A DNA stretch of 63,992 bases, the filler included, from Reticulomyxa filosa (taxonomy: Eukaryota; Protista; Foraminifera): assembly GCA_000512085.1 (NCBI GenBank). It is 13 parts of 13 records of this genome, joined end to end, with 100 filler letters (N's around TTAATTAATTAA, not from the genome) between each part and the next. Parts side by side here need not be neighbours in the genome. Positions count along the whole stretch, not along the records: positions 48,012 to 54,436 come from ASPP01018427.1; 12 more parts are not named here. One strand, written 5' to 3'. The notes under the pieces are model-generated. The model did not search any database. It saw only the letters and a list, made by a program, of their open reading frames with translations, and was not told the origin of the DNA. This document shows, in pieces, positions 1 through 63,992 of this stretch (the first letter of the stretch is position 1; every line of letters starts with the position of its first letter). Position numbers and translations under genes: made by a program.

Positions 1-15
1 TAAAAAAAAAAAAAG

Positions 16-1509
16 GTTTGGAGTTGGTAAGTATGAATTTGGACTCGACACAACATCCACAATATTTTGTCCCTGACAAAGAGTGGGACATGGACGAAAA
101 TCTATCCAAAATGGAGTTAAGTGTGACCGTCATTGTCGACGCGGATACTGCGGGTAAGAATGCAATGGACAATGACGACGAAAAGGCTCCTCCTGCAGTG
201 GATCGTATGACGTCACATACACCGACAGAGTCTGCAGCTCAGGACGTAGATATGTCGACGCCCCCAGTGGTTGCGCGCAAGTCCAAACGGTCGCTCACTC
301 ATGAAATAAGCGAGGACGAAACACTCTATCTCCAGCGCATGGCAGGTCTACCTCAGCCGAATGCAGCACGAACAAACAACGACGGCATCCCTATTGAAAT
401 GGAGCTTCAAGCGCAAGAAACGGACGGACTGCCGGAAAAGTTTTGGGATTATTGCGAGGAATGGACACCACGTTTTGAAGGGGTTCAACAATATTTATTA
501 CAGGTAAAATCTTTTTTGTTTTTTTTTTAGAAAGAGAGAGATACGATGGGATGATGGTGTAATCGCAATAGGGCTTTTTGAGACCACAATTTGAAGAATT
601 GTGCCTGAAAGTAATTAAGGACGCACTAGTGACAAAAATGGACAATATCATGGACAGAAGTAACTTACGACCATGCTTGGCGTTGATTGCTATCCTCCCT
701 TTTGTCTGCTATCACAGTCGTCGCTCTCCGGAAAAACTAACGGACTTGCCCTTGCTGCTGTTGCGACTACAAAAGATTTTGAGTGGCACTAGCAAAAAAT
801 GGGATTATCAACTCGAAGAGTTTGCAAAAGGCGGTGCGTTAATTGAGGAAGATCTTCTGCTAAAAAAAATTTGTCCTATTTTTGTTGAGCAGTTCTTTAA
901 TCCTTATGCCAAAATTATTGCCAATTATTTGAACGGATTGTTGGAGTCACCTGGAATGGAACATTATTATCCAACCATTTACAGGATTACTCGCTATTTA
1001 TTGGAATATGGAATCGATTTTCTATTGTGTTTCGAAACAATCATTGTGAAGGCTCACAAGGTCGTATCTGGTGGCACCATTTCGCAGGATGTATCCGATG
1101 CCGCAACCGAGTTGGTAAAGATTGCTATTGAACATGTAAAATCAAACAAGGGGCAACGATTTTCATACGATTTCATTGATGTGTCACCATTTCCTGAAGC
1201 CGGATTGAAGTTTATCTTTGTTTATGTTTTTATTTTCAGAATTGCCAAAAAATAACAAAACTAAAAAGAAATTTTTTTTTTTTTAAAAAAAAAAAAAGGC
1301 AAGTAAGTCGCCGACTCTGGCAAATCATGGTTCAGTGTCCAATCATGGCAGATGTTACAAATCGAACTAAAGAACGGGAGAGCCTTGAGCATGTGCTAGA
1401 AAAAAAAAAATCGATCGACAGATTTGCAAAAGAAGTCGGTGGTCATATCCAGAATCGGAGTAGCGGTATTACTGAAAAGATAATTATTCATAGCGTCTCA
1501 CTGGAGTGA
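16..1509 (+). CDS. Furry/MOR2/Tao3-like cell morphogenesis protein, C-terminal part (5' truncated; introns 504-571 and 1210-1298)
   Basis: Spliced join gives PRFEGVQQYLLQ|GFLRPQFEELCLKVI...LALIAILPF, matching the MOR2-PAG1 C-terminal signature (FxGLQxLLLKGL...LLALLPW). Both GT-AG introns keep the frame; stop at 1509. Confidence 0.7.
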
Positions 1510-1842
1510 AACCAAAAATATCAACCTGGCAGTAATGAATATAAACTGAGAAATAAAAAAAATAATATGAGAGATCATTCTCTGATGAGAACCCTCTCTG
1601 TTGGTATGTAATTCGTTCAATTATTGTTTTTTTTTTTGAAAGATGCTTATGATTTACGCATTCATTTAGAAAACTGTCATAAGTTGCTTCATTTTTACTA
1701 TCATATTTTCACAGAAAAATATTATCATTTTTTGTCAGTTGAAATGTAGAAAAATGAAAAAAGTGTGATGTGTCATGTTTTATTAAACTTTCACGAAAAT
1801 AAGATCAGTTTTTTTTTTAAAGATAGTAAGGGAAAAATGATA

Positions 1843-3229
1843 CTATCCCCAAACATGAATAGGGCCTTTTCCGGAACCATAACACATGCCAATATCACAG
1901 CAACGGCCATTGTTTCTCTTGCTTTTCTTTTCTTTTTTTAATTGCAGAAATTTAATGCAAAATATTCCCCAATCTTCTTCATAATCTCCATAGAGTATAC
2001 TCAATCTCTTATCTGACCGAACATCACAAAAACGAATTGTATTATCCAATGATCCAGAACATATCACATTTGAATTACCAATCTCTTTATTATTTACTAC
2101 AAATGGTGAATATTCAACACACATCACAGTACCTCTATGCCCTTCGAATAGTTGAATTTGTTGACCAGATCGAACATCCCACAAACGAACACTTGCATCA
2201 TATGATCCCGATAATATTGTATTTGTACCACCACTAACTCCTAATTCATCTGATCCATACTTTATATCTTTCACTCCAAGTGCATGTCCTTTGAAAACAA
2301 GTAATTTTTTGGTTGTTTCAACATCCCATACACAAATATTTTTATCGCGTGAACCAGAACAAATTGTATATCCACTACCACCAATCACACCAATGCTATT
2401 ATTTTCATTACTATTGCTTTGCAGTGGTGAAAATCCCGCACATGAAACACTATCTCCATGTCCATAGAAATAATGCAATGTTTTGGATGTTTCTACATCC
2501 CACAAACAAATAGTACAATCACCAGATCCAGAACACAAATATCTACCACCATTAAATGATGAGAATCCAATGCAATTAACGCTGTTAGTGTGCCCATTGA
2601 ATATTTGAAATTGTTTGTTATCTTTAACATCCCAAAAATAAATTTTTTTGTCAATTGACGAAGAACAAATAACATTACGACGATGGTTATGATAATGATA
2701 TGGTGAAAATTTCACACAACATACATTATTTGAATATGTGAATGACTGAATTTGTTTATTGGTCTCTATATCCCATATACGAACTGTTTTATCATCTGAT
2801 CCAGAACAAAGGAATTGAACAGAATTGAATATTGAATGGTCGATACTGTTCACACATCCAGTGTGTCCATGGAAGCCATTGGGTAATTTATATGATGAAT
2901 GAAATGTGTCAAATCTGAAGACGGAAATTGCCTGTGTTAAATTATGATAGTGAGTAATTATAAAAAATGAATATTCGAACATTTGATTGCTATTGAAGCA
3001 AAAAAAACATAACATATTTGGCCACAAGTTTGTTAAAATCATAAATCCATCCTACTTTGATGTTTGACGATCGGATCCAATGTTGAATAATTAATTGGAT
3101 CTCTTCATCTTCTGACTGACATCACAAATCACACAGTAAGTACAAGACACAAAAAAACTAAGGACATGAACTTAAGTTTACCAATACTGGCTGTGTCGAC
3201 GTTTGTTTTTCATTTTTAAAAAAAATCAT
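1843..3229 (-). CDS. WD40-repeat protein of a lineage-expanded family, with short N-terminal helical motif (3 exons, intact)
   Basis: MIFFKNEKQTSTQPVL|SEDEEIQLIIQHWIRSSNIKVGWIYDFNKLVAKY|AISVFRFD... followed by about 7 GH...SGSxDxTxRxWD repeats ending HVWG; both introns phase 0. Confidence 0.9.
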
Positions 3230-4028
3230 TCTTCAGCCTCTTTGTTTTTTCTCTTGAAAAAATCTTGCAACGTAAGAGGAAAAATCTGAACTCTGAAAGG
3301 CCACCTTTGACGGAAACACATAACCCAGATTTTTTCGGTGATAATTACTGTTTTAATCTATCATTAGAAGTATAGATTAGACACCAACAAAAGTGGATGA
3401 AAGGTTCAAAAATTTTGACATTGTTGAATTCTATCTTCACATCAAAGTAATTTTGACAGTCCTTCATCGAACTAGAGAAAACATTTTTCATTTTACAACA
3501 TTGAAGATGACTTTATGCAAAAGAATACCATGGCTGTCATTTGGATTTGTACGAGTTTGTAAGATACTATATAACTGAGATTAGAGTTATTTAGATTTGG
3601 TTTTCTTTTGTTAAAACCACGAAATTGATTTAGAAAGTGAATAAGATAACTGTAGATAATGTGAAATCACATGAACACAACAATTATTAAAATGTGTTAA
3701 AAGCAACTTATATTAATTTGTAAAGGGTGTGTTAAAATACCTGGCGTATTACTTTTTCTCTAAACTTTATTGATTAAATATTACGCTATTGTGTGGATAA
3801 ATTTGAATTTACAGATCATGCTATCTTTACGATCAAAAGCAAAACTAAATAAACAAGAATTTCATAAGATACAAGATATGTATGTAAATGCAATGACATC
3901 ATGAAATACCAAAAGTGAATGTTCAATGAAAAAAGAGAAATTCTTAAAATATGACGTGCCTTATTGGTAAAATTTAATTTTATCAAAAGAACCTGTCAAT
4001 CAGAAGATTTTTTTGTTAGAAAACGATA

Positions 4029-5426
4029 TTATCCCCAAATACGAATATGACTTCGTGAACCATAACACAGATTAATACCATAACCGTTATATTTACGTCT
4101 ATTTTTCTTTTTCAATTGTAGAAATTTAAGACAATATATTCCATCGCCTTCGTCACTTTCCTTAATCACATACAATTCCTTCTTATTTGATCGAATATCC
4201 CAAAAACGAATTGTTTTATCACTTGATCCAGAACATATTACATTTGACATCCCATTAACTTCGATATTATTTACTACAAATGGTGAATATTCAACTGCCC
4301 ATACACTATCTATATGTCCATTGAACACTTGAATTTCTTGACAAGAGCGAATGTCCCACAAACGAACACTGTAATCCATGGATCCTGATAATATTGTATT
4401 TGAACCACAGCACATTCCTGATTCATTTAATCCATATTTTACACTCCTCACTGTTCCTCCATGCCCTTCGAGTACAATCGATTGTTTGGTTGTTTCAATA
4501 TCCCATATACGAATAATTTTATCAAATGATCCAGAACAAATTGTATATCCATTACCGCCAACAACACCAATACTATTACTTTTATTATCATCCTTGTTGT
4601 TATTATTGCTTTGCAGTGGTGAAATATCAACACACCAAATACCATCTTCATGTCCATTGAAAACATGTAATGATTTGGATGTTTCAACATCCCATAAACG
4701 AATTGTTTTATCACCAGATACAGAACACAAATATCGACCACCATTGAACGGTGAAAATTCAATTCCGGTAACACATTCGGTGTGTCCTTTAAATATTTGT
4801 AATTTTTGATTATCTTCAACATCCCAAAAATAAACTTTTTTGTCAATTGACGAAGAACAAATAACATTACGACGATGGTTATGATAATGATATGGTGAAA
4901 ATTTTACACCATACACATCGCCTGGATGTATTAATGATTGAATTTGTTTGTTGGTTTCTATATCCCATATACGAACTGTTTTATCATCTGATCCAGAATA
5001 AAGGAATTGACTACTATCAATTGTTGAAAAGTCAATACTATTGATCCAATTTGTGTGTCTATGAAATGTCTTGAGTAATTTAAATGATGAACAAAACGAG
5101 TCAAACATGAAGGCGGTTGCCTGTGTAAATAGTTATAATGAACAATTATATCAAATAGATATTTTAACACTATGTTTGTCGTTAAATGAAAAACAAAAGC
5201 AAATTAACATAACGAAATTGACAACAAGTTTGTCAAAGTCATGTATCCATCCTAATTTAATGCCTAATGTTCGAATCCAATGTGTAATAATAATTTGAAT
5301 CTCTTCGTCTTCTGACTAATTCAATAACAAGCCAAGCGTAAAAGTTAATAACAATAGGCAAGACAAAAATGCAGCTTACCAATAATTGTTGTATTGTAGT
5401 TTGTTTTTCATTAATTGGAGGGTCAT
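4029..5426 (-). CDS. WD40-repeat protein, tandem paralog of 1843-3229 (exon 1 out of frame by 1 nt: sequencing error or incipient pseudogene)
   Basis: Same exon structure (SEDEEIQIIITHWIRTLGIKLGWIHDFDKLVVNF|ATAFMFD) and a 359-aa WD40 ORF. The ATG at 5426 gives a 47-nt first exon, not in phase with exon 2. Confidence 0.85.
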
Positions 5427-5769
5427 TGTTTCAGAATCTTTTGAGGTGAGTTGATGATTTAAGAAGGAAAAAATGCCTAATCTTTTTTAGATCAAAATCA
5501 ACAAAGGTGTTAAAAGTATTTTGATAATACAGTAAATAGTACTATGCGTTTCCAAATGTTTTTGTAACTTAGATGAAAACAATGTGACGTTTGTTTATGT
5601 TTGAAAAACGGAGAACGAAACCAAACAATGAAAGAAAAACTTATTAACAACGTTTTTGCAATTGTCATATCAATTTTTTTCCTATGTTTGCTATAGGATG
5701 AAAAATCCAAATTAAAGAATTAACTGTTGAGTCAAAAGCATTCCAAAAAATCAACAATGAAAATTTAAA

Positions 5770-6621
5770 ACTGCAATTGATTGATATGAAAAATAATGTT
5801 ATTGAAGCAAATGAAGTCGTAAAAAAAGAATTTGAAAGTGATAAACATACATTTAAAATTATTTGGACTCCATTTCAACAATCAACAATACTTAGGAAAA
5901 CAAAAACAATACAAAATGCATTGGTAATAATGATTGCAGTCAGTGAATATATTGACAATGCTATATAGGCTAATCTTTCAAATGTGAAAGATGATGTTAA
6001 GAATTTCAACCAATTATTTTAACAAGATTGAATTATGAAATTGTATGCAATCCATTTCCAAAATGACAAAAAGTGAATTGGTGAGTTCATGAATCAAGTA
6101 AAAATCAGTTTCAAACTTCGAAATAACACTAATAAATATGATGGACTAATTATGATTATTTGGGACATGGAGAAAATGGAAATATGTTAATGGCGAGTGA
6201 TAGCAAACTGTATCAATCGATAGAATACGTTCATCATTTAATTGCCATGAAATGAAATCATTCAAATATTTACATAAAATTTTTGTCGTGTGAAAATATT
6301 CCAAAGGCTTATGAAATTATGAGAGGAGTAAATGAGATATCATATGGCCACAATGATGATGATTTTTTAACAATTTGGTCAACTACAAAAGGACATCTAG
6401 TTGCCAATTTATCATTGTTGGGTCAATGTATGAAAAATGTTGTCACATCAAAATATAAGAGTGGTTATCCATTCAAGCAAATGCTGCAAGATATTAGGAC
6501 AAAAATTCGCGACAATAAAAGTAGCGAATGGTATTGTGTAGAAAGTCAAGACACAACTGATTATGACATCGGTTTTCAACAAAGAAAAGTTGTAAAATCT
6601 TTGCAAGAAAGAAGTAATTAA
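5770..6621 (+). pseudogene. Caspase-like (peptidase C14 fold) pseudogene
   Basis: NALVIMIAVSEY ... YDGLIMII(C)GHGENGNMLMASD ... KIF---CR(G)ENIP ... FLTIWSTTKGH. In-frame TAG at 5966-5968, further stops, and several indels including one next to GHG (6163-6171) and one before TGT-CGT (6284-6289). Confidence 0.75.
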
Positions 6622-7583
6622 CTCCTCGGAGATTTGTTTTTTTTAAGTCCAGACGTCGGGAATACCTTACATTACTCAATTAAGTCTTTTGTTTGTTGTG
6701 ATCATCTTTCATGACCAATTGATTAAAAATAAAATAAAATGCAAAAAGTAATATTCCAACTTTTTGTTTGCTTAAGCTATCCTTATTTAAGTATTTTTTA
6801 TGAAAGGAAATAAATGCAAAATTTACTTATAAACATTTAAGATTGATTTTTCATCCTTTTATTAATTGAGGGAAGTCAATAAATTTTTTTGATTGAAACA
6901 TAGACACAAAATTTTTTTTCCATCTCATAAAACTTATTGCATTTTTGGAAAGTAATGCCAAATGAAAAGAATTTCTTTATGCGTAACAAAATTGAAGTAA
7001 GTTGATGCTAGACCGAAAATTTTTGTCCTTGTCTTGTTTTGTTCTATCATCAGATGTCAGATATAACAAAAGTTGTAATTTTGTTTCGTATTTAATGTTT
7101 CATCGTGGAGATGATCCAAAGTGAAACAAATCACGGTGATTAGACCGTAAATAAATGTTTCTTAAATTCAAATCATGCAAATATAATGTCCGCTGATAAT
7201 CCTTTTTTCAACAGTACAATCGGTATACATTGTTGAAAAAGAGTTTAAAATGCAAAATAAAATGATTGAAAAGAAACCAGAACTTCCTATTAGATGTCAA
7301 AATTATAATTCTAACTGCAGCATTTGATTTGAACTTATTTGTTCATATCACATATTTTTTGTTTTCTTGTTTTAATAGTGACCACCTTTCAATAACTTTA
7401 GTGTTTTTTTTTTGTAGGCGCAGCAGGACTTGTGGACACTTTCTTCAAAACGTGTTCCTTATTATTAAATTATCGCCTGTTAAAAGAAAAATTTGTGTGT
7501 TACTTCCTTATATAATAATCTCTCTTTGGTCGATCGTTTGTAAACTGAAAAAATACACCTTAGAAGTTCAAAAGTAAAACGAG

Positions 7584-8775
7584 ATGAAAAAAGAGGGCTA
7601 TGAAGTGCCACCTGGGAACGTCGGTACATATAAAAAAAATTTCATGTATGATGGGCTCACTGTGACAATTGAATAAAAAAAAAAAGGTTTTGTAAAAGGC
7701 TGTCAAGATTCGCCCAATATCGTCTCATGGATATTCACGGCCCTCGTATGGACATTGCTGATAATAAGAATAGTATGTGAAGCAGGGAAACATAAATTTT
7801 GTCACAAAACGTGTTCGTCTTCGACTTTGGCTGCAGTGGGACTACATTCGATTACGACTGTTCATTCCCATGCAATTGGAGCTCGTCATTGTCAACCACG
7901 GGGTTCATTTGGATCTTTCCCTTTATATTCTCGGTGATAGGTTATTACATCGAATTCTGTGTGTGCAGTCACTATGGACGGTACTTGAAAAACATTGTTG
8001 GAGACATGCAGACCATGCACAATCTGTTAACTACTTTGCGAAATGCAAAGACTACGTTTTCTTGGTTTATCGAATGCTATCACTATGAAACACGAAGTCG
8101 AGAAGGTTTTTATATTTGATATATATACATATATGTATGTATATATATATTTTTTATTTTTTATTTTTTTTTTGTAAATTTTCCAAAATTAGTTTCTTTT
8201 TTATATAAAAAAAAAAAATCGGAAAGTTGCTTATGATGACAATGGAGAAACCCGTTATCGAACGGAAACATATGAAGAAAAAGTAGTGACACATACAGCA
8301 ACGGAAATCTACCAACCAAGAGAAGTACGGATGCGTCCGACTCATACGACGGCTTGGACGAATATAACATAACAAAGTTGACTGTGCACAAGACAATGAA
8401 GTTTGCCAACATCGAAAACTCAAAATGATTGGAATGACAAACGTGCAGCATTTGTTGCGATAAATAAACAAGATATGTATCAAACAGTTACCGATAATAT
8501 CAATATCCCTGGTTATCGAGACAAGTTTTTGGTGCAATTAAAACAAGGTCTGTTTCCTCCTCTTTTTTTTTTTAAAAAGTCTTGCAATATGAGTATACGT
8601 ATCATTCAAACAAATGATTTCAAATAATAATAATAAAGGTCTTCGACCAATATGGCTACGGTATTCGGTGTATCTCTTTGCGACGATCTTCTTTTGCTCC
8701 CCTATGTTCCGATTATTTATGAACAGCAGAGTTGGGAAGAAATCGTATACAATTGTTAAGGCTATTTCGATTTAA
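7584..8775 (+). CDS. TMEM151-like membrane protein (at least 3 frameshifts: pseudogene or poor sequence)
   Basis: YYIEFC...YLKNI...LRNAKTTFSWFIECYHYETRSRE; EEKVVTHTATE; C-terminal PIWLRYSVYLFATIFFCSPMFRLFMNSRVGKKSYTIVKAISI*, all typical of the TMEM151 family. Frameshifts near 7800, 8330 and 8418. Confidence 0.7.
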
Positions 8776-8949
8776 ATAACTTATCTCTTGAAACGTGCAT
8801 ATAGAGAGGTCATAAATTGGCTTTGTCGACATATTGACCTTTTTTTTTTGATTTATCAAATGTATGTACACATCTGTACTGTGAAATTGTGCTGTGTTGT
8901 TTTTATCTCGTTTTCATATCGAAAAGAATCGTGTATGTGTCGTTAATTG

Positions 8950-9049
8950 NNNNNNNNNNNNNNNNNNNNNNNNNNNNNNNNNNNNNNNNNNNNTTAATTA
9001 ATTAANNNNNNNNNNNNNNNNNNNNNNNNNNNNNNNNNNNNNNNNNNNN
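8950..9049. other. Artificial contig linker N44-TTAATTAATTAA-N44
   Basis: Exact 100-bp spacer with six-frame stop cassette. Confidence 0.99.
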
Positions 9050-10372
9050 AAAAAAAAAAAAAGTGCAAACAGCCGATTTGCGTGGAAAAAAGAGAGTAAA
9101 TCGGCGTTGCTAAAATTCTTGCACGCTGATAATGCAACCGATGTGCGATACAAAAGAGAGGGTATTTATCACTACCATTCGATGGTGGTGTCATTGGACG
9201 CGTCCAAGAAGCGTCGCATTTATCATTTCAAAGAAAACGAAATCCTGGACAATGAAAGGCAGACGAACCACACTGAGACCTTCAACGATAACGACAACGA
9301 CAACGACGTGAATAACGTATACTGGAATGAAAACAAAAACGAATACTTCCATATTGATATATACTTATTTGACAGCCGATATTTCTTGAAAAATGATACC
9401 ACATATCCCTTGCTGGGACCCGATCAGTGGAAATGGTTCACTCATCGCATCCAGTCCCGCGCTCACATTGCTGATGTCAACGTATTTGTTAGTGGAATTC
9501 AAGTGCTTAGTAATTATAGAGGCTACGTTGGAGAACAATGGTTCTTTTTGTTGTTGTTGTTGTTTTTTTTTGGGAGGGGATAGTTTGGATTTTAAAAACA
9601 ATAATAATAAGAATAATAAAAAAATATATATGTACATACATATATTTATTATTTTATTATTTTTATTATTATTATTATTATATGTTGTTGTTGTTGTTGT
9701 GATTATAAAAAGGTCTCGCTATTCAAGACAAGAACGACAAAAATTATTAAATGTGCTAAGCCTAGTGAACAATCCGATTGTGATATCTGGGGACGTCCAT
9801 TTTGGAGAGATGCAGAAAGTCAGGTTATCTTGCTTGAATAACACACAGCAAACAAATGAGGTGTTTGAAGTCACCAGTAGTGGTATGACGCATTCTGTGC
9901 AAGATTTTCCTTATTTATTCTTTCAACTCCCGTTTCGATTGTGGCACGTTTTTGATCCTGATGGATACAGTATTGGGATTGAAAGCTCTTTCAACTTTGG
10001 TGAAATTGAAATACTTTTTTCGAAACAACAGGACACTCCTCATCAATTGCTATTGAAAGTGTTCAATCAACAAGGTCAAGTGTCTTTGCTACAATCGATC
10101 CTTGTTCCACATAAAAAGAACACTTTTGATCCTAAAGCTTCGTTATTGCTCCAATCCTCAGATATCCCTCCATGTGCAAGGTTATTGAAAACTATGGAAT
10201 CTGGAGAAAAAGACTTCACGTTTTTTGCTGTGTCGCTATTGGTCTTGTCGCTCTGCTCTGTAATTGCCTGCTCTTTTGCGGGGTCCCATGTTTTGTTTGT
10301 TATAGACTTGTCAGATTTTCTTTCAATGCAATGTCGTTTCGACGTGACAAACATAAAAAAAAAACGGAATAG
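9050..10372 (+). CDS. PhoD-like metallophosphatase with C-terminal hydrophobic segment (5' truncated)
   Basis: LFDSRYF, LLGPDQWKWF, VFVSGIQVL, EQW|SRY..ERQKLL, VISGDVHFGE, EVTSSGMTHS, NFGEIEI. Intron about 9541-9711. The C-terminus is ambiguous (possible frameshift near 10170; alternative stop 10421). Confidence 0.85.
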
Positions 10373-10842
10373 ATTTTTTCATTGTGTTTTTTTTTTTATA
10401 GTCACTTTCTTTCAAATTTAGCTTTTAGTTTCAATCAAAGTTTAGATAAGTTGTAGCGTAGGTTATTTTAACACAAAACAAATGACTTCCTTTTCATTAC
10501 ATTATTTGGAACATCAAAATTGATTTACTCGATTTTTTGTGTTAGATGTTTAATTCCCGTACATTCAGAACATCCACTTAAAACAATAAAAAGGAAAATG
10601 TCAAACATGACATTTTTAAATTAATTCAATACAATTAATTTATACAAGCATACCGTATTAATTCATGCAACTCTTTTTTGCTGCGTCTTTCAATACCACT
10701 TTTTCACAAAGGATTGTGCAAAAATTTTGTATATTTGCACGTTTTTAGTTTGAAACCTAACTTTTAGGCCTTTTTTTACTTGTTTTTGTTTTGTTTTCCC
10801 CAAATTCTGAATTATTAGATAATAAATCTTTGGTGAAATTTG

Positions 10843-12145
10843 ATGGATCCTCATATCAACGATTCGCAAGATATTTCTGTTCTTTCGACGAGGGAGTCCA
10901 ATGGAGGAAGTGCACATGAAGTGAAGCGAGCGGAGAAAAAGCGAAAAAAGTTGCGCGGAGTAGCAAGAAGAGCAGTGATATCACAATTTCCGTCCTCAAC
11001 GTCGACCCCCGATTTTCGAACCCTTCATCGAAAAATTGATGAAAGTGTGACACTGAGTCCGGAAGAAAAAAAAATTGTCGGACGTCCAGTAACGGTATAT
11101 GATTTATTGAAAGCAGACATCCCGTTTTCCACAAACAATTTTCCACTGTGTCCACACCCGCACCATTGTCTGCAAGTTGAGCTGCACACAACTATCTTTC
11201 ATAACACAAAGCAAATTAAATAAACTTTTTTTTTTTTTTTGGGATATATCATTTCAATCTTTTTTTTTTTTGTTCTCTCTATCTTTTTTTTTTTTTGGAC
11301 TGGTTGAAAAGAATGCATTTTTCAAAGGATTTTTGAGAACGTTTGCAGCGGGCTACTTCTTCAAAACGACGGTGACATTGGTGACCAAAATATTCGGTGG
11401 AAAAATCTTGGGAAAGAAAAAGTTGTTGGAGAAACTCGCGGCGATATATTTTGGTGAGGATGCCATTCGTTTCGCGTTATTTATAGGTTTGATGTCATTC
11501 ACGTACAAATCAATTTTATGTTCATTACGTCGGTATCGTAACAAGGACCCAGTCTATCACAAGACTTTTGCTGGCTTTCTTTGTGCTGCTTTTATTTTGT
11601 ATGTTTTTTTTGTTATTGCTATTGCTTTATCCCTTTCTCATCTTCCCTCCCCCTTTTTTTTTTTTTACTAACGAGTGTGTATGTATATACATATACGCAT
11701 ATATGGACTTACGAATACTACAGAGTAGACGACCCGAGCCGCCGTCGCTCGTTGGCATTATATTGTTTGGTTCGAAGTGTTGGAGATGTGCTACGATTAC
11801 TAATCGAACGCAAAGACATTCCCAACATTCCTCATGGCAACGTCATATCCTTTACACTTTCACAGCTGTTCATTATGTATGGTGCACTGTTGCGACCAGA
11901 AACTGTCGACCCAAAGTATTACAAATGGATCAAAAACGTCGGAGACTTACACGAAGAGTCGCTTCAAAAAGTGTTCCGTGGCCCCATTGGTGCCCCATTT
12001 GTGGAGTGCTCCCCATTATGGCACAAACATCCGTCATGTCTCGTTCACAACTGCACTGATTTCTTTTTGGCAATTGCTCGATCTAGTCGTGTTTACATCC
12101 CTGTCCATTTCTTGCCAGCGTTGCTGTTTTATCCGAAATCAGTTC
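10843..12145 (+). CDS. TMEM135: TMEM135-like peroxisomal/mitochondrial membrane protein (3' truncated)
   Basis: CPHPHHCLQ, IRFALFIG..TYKSILCSLRRYR, RRSLALYCLVR, HGNVISFTLSQLFIMY..LRPET, C..WH.HPSC, RVYIPVHFLPALL. Confidence 0.8.
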
Positions 12146-12182
<37 letters not shown>

Positions 12183-12183
12183 C

Positions 12184-12283
12184 NNNNNNNNNNNNNNNNN
12201 NNNNNNNNNNNNNNNNNNNNNNNNNNNTTAATTAATTAANNNNNNNNNNNNNNNNNNNNNNNNNNNNNNNNNNNNNNNNNNNN
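12184..12283. other. Artificial contig linker
   Basis: N44-TTAATTAATTAA-N44. Confidence 0.99.
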
Positions 12284-13486
12284 TGATTTTGATTTTGATT
12301 TTGATTTTGATTTTCTAAATTAATTTGAATACTTGCCTTGTGTTGTTTAAGTTCATTATCATGTGCGTCAATTTTGAATTGATATTGCTTAAGCTGCTCT
12401 GCTTGTTTTTTGAGCTCAATATTATGCAGGCCATTCTCTGTTTTCAATTGTTGGATGTTATTTGTCAATTCAAGTTTCAAATTATCCATTTGTTTCTATC
12501 ATTATTTTTGCATACTTTGGATTTATAATTTAAGTATCAGAGTTATATGCTGGAAAAATCACAACATATAATTTAAACATAACGTTTACATTGAATTGTT
12601 TAATTTGTTCCTCGTTAGTACGTTTTACAAATTCTTCCAATTTAATTTGATATTGTGCAAGGTGTTCAATTTGCTGTTTTTTGAATTGAGTCATTTCGTT
12701 TTTCAGTTGCTGGATATCACTCGTTAATGCAATTATTTGTTGCTCTTTTTTTAATGCTTCATGTTTTAAATAATCTATTTGTTTCTATTTGTCAAAACAA
12801 TTCAATATAGCGTATATATGTATACCCAAAAAAAAAAATAAAAAAAATAAAAAAAATAATGAATGTACTCTTAGAGATTTTGACAAAACATCTTGTAATT
12901 GTGCTTGCAATTCTTTCACCATATGCTGCAATTTCTCAATTTCTGAATTCATTGTCTCTAACTGGCTTTGTATTCTTGGCGAGTTCTGCTTAGTCGAAAT
13001 TAATTGACATGATTTATTCAAATGCTCTTTCATTTCTTTTATTTTACCTTTGTAATTACAATTATTTTTTAATTCACAGTTTGTCCCATTTTCATTTTCT
13101 CTTCCTTCATTGGATTGTACGTGTCCCAAATCATATTCCCGAGGACAAATTACTATTAACTCTGAAATTTGTTGTCTTGCAACTTTATTTTTCGAAAATT
13201 TGCAATGGTCATGCTGCCCAACTGGACATTTTTCATTATTTAACTTCAAGTATTTTTGTAGACATTCTTCACCAACCAAATATGCTTGGTCTGCATTTTC
13301 ATGTTCGTTGCAATGCAGCTCCATTGCATTATTAGCGATTTGATCGCAGAGGCAGCAAATTAACGTGTTTAATTTTTGTGGTTTATTGGTCAATGAAACC
13401 CACTCTTTACTGAAACAACTAGAAACAGAAAACACTTCTTTTTTACTATTTGTCTTTATTTCTTCTTCCATACCAATTAGTATCAT
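12284..13486 (-). CDS. TRAF-like degenerate RING + Zn-finger + coiled-coil protein (3' truncated at linker)
   Basis: CFSKEWV...LICCLCDQIANNAMELHC.EH...VGEECL...CPVGQHDHC...ELIVICPR...CNYKGKIKEMKEHLNKSC, then heptad-rich exons; paralog of the genes at 42458 and 62591. Confidence 0.8.
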
Positions 13487-14600
13487 TTTTATATCGTCCC
13501 AGCGCCAAAGTTTTTCCTCAAAAAAAAAAAGTCTCGCAAAAAATTTTTTGGAGTAACAAGAGTTTTTTTTTACGTTGTTTGTTGTTATGAGAAAAGAAAT
13601 TAATTACTTAGTATGTGATTAGAATCTTTTTAAGATTGACATTAGTGATCGTGTAAGGAATAAAGTAAGTCATTTGTTTGTTATGGAGCATCGTGTTTTC
13701 GTGTAGTACTTGCAATTTTATCGTGGTATATTTTTCTACATTTTATATTAACTTTGAAGATAATTCTCAATACAATAAATTGACCATCACTGAAAGGTAT
13801 ACTTTTCATTAAAGAAACTTCTTCGTGTGTCAATTCTTTCCCAAATTTTATATTCAAAAGTTTCTGGACGTTTGAAAATTTGAAGTTTTGTATTGAAATG
13901 AAATTATATCAAACTACAAAAGAAAAAGTTTTGAAAATGTAACTGAATAATCCATAGCAACGTTAGTTTTTTGCTTTATAAAATTTCTTGTTGCAATTTA
14001 TTTCATTTTTATTTTTATAAACTTACTTTAGTTGATCCTTTGGCTCTAGCTCAAAATATATCTTATTTGAAGTGAATTTCGCAAACTAAAAAAATCAAAA
14101 GTGAATTTGCACCAATGTATAAAAATATTTAAATTGACTTTTTTAAGTGTGCTATCGTTTGGAAATCATTATTAAAACTTTTCATCCCCAAGGAGATAAT
14201 GCAATTGTTCTACTATCTGGCGGAATATCAATACGTTCTATCAAATTGAATGTCCTAATTTTTTTGTCGTCAAGGACATTTTATGAGTAAGTTCTTTTGT
14301 CTTCCGAAAGACGTTTGTCTGGTGAAATTTTGTCGCAAATGCAGTAAAGTGTCTCTTGAATATTTGAGTTTGTTATTCTAAGGTGGCTGATTGATAAACT
14401 GAAACTAGAGTATACAAACTTTTACTGTTACAGGTTTCAGAAGCTGAAACAAGTTCAGTATCTGCAAGCCAAAATCTCGTTTTCTAACATATCAATTATG
14501 TACCGTTCAATACAACAACAAACGTAAATCTATTTTTGATTTATTGGCAATTGAAGTTTGTTGAACATGTCCAATTGTACTATATCATAAATTACAAAAT

Positions 14601-16491
14601 ATGTTAGGATTTGTAAAAGTGTTTCAAGGTGTCAAAAAAAAAAAAAAAGAAAAAACTTGTCATGGAAAAAAAAATATTGTACTTTGCGATAAGTTAGAAA
14701 ATTTGCCAGATTCGCCCAAGGAATCAAAAAATGATGATGATGCCAAAGATTTTTTGAAATGGCTGGAGTCTGTGTTACAGACTGAAGCCAAAAACGCCGA
14801 AAAAGATGAATCCAAAGAGCAGATAAAACTCTTTTATGAAATGAGATGTCCATTGGTATTATTGACTGGATCAATGATATACGAGGATTATTTAGAAGAA
14901 GCTAAATACGATTTGGAATTGTTGCAAAAACTGTTTCAATCGAAATTGGGCTATCACGTGTTTACCACGTACGATCCATCGAATATGGAGACGGAATGTG
15001 TTACTATGAGCGAATTGGAAAGTTTGATAATAGAGCGATGTGCAAAGTTAAAGTATGAAGTAAGCAATAATGGCAATTCTTATGATGGATTGATCTTTGT
15101 GTGGTGTGGGTATGGAAAGTGTGATGAGCATGATGATGCATTTCTGACGAGTGATGACGAACGGAAGGAATTGGCAGAAGTGTATCATAGCATTGTGATC
15201 AAAACGGATTATTTTGTGGGAAAGCCAAAGCTATTGATTAAAATAACATGGAGACCCAAAAGAGAGAATGAAAGATATAAAATCAACAAAGAGAGCGTAC
15301 GTGAGAATTATAATAAGAAATATAATTTGTTTACGATTTCAGCAGATATATTAGAAAAGACAACGAATGACAAATCGGCAAGTCATTTCACAAGATTGTT
15401 ATGTGAAGAGATTGAGCATAATGAAAACAAGAGTTTGGGATCAGTGATCAAAAATGTAATGGAACAAACATCAGCAAAAGAAACAGCACGAACCATCACA
15501 CATTTTCAATCTGATATCTATTTGATTCCGAGACATGTGATGTGTAACACAGATTATATTAAATATGAGCAATCCACCATCTTTAAGAAAAATATCCCAG
15601 AGATATTGTATATTAAGGACGAGTATAACTTGATGGAAGAGTATCGGATTTATGCAAATGTACAAGCAGCGGAATGTGTTGAGGAAATATTGCATCAAAA
15701 TGAAAGCGCGCTGATTATTGTTGCTCACAATCTGCCCTACGTGCACACGTACAAATAACAATTCTTCCATGTGTTCATCACCATTTTCTTTTTTCACATT
15801 GGCTAATAAAGTTATAAAGTTATTCCCTTACAACCATTGGCCTGTGTATTTGATACCAAGCAAATTAATAATATTACATGATATAAATATTGATGGAAAT
15901 GTTTATGCTATCAATTGTGAATTACAATGCAAAGAAAATGTCAATATCACAGCTCAATTGTTTGTCACAAAAAATACCATTGTTGATCAACAGGTAAAAC
16001 TAAACATCTCACCTATTCAATGGGATACCAATATACATCATATGCTTCCATTCCAGTTTATAAATATCAAACAGGGAATTACCACTCAGTTTTCAATACA
16101 CTCTTTCGACAAATATATACCTCTTTATCAGAAATATTTACAGTTTGTGGTAGATATCCTTGGATTTGATCATACATTTGTTGCCTTGGAGTATTTGTTT
16201 ATCGCACGTATTTATCTATACCATGGATTGATTATCACGGCATTAACCTACGCTAAACGTGCATTGCAAATAAGAATAAAACTGTTTGGAACTATGAATG
16301 ATGATGTCGCAGCATGTTATTGGGTGCTGGGGAGGATATACAATCAACTTAATAGCGATGTACCCTCTTGCGATGAAAACCACTACAATGAAAACTACTG
16401 CAAGGAAACTGCGTGGAAGATCAAAAGTACGTTATTTGGTGAATGGTCTGAAGAAGCATGTTTAACCAAAAAATTGCAAAAACATTCTTAG
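14601..16491 (+). CDS. Catalytically dead caspase-like domain + C-terminal TPR protein (one frameshift at about 15720-15755)
   Basis: PLVLLTGSMIY..AKYDLELLQKLFQSKLGYHVF...YDGLIFVWCGYG...GKPKLLIKITWR (His to Tyr, Cys to Trp); p10-like SHFTRLLCEEI; KLC-type TPRs (ALTYAKRALQIRIKLFG.MNDDVAACYWVLGRIY). Confidence 0.7.
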
Positions 16492-16868
16492 AAAGTAAAA
16501 TATTTTTACTTGTAGAATTTGATATTTTTGATGATTTTTTTTTAAAAAAGACAAACTACATTACTCATAAGAAAGGGGATAATAAAACGGGCTGTTTGAA
16601 TGTACAAAAAGAATATTTCCCGTTAACAATCCGTGCAAAAAAAACATACCCTTTTTTAAAGATTACGTGTTCACACCAAAGCAAATTTTAGAGCTTTGAC
16701 AATATCAACCAAAGAAAAAAATGTAAAACAAAAACATTCAATCAGATTAGTTTATAAACTGTAACGTTGCTTTTTTATTTTTTTGAGACACAATCCCCTT
16801 GCAAATATTACCAAACAGGCTGCTGATAATCTTTCTACTTTGGATACATTAAAATTTAAAACAAAAAG

Positions 16869-19212
16869 ATGGAAAAAAGGAAAGAAACAATGTGGCGACT
16901 TGGACTGGGTAAAATAAAATCAAGCAGTGCTCTGTAGGTTGGACTAGATGTTCTATTTTGTGGTTTGTTTACGTTGTTTGTGTGTTTTGACTGTGGAATG
17001 ACCCTTCCAAAAAAACAAAAAGGTGCCCAAATGGCGTTGTTAGGTGGGACAAGTGCGTATTTAGGTTGGAATGCCTTGAGCACCTACATGTGGAACCAGC
17101 AGCGCTACGAGCGATTTTGCGATTCGTTGACCTTTATAAGAGAAAATGTTAAAAAAAAAAAAGCATGGACTACAACAAGAGAGAGAGAAGGGGAGGGATA
17201 ATAAAAAAAATTATGTTCAAAACCAACCCCTTTTTTTTTTAAAAAAAAAAAAAAAAGATACGATGTGTGGAGAAATGTTCGCCAACGAATGAGGGCAAAT
17301 TGGTACATTTGACTGGGAACATTGTGCCATTGGACAGTGTGCGCGACGAAGTGTTTGAGTTTGAGATGCCGCAGTACAGTACGAAAGGAATGAAGAAAAA
17401 GATATCGAAAGCAATTGCGACACCGAAACGCATAGCAATCGAGGACCCGGAACATGGCGTGATCTACTTGTACAGAGAGGTGCAAATGTATCAACTGAAA
17501 GAGACTTTGAAGTCGCACATTAGTCAGAGGATCGGCGTCAAAGCAAACCGCCAGGAGACATCCATCGACGCCAGCAATTACCAATACGAGCCCATTTGGA
17601 GCGCTCGCTACATCAACTCGGCCCACTTCCACCAACCTGAAGCCCATCAAAACCCGACCGATATGCCCTTGTCCACCGTCTATCACACTAATCGTTTCCA
17701 AATCTGTGGTTTTACCTTTCATTTAGGTTACATTTTTTTTTTTTTTTTTTTTTTAAGTAGCTTATTATTTGTCACTCAAAAAAAAAAAAGGGGAGGGGAG
17801 AGAGGAGATGATCCTACAAATACATCATTTTTTATACGTTTTTTTTTTTTTTAATTTACCTGCCCCCCCCCCCTTCCTGGGTGCAAATAACTTTCGGAAA
17901 TTTCCAAAAAAAAAAAAAATTGTAATAATAATAATAACAATCAGGACCCAAAGACAAGGATGAAGCACACGACGTAAGCCCTCTCTCGAAGGACTCAGTG
18001 GACGTGGAACACAGTTGGTCGCACCGAAGCACGGAAATTGTGAATGGACGAACACGGATGGTGTTTGACAATAGCGCGTTTGAACTCAAAGAGGAAAACG
18101 AAGAAGAAGAAGAAGAAGAAGAGGAGGAAGAAGAAGAGGAGGAGAAGCGGCAGATAGATGGCTCTAACGAAAACAATATAGCTGTGATTGATGGCAATAC
18201 GAATGAAGTGAAAAGCGAAGAAAAAGCGCTGACGATCAAGCAAGACGAGCACGTGCAAGATAGCAACATGACGAAGATTGAAAGGAGATCATCAGTACGC
18301 AAAAATGTGAAAAAGAATTGGCGCGAGTCGTTGACAGTGCCGAATCACGATATGGGCATCCTCGAAAAAAAGTATGCACAGAAGTATGTACCGACACAAG
18401 TGGTTTGGCGAAAAGACAAAGACTCGTCGGTATCTGGCATTTTCAACAGCCACGATCAGTGGTTCTATTTCCCCATTGCCTCGCCTTCACGCGCACCGCA
18501 ACCCATCTCTCCAAAACAGCTCGCCGCCAAGCCACTCATCGGCGACATTCGAGTCCGCTTTTGGGTCGTCACTACGCCTATCAATATGACCATTGTCGGC
18601 AAGCAAAGTGGTGACACCATTGGTCGATATCACTTTCCACAGAAGGATTCACTTACCATTCATCTCTCTTCTTCTTCTTCTTCGTCTCCGCCTTCTCCGA
18701 CTGCAGCTGCGATACCTGGCACTAATGCCCGTGCGAGTGCACATGGCTCAGGATTGGCTCTCGCAGACAGTGACTTTTGGAGCAGCACCAAAGTTGGGCG
18801 GACGGGCATCTTGTTGCGACTGCTAGGAAAACGCTCGCCCACAGAAGCATTGACACGGATTCACAAGTTGGAGTACTTTAATCAAACGACGGGCGTCATT
18901 TGGATTGGCGCTTGGGCGAGCTTTGCTTGCGGCTTGTTTGCTTTGAACTTGGGACAAAAGATGATCCATGAGTCCTATCCAGATCAACACAACGAGGGCC
19001 ACAGCGACGATCGCTCGTTGTCGTGGATGACAGGTGGCGAAATACTAGTCAAAAGCGGACAATGGAGCTCTGCCATTTGCGTCTCCTTGTATGCTTTTGG
19101 CTTTGGTCTTCCCACTATCAAATACTTACACAAGCGAAGGCCTTGGCTTGTCATCTCTGCTGGCTTGTCTTCGTTGGGTTTGGGAACTTTGTTGTATCGT
19201 TATTATCGTTAA
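16869..19212 (+). CDS. TMEM43: TMEM43 (LUMA) family membrane protein with poly-Glu insertion
   Basis: EGKLVHLTG, LYREVQMYQLKE, YEPIWSARYINSAHF..HQNP, PLIGDIRVRF, TIVGKQSG, then C-terminal TM helices. 5' exon boundaries approximate. Confidence 0.75.
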
Positions 19213-19230
19213 TTTTTTTTTTTTTTTTTT

Positions 19231-19330
19231 NNNNNNNNNNNNNNNNNNNNNNNNNNNNNNNNNNNNNNNNNNNNTTAATTAATTAANNNNNNNNNNNNNN
19301 NNNNNNNNNNNNNNNNNNNNNNNNNNNNNN
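19231..19330. other. Artificial contig linker
   Basis: N44-TTAATTAATTAA-N44. Confidence 0.99.
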
Positions 19331-19725
19331 ATCATTATCATTATCATCACCGCCGTTATCGTGACGGGGTTTGGAAAGGGTCTTGGATTTGTACGTGTGC
19401 ACGTCGATTGGAAAGGGGGTATACGAGTTGGTATAGTCCTGCGGAATGAAACCACCAGGGAACATTTGACTGGTGATAAACTCTTGCAACACGGCGCTGT
19501 ATTCTTCCGAGGTTTTGATAACATGTAAAAAAAAAATTTCGCATAAATCTTTGATATATTTTTCAATATCGCCACTCAAGACGATTTCTCGAATAAGCGT
19601 TTTCATCTGTTTGGATTTGTACTGCAGCAAAAGTCGCATGGCTTCGTCGACAAAGCCCAGTCGCATCAAATGCATCATCAGCTGCTTCCGTCGCACCTCC
19701 ACCGACCCGACGCTGGCTGCGTTGC

Positions 19726-19756
<31 letters not shown>

Positions 19757-20872
19757 TGTTGTTGTTGTTGTTGTTGTCGTTGTTGTCGTCGTCGAGGTGG
19801 TATCTTTCTCGCCCACGCGGCCGGGACTGCTCACCAACTGCGACGCAGCGACGAACTTGTGGCGGTAATGGGCTGTAAATGCCTTCAATTGATCGACGAG
19901 CAATGTACGCACAATGTGTCGTTGGCGAAACACATAGCTGTATGCTTGTCTCTTTTTGTTTACGTCGAATTGGAACGAGGACAATTTATGAAAGGCGCGA
20001 ATGATCAGGTCGATCGCTTCGTTGACTTGTCGATTGTGGATGTATTGCGATATCTGCTCACTCCACAGATGCAACGCCTCTGCTGCGCGTCGCTCTTCGT
20101 CTTTCTTTTCATCCAAGTCGAGCAAGGATCCCATCGTCTCCTCGTCGTCGTTTGGCATCCCCGTCATGTTCGGAGAGTTGTTCCATGTCGGTGCTATGTT
20201 ACCTTTGCTCTCTTTTTTGCTTGCTATTTCACTCGGCCGTTTTTCAGTTTTTACCGTTGTCGCATTAGTGTTATTTCCATGGGTCCCATTGATATTATTA
20301 TTTATATTATTATTATTATTATTATTATTGTTATCGCTACTGATAGTTAGACCTTGGCCGTGGACCGTTTGTGATTGTGAATAAATGTGTCCGTGTCCAT
20401 GTCCGTGTCCATGTCCTTGTGGATGTGACAATAAACGGAATTTCGTGTCTTGCAGGTTTTTCATAGACTCTTGTAACTGGTTTAGTGTGTTGCTTATTTC
20501 CGACATTTGGTTCTCCACGTTCACCACTTGTCTTGTCATGTCTATGAACTGCACGTAGTTGTTACCCACTTTTTTTGACAAGTCTTTCGATGTCTCGCTC
20601 TTACGGTCTTGCAAGTCTTTTAACAGATCGACTGCTTCATTAGGCTCTATTTGATGGCATGCATTCGCCGTGTACGTAGACAGTTTGAAGGATTCCCCGA
20701 ATGTTCGGATGATCGCTGTTAAATCATCGCTTCTGCCGTTGTTCACTTTAAATGCCAAGACTTGATAGCTCTTTTCATTCAACACTTGTGCATAACGTGC
20801 TAGATTCAACGTCCTTCGGGCCTTATGTCCATCTATTCGTCTCCTATCTTGTCCGAAGTCGCTGAAATTCAT
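19331..20872 (-). CDS. EXO84: Exocyst subunit Exo84 (3' truncated)
   Basis: N-terminal Vps51-like coiled coil (DLSKKVGNNYVQFIDMTRQVVNVENQM) and Exo84 C-terminal motif LMRLGFVDEAMRLLLQYKS..MKTLIREIVLSGDIEKYIKDLCEIFF; GH, poly-N and poly-T inserts. Confidence 0.75.
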
Positions 20873-21297
20873 TTGTTGTCTTTTTTTTTTCCTTCTGTGT
20901 ATTTTCGTCCCTTTTGAACCTTTTCCACTGTTTTATACTGTTATCGTCACAACACACAGAAACTCGGCTTGGGGTATTTTAAATTGTTTTGACTTTTAAA
21001 ATGTATGCTACTCCGTGTAAAGAAACAGTCATATGTTTATGGTGATTCATCTCTTTCAAAGCAAGTAAAATATTGCAAGCATTTGTGTCGGATCTTAGGG
21101 AAATTGAAACGTTACAAATTGTGTATTCCACTTAAATATTCACAATAAAATGAAAGTTTGATTAACACCTTTCAGGCTTGGCATTTGCACCGCCAATATG
21201 AGCATTTCCAAAGTTTGTGAAACAGACAAAAAAAGTAAATAAATGTAAATTTTTGATTGGAAATAAAAACAAACCAGAAAAAATTCACATTGGACTG

Positions 21298-23101
21298 TCA
21301 CAACAATATTTTTTCATCTTGGTTCGAATAAAATATAGCATAAATTTTTTTTGACAGTGCTTTCCCTAATTTCTTTTGGCCTTTGCTTTTTCGTTTCAGT
21401 TCCTTTGAAAGCATCCCAGAACAAACATACTTGTTGAGCATCAAGACGAGAGAAGATACGAGAAAATAGAAATTGGTCTCAACTGCTAATAGACATTCCC
21501 CATCTGCACGCGACAATTGTTTATAGCAATCCATCAATTGTCGGCAGCTCGAGTATTTTTCCATAATACATAGAGCAGCCTCTTCTGACACTTGAGGTAT
21601 ACTTACCAACATGGTATGCCAACATTTCTTGTTTTCGTCACTATTTAGCCCTTGTTGAGCTGACTTTACTCCTATTTTCAGGGTTTCCAAATAGATATTT
21701 TTCACATTGAAACGAGCTTCTGCAAAGCTACGTGTATATCGCACTATCCTTTCGATGGTTTCTTCAATTTGTGTTGTCTATTGGTATTGCGCCGATGATT
21801 AAAATACCTTATTAATACATCAATTTGACACAAAAAAGTGCTTAACGAATTCAAACGTGATTTGCACATCGTGGCAGCATTGAAAATAACTCAACATCAC
21901 ATTTTCCAATTCTGTTTTATTCGCAAATGGAATAACTATATCTTCTTTTGACTTTATTTTGGAATAAAAAGCGAGTATTTCTTCGACGCCCTCGATGATC
22001 AAGTGAATTTTGTTTAGTTTTGGTGAAAACATGTTCATACAAGCCAAAAATGCGTTGAACTTGTCGTTGTTGCCTTCGAAATACGAGTGTATGTTTGTAC
22101 CATCGATCAATACGATTACATAATTCTCATAAAAATCGTCTGTGACATTATGTGAGATTATTTCAACACCAGCAAAACGGGAACACACATACAAACAAAA
22201 CAAAGAATGACCTAAATCATGGATGTAAGGGAGAAATAATTTGCCTAACCCTTCCCGCGTCAGTCCATTCAGATTCGCTTGCTCGTCACTCGTCAATTGT
22301 TTTCGCAACTGATCAAGATCGATATTTGGCAGATGCACTTTCCATTTCCAACGTATCCACTGATGAATGGGCATCGAAGACAAATGGTAGTCACAACGAA
22401 TTGGGTCTGTGTTTGGCTCTTGAGACCCACGCCAATCCAACTCATTCAATCGTTTCTCCAATTTTTCCTATATTTCACATTGCATTACTTTTATTTGATC
22501 AAATTGTCAAATCACATGCTTTACACTGAAAACATACTAATACATATAAACAACAAAAAGTTTGTTATGTTGCAAAAATATGTGATACGCATTCAAACTT
22601 TAAAGGTGACGTTGCATTCCATAATCTCGGCAGACAATTCCAAAGTAATACAATTCAATCGATACTTGCCTTGCAAATAAAAGTCCATAAATTTTTTAAA
22701 GCCTTTGGCCAATTTTTTCGCGAATTTTATCTTTTTTTGCACATTTTTTGTTCGTTTTGCATTTTTTCTGTATCATTGGCAGATGCACACAGCAGCTGCT
22801 CTTCTTCGATCCTTTTTTTGTTTCGTTCTCTCTTCTAATTCAACCTCTTTTCTCTTTTTTTTTTTTATTGTTTGTTTCAATGTTTACAATATTAACATTC
22901 AAACATAAATCTTTTTTTTTCTACAATTGGGGGCAGTGTGCATACCTTTCGTTTTCTACAATTATTGGTCAATTTGTGGCCATTTTCGATATTCTGGTCC
23001 ACATTTTTGCCAATCAGTTCAATTTTTTTGCGCTTTCGAGATTGGTCATTACTTAGACCATTTTCACTTGTGTGTTCTTGGGTCAAATCCAGCATTTCCA
23101 T
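21298..23101 (-). CDS. EME1: EME1/MMS4-like non-catalytic subunit of the MUS81 endonuclease (multi-exon, possibly 5' truncated)
   Basis: IRWKWK, inactive ERCC4-like LIIEGVE, WHTMLVSIPQVSEEAALCIMEKYSSCRQLMDCY and KKLGKALSKKIYAIFYS (HhH2). Confidence 0.8.
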
Positions 23102-23144
23102 AGTTTCTTTTTCTTTCTCATTTTTCTTCTGTATATTTTTTTTT

Positions 23145-23244
23145 NNNNNNNNNNNNNNNNNNNNNNNNNNNNNNNNNNNNNNNNNNNNTTAATTAATTAA
23201 NNNNNNNNNNNNNNNNNNNNNNNNNNNNNNNNNNNNNNNNNNNN
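23145..23244. other. Artificial contig linker
   Basis: N44-TTAATTAATTAA-N44. Confidence 0.99.
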
Positions 23245-23879
23245 TTTTGTCTGATCTATTTTTTTTTCTTTTTTGTCTTTTTTTTTTTTTCTTGTTAGAC
23301 ATTTTGATGTTTTGTTTTTGAATAGACCGCAAATTCGAAAAACGAATTGCAACAGAATTCAAACTAGTTTTTTTTTATTGTGGCAATATTTGTGTCAGCA
23401 TTTGTTTTTTTTACTATTATTTTCCAAATAAAATTTAAATTTTTTTTAAAGTGCAAAAAAATCGCTGCGAACTTTCGCTATTTCTAAATACAAAAATTTG
23501 ATCTTTATTTTCTTATTTAGTTTCGATAATGTTGTGCATATTTGTATTTTTTCTACTTGTAGTGCAAGATCTCCTATATAGGGAGGTAGTTCACGGATAG
23601 TACTAGTCTTGAAATTAAGTGATAAAAATAAAATAATCAGTTTTTGAAGTAAAATAATATAAATATTTTTGAAAGATGATGTGATTATGTGCACTTCTGA
23701 TGCCACATTACCATCAAAAAAATTCAATAACAAAAAATCGGAATAGATAAAACTAACAACACTAATAAAATACTCAAATAACTCTTTTCCCAGATAACTT
23801 GCATAATAACTAACATCTACTTGAAAAACTATTGACTAATGTCGTTACGATTAATGCAATGTGCATTGAATATAATATT

Positions 23880-26800
23880 TCAATGTTCCAATGGATTAAT
23901 ATTAAGCTTTGTGCACATTGTTTTAAATAATTTTTGATATGACTCTTCTGCCTCTTTGTACATCAATTCTTCATCAATCTTATTATCACTTTCTTTTTTC
24001 CGTTATCATTATCTTCGTTTTCTTCATTTTTTTTCTCTTGTAACAATTGTTTCATTTTGGAAATGTTTTGAATTTTATTTCTTTTGATGATAAAGTCTTG
24101 TTTTTCTTTTTCTTTCTTGTAAAACACTTCGACTAAATGCTTTTCATTGTTTAAGGGTATTACAAAATTCAACGGAACTTCTAATATTCTCAAATTACCG
24201 TCCTCGTCTCCAACAGCAATTTGTTGAACTATCACATTTGTATCAAATGCTAAACTTCATTTTATTTTTTAATAAAGATAAACATACAACAAACACGAAA
24301 ATGAAGAGTTTGGTGAAAACACCATTGACGTGATTGCCACCGGTGTAATGGGGCAATTTGCGATCACTGGGGCATGAGTTTGGTCTAATAAATCCCAACT
24401 ATTTTTAAATAAATTCATTTGTTTAAGCTGAAAAATCAACAAAAATGAACAACATACATATCCATCGTTCCATCAATTTTAGCTGTGATGACCACAGCAG
24501 GACGAGTAGGTGACCAACATCCACAAGTAATATAAGCATGTGCACAAGGGCTTTGAAATATCAATGGATTCTGTTTTAATTTGGCAATAACACAAATTAA
24601 AACTTCTCAAAATAGCTTTTTCTGTTTTTGTTAGAACAAAAAAAAACTTAACATCACTCCCTAGTTGCCAAATACAAAAGGTCCAGTCTGCTACAGACAA
24701 GCAAATGTCATAACAATGTGGCGACATTTGTAAGTTTTGAACATACATGCAATGATAACGAAACATTTTGTCATAACCACGAGATATATTTTGTTCCAAT
24801 TGAGCAAAAGAACGCTCATCTTCTTTTACTTTTAATTCGTTCATTTGAAGAAAGGGGTTAGCAAGATCGGCTGAACTAACGCATTTTTCCGAGTTGTTGA
24901 GATGTATGCTACTAAATCTTTTGGCCAACTGTACTTCCAAAAATTCACTACACAATTGTGTATCATTGCGCTCGATTGCTTCTTTTTTGTCCAATACTCC
25001 ATATCTTAAAACTCCAATTTCACCTAACTATATATTTTCTTTTTTTCATTTCACTCAACAAACGGTATAACAAATTTTACCTGAGTCCCAAATATAATTT
25101 GTCCAACCAATGGAGTGTGAGTCATAACACATGCGAAAATATAATTATTTTTAGCTCCATTAGTTGACTCTTCATTGCTAGTGTTGTGAGTGGAGGGGTA
25201 TTCACCTGTTTCATTAAATTGCAAGATAGGATCTTCCAAATTGGTCTCTTCTTTACTGCTTTTCATTTCAGTGCTATTTTCAGAATTTTTTTCATCACCA
25301 AAATTGTTATGAGTATCTTCACTCATTTCACTGACATTAGCAACATTTTTGAGCAAAGCGTGATGGTCCAATTTTAAAGAGCCAATTGGAACCCATTTTG
25401 GCTCTTCTTTTTTCTTTTTCTCTGCATCTGTCAGTACAGGCTCAGCAATGTTCCAATAATACATCACTCCGTCTCCACTTAAGCTTATAAACTGCTCTTC
25501 TGATAACACTTTACGTTTTGATGGACGATTGTAAACATCTATATACTGCATGTCACCTTTGGCATTTATTATTATATCCTGAGAGAGCCAATGCACGTCT
25601 GTCACACTCTTGATATGGCTTTTGTCCACAAAGGACAGCATCTTTTTTTATTTTATTACATTTTCAAAATTGTTTAAAAAAATTTGAAACGAGAAGAAAA
25701 TGAATTTTTAAGAAAGTATTTTTTTTGGTTGAATTTGGGGACAAATGAAACTTTGGCAGGGATCATTGGAATGTTTTCATCTTTTTCATCATCATCAAAC
25801 CCCAATCGAGTATTTTTGGCAGCGGATTTGGTGATTAATTCAAACACATTTTTTTCCATCATTGATTCCTCGAAAGTGTCTGTTTTGTCTTGAGCGTCCT
25901 CAGTCTTTTCTGAGTGAGCGACAAACACTTCGTTCAATACTTTTTCAGAGACGGCTTCAATACCCGAGGAGAGTTGCACATCATCTTCAGTAGACTCTGA
26001 GTTGTTTTGTTGAGTGGATACACGATGGGGATGAGCCTTGCTGCCGTTATTGTTTGCAATGTATTGCCACGCATGTTTCAAATCCCATAGCACTACTTGG
26101 CCAGTTTCCAATCCTCCAATGATTAAATAGGGTTTGACTGGATGAAACCGAAACACCACAATATCATTTGGCGCAGTAAGTATCATTTGGGCTTTTAGCA
26201 ATACGTGATTCAGATTCCAGAGCAAAATGGTTGATGATCGGGATTGGTTCATCACATCGACGCGGGTATCAAATTGCATGTTTTCAATGCAAGCAATAGC
26301 GACAATATTATTCCTTTTATCGGGCATCCATTCCATGTGAGAAATTTTTTTATGTCGACTCCATTTCAGGTCGACGAATGTTTGTACTTCCTTGATCGTT
26401 TCGGTTTTGTTGCTGATATTTTCTTCTATTCTTTGGAAGGAACGGAATACGTTTTTGAATATATCCACTGTTGAGTTGTCTGTTAGCATATCTTCTAGCC
26501 TGTTAAATGAGTCAAAGGAAAAAGACGACCACAATTTATTTTGATACTGTGCAAAGTTTGGAGGCAGTTCCGAAAATGAAATTTTGCAATGAAAATAAAT
26601 TTAAACTCTTCAATGACTTTAAACAAAAATTGAGCTAATTTTTCTTGATTGTCAGTTTTGTAGCTCTTAATTTCGCCATTATTTTCTGAACTATTTTTTT
26701 CAACATCATGCTGTTGGTATCAACTAATAAAGATTGCGACAAAGGTTGGCCATTTTGTTCTGTTTTCATCTCATATCCTTGCTCTTTTTCTTTCATTTGC

Positions 26801-28269
26801 TCCTCAAAATCAATTTGACATATCTTGTTCATTTTGCGAATCCATTCAGTTTGTGTCATTTTTTCAAATGTCGTCCCTCCGACTTGACAACAAATTTCCT
26901 TTGTTTTTTTTACTATGTCACTCGATATGCTCATCACAGCCGGACGAATTTCTACAGTCATCCTATATAAATAAATTTAGACATATACATATATAATTGT
27001 GCCTTTGTACAGACACTCGCGTCTTGGCTGCTCAAATCTTAAGACCCTAAAGTGAGCTTTCGCCCTTCATGTTTCATTATGAATGAGCAAATCGGTGCTG
27101 CTTTTTTCACTCAAAAAGATAAACAAGAAAATCAGACCAAAGCATACCCATTAACATTTTCTTGATCACTGAATTGGTGTGGGCATCCAAACCCTCGACG
27201 GGGCCGAGAGTACCGAATTTTGATCTATACAATATTACTTTAGTTTGAAACAAAAAAACGCACTTTTGTTATTATGGCAAAACTGGTGGTCTAGTGTTTC
27301 GCATTTTTGTTTGTAAGATTTCTTTTTCGCCTAATCTTTTGGAAAACCACAACAACACATATGATTCAATTTTTTTTACTTTCAATGCATTAGCCTTTGC
27401 TGGAAAATGTCATAACTTCCTAAGTCTAACCATGGCCTGGGGATCAATGGCTGATGTAGTTTTGCAATTTGTTGTTGGATTCGCAGTTGTTCCTCTTCTT
27501 TTTTTTTTCTTCGAGCTCCTTGCGTTTTTGCTCTTCTTCATCAATTGCATTGTCGTGATTTTCTGATGAGTTATCGCTTTCATCCTTTTCGCCAATTCCA
27601 AGTTTCTGCGTTTTTTTAGCATGTTTTTTGGGTAAATGTTATTAGATTGATATCATTCATGTTTGCATATATTTTTATATATGTGGATAAATATTAGACA
27701 CTGAAACAAATCTACTTGCAAAAGTTTTTTTACATATTTAATGTATATATATTTTTTGGCTCTAAATAATGTAATCCTTTGCTCTCCTTGCAGAGACAGT
27801 TTTATTGTTCACAACTTGTTGCTGTTCTTGCAAGGTTTGCTGATTATAGCAGAAAAAAAAATTGCAATCCTTTTGAACAGTTTGGCCTGGATCCCAAACG
27901 AACAAGAATTTGTCTCCTTCAAAGCTTTGGAACACAGTCTTGAATGGCTCGAAAGCACTCATCTTACCCATAAATTCAATTTCTTCAATTATAAATGTTT
28001 TTTCAATATATTTGTGAGGGTATACGTCCAGTAATCCATCCCCCGCTTTTAATCCATATCTATTCAGCTCTTTGTCACTCAAGTATAAACAACCAATTCC
28101 AGGGTGCCTACTTTCTTGTTCTTTCAAGGAATTGGCTGCATCCGTAGCGACTGCAGGGTTTTTTTTCTTCACTCCTGTTTATGTTAAACTTTTATCTTCA
28201 TTTCATTTTTTCCTTAAGAAAAATGCTTTGAAAAAATGATTAACTCTTCACGTTTTTTGTTGTCGGCAT
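23880..28269 (-). CDS. DNAI3: Axonemal inner-arm dynein intermediate chain WDR63/IC140 (multi-exon; homopolymer frameshifts)
   Basis: N-terminal PHKYIEKTFIIEEI..SAFEPFK..FLFVWDP..NFF; RPWLDLGS; IKEVQTFVDLKWSRHKKISHMEW; FRFHPVKPYLIIGGLETGQVVLWDL; SHIKSVTDVHW; CLSVADWTFCIW; IAVGDEDGNLRILEVP. Confidence 0.8.
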
Positions 28270-29317
28270 CTTGTCAGATGTCAATACCAATTAAATAAAT
28301 TTTAAAAAATGCTCAGTTGATGACGTCACATTTTAATCGTTTCTATCGATATTCAGTAAAAACAACTCATGTTACGTATAAATCTTAATGGTTATGAACT
28401 TGTCCATCTTAAATTGTTAAGATATTCTTATAAGGTTAATTGGAATAATTTAGTTAAGAACACAATTTTACAATGAATCAACAAAAAAAGACACTGGAAA
28501 AAGATCCTTTGTTACTCGGCAGTCAAGGTGTATTTTTACCAAGAAAAAAGAACAATTTGTGCTTCATACCCTTGTTTGACAAGAAAAAAACTGTTTCTTG
28601 GATCTTTTGCTCCTGCAGTTTGTTACATGAAACACCTTTAGGAAAATATACATCGACAATAATGCTGACAGTCTGACGAAAACATAAAGTCATTACTGGG
28701 AATAAAATAATTTGTGCCAGTTTTTTTTAGTAAATCCCTTGTGGAAGTTCCTGAGAACTGCCGCAGCACAAAAAACTTTGACCAAAAAGTAACACTTTAA
28801 AATTGATCAAATATGAGAGGTTTTAATTACTTTGAAACAATTTCTACTAATTTATCGTGAGAAACAAGTTTACTATAACGGATGACAATAAATTCCAACC
28901 GAACAATAAAATAAAACAGATTATATTTAATTGTAAACTTGCATGCAATTATTGATTTAAAAGTAACTGCAATAAGCAATTTTTTTTGCATAAATTAAAA
29001 TATTTCTCACTTAGTCAAGTGTAGCTGTGCAAGGTGCAAGAACGACCAGTTGTAGTGGACGACAAAAAAAAAGACAAACACCAAACAAAATAAAGCACAA
29101 TAAGAAAAGCACGTACTACATGCACGAAAGGGGGGACAAGAAAAAGGGGTCGCTCATGCCAGTTTTTCAAAAGATTGGTTGTTCACTGAAACCATTTTGT
29201 AAGCTTTTTTAAAAAAGAAAGAATCCACTCTCACTTTTTCAAAAGGAAGGTCTTTTTTTTTGCCGCTCTTAGTTTTCTTCCTCCAAAGCTACAAAAGTTC
29301 AACACCCAAAAAAGCAG

Positions 29318-32300
29318 ATGGAAAAAGCAGACCACGATTGTCCAGTTCATTGGAATCAAGGTTCAAGATTGCCTCTGGTTTGTGAGACAACGCAAACTGC
29401 CAACGGGTGGCATAAGGAGTTGGAAAGCGTAAATCACTCATTAAAGCATAAGCAAATGAAAGCCGAGATTGAAAGCGCTGCACTCGAACCTCATCTGCAA
29501 CGCAATGACATTTTTCCAAGGACATGTGGAGCAATGGTTACCGATATGCATTTTGCAAATAACAGCAAAGACCAAGTACAAGAATAAGCTATTTTAAACA
29601 TAAAAAAAAATTTTTTTTGAGAAAGGGGTAGGGGGGGGGAGGGAACAGGCAATTATATACACATACATATACATCCATACATATATATATATATATATAT
29701 ACATATATATGTATATATATGTATATGTATATAATATATAAAGATGTTATGGAGGTCGTTAAGTATGCCAGACATATCAGAAACAATGACATTGAAAAGA
29801 ATGAATGAAGGAAGAAAAAATGTGGTGGCATATCATACAGTGCACAGCACGCCGCAAGGATATCGACACAATGGAGGTGATCTCCCACCCTTGGGCGTTG
29901 TATCTCCAAGAACTCCAAGTCTTTCGTTTGCGTCCATTCCAGCAACAAACCATGCCCTCATTACAAACACTAGCACTAATAATATCAACACTGACAGTGG
30001 TGATAGAGGAAATGAAAGGATTGGAGGCAGTGGACATGAATGGAAGATGTCATTTCAGGAAAGACCGACAATTGACTGCATAGATATCAATGCAAAGACC
30101 AACGCCTGTTCCAAACACAGTCGAAAGAGAAATTTGTCCAAAGTCCGAGAAGAAGCGGAGCCACAAGTGCAAAGGCAAGCGGAGCCTGAACACAAGAGCG
30201 GAGCCATGCCGCCTACCTCTTTTTGTCATGAACCCAAGACTAGAGCCAAGGCTAATGCACTTGTTCGTCATTTCAGTCTTGACGCGCCATTCTTAAGTGC
30301 TCCTCGTCCTTATCCTTCCTCCTCTCCATCCTCCTCTTCTCCTTCCTCCTCACCTTTTCAGAAAAAACTGTCTGCCTTTCCCGAGTCCAAGTCCCACAAA
30401 GACAACTTTCCTTCATTGACGTGGCATGCCACTGCACCCGTGCAAGGACAACTGGTTTGGAGTACCTCCTTATTTTCTTTGTTTTGTTTTGTGTGTGTGT
30501 GTGTGTTTGTGTTTATTGTGATCTGACCATAAATCATTGGTATTGTGCTATGATCAAATGCTGAACCAAGGAAAATTCAGCTATAAAGAAAAGACCTCGT
30601 TTCGACCATTGGGAGGTTTGCAAAAAAAATAAAATAAAAAATAACTTGAATTCCAAACTGGGCGAATTTTTTTTTTCTTTTCTTAAAAAAAAAAACCCTC
30701 ATTAGTAAAGAAACATACAAAATATATAAATGATATGTATACGTAATATGTATATTTGTACGCATATATATATATATATATATGCATGATATAAAGAACA
30801 CGGAAATGTTTCGAAGCTCGGTAGCGGCACTTGACGAATTTCGACTGAAACACGATGGTAAACTTCCCAGTATTCGTAGTATGCTCAAAATGTTCAAAAT
30901 CGGCTTTCCAAAGGCCCATGCCATTTTGAAGTATTATGCTTCCAAACGGGGACTGAAAGTTGAGCATTTTTCTTTTTGTTTACATCCGTTTTTCAGAGCC
31001 ACTTCTTTTTTTTTGTTTTCTTTTTAATATTTTTTCTTTTTACGCAGTTGTGCAGCTCTGTAATTGAAATGATGTTGCTATCTCCTTCTTTCTTCCTCTC
31101 CCTCCTCCCCCCCTTTCCTTCTCTTTTTCTTTCACAAACAGTATCCAGAGATCCTGAAAGCACCTAGAGCTCGTGCTGGCAAGAAAAAGGTATACGAAAC
31201 ATACAGCTTTTGTAGTGAACGAGTATACGTTGCTTCCGTATCAAAAATGTAGGAGAATAGAGTTTAAACAAAATAAATAAACATATATAATTGTTAGAAT
31301 GAAGAGAAAGCAAATGACGAGAATCGCATAGAAAATGACAGTACAATTCCTTTGCAAAACGGAGTGAGTTCGGAATTGGCAACAACGACAGAAATACCGA
31401 CGGAAAGAGTGGAAGTGGGCCCAAAGGAGAGCGAATCAAACGAAAATGAAATGCAACTAGAAAACAGCAGTAGTGAAAGTGTGGAGGAGACGGAGCATGT
31501 GGAATTGGAGTGTGTTGTGGATGACCAACGTCCTCCATCTTGGAGAAGGCCGTGGACCAGCATGCAATCCAATGTCAACAACACTACTGCCACACTCCAA
31601 ACGGAAGTGTTATCCCCTATGATGACCAAGCTGGTGAATGAAGATGGCAATTGCCTGCAAACAAATGTTGTAAGTTATAATCATGATGGACCATTGGTGA
31701 TAGCATCCAGCAACAACAACAACAACGATGGCAGTGGTGATAGTGACAGATGCTACACTCGACAAAGACAAAGGTTGGAGTCATTTCCTTTGAAGACCAC
31801 AATCACAAAACAGAGTCCGGACAGTTTGCAAGAGGTATATGATTGGATTAAACAATCGGTGCAAAATGTGATTGACAAAGTAAATCGCGGCGCTATCGAC
31901 GCATGGACGTCACAACAGCTGTCAGATAACATTCAAAGATTGGTTACCCCTTGTTGGAAGGCGGATGACGTTGCATTGTGTGTTGCTATGGGACGAGCTT
32001 TTTTTTGTGTTGGCAAGTTTGTATTATTCCAAGCCTTTTGCAAGCCATGTCGATACCTATCCACAAGCAATTCGGTACGTCAATCATTCCTTATTATTTT
32101 TCAAAAAGCAAGCGAGTTACAAAAAAGAGCCACAAAGCCAAGGCCAAAATACAAGTATGACGACAACAACAACAACAACGTCGGTATCGACAGCCAACAC
32201 TGCAAAGCAGTTTGCAAATGATCGTAGTGTCCCCTCGAAACCGAATAATTCTTTGATATCTACTACACATGCGACGACAACAACGGCATCCCCTGAAAAC

Positions 32301-32581
32301 GCACCATCTTCCTTGTTTTTCCAAAGTGACTGGGGACCATACTGGGAGTGTGTCTGTGAAGTATACATCTTGGGAGGCTTCATTTTGTTCGACCAAAGAA
32401 ATTGGGTACAGTCCTGTCAATACTTTAAGATTGCGCATGCATTGGCGGAGACTGGTTTGAAAAACACGCAATGCAGTTGCGTCAATAAATTGATTAAAAA
32501 AAAAAAAAATTATGTGTATATGTTTATATATGTAATACATATATAACAATCATATTGATCCTATCCTAATAAGACTAAGTA

Positions 32582-32626
<45 letters not shown>

Positions 32627-33704
32627 TATAAGAAACAGATAATGTAAATGAAGCCCACAACTCTCTTTGTTCCATTTTAAGTGCAGTGCAAGGATTGGGG
32701 CTGACATGTTATAAAATGCAAGATTACGACAATGCCAAAAAGTATGCTTTCAAATTGATAAATATTGTGACAACCTTAAACAAAAACGATTTCATTACGC
32801 CCGAAAAAACAAAAATGTTCAAAGAATTAAATGCCAGGATTTTCCATATTTCATGTTTGTTCCAGTTGGTATCGTCTCAACCACAATTGGTATGCAGCAC
32901 AGATTGAAAGAGAGGCTGGATACGTTTTTTTTGCACACGTACATATACTGACAAAAAAAATAATAAAAATAAAAAATAGAGTGGCTATGCAGAAGAGGAG
33001 CTACAATCTTTGTTTCGAGATGCTAACACCGTGTTTGGACTTCAGTCAGTCAGATTGATTAGCTTTCACGTTTCTCTTGGAAAATTGTTTGCGGGCTTGT
33101 TGAGATTTGAGAGAGTAACTCCACATTTTAACGCGGTGGAAAACATTCGAATCCGAAGTTGTAATAAAGCCAATCGAAGAAAAATTGGAGAAATGTTAAT
33201 GGAATTAGTTGAGGCTTGCTTAATCCAAATTCAAAATAATCGGCGCACGATATCGATTTCACATTTTTCCACTAGCAATGAAGTTGATTATTTGTACAAG
33301 TTTGTCAAAGAGTTACTTTCCACAGAAAGAGATTTGTCCAATGAATTTGAAGAATCTCCTGCAAAACAATCTTTTCGTCAGAATCGACAAGTTGTTATTA
33401 GCTCGCTCTTCAATGGTGGATGTTGTGTTTGGTAAACATTGGCTAATGAGCAAAATCCTAACACTTGCACCTATTTTGCCACTCTTTTTGTTTGTTTTTG
33501 TGAATAATTATAGAGGTGTATTGTGCGTGACATGGGTGAAGGTAATTCTCTGCTCGATCTTTTTGCTATTCACTTGTCAATGTTTATAAAAGTGGTAGGG
33601 AAGAAGTACAGTTTATGCAACTTTTGTTATACTTGGTTGATACGCCGAAACATGAGAGTAATGTATTTTTTTTTTACTTTATTAACTATCATCAGATTGG
33701 TTAA
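29318..33704 (+). CDS. Large multi-exon protein of unknown function: low-complexity N-terminus, short wHTH-like domain, C-terminal TPR-like helical region
   Basis: Chain of codon-biased + strand ORFs separated by AT-rich GT-AG introns; TPR-like segments (VQGLGLTCYKMQDYDNAKKY, FHVSLGKLFAGLLRF). 3' end approximate. Confidence 0.55.
32585..32621 (+). repeat. (AAT)n intronic microsatellite
   Basis: About 12 tandem AAT units. Confidence 0.9.
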
Positions 33705-34135
33705 AAGTAGTTATTGCTATCCATTTTGCTTTTTTTTAAGTTTAAATTGGTTTTATCCACATGCTGAAAAAGACATTCAACGATTGGAAAAATAAAAATT
33801 ATCAAAGGAATAATAGAGGTCAAGTGTGAACTATAAACCAAAAACTATTTAAGTGAGTAGGCTGCTCTTTCACAACAAAAATAATGACATTCTTGACAGA
33901 ATAACAAGCCAAGACGCAAAAAGTTAAAAGATAATTAATGTCTTTTGATGATGTACACAAGTAAAATAAACATGTGAGCATATAATTTTGTTTTTAAGAT
34001 GCTGATATAGACTTAACAGTCCTTTGTTCATTAAAAGGACTTCTCCTTTTAGACACGGTGATAGTGCCAATTTTTATAAGTTGACTTATTATAAACCACA
34101 CACTAAAACTATATCTTAAAAAAGCACAATTAAAA

Positions 34136-34235
34136 NNNNNNNNNNNNNNNNNNNNNNNNNNNNNNNNNNNNNNNNNNNNTTAATTAATTAANNNNNNNNN
34201 NNNNNNNNNNNNNNNNNNNNNNNNNNNNNNNNNNN
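34136..34235. other. Artificial contig linker
   Basis: N44-TTAATTAATTAA-N44. Confidence 0.99.
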
Positions 34236-34397
34236 AAACTTTTTGTATTCAAAGAGACGAACAAACAGAGCGTTTGCATTTATCGTGTTCCTTCTTATAT
34301 TTGGAGAAAAAGGGGAAAGAGGGAATGAGAAAAAAATTGAGATTATTTAACAATGAAAAGACAAAGTGTAAGAACACAAAAGTTCATTGAAAAATTA

Positions 34398-36430
34398 TTA
34401 CGTTTTGGTTAATGTTTGATTAAGCAACTTATCTCGAGCTTTTAAAATAACCATTCTGTGAATATTTTTGGTGATTTCGATTTCTTGCAACATTTTGTCA
34501 TCCAATACTTCCAATATCCCGCCATCAATAGCTTTAGTAAAATAAATAGACACATTGCATGCATATGTACATATCAGTTTGTAGCATTATAAAAAAAGGT
34601 CAGATGAACACATTTGACTGTTTTACTTCAAGTCACCGTTTTTTTCAAAAATAGCAGCATAGCCAATGTAAGCATCTCCTAACGACGAAATCCAGCGTAC
34701 ACAGTCTTGTTTGGTCCATTGAGCAATTGGACGAGATAAGATAGTAGTGGATCCAGTGTTTTTGTTAAATGAGTTGGATCGAGATAACGACGACAATGAC
34801 AACAATGTCGACTGAATAGTAGTATCATTATTGGTTTCATCGTCACGTTGTTGCGTTGACTCTGTCACAACATTGTTCATTTTTCGGTTTGAGTTGTCCT
34901 TCTCAATGGCATTGTTATTCGTTGCGTTGGTTGCGCCATTGGAACCTAACGCGACTGCATTTACATTAATGATTACAGTTGTATTAGTGTTAGTAGTGTC
35001 AACAATGGAATTGCGCTCATAGTGGATGCTATGATGAGGAGATTCATTTACATTGGAAAAACTATTGCTATTACTCGAGTTTTGCTTGACTGAGTTCACA
35101 TTGGCAACAGCATTTGTGTGTGATTTTACATCCTTTGCCAGTTCTTGCTTATTTACTTTTTCAACAAAAAAACGACCCATTTGGTGAGGTGTTTCAAGAA
35201 TTACGTCATCGTCCAAGCAAGAATCGGACTGACTTAGCTCCTCTTGAATGACTTCTGGCGAGTGTTCCGTGTCGTTCTTATTTGCCACACTTTCGCTCTG
35301 ACCTCCCAAAGTGCAATTTCGCACATTGTTTTTTTTTTTTTTTAAGGTGAGAGGAGGAGGTGTATGCATCACATGAGCATAACACATTTAGTTTTCAACC
35401 AATCAAAATCTGCAACGAGGGAAAGAGGGGGGGGGAGGGTAGGAGAAGGAGGAGGAAAAGGGAAAAAAGAAAGTTATTTACAGAATTGCATATACGTATA
35501 CACAACTTGAGATGTTCTCGATATTTTGAATCTTCCTAAAACCTTTGCTCCTTTCTGCAAGTTAAACATGTATGTGTACACATACAATTTTTTTTTTTTT
35601 TTTTTTTTTAAGCAATATGCATGCTATTAAACTTCCCCCTCATCTTTGTCCCATGGTTACAAAAAAAAAAAAAAACGTAACACTGTCAGTTGAAGCATCA
35701 ACATTGTGCTGAAAAGTTTCGTTGTCTTTGGGAATAGGTTGAATCCTGAAATAATACATATCGCAACCAATCAAACAAAATGATTATGTTTGAGTTTCCG
35801 CACAGTGTTTATTCCAAACGCTTGTAGAGATATATATATATATATATATATTTGTTTTGTTTTCGACACATTTGTTGTTACTAAGTTTTTACACAAAACA
35901 GGCTGTCTTCAAAAGTGGCGGCACGCTTTAATCGATCTACGACCTCTTGGTTGTACATTTGCTCAACTCGTGCTTGTGGACTAGTCATTGCCAATGGTGG
36001 ATCCATCAGTGCTTCTGATTCGCTGAACGACACTCTCATTTGTATTGTTTCAAACGCCTCACTCCCATCGTTGGAAAAGACCCTCCCCGTTCTACCGAAG
36101 TTTGGCAGGTCATTGAATGTCGTGGATGGTTCTATCTGAATTTGGTGTGAAACAATCTCCGTGATTGGTTGCGCTTCGCAAAACAAAACACATAAATACA
36201 TATACACATGTCTTTCTTTTTACAATAAATTTTTTCGCGCTTGGGTTTTGTGTTACAATATTATTTTTGTCTTCTTCTAATGAGTTATCACTTTGTATTC
36301 CATTGTTTTTTTCTGTGTCTACTATATCTATTTCAGAATTTTGAATGAGTAGGTTTGTTGACTTTTCTAGTTCTGTAGCATTTGCCAAAGATTCTATTGC
36401 TTTTTCTAATGTTGGGTGCGAATCTGTCAT
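34398..36430 (-). CDS. Low-complexity protein with C-terminal SAM domain
   Basis: PIAQWTKQDCVRWISSLGDAYIGYAAIFEKNG|..IDGGILEVLDDKMLQEIEITKNIHRMVILKARDKL* is a SAM consensus. Confidence 0.75.
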
Positions 36431-36647
36431 TGCGTTCTTCAGACGGAGACTTCGTTTTTCCCCTCTTTAAAAAATAAGAAGGCGAACGAGTAATACAGAG
36501 TTTAGAAGAAGTATCTCTCTCTCAATAGACCCAGGCAAAGTATTGAAAAGGAAATGTTTCTTGTTTTTTGCAGACAAAAAGTCCTACTTTGTTGAAATAA
36601 ACTCATTCTTTGTTAGATAAACTCCAAACAAAGCACAATTAAAAGAG

Positions 36648-39436
36648 TCATTGTTCATAAATATATTTGACCGCTGGACGGCCAGGGTTGGTTTTGTCAC
36701 GTAATGCCTGCTCTGTCTTAGAATCTGATTCCTGTGAAAAACAAACCATTTTTTGTTGTTGTAAATTGCTGTGTTTAATTAGTGCAAAAACAAATGACAA
36801 TACCTTTTGGATATGGACTTTCGATATTTGAATATTCAACTCATGGAACAAAAATTCGATGTGACTTTGAGCAAATTCGAACTCATCGAATGGCAGTTTC
36901 AAGTCAAACGTTCGCTCTCTTCTCAGTGGCAATACCTCAGTCAACAAGTAATTGGCAAAGGCCAGTGTTTTTGGTTTGATTTCTTTATCTTGTGATTCAG
37001 CCAAAAATTTCTTCCCGCAAACATACTCACGCCAATTTTCGTTGGTCAGTTCGTTCGTTTTCTGCCCACATTATTGAATGATTGAAGTTGGGATATTAAA
37101 CAAAAACAAAAACAAAAACAAAACACAAAAAAAAAATAACTTCATCATAGATTTCGCGAAGTGCCAAAATAGTTTGCTCTTGGAATGGCTTGTAACCATC
37201 AGCCACACAAACAATGGCACCATTTGCAGCATTTTCCAAATCAGGAGTGAGTGTTTTGGCTTTTTTCTTTTTGCGTTCTCTATCGCCTTCTTGTTTGATG
37301 TACTCCTGTCGGAAGCGATGTGACGTGTCTAAGTATATGTCATCATATGCAATATACTTTATTTTTGCAATATACTTTATTTTTGTAATATCAATTGTTT
37401 CATTTCAATTTTCACACACAAAAGATTTCACGGACAAACCTTGCAAGAATTCGAATTTCTGACTCAACACAAAGTCGACTGGGCCGCTCTTAGGGAAGCT
37501 TGCATTGACAATGTATCCAGGCTATTCACGTTATCATTCCACCCATCCCATTCAAAAAAAAAAAAGTAATGTTAAAAAAAAAATTTGAAGCAAAGACAGC
37601 TGAGATAAGTTTACAATCCTATTTTCAGTTATTTTAAACACATACTTTGTTAAGTTTTTGCCACATGTATTCGCAGAAGTGGGTGCAAATGGGTGAGAGC
37701 AGCAGCAACTGTACTTCAATGTAACGGTTCAATAATTCTCTGTTTATGTTATTTTATATGAATGCGCATTTTCTTAGGTTTTTTTTCTCTCTCTTTCCTT
37801 TTTCGCACGTGAAAATTCAGCAAACAAAGGGGCAGAAATAATCATATGATTATTTAACTTGTGAGGTCCGCCAACAACGTGCGTGACATAGTAATTCTTT
37901 GCGTTTTCCAAAGAAAAGTATCCCGTCGCTGTAGTTATTAACACACATATGAATTGATTGAAACCAACAAATAGGATAAAAATGAGAAAAATGAATCTTC
38001 TTCAGGTTTCCTTCCCCTTCCTCTCCCCTCCCCCCTCCTCCTCCTCTTCCTCTTCCTTTGAGAATTAAAAAACCTAAAGCATGTCTGAATTGCATGTCAG
38101 CATAAGCCTTGTCTGTTTCAATGATAGCAATATTGATAGCGTTGTCAAACATTTTGTCCAAATTGGTGAAACTGCCTTCTCTTTGGGATTTGGTGGTCTC
38201 AATGGCATCGTTCATCCACGTCTCCAATTTGGTAAGTTTCAACACAGCAGCATTGGCCACATCTTTGGAAAAATTGGCATCTTCCAAGCCATCGCCAGCA
38301 TCTGCCAGTGCGAGTCTAGTGGCATCTGCGCCGTACAATTGGATCGTGTCAAATAAAGTCAAGAAATTTCCAGTTTGTTTGGACATTTTTTCTTTGTCAA
38401 TCAAAATGTGTCCGTTGGTGAAAAATGACACAGGCCATTTGTTTGGGTCATTTTTCCAAATTGCCTGTTAGTTAATAATCCATAATACAAACCAACAGAT
38501 ATTTTTTTGATCGCACACATTACGTATGCAAAAAAAAAAAAAAAAAGCATTAATGATAAAACAGAGAAAGATATATGTACATAGATAGATAGATTATGAT
38601 TGAAACATACCGCGTGGTTGTACAAACACATAGTGAGATGATTAGGAATCAAATCTTTGCCAGACACTCTCAAATCCATAGGATACCAGTACTCAAACTC
38701 TTTTCTCATTTTCGTAATAAGATCGGGCGATATCTTACAATGTTTGGGTACATCTTTTGCCAAAAAGATCGCATCCCACACTTCCGGAGTGAACCACTCA
38801 GGTTTCAATGGATTTTTACTTGCACTGCCATCCAATTCTCCATCCAAAAAGTGATGACAAACTAATCACCCAATACAAAGCAAAACACCAGACAATAAAT
38901 ACACTTATAAAAAACTATTCATCATAATCTTTATTACTTTTGTTTTTTATGTTTGTGTTTGACCTGTGTAAAAAGCCATGTAAATGGTACTGTCGGACAA
39001 GCTTTCAATCACAAACTTTGGATCCATAGGCAATTTTGTTCCCAAACCAAATTCACGAGAGCAAGCCCATTCTTTGAGCCAGTTTACTCGGTACACAAAT
39101 TCGGATTGCGTTTTCGGATTGTATGTCTGCAACACTTTTTGAACATGGTTCATGACGAGTGATTGCCACTCTGGTTCTCCATAAGGCAAGTAGTATTGGT
39201 CGGTGGCCGCCACTACACACTCAACGCCTGTGCGGGACATGACGATTCCCTCTGGTTCCCAATACAGCTCTGCCAGTCCACGGCTCACCATATCTTTCTT
39301 GATCAACTCTTTTACGGACTCGATTGGCTTGTTTCGAACTCGTCAGGTCCGACAATCAGCTTGCCAAAATTGAATCCTAATTTATACACCTTGTCTTTAA
39401 TTTCTTCTAATTTTCCAACGTCTTGGGCTGATTTTA
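36648..39436 (-). CDS. LARS1: Cytosolic leucyl-tRNA synthetase (5' truncated)
   Basis: WLKEWACSREFGLGTKLP, FVIESLSDSTIYMAFYT, FEYWYPMDLRVSGKDLIPNHLT, KMSKQTGNFLTL, YGADATRLALADAGDG. Confidence 0.97.
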
Positions 39437-39475
<39 letters not shown>

Positions 39476-39575
39476 NNNNNNNNNNNNNNNNNNNNNNNNN
39501 NNNNNNNNNNNNNNNNNNNTTAATTAATTAANNNNNNNNNNNNNNNNNNNNNNNNNNNNNNNNNNNNNNNNNNNN
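39476..39575. other. Artificial contig linker
   Basis: N44-TTAATTAATTAA-N44. Confidence 0.99.
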
Positions 39576-39778
39576 TTTTTCTTGTCACTGACACTCCATG
39601 TGCAAGGAAGAGAAAGAGATAGAGAGAGAGAGGAAAAATTTAAAAATGGAGTCATTCCTTATTTTTTTTTATTTATTGATTATTATTATTATTATTATTG
39701 TATTATACATGTACATATATATATATGTATATATATATATATATGTACTCTTGCTTTTGTTGAAAATAAAAAATAGAA

Positions 39779-40917
39779 AGCGCGGCAGATCATCGCCGTG
39801 GCTTTTACACGAGTTTAGTGCAACTGTTTGGCGGAATTGGTAGTGTGCTGGGAAGTTTAGTGGTGTCGATAACAATGAATAGTATGACGGACAATTCGAT
39901 GGATAGCTATGGATGGAGAATCCCTTTCCTCGTGTCCATCATCATTGGCGTCGTTGGGTGGCTCGCCTCCAAAGATTTGCCACACACGCATGAATATAGT
40001 ATCGCTTTATCCCGCAATCAGTTGTATGAAAACCCATTGATTTACGTGTGGAAGCATCGCAGAAGAGATGTCATTGGCATTTCTTTGATCATTGCTACTT
40101 CAGGTTTTTGCCTCCAACTTCTAAAAAAATATAATATTTACATATATATATATATATGTATATATATATTTTTTTCTTTGCCATCACTACTTACCAAGTT
40201 GATGTTGAATTGCTCATAGCATGTGGGTTCTATGTGGTCTTCATTTGGCTACCCAACTACGCACTGCGCGCAGATCCTCCGTTCAAACAAGCACTCATAG
40301 CAAACAGTGTACTACTATCCTTTGCGGGATGCGCTCTTCTGGCGGGTGGTGCATTGTCGGATAGATTCGGGTGGAGGGAGTTACTCCGATATCCTGGCAT
40401 TTTGCAGGTCATCCTATGCTTACCCGCGTTTTGGTTGTTTGGGGAATATCCCGGAGAATGGTGGCCGATGGCTCTTATCCAAGTGTTTTTTGGAGTCACC
40501 TTGTCGTTGCAAGCTTCTGCCTTGCAAATGTTTTTGGGAGGGGCTGTTGAAAATGTCGGCATTCGATTTTCTGTTGGCGGAATTGGATATAATTTGGGAC
40601 TGGTTAATATATATATGTATATATATATATTTATATATTTATTTTTTTTTTTTTTATATGTATAAGTCTTTCACAAAATTATCCTGTTTTCCTTTGTTCC
40701 AATGCAGGCTTTTTTTGGAGGCACTGCGCCTTTAATTAGCGAAGGTTTAGCACACAATGGTACAATTCTCGTTGGACTGTACTTGCTTTTGTGTACATCC
40801 CTTTCGCTCGTGGTTGCTGCGGTATGGAAAACTCCTGGCGCTGCTGAATCAAACGAGTATACTTCTATGGATGAAAAAACTGAAAGTGAAATACATATTG
40901 GTGATTCTCGGCTGTAA
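39779..40917 (+). CDS. MFS transporter, ProP/metabolite:H+ symporter-like (5' truncated, intron-containing)
   Basis: RRGFYTSLVQLFGGIGSVLG, MDSYGWRIPFL, FYVVFIWLPNY, GGALSDRFGWR, IRFSVGGIGYNLG|AFFGGTAPLI. Confidence 0.85.
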
Positions 40918-41371
40918 CACATACCGCTGAGAGTCAATGTTTTTTTTTGGATAATTAATATCCTCTTGGATGGCCCATCATTTTATTCAGTCCTATTTTT
41001 TAACTTGCATGTTAAACCTTATTTTTTGTTCTTTATGCTCCGAGCAGAATATACAAAAAAAAAAACACGCATTTTTTAATAAGTTACAATTGTGGAACTC
41101 ATTTTTTTATCTAAAAAAAGCATTTTATCTTAAAACACTTTAACTTTTGTTTCATTGCCGATAGCTTAAATGATCATTACATCTATCGCCCGGGATTTTC
41201 TCTCAAAATTAGTTTCACACACAGTGTGCTAGAATTGTGTGTTCCATTATTTATTATTCAGTAACTAATTTCACGAACAAATTGCGTTCAAAAGGTGTGA
41301 AGGGGGCCGAAATATATTTAAAGCTATGAGTTTTTTTTATTTTGAATAAATTGGACATTGAAAAAAAAAAA

Positions 41372-42151
41372 ATGGGAAATCTTAGCATTGGAAATGTTCC
41401 CAATTTTCTTTGGGCCAATCCAACAGCATCAATAAACCCAAGTGCTCCTCCGTTTTCCTCCCCTTTCCTAACTGCAGCAGCAGAGTCAGAGATGATTCCC
41501 AGTCAGTTATTTTATTACAAATACGGTATGGAAAGAGATCGTTATATGGTAATGATACTAAAATACTGGTCGAATCAAGAGTGTCAGCTGTACCTACCAA
41601 GGGACTTGATCCAACTGATATTGAAAGAATTTCTGGAACCCAAATGGACTCCAAAAGCAATTGAAGTGGGATTGAAGTTCAAAAACATTACCTCCATCTA
41701 TCAGCTCTACAACACCCGTTTATTCGAAAAATGTTTCGATGTAATGGATACCAAGCGAAGAGGATACATCGACGTCAATCGCAAAGGCAATAAATTGTTT
41801 TTACTATTAATATGTTTTAATATTGCATACATCAATGCCACAAACAATAAACAAATAACGACTCACGAAAAACCGGACAAGCGTGACTTGCATGCTTTGT
41901 TATGCTATTGCACCGATGTGTTGAAAGTCTTTCTTGCCGAAAAGTATGCTCGGCGACAACAACACAAACTTAAGCTCGCATCTACTCGCACGGGGACCCC
42001 GACGGATGACACTGATCTGGCCCGTAAACTGCGAGAACGTCGACAACAAACTAAAAAGTTTCTTTTCAAAAAAGCTGATTTTTTGAGAGATTTTTCTTTT
42101 TATCTGCAAGAAATTACCACGTCTATTCGTTTCAAGCTCTTACAAGGATAG
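41372..42151 (+). CDS. Hypothetical protein with F-box/SOCS-like helical motif and degenerate EF-hand
   Basis: Single ORF with ILKYWSNQECQLYLPRDLIQLILKEF and FEKCFDVMDTKRRGYIDVN. Confidence 0.55.
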   Translation: MGNLSIGNVPNFLWANPTASINPSAPPFSSPFLTAAAESEMIPSQLFYYKYGMERDRYMVMILKYWSNQECQLYLPRDLIQLILKEFLEPKWTPKAIEVGLKFKNITSIYQLYNTRLFEKCFDVMDTKRRGYIDVNRKGNKLFLLLICFNIAYINATNNKQITTHEKPDKRDLHALLCYCTDVLKVFLAEKYARRQQHKLKLASTRTGTPTDDTDLARKLRERRQQTKKFLFKKADFLRDFSFYLQEITTSIRFKLLQG

Positions 42152-42457
42152 TTTTTTAAATAAAGAAAAAATTCCTCTTTCTCATGCATGTACATGCATC
42201 TTTTTTTTGTGATTTTTGTTGTTTTTTAATAAATGTTCATTCTTGTCACTGAATTGTTTCAAATGTGCTTTCCCCCACAATGCAGACAAACAATTAAACA
42301 AATATCTCATTCTCTTAATATATATTTTTATGTGTAAACGTTGTTTGTGCACTTTCCCGTCTACTTCGAGCTTCATTGATGCTTTTGTAATCGCAAAAAT
42401 AGTGGGAGTAAAAAAATTCAGTCAACATAATAGTGATTCTGATATCACTGATAAGCA

Positions 42458-44589
42458 ATGCAAGAAGAAAAGACTTCAGGCCAAGAAAACACCACGACGA
42501 TTCCGATTTCGTCTAGCCAGTCGTGCTACAATAAGAGCTGGATTTTGCAAACAAACCAGCCGGAAGAAATCAACGATTATATTTGTTTAATTTGCAGACA
42601 AATTGCTAATAATGCTTTGGAATTAAACTGCTCCCAGCATGGTGACATGGACGAACTATTAATTGTCGGAGACAATTGTTTGAAGCAATTTCTGAAAGAC
42701 AATCAAAATTCTTGTCCAATCGCACCTCATAATAACTGCAAGTATTCCAAAAGCAAGCCATTGCAAAGATTCATTGGAGATTTGACAGTAATGTGTAAGG
42801 CAATTCGAACAGGAGTCAAAAACGCCGAGCGAAAGTGAAAAGGAAGGAGAAACACCAGGAATGATTAAATGTGATTTTAAAGGAAAATTAAAAGAGCTAA
42901 ATAGTCATCTGGATCAATCATGTCCTTTGAAATTACTCGATTGTCGGTTCAAACTATTTGGATGCAATCATACATGCTATCCACATAATTTGAATGATCA
43001 CTTGATCGCAGAGATGGAATTACACATTGGCCTGGCCACTCAATTAGTCGATTCAATGAAACAAACGATTCAACATCACCAAGTTTAACTTCTTTAATTT
43101 ATTTGTTCAATTTTGTCTTACCTTTACTCTAATTGTACATACAAATACATATATATTTATTGATTTATAAAGAATGAGGAAAGTTTGTTGAGATTAGAAA
43201 TTAGTGAATTGAAAGCGCAAATTAAACTGAATGATCAAAATGTAAGTACCATGGAAATGGAAAAATTGAAGAACGACTTGCAAAATAAGATGGAAGATGA
43301 ATTGTTAAATCGCTATACATTGAATGCCATGAGTCTTGAAGCTTTGAATTGGCAATTGTCTGACTGTAACAAATTAATTATACATTTGAAAGAGAAAAAT
43401 TTGAAATTAACTCAAGATTCTGAAAGATTACTTCATCTCACAAATGGAAATGACAAAAAAGATTATATAGAAAAAAGTCTGAATTCTACATTGTTATCTT
43501 TAAGATCTACATGTCCTTTTGATATATTCGTTCATCATCTAAATTAATCAAGACATTCAATGGACATAGCAATGCTTTGTTCAATATTGATCATTCAACA
43601 TTTGATAGTAATCAACTCCTTTGTTCTGGCTCACAGGACAAAACAATTCGTGTCTGGGAGGTGGAGACTGCCAAACAGCTCCATATATTAGATTGACATT
43701 CAAGCATTGTGTATTGTGTGAAATTTTCACCTTATCATTGCAATCGCAATGTAATGACTCAAAGTCGTCGAGTCATTTGTTGTTCATCACATGACAAAAC
43801 CATTCGCTTTTGGGATTTGGAAACTGCCAAAGAACTTCAAATGTTTAATGAGCACGTTGATTGGTTGGCGGCATTTAATTTTCACCATTTAGTGGTGAAG
43901 GTATTTATGTTCTGCATCTGGTGATAAAACTGTTCGTTTGTGGGATGTCAAGACATCGAAGATATTACACACTATTAAAGGACATAAAACTGGTGTTTGG
44001 TGCATTGAATGATCTACATTATACAACAAACAATAACAACATGAGCAGCAATAGTGTTGTCGTAATTGGCAGTAGTGGATATACTATTTGTTCTGGATCA
44101 AGTGATTGCACTATTCGCACATGTGATGTCGATACTATCAAACAATTGCTTGTTTTTGAAAGACATGAAAACTTTGTAAGAAATGTAAAGTATGCAAGAA
44201 ATGATTTGGGAATTAGTTGTGGGCATACTATATTGTCTGGATCAGTTGATAATACTATTCGCTTGTGTGATGTTCGATCCAAAAAACAGATTCAAATATT
44301 TAAAGGACATACTGGTCAGATATGGACTGTTGATTTCTCACCATTTGTAAATAGTAGCAATAAAAGTGATTGTGCAAATGTAATATGCTCTGGATCATTT
44401 GATAATTCGATTCGCTTTTGGGATATTCGTACTAATAAACAATTGCATATGATCAAAGGAAATGACAAAGATTTTGCAATATATTGTCTTCAATTCTCAC
44501 CATTTAGAAATAAAGAGACTAATAATATAGATTATTGCTTCGATCTATGTTATGGTTCAAAGACAGTAATCATCAGTGTTTGGGAATAA
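42458..44589 (+). pseudogene. TRAF7-like RING/Zn-finger/coiled-coil/WD40 pseudogene
   Basis: CYNKSWI..ICLICRQIANNALELNC..CPIAPH; CDFKGK..HLDQSCPLKLLDCRFKLFGCNH; coiled coil; WD40 repeats ending SVWE. Several frameshifts (about 42800, 43530, 43690, 43860-43920, 44010). Confidence 0.85.
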
Positions 44590-45152
44590 ATTAGTTAAAT
44601 AATTTTTTTTAGTTTGTTTTTAATGGTTACAGTTGCGAATTTTCGTTCGTTTTTTTACTTTCATTGTCTTTACTATACAACAAAGATTTTCAATTTGATT
44701 TAAATCAGGTGAATTTGGAGGAAAATTCATTGTTTTTTTGTTTTAACTATTTCACAATTTTTTCGAGTTATTGCATATTGCTGGAAAATCCAATAATATT
44801 TATTTTCTAAGCAGAAATTGACTATCTTTAGCATTTCGTCAGATAAAATTTATATCAGTATTTACTCCACATTGAACATTGCACATTGCAAACGTAATCT
44901 GTTACAATGCTCCAAAACATATACAGACTAAAATGCTTCCACTACCAAATTTTGCTATTTTTGATATGAAATTTTCATCTAATGGTTGTCAATCAATATT
45001 TCAGAAAAAATAATCAAAATGATAATAATCAATATCGAACACCTAAAAAAAAATATCAAAAATGTTTAAAAAAAGATTGTCAAATTTCATGACTACGAGA
45101 AAAACACTATTGTCAACTTTTTAAAAGAAATTTTACCAAATCAAATGAAAGA

Positions 45153-45252
45153 NNNNNNNNNNNNNNNNNNNNNNNNNNNNNNNNNNNNNNNNNNNNTTAA
45201 TTAATTAANNNNNNNNNNNNNNNNNNNNNNNNNNNNNNNNNNNNNNNNNNNN
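45153..45252. other. Artificial contig linker
   Basis: N44-TTAATTAATTAA-N44. Confidence 0.99.
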
Positions 45253-45810
45253 TTTTTCTTTTTCTTTTTCTTTTTTTCCCAACAAAAGTGTTGTTCCAAA
45301 AATATTTGTTTATTTGTCTCGTCTCTTTTCATTGCTTTGGTTCGTTTGCCTTTTTGCTCTTGCTTCGGCATCTGTGCTTGCACTGACTCATTGCACTCTT
45401 TTATTTCTCGCTTGTTTTGTTTCTTTATATCCACTCCTTGCTTTGATTGGTTGTTTTCTGTCCAGTCCGATCCATTATACGTATTGCAGTTGTAATTTGT
45501 TGTTATTCTATCACTCTCTTCTTCTTCTTGCTCTTGTTCCTTGTTCTTGTTCTTGTTCTTCCTCTTCCATCCTTTCTTCGTCCTCCATTCCCATCCTTTC
45601 TCCATCTTCGTTCCAATAAAGTTGGCTGTCGTCGTACATCATGTCCAATGGATATGCCATACCCAACTCTGTCCGACAACTCTCCTCGGTTGTTCCGTTA
45701 CTTGGCACAAACACTGCCGCTTCCGGATTCAGCCTGCTTTCTAGCGCAGAGGCTTCTTCTTCTTCTTCGTCTTCATCCACAAAATTCCAATCTATGGGTA
45801 ACTGTGTCAT
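45253..45810 (-). CDS. Acidic low-complexity protein with PAM2 (PABP-interacting) motif, truncated
   Basis: SRLNPEAAVFVP at about 45703-45738 fits SxLNxxAxxFxP; frame switch in the EQ repeat near 45540. Confidence 0.65.
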
Positions 45811-46289
45811 CTCTGTTTTTAGGATTTTTTAGTTTCAATTAGCATGCTGCAAACAAAAATAATCGTATGTATATCCTTTTTGTGAGGTTCACTTGACAAC
45901 ACATCTAAAAAAAAATGTAAAATCTTCTTCAGAACATAATACAATTGTATCACCATTTTGAATAATATTCATACACGTCACTTGACGATGTTCATCAAAC
46001 TTTTGTACTTTCGTGTTTAATGTTACGTCTTGTAGTGGGATTCCGAGTATACTGAGCTCTGCTCGTTCAAAAAAGAGCGTGGTATCTCCAGAAGATTTTG
46101 GTCATTACTTAGCAGTATTGCTCCCCTCTCACAAAACATTTGGCAATGACTCTTTCTGATAAGTTATATTGTAACGAATAACATAATAACTCAAGAGATC
46201 AATAAAAGAAAATCTGTTTATTTTTATAACTCTGTATGATTGAGTTTTTAATTTTATGAGCGAAAGGAAGTTATATTCAAATTCATGTT

Positions 46290-46389
46290 NNNNNNNNNNN
46301 NNNNNNNNNNNNNNNNNNNNNNNNNNNNNNNNNTTAATTAATTAANNNNNNNNNNNNNNNNNNNNNNNNNNNNNNNNNNNNNNNNNNNN
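46290..46389. other. Artificial contig linker
   Basis: N44-TTAATTAATTAA-N44. Confidence 0.99.
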
Positions 46390-47911
46390 TGAAAGATCTA
46401 AAATTCTAAACAGTTGAACAAGATCTTTCTAATGAAAACTAGTCTCGCGTTATTGCTTCTTACCAAAAGGACGATTTGGAGATGAAACAAAGAAAGCCGA
46501 AATACAATACGGTGCAAAAAGTAACACAAATTCACAGGCAACAAAAAGAAGATAACATTCCTATTGTTTATATCTTATTTGGCTAGTGAATTTTGATAAT
46601 GAAAAACGATTGAAAAGAGTTGTACTAAATGATTTGGAAAATATTCCAGTGGAGATGTTAATGTTGTATCACCCTTGCTATGTTGGCCATTGGACAAGAG
46701 TAGCACATTCCTTTGCTACATCTACGAGTTTAAGTCCTGGTGCACTATTGCATATTTAATGGCCGTTTTCGTAAATAATTAACATGTTGGTGCAGGCAAC
46801 GCCTACAAAAATGATAACTAAAAAAGCCTGAACAAATGATCATTTTTTTGTCCTTATTTTCTTTTTAATATGAGCACTAATAAACTTTTTACAATGCGTG
46901 TGCAAATTATCTCGTAGTTAGTGTTTTCTTTCTGTTATAAATGAAATTGTTTAGGTGAATTTTGGTGTTGAAAATTATCGATTTGGTGTATAATAAATTT
47001 CTTTAACAAAAAAATTTTAAGAAAGCATCGAATCAAATTGAGTACTTGAGCGTCCGCAGATAATGTTAAAAAAAATTGAAAACTGTGTATTTCTTATTTA
47101 GAAGCTAAATTTTAATAGTTAGTAATGAAAAGAGATTGTATAATTAGGTATCAATTGCACGCAAAATGCAATCATACCTAACAGTACCAAACACGATCGA
47201 CACGTCAGAATATTATACCTTTGTGGAAGGCCATGAAGTGTCGAATGTACAAAGAAATGAACATAGCTGACCCTGCAGAAGCACAAGCGTGAAGTTTTGG
47301 AAACAAGACAAAAACACAACAGCACACATGCATGCACATACAGTTATTTTAACTCTAAACCAAATTTTTTTTACAAAAGTTCAACATGCCAACAGACTGT
47401 GAATAAAAATGCCTCGTTGATTCAAACGAGTATCTTTATTCTCCAACTTACAGTTTGTGACTGTGAAAGCAATCAACTTGAGATGCTGTTCAAATGAACG
47501 GTCTCATGTACTGACAGTCTATTTCTACAATGTTATGAAAGGAATATTCTTGTTTTAAATAAATACTGTGCATATTTTTCATTTGGTCAATTGTTGTAGA
47601 ATCAAACAAATCAGATAATCATCAACAAGTATGTTACATTTTATGAATATTCTATTTATGGCTGGAGTATTATATAACAATATTGAAAATAGAAAGTAAA
47701 TTACTCAATGAGTTTTGATTACACTTTAGTGCAATTATTCTTTTTTTCCTAATATACACAATTTATTGGACATCAAACATTATCTTGGACTTTTAAAGTT
47801 TTGAATATTTTGTCGCAAAGCATGATCAGGAAAAAGCTCAATTTCCATCTGTCATTAAAGAAGAATTATTTGATATTGATTCATAATTGATGATCGATCA
47901 TATGTTATTCC

Positions 47912-48011
47912 NNNNNNNNNNNNNNNNNNNNNNNNNNNNNNNNNNNNNNNNNNNNTTAATTAATTAANNNNNNNNNNNNNNNNNNNNNNNNNNNNNNNNN
48001 NNNNNNNNNNN
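47912..48011. other. Artificial contig linker
   Basis: N44-TTAATTAATTAA-N44. Confidence 0.99.
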
Positions 48012-51000
48012 ATTTTTTGTTGTATCATAATAGTGTTGCAATCGATCCGGAGGAACACTGGCGCGAACATTTTTAAGTGACTGTTCAAAATGTTTAATAG
48101 TAATATCTGGGACTTCATCTTCACTACTAAAATTGACAATATTGGCGCCCAAATCTCGAATTGGACCCATAGCGGCATCTTTGCATAAGTTTTTGATATC
48201 ACTACAACTGTAACGGTCAGTTTTTTTGGAAATCAATTGAAAGTCTTCTTCTGTCAGATTATTTTTCTGTTTTTGCACCAAGTTTCGCAGCAAGCCATAT
48301 CTCGCCTCAAAATCGGGTTGCGGGACCAATATTCGTTTGCTGAATCTTCTTAGCACTGCATCATCCAACTCTTCGGGTAGATTGGTTGCTCCAATGATAA
48401 GCACTTGCTTCTCTTGATTTGTTTGTGTCGATGCGCCGACACCATCAAACTGCACCAAAAACTCGGTCTTGATGCGTCGTGATGACTCCGCTTCTGACTT
48501 ACCGCCACGTGCAGTAAGCAGAGAGTCGATTTCATCGATAAATATGATGGAAGGTGCTTTGTCACGTGCCATTCGAAATAACGTCCGCATCAAACGTTCG
48601 GCTTCTCCGACAAACTTACTTGTTATGGACGACGCACTAATGCTAAAGAATGTGCATTTGCAAGACGACGCAACACATTTGGCAATCATTGTTTTACCAT
48701 TGCCAGGAGGACCAAATAGCAATATCCCTGTCCATGTTTTGATATGTACACATAGTAATGTGTATACGTAAAGTCCTTACATTGTTGTACATTGAAGAGG
48801 GGGGGAGGGGGGGGGGAGAAAGAGGGAAGGGAAAACTAAACCCATGCCAGGTTCTCTCAATCCCGTGAACAGTTGTGGTTTTAATGCAGGCAGAATAACA
48901 GTTTCATACAACGCCAGTTTGACACTATTCAATCCCAAGACATCTGCAAATGAAACATTTGGCGACTCTGCAATAATATCTTCCTCCAATCTCGCTTCGA
49001 AAGCAGCGTCTGGATTATCATCCGATTTCTTTTGATTTTTTTTATTGTTGTCATTGTTATTGTTATTATTGTTATTGTTATTGTTGCTATTTTGATCAGG
49101 AGGTTCGACTCCTTTGGTGTAATCGTCTTTTTTCCAATCGTCACTCGACGATGGGCCCGTTTGCGCATTGGAGACATGATTCGAAGAAGAAGAAATAAAC
49201 GTAGATTGAGTCCTTCGATGATGAGTTCCACCCTGACCTCCACGACGGTGTTGCAAGTCTGTTTTTTTGGACAAGCGAAATACTTTGACACGGAAGTCGC
49301 TTAGTTTGTTGCGATATACTTCTTTGAAGGGATGGTCGTTGGGCAATTCGTCGAATGCATTTTCCAAGAGTTTGACCCCTTTTTGATAATTTGCAAACGC
49401 ACCGCTGAAGTCGTTGTTGAGCTCACATTCACTGGCCGACTTGAAAAAAGAAGCGCCTGGGATGTCACCCTCGTTCGCATTGTCGTTGGCCGCTGGCGTT
49501 TCTTCGCTCTCTTTCAGTTCTGATGCAAACCATGACGAAGACTGCGCCAAGCTTTCCAACCGACTGAACGATGGTGTTTGTACCTCGTTCGTACGTGAAG
49601 GCTGTCATTTTTTTTTTTTTTTAATTTTTTAAAACTCGAAACAAAATAATAACAAATATGATAAAAATAAAAAATAACGCAGCTGACAATGCCAAGGAGG
49701 TGTTGGCATTTACGACCGGATTGGCATTCGTTTTGACTGGTAACTTATTGATATTGGTATTACTGTTTGCTTTTTTGGACACCTTCATTTGTGACAAAGT
49801 GGCCATGCTCATACTTTTTTCATGTTTGGCTATACTGTTGTTACTATTATTATTATTGTTGTTATTATTATTGTTATTGCTATTGTTATTAGCATTACCG
49901 GTAGTATTATTCGGTTGAATTTTGCGAGAGGAACTACCCCTTACCAAGGAATGGGAGCTTCTGTTGGCCGGTGTTGGCTTGTTGTCTTTGTCTCTTTGTT
50001 TGTCTTTGATTTTATCTTTATCCTTATCCTTATCCTTATTTTTGTCTTTTTCTTTTTTATTCGTTGCTTTGGGCTTGTCTTTGTGTTTTTCTTTTTGTTG
50101 CAATTGAAGCGCTTGAACTCTTTGGTAAGGAGTTCGAGTGACCTCGTTGAGCACTTTGAGACGAAGAACGAGAGGCAATTCATCGCAGGTATGCAATCGG
50201 TCCATGACTTCGTCATAGTTTTTGGACTCGATATTTTTGGAATTGATTTCAATGATTACACTGTTGGTTTTCAATCCGCACTCTTCGGCGACACTTCCCT
50301 TTTTGATTCTGTCAATCACGACATAGCTACGTTCCACGCTATCGGGTACCACGATGAACCCAAAGGGTCTACGGTCCAATCGCACTTCGTACTCGTGTTC
50401 ATCGCGGCATTTATCGCAAATGCGTTGCGATTTTTTGCGATCATAGCCAATCTCACGACGACGCGTCTTGCTATGTGCGCTGCACAGCTTCCGTCCACAA
50501 CGTCGACACCAATGTCTTTTCATCGATTTCTTATTGCAAATTTCGCACACATAGTCTTCGTCTTCTTCTACTTCTTCTTCACCCGCTGCCCCTTCTTCTT
50601 CTTCTTCTTCTTCTGCAGCTGCTGGTCCATCTTCCTCACGTTCTTGTTCGGTTCCTTGTTCCGGATCGGTTCTCCCTTCTCTTCATTGCCATGATCTCCA
50701 TTGGCTATAGCCGTCGTTTCCGATAACGATAATGACGAGGATAATCCTCGGCGTGGGTCATTATTTTTCGTTTTACTCTTATTACCTTCGTTGTTTCCAT
50801 TGGTCATGCTCGTCCGTTTGACCTGTTGCTTCACAGGTTTTTGATTGGTTGCCACCACTTCAGTGTTCTTACCAAACGAGAAACGTGCTTGACTTTTATG
50901 TCCATAATTTCGACTCACACTTCGGCTGGTACTACTCGGACGACTGTCCGCACTTGCCACACTCTCATTGTCTGTCAGGTCGTCCCTATCTTTGCTTCGA

Positions 51001-51692
51001 AGTAGATGCACACTTGGTGTTATCGTGCTCTGGTTACGAGGAGCTCGACTGTTGCTATTGACGGTACTTGCACTTTGCCCAATGTTTATTGTGCTGCTCA
51101 AATTGTTATCTTCCGCCGAATCGTAGCCGCTTTTGCCTGGGGGACTTTCGTCTCCTCGGATTGTCACACTCAACTCCTCTGCTGTGCTGCTGCGACTATG
51201 CGATACTCCTGTTATCATGTAATTGTTGGCTTCTTCCCCAGTGCTATGTGTGTACTTTTTTTTTTTGTTTGTTTGATTTGTAATTTGATGTGTCAGCAAA
51301 ATTCGTTATCACTCTTCCTTTTCTTTTTTTTTTTTTTTTTAATTAAATAAAATAAATAAAAAAAAAAAGAGCAAACTTCAAATTTAATGCGAACTTTGGA
51401 CTTGTTTAATAGTTTTTCAATATTTTTGAAAGTATATGTTTTCATGTGCTCTCCATTGATACTTACGATTTGTGACCCCAATTTTATCAGCGATTTGTAA
51501 GCATCCAGTTTTAAATTTACTACTTTAGCCCCTCGAATCCCGTCACATGGCATCACGTCAATTGCATCGCACACTTTTTCATTGATCTCCACGTAGTAGG
51601 TTTCTTTTTTCTTTTTTTTTTTTTTTGCCCGTCCCAAACGCAAAAAAATTAAATATTGTGTGACCAACGCGTTTGGGCTTTCTCACATTCAT
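48012..51692 (-). CDS. SPAST: Spastin-type microtubule-severing AAA ATPase with predicted PDZ-FYVE-PDZ-MIT N-terminal extension
   Basis: AAA: VILPALKPQLFTGLREP, LLFGPPGNGKT, FFSISASSITSKFVGE, IIFIDEIDS, SRRIKTEFLVQFDG. MIT at about 49265-49457, PDZ at about 50150-50395, FYVE at about 50400-50550, PDZ at about 51377-51600. The spastin call is near certain; the full fusion needs one frameshift correction near 50670. Confidence 0.8.
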
Positions 51693-52035
51693 ATGAAATC
51701 ACACAGCAAATACAATACACACACTAAAAAGTCCACAAAACTGGCATAAAGATGTTTGCTGGTTTTTTGTGAGAAAGTTACTTGCCCACAATCCAACATA
51801 AAAATTCTGCAAAAAAAAAACCCCCTCGTCCAGAGCCGTACCCAAAGTTTCTCAAGCCACGATTTCAGCAAAAGACAATTCTTGTGCACATATTGACAAA
51901 ATTAACAGCATGCACAATTGTGCACAGTGCCAGTGTTAAAAAAAAAATCAGCCTTTTGCAAAAGGGGCAAACAACTGTTAAGTACTTAACCATATTCCCT
52001 GATTTATTGACAATTCCAGATAAAAAAAAAAGAGA

Positions 52036-53338
52036 ATGCATTTTGTACTGTTTGGTGTTTTATTGCTTCTTCCTGTGGGTTGGAGTACAAATTCTGAATT
52101 AAAAACCTGGCCCTGCAAGTGGACTCTGCCGAACGCGACGTATGACTTATGCTCTTTCCAATTGAACAAAGAGTCGCAAATATCTTACTTTACAGTTTGG
52201 GATAACGACACGATTGCGAATGTTCGAAATTTTAGTTATCTCTTCAACGTTGCGGCCACATTAGTGAGTGCTCCAGAAACAGAGTCTTGTACAAATTTGA
52301 CAATGCGAAACAACTATGACCTGCCAATGGGGTATTGTTCAAACCTAACCACAAACAATCCCCAGTGTATCGGATATATCCAACCAATTAATAGCACAAG
52401 TTTATTGTTTGGTTGACATCCATCTTTTTTTAAAAAAAAAAAAAAATAAAGATAACAATTCAACCAACTAAAAGTTAATCAGCCAAACAAACAAACAAAC
52501 AAAAAAAGCTGGTGCATATCAAGCAGCACACGGGCATACAACGCCTGGATGCTATAGATTGCATGATGGCAAGGCTTCACCAGTTTGGTCATTTTATGAC
52601 AAGACGAATCCTTCTTCTGGAGTTGTCCTCACATATCCCAATGGAGATTATTGTCCTGAATATTTAGTTTCGGCATATACTATGCAAACAAACAAAAAAT
52701 ATGTATATAAGGTACACCTGGTTGTCGATTGAAAAAATACTATGACTTATATTGACTAATGACAGACAAATAGACAAATGCGTTTGGAGTTCACATGTGG
52801 TGGAAAGATAGACAATTATCCAGACAAAGAAGAAAGCGTTGCAGAAGATGGCTGCGTGTATACCATTCGAATACCAACGCTTTTTGGGTGTCCTTTGGAA
52901 TGCCCCATTGTTGATGAACGATTGTGTAATGGATATGGTGTTTGCGATTTTGACTACACCTCGCAAAAATCAAAATGTTTTTGTTTTATGGTAGGTGATA
53001 CGTTGAAAAAGTTAGCAAGGAAAAAAAAATAAACAAAAAACAGAGCAACTGTAAAAATGAATGAACACATTTATCGAAAAGGTAAATTCGGAGATGACTG
53101 TTCATTGAATGAAGACCCTGATGTGGAGACAAAAGTTGAAGTGAATGACAGTGGATACATGGCAGGATTAATTGTGATAATCATCTTGATGTTCATAACT
53201 GCTGCAATATTAATATACCTCTTTCGAAAGTTACGAAATACTCTTGCAATATCCGCTTTGAGAGCAAAGCAAGAGACTCTAAAGTCTGATGAAGACTCTG
53301 ACGATGGAATGCTAGATGATGGTGTAGACCGGTTGTAG
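52036..53338 (+). CDS. Mannose-6-phosphate-receptor-homology (MRH) + EGF type I membrane protein (MPR/ATG27-like sorting receptor)
   Basis: Signal peptide; CxWxxxxATYDL; YLFNV; NPSSGVVLTYPNGDYC; LEFTC; CVYTIRIPTLFGCP; EGF (LCNGYGVC..CFC..GKFGDDC); TM; acidic tail DEDSDDGML. Confidence 0.75.
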
Positions 53339-54086
53339 AACACTTTTTTTTAATGTTGTGTGTTTTCCCAGAGCTGCTGATCTCTTCACAAACAAAGCTA
53401 CAAAATTGCAGACTATTGCACCAATATGATTGTTATACTTTTTTTCCCCTTTCTCACAATCTAGAAAAATTAATTGTACTCGAAATTTTTCTTTTTTTTT
53501 GGTTCTGAAGTCGTACGTGCAAAAAAGTTCTAAATGTTTACCAAGGCTTTCCTAAAAGATTTTACATCACAAAACACGCCTTTTGAAAACAAACCAACAC
53601 AACGAAAAACAAGAAATAAAAGAGGAAGGAAAACTTTGCACTATTCTATGCAACAATCATCAAGCAAAAGAAAGAAAGTCCACTACATGCAGCCCTTCAA
53701 TGAAGAGATTTTATTTGTCTCGCTCCTACAGGCTTGTAGAAAGATGGACTGCATCTTTGGAAGAAGAAAAAAATAAAACAAAGCAAACAAACAAACAAAA
53801 AAAAGTAACCATTGGCAATTTACAATAAACCGGATACATAACAATTCGAACAATTCAATGCCAGATTACTTTGAATATATTTTGACTTGAACACACACAA
53901 TGAATAAAACAGAAACAAACAAAACGAAACAAAAAGAAAAAGAAAATAAAACGATAGTAATGCATTGCTTTACTAATAAACTCGACGAAAGTTCAATGTG
54001 TCAAAAGTAAATGAAAAATTGTTACAAGATATATAAAAAAAAAAAACAAAAAGAAAAGAGAAAACAATAAACCTATTGGCTGAACA

Positions 54087-54340
54087 TCAATTTCCCATTT
54101 CACTGTTATCAGTGGATGAAGGGATAGACACAACAGAATTTGGAGGAGCACCTAATTTAACAATTGCAGACCACAATATAAACTGTGATTGAGCGTCGTT
54201 GCCACAAACCTGTTTCAAATCATCCTTGGAATGGATCAAGTTCAACAAGTCCAAAAATGTGAACACACCAATATCTTCAAATTTTGTTAGGTAGCGTTCG
54301 CAGTGCAATTTCTTCAGCCACTCTTCGAACTTTGTATCAA
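54087..54340 (-). CDS. Last exon of a truncated gene encoding a C-terminal SAM domain
   Basis: FEEWLKKLHCERYLTKFEDIGVFTFLDLLNL..DDLKQV..ILWSAIVKL. Confidence 0.6.
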
Positions 54341-54399
54341 TTGTGCATATACATATATGTATATATTTTTTAAAAATTTTTAATGAGTCCTTTCTCTAC

Positions 54400-54436
<37 letters not shown>

Positions 54437-54536
54437 NNNNNNNNNNNNNNNNNNNNNNNNNNNNNNNNNNNNNNNNNNNNTTAATTAATTAANNNNNNNN
54501 NNNNNNNNNNNNNNNNNNNNNNNNNNNNNNNNNNNN
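54437..54536. other. Artificial contig linker
   Basis: N44-TTAATTAATTAA-N44. Confidence 0.99.
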
Positions 54537-56005
54537 AACAACAACAACAACAACAACAACAAGATATTGTTAAAAAAGAAAAAGAAGAAAAAGAAGAAGA
54601 AAAAAACAACAACAAAAAGATCAAACAGATATTGAATCTGTTGTCGTGTTTGATAACACTACCATCGCCATTGCCAAATATCCCGTCATTGACCAATTTG
54701 TCCCGCAATATCGACACCAGTTGCAACAGTGGAACAAACTCAGTGGCGAAAAGACTGGTCGCTATGGCTATTCCAAACGCTATCGCTTATACTTCAAAAT
54801 GGTACGCGCCTTGGAACACTGTCTCAAATGGGTCACGCAGGAACTCGACAAATACGCGTCTGGCATCTCCGATGCTGTCAAACCGCTTCGCGTCGCTCAA
54901 CAGTATCTGAACTTCCAACTCGCTCGTGTCACTCTCGTCAGATTGCAAGATTGGCAAAGAGATCAAATTGGTCGTTTGAAACTTTCCAGTTTCGCAAAAA
55001 AAAAAAAAAAAAAGGGGGGGGGGAAAATATAGTTTTATACATATCACATATATGTGCTACATTCATACCAATGACAAAAAAGATGAGGAACGCAACTCGA
55101 CAGACAATTCCAAAGACGAAAAAAAAATAGAAACACATGCCAATTCAAACGGGAAAAAAACAAAGGCGAAAATCACGTCGAAACAAAAAAATACACTGTT
55201 TCACGACTTGGCATTGATGTGCGAAGAACAGATCAAACAAATCGATATATTGTACGAAAGCGGAAGTGCCACCAAACACGCCGAGTTTGAAAAGGAATTG
55301 GACAGCTTGCGACAAAGCTATGAAATACAAAGGAGATACTACATTGGACGCATCTATTATGCCAATGGAGACTTCCACAACAGCAACCTCGTGTTCGAAA
55401 CGTTGCAGACTGACTGCCAACAATACTTGCAAGAACACTCGTCACAGAATGCCACTGATAATCCCTTCAAGCCAAATGGGATGAGTGGATTGGAGTGTCA
55501 CCCTTTGTCAAAGTTTCTCAACATATTCTCTGGATTGAATCTTTACTTAAAGAATGTCGAAAGTTTACTGTTTTGAGTAAAGCTAAAGCAGTATTAAGCA
55601 TTCCAGTTTCATATACATACATACATATATATATATATATATTGTTTATTTATTTATATACTTATTTTTTTCTTTCACTTTCATGTGTTTAAAATGTAGT
55701 CCGCTCTACAACTGTAGTGTGTACACATAACATAACGACAAAAGGGCGTAGAAGAAGCAAAAACGAGTCTAGAATCATGGGAAATTGAAGACTTTGGACT
55801 GACTCTATATCCACTGGTTCCAAAACCAGTCATATTTGATTTGGCTTGGAACCATATCGAATATGACGTTGATGAAAATGATGCTGCTTCACACGATAAC
55901 AAAAAGCATCGACATCATAGACACGACACCGAAGAAGAACATCCAGCAGAAACCAAAGAGCAAGAAGAGCAACAATCCAGAAAAAAGTGGTTTGGCATTT
56001 TTTAA
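54537..56005 (+). CDS. SRP68: Signal recognition particle subunit SRP68, C-terminal half (5' truncated)
   Basis: RRYYIGRIYYANGDF (TPR-like), LYPLVPKPVIFDLAWNHIEY and C-terminal KKWFGIF*, characteristic of SRP68. Confidence 0.75.
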
Positions 56006-56773
56006 GTTGGATTGTTGCTTTGAGTTATTTTTTATTATAACTTCTAAAGTGAATACTTTTGTTGAACAATTTAGTTTTTTACTAATTAAAAAACTTACTT
56101 GAACAGGACTGAACTAAAGTTGTCATTTTTCATAATTTTTTGTTATTCTGGCAGTTGTTGTGCATGACATCACTTTTGTACATTGCTTTTTCTGCAAACA
56201 CTAATGTTGCATAGCCACAGCCTTACAAAAGTATTTTCAAAGTATAAGTTCGTCAAAAAGAAAACACACATTAATTCGAAGATAAAAAAAAAAGACGCCC
56301 ACAGCCGTTTACATCGATTGGACACAGACCCGTGAAACAGGCCTACATCAGAATCTTTCCTCAACAACCGCAGACAAAAACGGTACTACCACAACACCCT
56401 ACCACCAAGTGCTTCTTGATGTAGTACCGACGCCGGTAGAATCATTCTATATATGCATACTAAAATTTCATGGATCAAACTTCTTTTTTCGAGTTTTGCG
56501 CTACAAACAATCATTGAACTTATTTCTATTCAAAAATACTAATTGTGTAAATGAACAAATTAGGAACCGGAATTTTTGTTCAGACAAAATTATTGAATAT
56601 TAATTATTTTCTAAGAAAAGGATTTTAAAATGGAAATTGACCTTCTTTCAAAAATGATTTAAAAAAGCCCATAAATTGAACTTTCACAATACGTTTTCAT
56701 GGATGTGCAAAAAAAAGCAACAATGTGGCACCGTCAAATAACGAAATAAGAAAGGAAAGAAAACAATTTGAAA

Positions 56774-58100
56774 TTAGACGTAGAGATAAACCGATGCATT
56801 ATCGGGGTCTCTAGTTAAATATTCCCGTTCTATTAAATCCCCGATTCGCTCTTTGATCTGTTTGGGATGAGGAGCGAACCGGTGCATTAGTTGTTGACAA
56901 ACCTCATTCAACAATTGAGTATGTTCAAGTCGTTTACGTGCTTTCATGATCCGCACCAAACATGCATCAATTATGAACTTTCTCTCACCGGCGACGATAC
57001 TAGTGCTGTCTTGTCTATCTTCTTTGGTCACACGTTTGACGCCATTTGGGATTCGAACCATTCGGCGGGATGGATTATACAATTGGTTGACGGAAATTCT
57101 TTTGTGTTATATTGGATTTAGTGTATATGTTATTGACAATCAACAAAAAAAAAAAAAAAGAAACAACAGGCGAAAACAAACATGTCATCTGTTTTGTATC
57201 CTTTGGCAGGCCGTTTCAATAAAACCGGAAATTGGCTGGAGCACAGCGGTTTCATTTGAACCTTTAATTGATTGGGATCACATTCAAGCATTTTGATGAC
57301 GTCAGCAATGCGAATGGAATCAATTTGATTGAATATTAACAAGATGCAAGCTTGCAATGTGCTGACTTGAAAAGTGACCACTTTGTTAGTTTCTTTGAAA
57401 GACCCTTGTATTTCCAAAGTGCCCAAATCATGAAGCCAGCATAACTTGCGTTTTTCATGTAAGCTTGTGAAATACTCTTCAAACAAATCCACTCCGGTCA
57501 TCATCGAACGGGGCAATCTGATTCTTAAATTCCCAATGCTCGGCCAAAACCCGCTTGTCAATATTTGTGGCTCAAACTCATATGGTAACTCTCGTCGACG
57601 GTCTTTTATGTAGCGTTCAAACTTATTCGCATGTTCTGTGCTTCGTTGCATGTCTTTCAGCATGCCTTCCAATTTCGATGTAAATTGTGCGCCACAGCGA
57701 AGCTGTCCGTATGTAACAGTATACGTGGGTGCATATTACACATATATACACATTTATATGCATATAGCTTATGTAGATAGAGTCTGACCGTTTGTAGCAA
57801 AGCAAAACTTTTAATTTGGTGACAAAATGCTTTTCGGCATGGTCATTGATGGATTTTTTGGTGAGCAACCGCTTTGCCAATAGCTTTTTGTAGAATTCGA
57901 GAAATAAGTCTTTGTCATTGACATACGCAAAAACCTTGACAATCTGGTCCAATTGGGATAGCAAATCACTTTCCGACAGCAGCTTGTTTCCATTGTCTTT
58001 GCGTAACAGATAGTCTGTGTGGATCGCCAACAGCTCTTGTATATCGATCGTTGTTTCAGTCAACGGCGGTTTAAGATATGTGTATAGCCCTTTTATCGTC
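56774..58100 (-). CDS. Cullin, CUL1-like (5' truncated)
   Basis: DKDLFLEFYKKLLAKRLL, CGAQFTSKLEGMLKDM, ILTSGFWP, RKLCWLHDLG, neddylation domain IDACLVRIMKARK..LIEREYLTRD. Confidence 0.95.
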
Positions 58101-58118
58101 GTTTTTTTTTTTTTTTTT

Positions 58119-58218
58119 NNNNNNNNNNNNNNNNNNNNNNNNNNNNNNNNNNNNNNNNNNNNTTAATTAATTAANNNNNNNNNNNNNNNNNNNNNNNNNN
58201 NNNNNNNNNNNNNNNNNN
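58119..58218. other. Artificial contig linker
   Basis: N44-TTAATTAATTAA-N44. Confidence 0.99.
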
Positions 58219-58250
<32 letters not shown>

Positions 58251-58259
58251 TATATTACA

Positions 58260-61200
58260 AACCAGAAAATCAGCACCAGTATGTTTCAACAACGCAGCAA
58301 AGATTGCCAATTGAGCTTGATTGAGATAAGAGACGACATCGACCGAGTCAAGTAAGTTGCACCCAGAGACCTTTGCGGAGATATGAAACAACTCTTGCAC
58401 AAACTTTTCCAACACTTTGTCTTGTGAATACGTCCTTCGATAGATTTTCGTCAGCATGTCTTCCACCTCATGTTGATTTTCTTTCTTTGCCGGCGATTCA
58501 AGCCAAAAATGTAGCACCGACACCCAATTGCGCGACGTATCCGTTTTCTCACGTGTCTATTGTTTGAAAAAGAAAAAACTGCGTTTGATGCAATTTTTTT
58601 TTTTTTTTTGGTGAGCACTAACCTCAAGATCAATGTTTGTTTGAGAGGGCATGTTTGAATGAAAAGATGGAGTGTGATGAAGCCCTCCAGCAAATAATAG
58701 TGCGAAATCGTGCAGACTTTGAAAGGGCAGTCTGATTTTGCCGAGATCGATAAAATTGGAGGCAACAATGTTATGGATGCGAACCAACAGACAGCTAATG
58801 TCCTCTAACCATCGGAGCTGGCTCATCTCTGAGTCCACCACTTCGGCCTGGATTTGTACACGGTATCCCCATTGCAAGCCATCAAACTTGTCCGCAGCGC
58901 TATTGTCTGTGTCGTACATCGCCGTAGTACTGCTGCTGGTAAAGTGGAGAGCGAGGGAATCACCGGCGACCACCAGTGTTTTGGGCCATTGCTCAAAGGG
59001 TCCCCACAAGGGTCCTGCCACACGTTTGAAATTCTTTTTAAAAAAAAAAAAAAAAAATAAATCATTGCAAGTTTAAAAAAAAAAAAAAGGCCACACAAAA
59101 CATTGGAAGTTTTCACAAAGATTTGCAAATAATCAGTCTGGCCAGTGGTACAGGATTGCGGATCGAAAGTAACATGCAGCTGTGTTGCACCAGGGATGGA
59201 AACGAGTTTTTGTACGCATACTCCTTTAACGTAAGGATGTTTGGACTCCTTTGTCACCAAGACAGTTTGAGTTGGTGGGTATTGACATGCTTTACCGGCG
59301 TCGTATAGACATGCGTCTATGTGTTTCAACATTGTGGTGAGGTTGGGGATGACGTGCTCCATCGTATGGTAATGTATGGAAATCCGAGCCAGTTCATTGA
59401 TCAGCTCGTCGGATTGAGACTTTTCAATCCACGATGCTAAACAAGTCAACAATGGCTTGGTGATCTTTGCAAAAAACTCGCGCACGCCATTGGTCTGCTG
59501 ATCTTTCATCTTACGTCGTTGCAAACAACCACATCAAACTTGCCTTCGTTTTTTTTTTTTTTTTTTTTGTTTTAAATAAATTGTGTGACTCTAACCTGAT
59601 GAAGGACACCGACACTGGACAAGTCACTAAGGATACTTTGCGAAATGGTAATTACGGTGTTGATATATTGCGACATCAAGTCTTGCAAAAAGGGAATCTT
59701 TTCCTCCTTCTTTTGCTCCATCTTTTTCTCCTCTTTGCTGTCCGACTCCACTTTCGTAGCTTTTGCACACAATTGCCAATACATTTGAATGATCAATGGT
59801 GCGTCTTCTTCCAAATACTTTTTATTGTCTTTCACTTGCTCACGCATCCATCTTTCGTAACCAAACGTCAGCACAATCTGTTATCACGTTTGTACAGTGG
59901 CTCAATGTCAAGCTTCATGAAACAAAAAAAAAAAAAGAATTAAAGATTACACAATTCGTATACGTCTTTTTTTGAGTTGAAAGAAAGCTTAACTTGCAAA
60001 TCATACATCAATTGCAGAATGTCAAAGGATTCTTTTTCTGACCCACTTTCGTGGAGTTTTTTTGAAAACATTTTTAACAGCACTTGCAACGTGTCGAAAA
60101 AGACTAATTCCAAAAAAAAAAAAACACACACACACACGCACTATACAAACATATACGTAATAAAAAGTAAGAATTACGTAACATTGCAAGGATTGAGACG
60201 AAGAGGTCAATGCACTTTCCACCAAAAAGGAACACTCGGAAACGCGTTGCAACTGTTTCAATAAGATGGGAGAGATGGTATCCACCTCCAACTTGGTTAT
60301 TTCGTGGATTGAGACAATTGTGCTTTTGTTGCGCTTGGCAAAGTAGTCATTTACATATGATAGCTCGGTCCATCCATTACGACTTGCATATAATGCCAGC
60401 AGATAAAACAGCTTTTTTTTTTTTCCCAACACAAAAAAAAAAAAAAGTATACATATATACATATATGTATATGTAATATATATTTAAAATGAAAAAAAAA
60501 TAAATATTGCGTATATGTAACCTTGTCCATTGGTGCAGGGAAGAATAGCTTTTGTCCTTGGGCCAAAGCTTGGCAGGCAATCTTGCGAATGCAATCGGGT
60601 ACAGGTTTGGTTGTGTCGGACACAGTTTGACGAATAATGGAAAACAGTTTTGCTTTGAGCCGATGTGTCAATCCGAACGGATACGTCAAATGCTCGGATT
60701 TGACTTTGAGTGTGTCGATGTGTGTCATTTGCAATTTGATAAGACTCAAAGTGTGGGACACAAGTAATTGTGCTGATTGTTGCACCGATTCTTTTGTGGA
60801 GGACACTAGCAATTCTATGCAAACATTAAACAAAACAAAACCAAAAAAAAAAAAAAATAGCAATACTATATAGCTTTCTAATTTCAATTTATCATTTGGT
60901 TTGAAGCAAAGTAGTTTGAAAAAAAAAAAAAAAAAATGCATACATATATATGTATATATATGTACACGTATACATATATGTATATATGCACGCACGTATA
61001 CCGTAGGACAAGTCCAAAATGTCAGTTAGCGTGGTGAGTACTCGCATCGACAAATCCACATGGAGTGGTTCACGAATGGTCTCACGATTCAACGACCACG
61101 AAAAGTCAGACTCACGATTTTTAGCAATTAGCAACAATTCAGACAGCAATGCCACGGACAAGGAGAGTCCGTCCAAACGGCTGTCGAAATTCAGCACAGA

Positions 61201-61520
61201 GTAATGATTCGTTTCCTCGCAGAGATTAGTGGATGTGGTATTCGTATCTTGCGCTTTAATTTTGAATAAATCCTTGTCGTTGCCATCATCATCGTCGCCA
61301 TTGCCACAAGCAGCGTTCATATTCGAAGCGGAGGAAGTCATCGCGTCGCAACGATCTACTTGCGTGCATGCATCACCATGTCGGACTCTACGTAGCGCAA
61401 AACATTCATCCACGTTTTCGGCCAAGTTTAATATGGACGAGTGTTTGGACAACTCACAAGCGTAGTCATGCAATTTCGTCAGTACTTTGCCGGCAGAATA
61501 ATAACCTCCTTGAAAGAACT
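58260..61520 (-). CDS. Internal fragment of a giant alpha-solenoid protein with an ESxHPY CUB-like domain (ZZEF1/HECTD4/MYCBP2-like E3 ligase)
   Basis: ESKHPY..VSIPGATQLHVTFDPQSCT..DYLQIF...LVVAGDSLALHFTS...WGYRVQI; ACQALAQGQKLFFP. Truncated at both ends. Confidence 0.6.
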
Positions 61521-61554
61521 TTAAAAAAAAAAAAAAAAGGATAAGAATATCTTT

Positions 61555-61654
61555 NNNNNNNNNNNNNNNNNNNNNNNNNNNNNNNNNNNNNNNNNNNNTT
61601 AATTAATTAANNNNNNNNNNNNNNNNNNNNNNNNNNNNNNNNNNNNNNNNNNNN
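61555..61654. other. Artificial contig linker
   Basis: N44-TTAATTAATTAA-N44. Confidence 0.99.
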
Positions 61655-62590
61655 TCATCCAACAAAAAAAAAAGTTATTAAAAAACCAATATCATATTTA
61701 AAAACTATAAGATTTGTAGATATTTTTAAAAAAAATAATTAGGTCTAAATGTTGATTTTTCATGTAGAAAATCAATTATCATCATAAGATATCGTTTTAG
61801 GCGTTCAGTTTTCTTTGCAACTTACTGTATCTTCAAAATTATTAACAATTGCAACAATCAAGAGAAGATAATTTAATCTATGCAAAAATACTTAAAAATT
61901 TTGTCATGTTTATTGTATAAGCTTCCTATTTGAATATTTCTATTTACTTTGTCTTCATTTTGTCGCATCTTGCTGCAATTTTTTTAAAAAAAGACAAATT
62001 GATATCAAATAAGAGATCATTTGAATTGTATATCTCCCTTTGTTTTTTTAAAGAATTACTGAAAAAGAATAAAATTATTACATTGAATATGTAACAGCAA
62101 CGAGCATCAATGTTAATTTGTATACTTTCGAAAGTGCCATTCACGAAGAAAAAAGATGGAGCAAGAAAAGTACTCAAAGGTTGTACTGGTAGCAAGTTTA
62201 TTTACTTTTCATCCTTTTTTGCAAGTGAACTTTGAATTAAAGATTAAAGTCTTTCCCTTTTTGTAGGAAACGACCAAGTAAGAATAAATATGTCCCATTC
62301 TTTTTTTTTGTGTGAAAGTTACAAATAAAGTCTCATGTTTAACAATAAATGTTTTATCTACTTTCTCACGTGGTTTCAGTAATTAGAACATACTCTCATT
62401 TTTAATTTTAATAGTAAAAACAACTTTTTAAATTAATTTTTTTTTCAAATGGTGTGATTTTTGTACCAAAAAAAAATTAGAACCACAACAAAACTTCCCC
62501 AGTTCAAAAAAACTCCAAAAAAACCCCCAGAATCAATTCTCTACATCATCTACTTAAGAAACCAAGAACTAAAAGAAAAAACTGAGTAAG

Positions 62591-63992
62591 ATGGAAGAAG
62601 AGAAAAGTAAAGACAATGCAAAACTAGACTTGAAGTCAATTACTGAGCAACAGGCTTGCTTTGACAAAAATTGGATTTTACAATTGAATAAACAAGAAGA
62701 CATTCACGATTTCATTTGTTTGATTTGCAAACAAGTGGCCAACAACCCAATGGAAATTAATTGTACTCAACATAAAAACATGGATGAATCATTGATCGTC
62801 GGAGAGAATTGCTTGAATCAATTCATTAGTCAAAACCCAAATTCTTGTCCAGTCGAACCGCATGATAACTGTTCGTATTCTCAAGGTCGAGTGGCGAAGC
62901 GATATATTAATGAATTGGATGTTATATGTCCACGACAATTTCAACAAGAACAAGAACAACAACAACTACAAATGTCAACACAACAAGGACATGAAGAAGG
63001 AGAAACATCTGGAATTGTTATTTGTGATTTCAAAGGAAAAGTGAAACATGTGAATGATCATTTGGAACATTCTTGTTGTTTACAAATGGTTAAATGTTGG
63101 TTTGAATCATTTGGATGCAATCACACATGTTTGAAATCTGCGATTAATGATCATTTGACATCAAATATGAAATTACATTTTGATTTGGTTATCAAATCAT
63201 TTGATGAATTACAACAAACAATTCGACAATATCAGGTATCATTTTATTCATTATTTTAACAAAAAAAAATCTGTTCATTTTGAAAAAAAATAAAAATAGG
63301 AAGAAATTAATAAATCAAATTTGGAAAATAAAACACTTAAAGTGGAATTAAAATTGAAAGTGAAAAAAGATGAAGAAATTGCACATTTGAAACAACAATT
63401 GGAGCAATATCAAAAAGGCAATCTACAATTAATATCTGCTCATGTTTAATATATATATATTCTTTGCTTTTATTTGATTCAAAAATATCAAAAATAAAAG
63501 TAATAATAATAATTAAACAGAAAACAACATTGATTGAAATCGGATCAAAAGATAGTGAAATTCAAAAAATAAAACAAGAAATTCAATTAAAAGAAAAACA
63601 AATAATTGAACAACAAAAACATTTTGGACAAATCAATGAAAATAAAGAAGAGCAAAAACAAATTATTATTTATCATAATTCATCAGCAATTATTAACACA
63701 TCATCCACTTTAGATTTCAAATTACTACGTTCTTTCAAATTACTTAATACATTCACTGGACATACAGACATTGTGTCGAGTATTGATTATTCAACATTTG
63801 ATGACTGTCAATTCATTTGTTCTGGATCAAAAGATAAAACAATTCGTGTATGGGATGTTGATAACAAAAAACAAATTCAATCATTCAATGAACATTCAAA
63901 TAATGTAAATTGTGTGAAATTTTCATCATATTATTATCATAATCATCATCAAAATGTCATTTGTTCTTCATCAAGTGACAGAACCATTCGTT
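62591..63992 (+). CDS. TRAF7-like RING/TRAF Zn-finger/coiled-coil/WD40 protein (in frame; runs off the window)
   Basis: Exon 1 (to 63235): [45 protein letters not shown]. Two phase-0 introns; coiled coil; then [30 protein letters not shown]. Confidence 0.88.

Follow-up and report, generated by a model that had tools for sequence, protein, structure and literature searches.

Microtubule-severing enzymes usually owe their position to a membrane hairpin, to their MIT domain or to adaptors that are separate subunits. The N-terminal hydrophobic hairpin is not universal among spastins, and the animal enzyme has a partner with a FYVE-type finger, protrudin (ZFYVE27), whose own layout includes a hairpin and FFAT. 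To our knowledge, no MIT domain has been described for FIGL1. A severing enzyme joined covalently, and in a conserved manner, to PDZ domains and a FYVE-type finger would solve the problem of targeting in another way. A locus of Reticulomyxa filosa points to such a fusion: the reading that we favor, with a probability of about 85%, is a single minus-strand gene for a PDZ1-FYVE-PDZ2-MIT-spastin-like AAA protein, with predicted roles in severing and targeting. The pseudopodial networks of the host organisms rely on unusually dynamic microtubules, and a literature search found no paper linking Reticulomyxa to spastin.

The window, by which we mean the whole stretch of DNA analyzed, measures 63,992 nt; the piece studied here (positions 48012–51692, minus strand) comes from record ASPP01018427.1 of R. 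filosa. Domain and homology searches were run exon by exon. The predicted gene spans ~3.7 kb in at least five exons and would encode a product of ~1,100 residues, with the order PDZ1, Ser-rich linker, FYVE-type finger, PDZ2, charged linker, MIT, basic/N-rich linker and meiotic-clade AAA (Table 1). All four proposed introns are GT..AG, and the exons were stop-free when checked one by one on the minus strand. The first-pass annotation had proposed an ATG giving MNVRKPKRV followed by E and TYYVEI, a phase-0 intron leading into the Ser-rich linker and another joining the PDZ2 linker to MIT; our model reproduces all three, the ATG being connected to TYYVEI by an intron that splits the E codon. Intron 1 has a T-run followed by an A-run ahead of its AG, as in the remaining introns of the piece. 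The initial exon is a candidate with one competitor, a splice from a donor GTGAGA after MN to an acceptor at 51611 that is also in frame. In an orthologous gene on an environmental scaffold (L009), an ATG lies four codons ahead of the common YYVEI motif and the intron is absent. A divergently oriented neighbor starts 344 nt from the gene, which fits a 5' end near 51692. Intron 2 has a counterpart at the identical position and phase in L009, and its sequence is missing from a close relative's contig that resembles a transcript (L001). Intron 4, which the first pass did not include, is identical in position and phase in L009 and in a paralogous R. filosa contig (ASPP01005229.1; L006).

Table 1. 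Features of the proposed gene, listed from 5' to 3' along the minus strand (positions in the window)
Feature	Position	Strand	Description
First exon, candidate	51665–51692	−	putative; ATG at 51692 plus nine codons and 1 nt, MNVRKPKRV
Intron 1, proposed	51604–51664	−	61 nt, GT..AG, phase 1; split codon giving E, then TYYVEI
PDZ1 exon	51377–51603	−	divergent PDZ-like domain; ends ..IKFE
Intron 2	51255–51376	−	122 nt, GTTTGC..AG, phase 0
Ser-rich low-complexity linker	50571–51254	−	open to stop at 50568–50570
Frame-break zone	50571–50682	−	Ser-rich and FYVE frames both open; one base added (or two removed) needed
FYVE-type zinc finger	50398–50565	−	Pfam FYVE 32.1 bits; alignment A5
PDZ2	50161–50373	−	Pfam PDZ 30.9 bits; intact R-x-P-F-G-F carboxylate-binding loop
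K/D/E/N-rich low-complexity linker	49714–50160	−	reading frame open throughout
Intron 3	49602–49713	−	112 nt, GTAAAT..AG, phase 0; junction of PDZ2 linker and MIT
MIT exon	48842–49601	−	MIT ~49227–49484, N-rich/basic linker, N-terminal part of AAA module
Intron 4	48728–48841	−	114 nt, GTTTAG..AG, phase 1; directly before P-loop GPPGNGKT
AAA cassette exon	48012–48727	−	Pfam AAA 133 bits; cut by edge of piece

The FYVE-like finger and the second PDZ of the first-pass annotation both scored above their Pfam cut-offs (27.8 and 23.2 bits, respectively). PDZ2 carries the loop RRPFGF, and its AF2 model (pLDDT 78) was matched by Foldseek to NHERF/PDZK1-type PDZ domains, with TM 0.68–0.85 by target. 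The proposed first PDZ falls below the cut-off by Pfam alone (E 0.02) and was rescued by hhalign: the single sequence reached P 2e-4, and an alignment of four orthologs (A4) matched the PDZ profile (A2) at 96.3% with E 1.6e-9 over 78 columns. The best ten matches of the A4 profile in the PDB were all PDZ domains, with weak E values; the AF2 model from the four sequences was uninformative (pLDDT 38). Judged by profile comparison, PDZ1 is a divergent PDZ fold, its carboxylate-binding loop being degenerate in the window (KVCDAI) and RPFGL in the relative L011. The FYVE-type finger has eight zinc ligands with FYVE spacing, seven Cys and one His (CSAH). As noted in the first pass, WxxD is absent; KRHWCR replaces RRHHCR, RIC replaces RVC, and, relative to the stand-alone protein P0007, three residues are missing from the turret loop ahead of the basic motif; the finger of L009 has RQHRCR in the basic motif. 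Because WxxD and the HH of RRHHCR are both missing, binding of PI3P by this finger appears doubtful, and a structural role or the binding of proteins is more probable for this degenerate zinc finger than the reading of PI3P. A FYVE-PDZ fragment in P0002 (GCA_024449935.1) shows 46% identity, and a Protein Atlas search with FYVE-PDZ2 gave a top score of 0.82 and nothing usable. The Ser-rich linker matched no Pfam family and is 41% identical to that of L001 over 181 aa; the stretches homologous to the K/D/E/N-rich linker are open in L006 and L009.

The MIT domain scored 23.9 bits by Pfam (E 4.6e-5, cut-off 30) and its L009 ortholog 29.1 bits. A four-sequence profile (A6) retrieved MIT domains from the PDB, those of VPS4A (first) and MITD1, with a best E value of 6.6e-4. 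The C-terminal 80 aa of the same exon match VPS4 and spastin (E 5e-9 to 4e-8), and VPS4B (39 bits) tops the PDB matches of the N-terminal AAA segment. A word search with the MIT exon gave no match within the length band of 140–444 aa, and a metagenome scan gave a generic AAA protein (L002, 31% identity) and nothing else. The first-pass statement that this exon has no in-frame ATG ahead of the MIT domain is correct; a mini-exon from the ATG at 49608 was rejected, as the sole possible intron would measure 20 nt. The AAA exon contains AAA_lid_3 (37 bits) and a Vps4_C match of 17.5 bits (E 0.004, cut-off 21.3), the gene being cut by the edge of the piece; a paralog, P0120, runs on with ..YDYNKKFGS. 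Walker A (GPPGNGKT) and Walker B (IIFIDEID) are intact, pore loop 1 is SKFVGE with F as the aromatic residue and pore loop 2 is SSRRIKTEFL (alignment A7), and sensor-1 (GATN), the Arg fingers (LRRF) and the lid are present, followed by the start of a candidate C-terminal helix. In the PDB, the exon scored 243 bits against FIGL1 and 240 bits against spastin. In an AAA tree, the FIGL1 sequences were grouped without the window (SH-aLRT 99), and FIGL1 membership was rejected on that basis; the window was placed apart from the animal spastins, in a separate clade of 15 members (SH-aLRT 97) with a loose link (87) to other MIT-AAA proteins. The tree is unrooted and has no katanin or VPS4 rows as outgroup, so that the clade may or may not be orthologous to animal spastin. 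An N-terminal hydrophobic hairpin of the spastin M1 type was found in none of the exons, the hydrophobic runs being translated introns only.

The claim of one gene rests on comparison with L006, L009 and L001. In L006, the FYVE-type finger, PDZ2, linker and MIT lie in one uninterrupted 603-codon ORF (Pfam FYVE 31.7, PDZ 33.1 and MIT 18.5 bits), which lacks the ~70-nt T/A-rich core of intron 3 and reads through in frame; the AAA follows an intron at the same phase-1 position as in the window. The 603-aa ORF had no exact match in the protein collection. The AAA of L009 is 66% identical to that of the window, and its stop-free model of six exons runs from ATG through PDZ1, Ser-rich linker and FYVE, PDZ2, linker and MIT to the AAA, and two of its introns, one following PDZ1 and one preceding the P-loop, occupy the same positions as in the window. 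The contig L001 carries PDZ1 to PDZ2 without intron 2, and a further species (L003) has the order PDZ1-FYVE-PDZ2. Counting against the model, L001 has a +1 offset exactly at the junction of PDZ1 and the Ser-rich linker, plus an extra A within PDZ2. At least three further paralogs exist in R. filosa. On the contigs L007, L008 and L012, the AAA gene lies at the contig start and is uninformative on the N-terminal domains. All domains are under strong purifying selection, with pN of 0.03–0.16 vs. pS of 0.45–0.93 across PDZ1, FYVE-PDZ2, MIT and AAA (for PDZ1 against L001, 0.06 and 0.45). Since this uncommon arrangement is found again at a paralogous locus of Reticulomyxa and in related genomes from the environment, sequence comparison identifies PDZ-FYVE-PDZ-MIT-AAA as a conserved fusion and not two neighboring genes, in line with the fusion proposed by the first-pass annotation. 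In a search of 1.84 billion representatives, the FYVE-PDZ module had 119 significant relatives, none of which carries an AAA or MIT like that of the window.

Two adjacent, co-oriented genes, one for PDZ-FYVE-PDZ with its stop at 49621 and another for spastin, would agree with the unspliced FYVE-PDZ2 ORF, which reaches the stop at 49621–49623, with the existence elsewhere of stand-alone FYVE-PDZ proteins of ~245 aa (P0007, and P0051 with unrelated neighbors) and with the GenBank models of L006, which present the paralog as two proteins, a FYVE/PDZ protein of 603 aa and an "AAA domain protein" of 250 aa. The latter model, however, begins at an internal Met past the P-loop and is plainly truncated, and our reading corrects this public annotation. 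With only 17 nt from the stop to the opening of the MIT frame, a MIT exon devoid of an ATG, a single FYVE-PDZ2-linker-MIT ORF in L006 and exons that all join in frame in L009, a pair of genes is highly improbable. A single gene could also give alternative products, an internal start leading to a MIT-AAA-only isoform, retention of intron 3 leading to PDZ-FYVE-PDZ without the ATPase, or both. In-frame Met codons do occur in the linker upstream of the donor (~49790–49830), and read-through of intron 3 adds ~20 hydrophobic residues before the stop, but such a tail is what a translated T-rich intron gives, as intron 2 does likewise; L006 lacks such a segment and nothing points to an internal promoter. 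We consider such products unlikely, although less so than two genes.

The first pass had further called for a 1-nt frameshift near 50670 to attach the first PDZ. The break is real, and that site is one option: the FYVE frame has no stop between 50682 and 49714, and the correction may fall anywhere within the zone in which it overlaps the Ser-rich frame. A G4 run at 50589–50592 could be one under-called homopolymer. A 27-nt "intron" (GTGAGG..CAG) was rejected as a cure for the break, because its length is divisible by three and too small for an intron. The break occurs in the window copy alone, the Ser-rich linker and FYVE lying in one ORF or exon in L001 and L009, and together with a ~70-nt T/A-rich insertion relative to L006 at the junction of the PDZ2 linker and MIT, and the presence of the other paralogs, it could mark a recently disabled copy, with intact functional ones elsewhere. 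Yet the ~3.3 kb of coding sequence in the window contains no further stop or frameshift, every domain evolves under strong constraint, and the T/A-rich insertion sits between a good phase-0 donor and acceptor and resembles the other introns of the piece. In L006, which belongs to the same draft assembly, two frame corrections are required within low-complexity sequence that lies past MIT and ahead of the N-terminal AAA part, and these breaks lie in or adjoin A-runs, which suggests base-calling errors. A pseudogene thus seems improbable, if slightly less so than two genes, and the frame break is most likely a one-base error of the draft assembly.

As a single gene, the locus would belong to a lineage-specific clade of spastin-like ATPases of Reticulomyxa and related environmental protists, several members of which carry PDZ-containing N-terminal extensions. 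The AAA ring would act as a spastin-type translocase of tubulin tails, severing or remodeling microtubules, and the MIT domain may offer a docking site for MIM peptides of the ESCRT-III-like type. At the N-terminus, the PDZ/FYVE module could serve as a targeting or scaffolding handle for a membrane or cargo, PDZ2, with its loop intact, being expected to bind a membrane or cytoskeletal partner by its C-terminal peptide. The first-pass reading of the fusion as a Rosetta stone for protrudin, with severing tethered to phosphoinositides or the cortex, is likewise a prediction. PDZ ligands offer a concrete, testable handle on targeting. A more speculative extension, which we hold as a tentative possibility only, is that foraminifera and their relatives have a private family of severing-type AAA proteins positioned by PDZ domains at cargo or membrane sites in the reticulopodia. 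A C-terminal peptide, for example that of a membrane protein, a motor or tubulin itself, would then be read by PDZ2 and, in copies with an intact loop, also by PDZ1, and severing or remodeling at these sites would add to the exceptionally fast microtubule turnover of the reticulopodia. On this view, an older PDZ-MIT-AAA gene of the L011 type would have acquired its FYVE-PDZ2 cassette from a small FYVE-PDZ protein of the stand-alone kind.

Among known systems, spastin (SPAST/SPG4; MIT, MTBD and meiotic-clade AAA) is alike in having MIT upstream of a basic linker and the AAA, and in GPPGNGKT, an aromatic pore loop 1, SSRRxKTEFL in pore loop 2, the Arg fingers and a candidate Vps4_C-type helix; identity to vertebrate spastin is 53% over the AAA, and the VPS4 β-domain insertion is likewise absent. 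The window differs in ~650 extra N-terminal residues with PDZ1, FYVE and PDZ2, in the lack of the hydrophobic hairpin, in its separate AAA clade and in having F, not Y, in pore loop 1; P0120 and the relatives examined have a C-terminal extension past KFGS, whereas the window is cut earlier. FIGL1 scores level with spastin and has identical local motifs, e.g., SSRRIKTEFLVQ, but the window lies outside its clade. VPS4 shares MIT with a single AAA, and VPS4B ranks first in the PDB for the N-terminal AAA segment, yet VPS4 is absent from the best 60 PDB matches to the AAA exon, all ≥224 bits, and the distance from lid to C-terminal helix is as short in the window as in spastin and FIGL1, with gaps of 1–2 residues, and thus leaves no β-domain. 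Unlike protrudin with its hairpin and FFAT layout, the window shows no hydrophobic hairpin. Among the relatives found, those closest to the finger are two small stand-alone FYVE-PDZ proteins, P0007 (242 aa) and P0051 (247 aa), which share FYVE-(E/D)(Y/F/H)x-PDZ at equal spacing but have their own start and stop and unrelated neighbors; P0007 retains the canonical RRHHCR, whereas the fused versions have KRHWCR or RQHRCR.

Comparison across related loci established, at 48012-51692 on the minus strand of the window, a predicted gene that places two PDZ domains and a FYVE-type finger ahead of an MIT domain and a complete spastin/FIGL1-type AAA motor in one covalent fusion, an arrangement that is conserved and under selection. 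The gene lies in a piece of AT-rich eukaryotic DNA (48012-54436) with short introns, whose minus strand holds five consecutive ORF blocks. We checked the gene model one exon at a time, and the searches were likewise done by exon and not with the joined protein. The three introns proposed by the first-pass annotation all preserve the frame, a fourth was identified directly upstream of the P-loop, and no exon of the model contains a stop. As had been noted, the MIT exon has no ATG upstream of the MIT domain; its reading frame is open from 49604.

Features of the fusion gene and of the DNA beside it, in window coordinates
Feature	Position	Strand	Match or remark
Weak PDZ (PDZ1)	51377-51610	-	Pfam, E 0.02
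Ser-rich block	50571-51254	-	Pfam, no family
FYVE and PDZ (PDZ2)	49714-50649	-	Pfam, 32.1 and 30.9 bits, both above gathering cut-offs
MIT	48840-49601	-	Pfam, 23.9 bits, E 4.6e-5, below the cut-off of 30
AAA	48012-48737	-	Pfam, 133 bits; AAA_lid_3; weak Vps4_C
First intron	51664-51604	-	GT..AG
Second intron	51376-51255	-	GT..AG
Third intron	49713-49602	-	GT..AG
Fourth intron	48841-48728	-
Divergent neighbour gene	52036-53338	+	four exons
Intron of neighbour	~52412-52508	+
73-codon ORF	54087-54308	-	Pfam, no match
Run of ~40 A	54400-54436		end of piece

The first three introns share an odd make-up with an intron of the divergent neighbour, consisting of GT, a T run and a long A run or CAAA repeats directly before AG. 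The neighbour begins 344 nt away from the ATG of the fusion gene (51692). It has a signal-peptide-like start, a Cys-rich ectodomain, a single TM segment and an acidic tail that closes with ..DDGMLDDGVDRL; a Pfam search with it gave no family match.

With the AAA exon as query, a word search gave an "AAA domain protein" of R. filosa (P0120; 92% identity), encoded on contig L006 (ASPP01005229.1); proteins of the window itself did not turn up in the databases. At the DNA level L006 is 71-79% identical to the window and thus represents a paralogous locus, not the same one. It contains one unbroken 603-codon ORF with an acidic N-terminus, FYVE, PDZ2, charged linker and MIT (Pfam: PDZ 33.1, FYVE 31.7, MIT 18.5 bits), so that in the paralogue the ORF itself bridges the fusion point, without any assumption about splicing. 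At the site of the window's 112-nt third intron, L006 reads through and lacks only a T/A-rich core of ~70 nt; the window intron resembles an insertion of that size and composition, and the comparison hints that it was recently gained or lost. The L006 AAA follows an intron at the window's exact phase-1 position before GPPGNGKT. In the GenBank models the locus is divided between two proteins, one FYVE/PDZ (603 residues) and one AAA (250 residues), with genes called at 78-1978 and 2283-3035; the AAA model is clearly truncated, since its start is an internal Met downstream of the P-loop.

The complete domain order from PDZ1 to AAA is also found on a single strand of L009, an environmental scaffold of a second species (ENA ERZ23488602) with an AAA 66% identical to that of the window. 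Its six-exon GT..AG model without stops (ATG and PDZ1; Ser-rich and FYVE; PDZ2; linker; linker, MIT and AAA N-part; AAA) has introns of 103-145 nt and one further intron near the C-terminus, and shares two intron positions with the window, a phase-0 one following PDZ1 and a phase-1 one preceding the P-loop; Pfam scores are 30.1 (FYVE), 29.1 (MIT) and 134 bits (AAA). L003, from a different sample, carries PDZ1-FYVE-PDZ2 in the window's order. The JGI contig L001, from a close relative and 88% identical to the window in FYVE-PDZ2, covers the stretch from the end of PDZ1 to within PDZ2, Ser-rich region and FYVE included, and looks like a spliced transcript because the window's second intron is absent from it. 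Comparison with these four loci supports the fusion of PDZ-FYVE-PDZ to MIT-AAA as one gene, as the first-pass annotation had proposed. When the window is compared with L006 or L001, pS is 0.45-0.93, with synonymous sites near saturation, and pN is 0.03-0.16 in PDZ1, FYVE-PDZ2, MIT and AAA; by this measure, every part of the fusion gene is maintained by selection.

A frame break is the sole defect of the window gene. The frame of the Ser-rich block ends at a stop at 50568 and that of FYVE does not open until 50682; they overlap by ~110 nt, and adding one base or removing two joins them. The need for a 1-nt shift ahead of FYVE, suspected earlier, is confirmed. As Ser-rich and FYVE share one frame in L001 and one exon in L009, the break is peculiar to the window copy. 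It is possible that it represents a recent disabling mutation, but most likely it is an assembly error, since L006, from the same R. filosa draft assembly, also needs two frame corrections, in a low-complexity stretch with A6 and A8 runs. That stretch (1700-1890, between MIT and the AAA N-part) also holds a (CTT)n repeat. In L001 (1-1179) a single additional T falls precisely where the PDZ1 and Ser-rich exons join, a +1 offset by which the PDZ1 frame meets TAA two codons later, and an A8 run within PDZ2 contains a surplus A; errors in the contig or an aberrantly spliced form could account for these.

Among the 119 significant representatives returned by an exhaustive search of 1.84 billion proteins with the FYVE-PDZ2 exon, none matched the window's AAA or MIT. 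A search of the accessible literature found no Reticulomyxa-spastin link; the only paper to bring up spastin along with FYVE, PDZ and domain architecture is a review of neuronal spastin. The closest full-length relatives of the FYVE-PDZ2 module are the stand-alone proteins P0007 (242 aa) and P0051 (247 aa), the latter with its own stop and unrelated neighbours. P0007 and the proteins encoded on contigs L004 (1574-2317) and L005 (1318-2061) are small stand-alone FYVE-PDZ proteins (242-247 aa) that keep the module's FYVE-to-PDZ spacing; they may form a small family not yet described, from which the cassette came. L011, from another AAA subclade, has PDZ1, a long S/Q-rich linker, MIT and the AAA N-part, without FYVE-PDZ2. 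These sequences can be read as the capture of a stand-alone FYVE-PDZ cassette by an older PDZ-MIT-AAA gene; equally possible is that FYVE-PDZ2 was lost in L011. The L011 gene (1-4200) lies on the minus strand and is accompanied by a plus-strand copy of its AAA part (3-1456), through inverted duplication or because the assembly is chimeric.

PDZ1 is not significant in Pfam alone; a four-orthologue alignment matched a PDZ profile over the full domain length (96.3% probability, E 1.6e-9). Its carboxylate-binding loop is degenerate in the window copy, while the PDZ2 loop reads RRPFGF, and a structure model of FYVE-PDZ2 (pLDDT 78) matched NHERF/PDZK1-type PDZ domains in Foldseek. The FYVE finger retains eight zinc ligands, including one His. 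Its basic motif is KRHWCR (RQHRCR in L009), whereas the stand-alone P0007 keeps the canonical RRHHCR; the alignment bears out the lack of WxxD, and the loop preceding the basic motif has three residues fewer than that of P0007. Given these features, PI3P binding is doubtful. MIT is also recognised by Pfam in L006, L009 and L011, and the first matches of its profile are the MIT domains of VPS4A and MITD1. From knowledge of these families, the AAA hexamer would pull tubulin tails in an ATP-driven manner, causing severing or lattice remodelling, MIT would dock ESCRT-III-type peptides, and PDZ2 would set the enzyme's site of action by binding the C-terminal peptide of a putative partner; the FYVE finger would serve as a structural or protein-binding module instead of a PI3P reader. 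A connection with the microtubule dynamics of reticulopodia is purely hypothetical.

The AAA has the full set of catalytic and pore-loop motifs (alignment A7). In a PDB search with its exon, FIGL1 and spastin ranked top among meiotic-clade proteins, AFG2 and Cdc48 scoring about equal. In an unrooted tree of 48 rows, the window and P0120 belong to a 15-row clade (SH-aLRT 97) with the R. filosa paralogues P0133 and P0137 and environmental/marine sequences; it lies outside the FIGL1 clade (99) and is loosely joined (87) to other MIT-AAA proteins. The AAA phylogeny proposed by the first-pass annotation thus separates the window from FIGL1, but with neither a root nor katanin or VPS4 rows it does not establish orthology to animal spastin; "spastin-like" is the correct label and falls short of strict orthology. 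R. filosa has at least four paralogues. In L013, a TARA scaffold, a stretch of ~1.3 kb (816-2097) with an opposite-strand protein-kinase ORF interrupts the AAA gene directly after the P-loop. All fetched clade members (P0120, P0121-P0128, P0133, P0137) carry a conserved C-terminal extension beyond ..W/Y-N-x-K-F-G, comprising GS, a short hydrophobic stretch and LP-x-x-(M/L)R, degenerate in P0137. In contrast, the animal spastin and FIGL1 rows of A7 are without this extension, and the window AAA differs from VPS4 by the absence of the VPS4 beta-domain.
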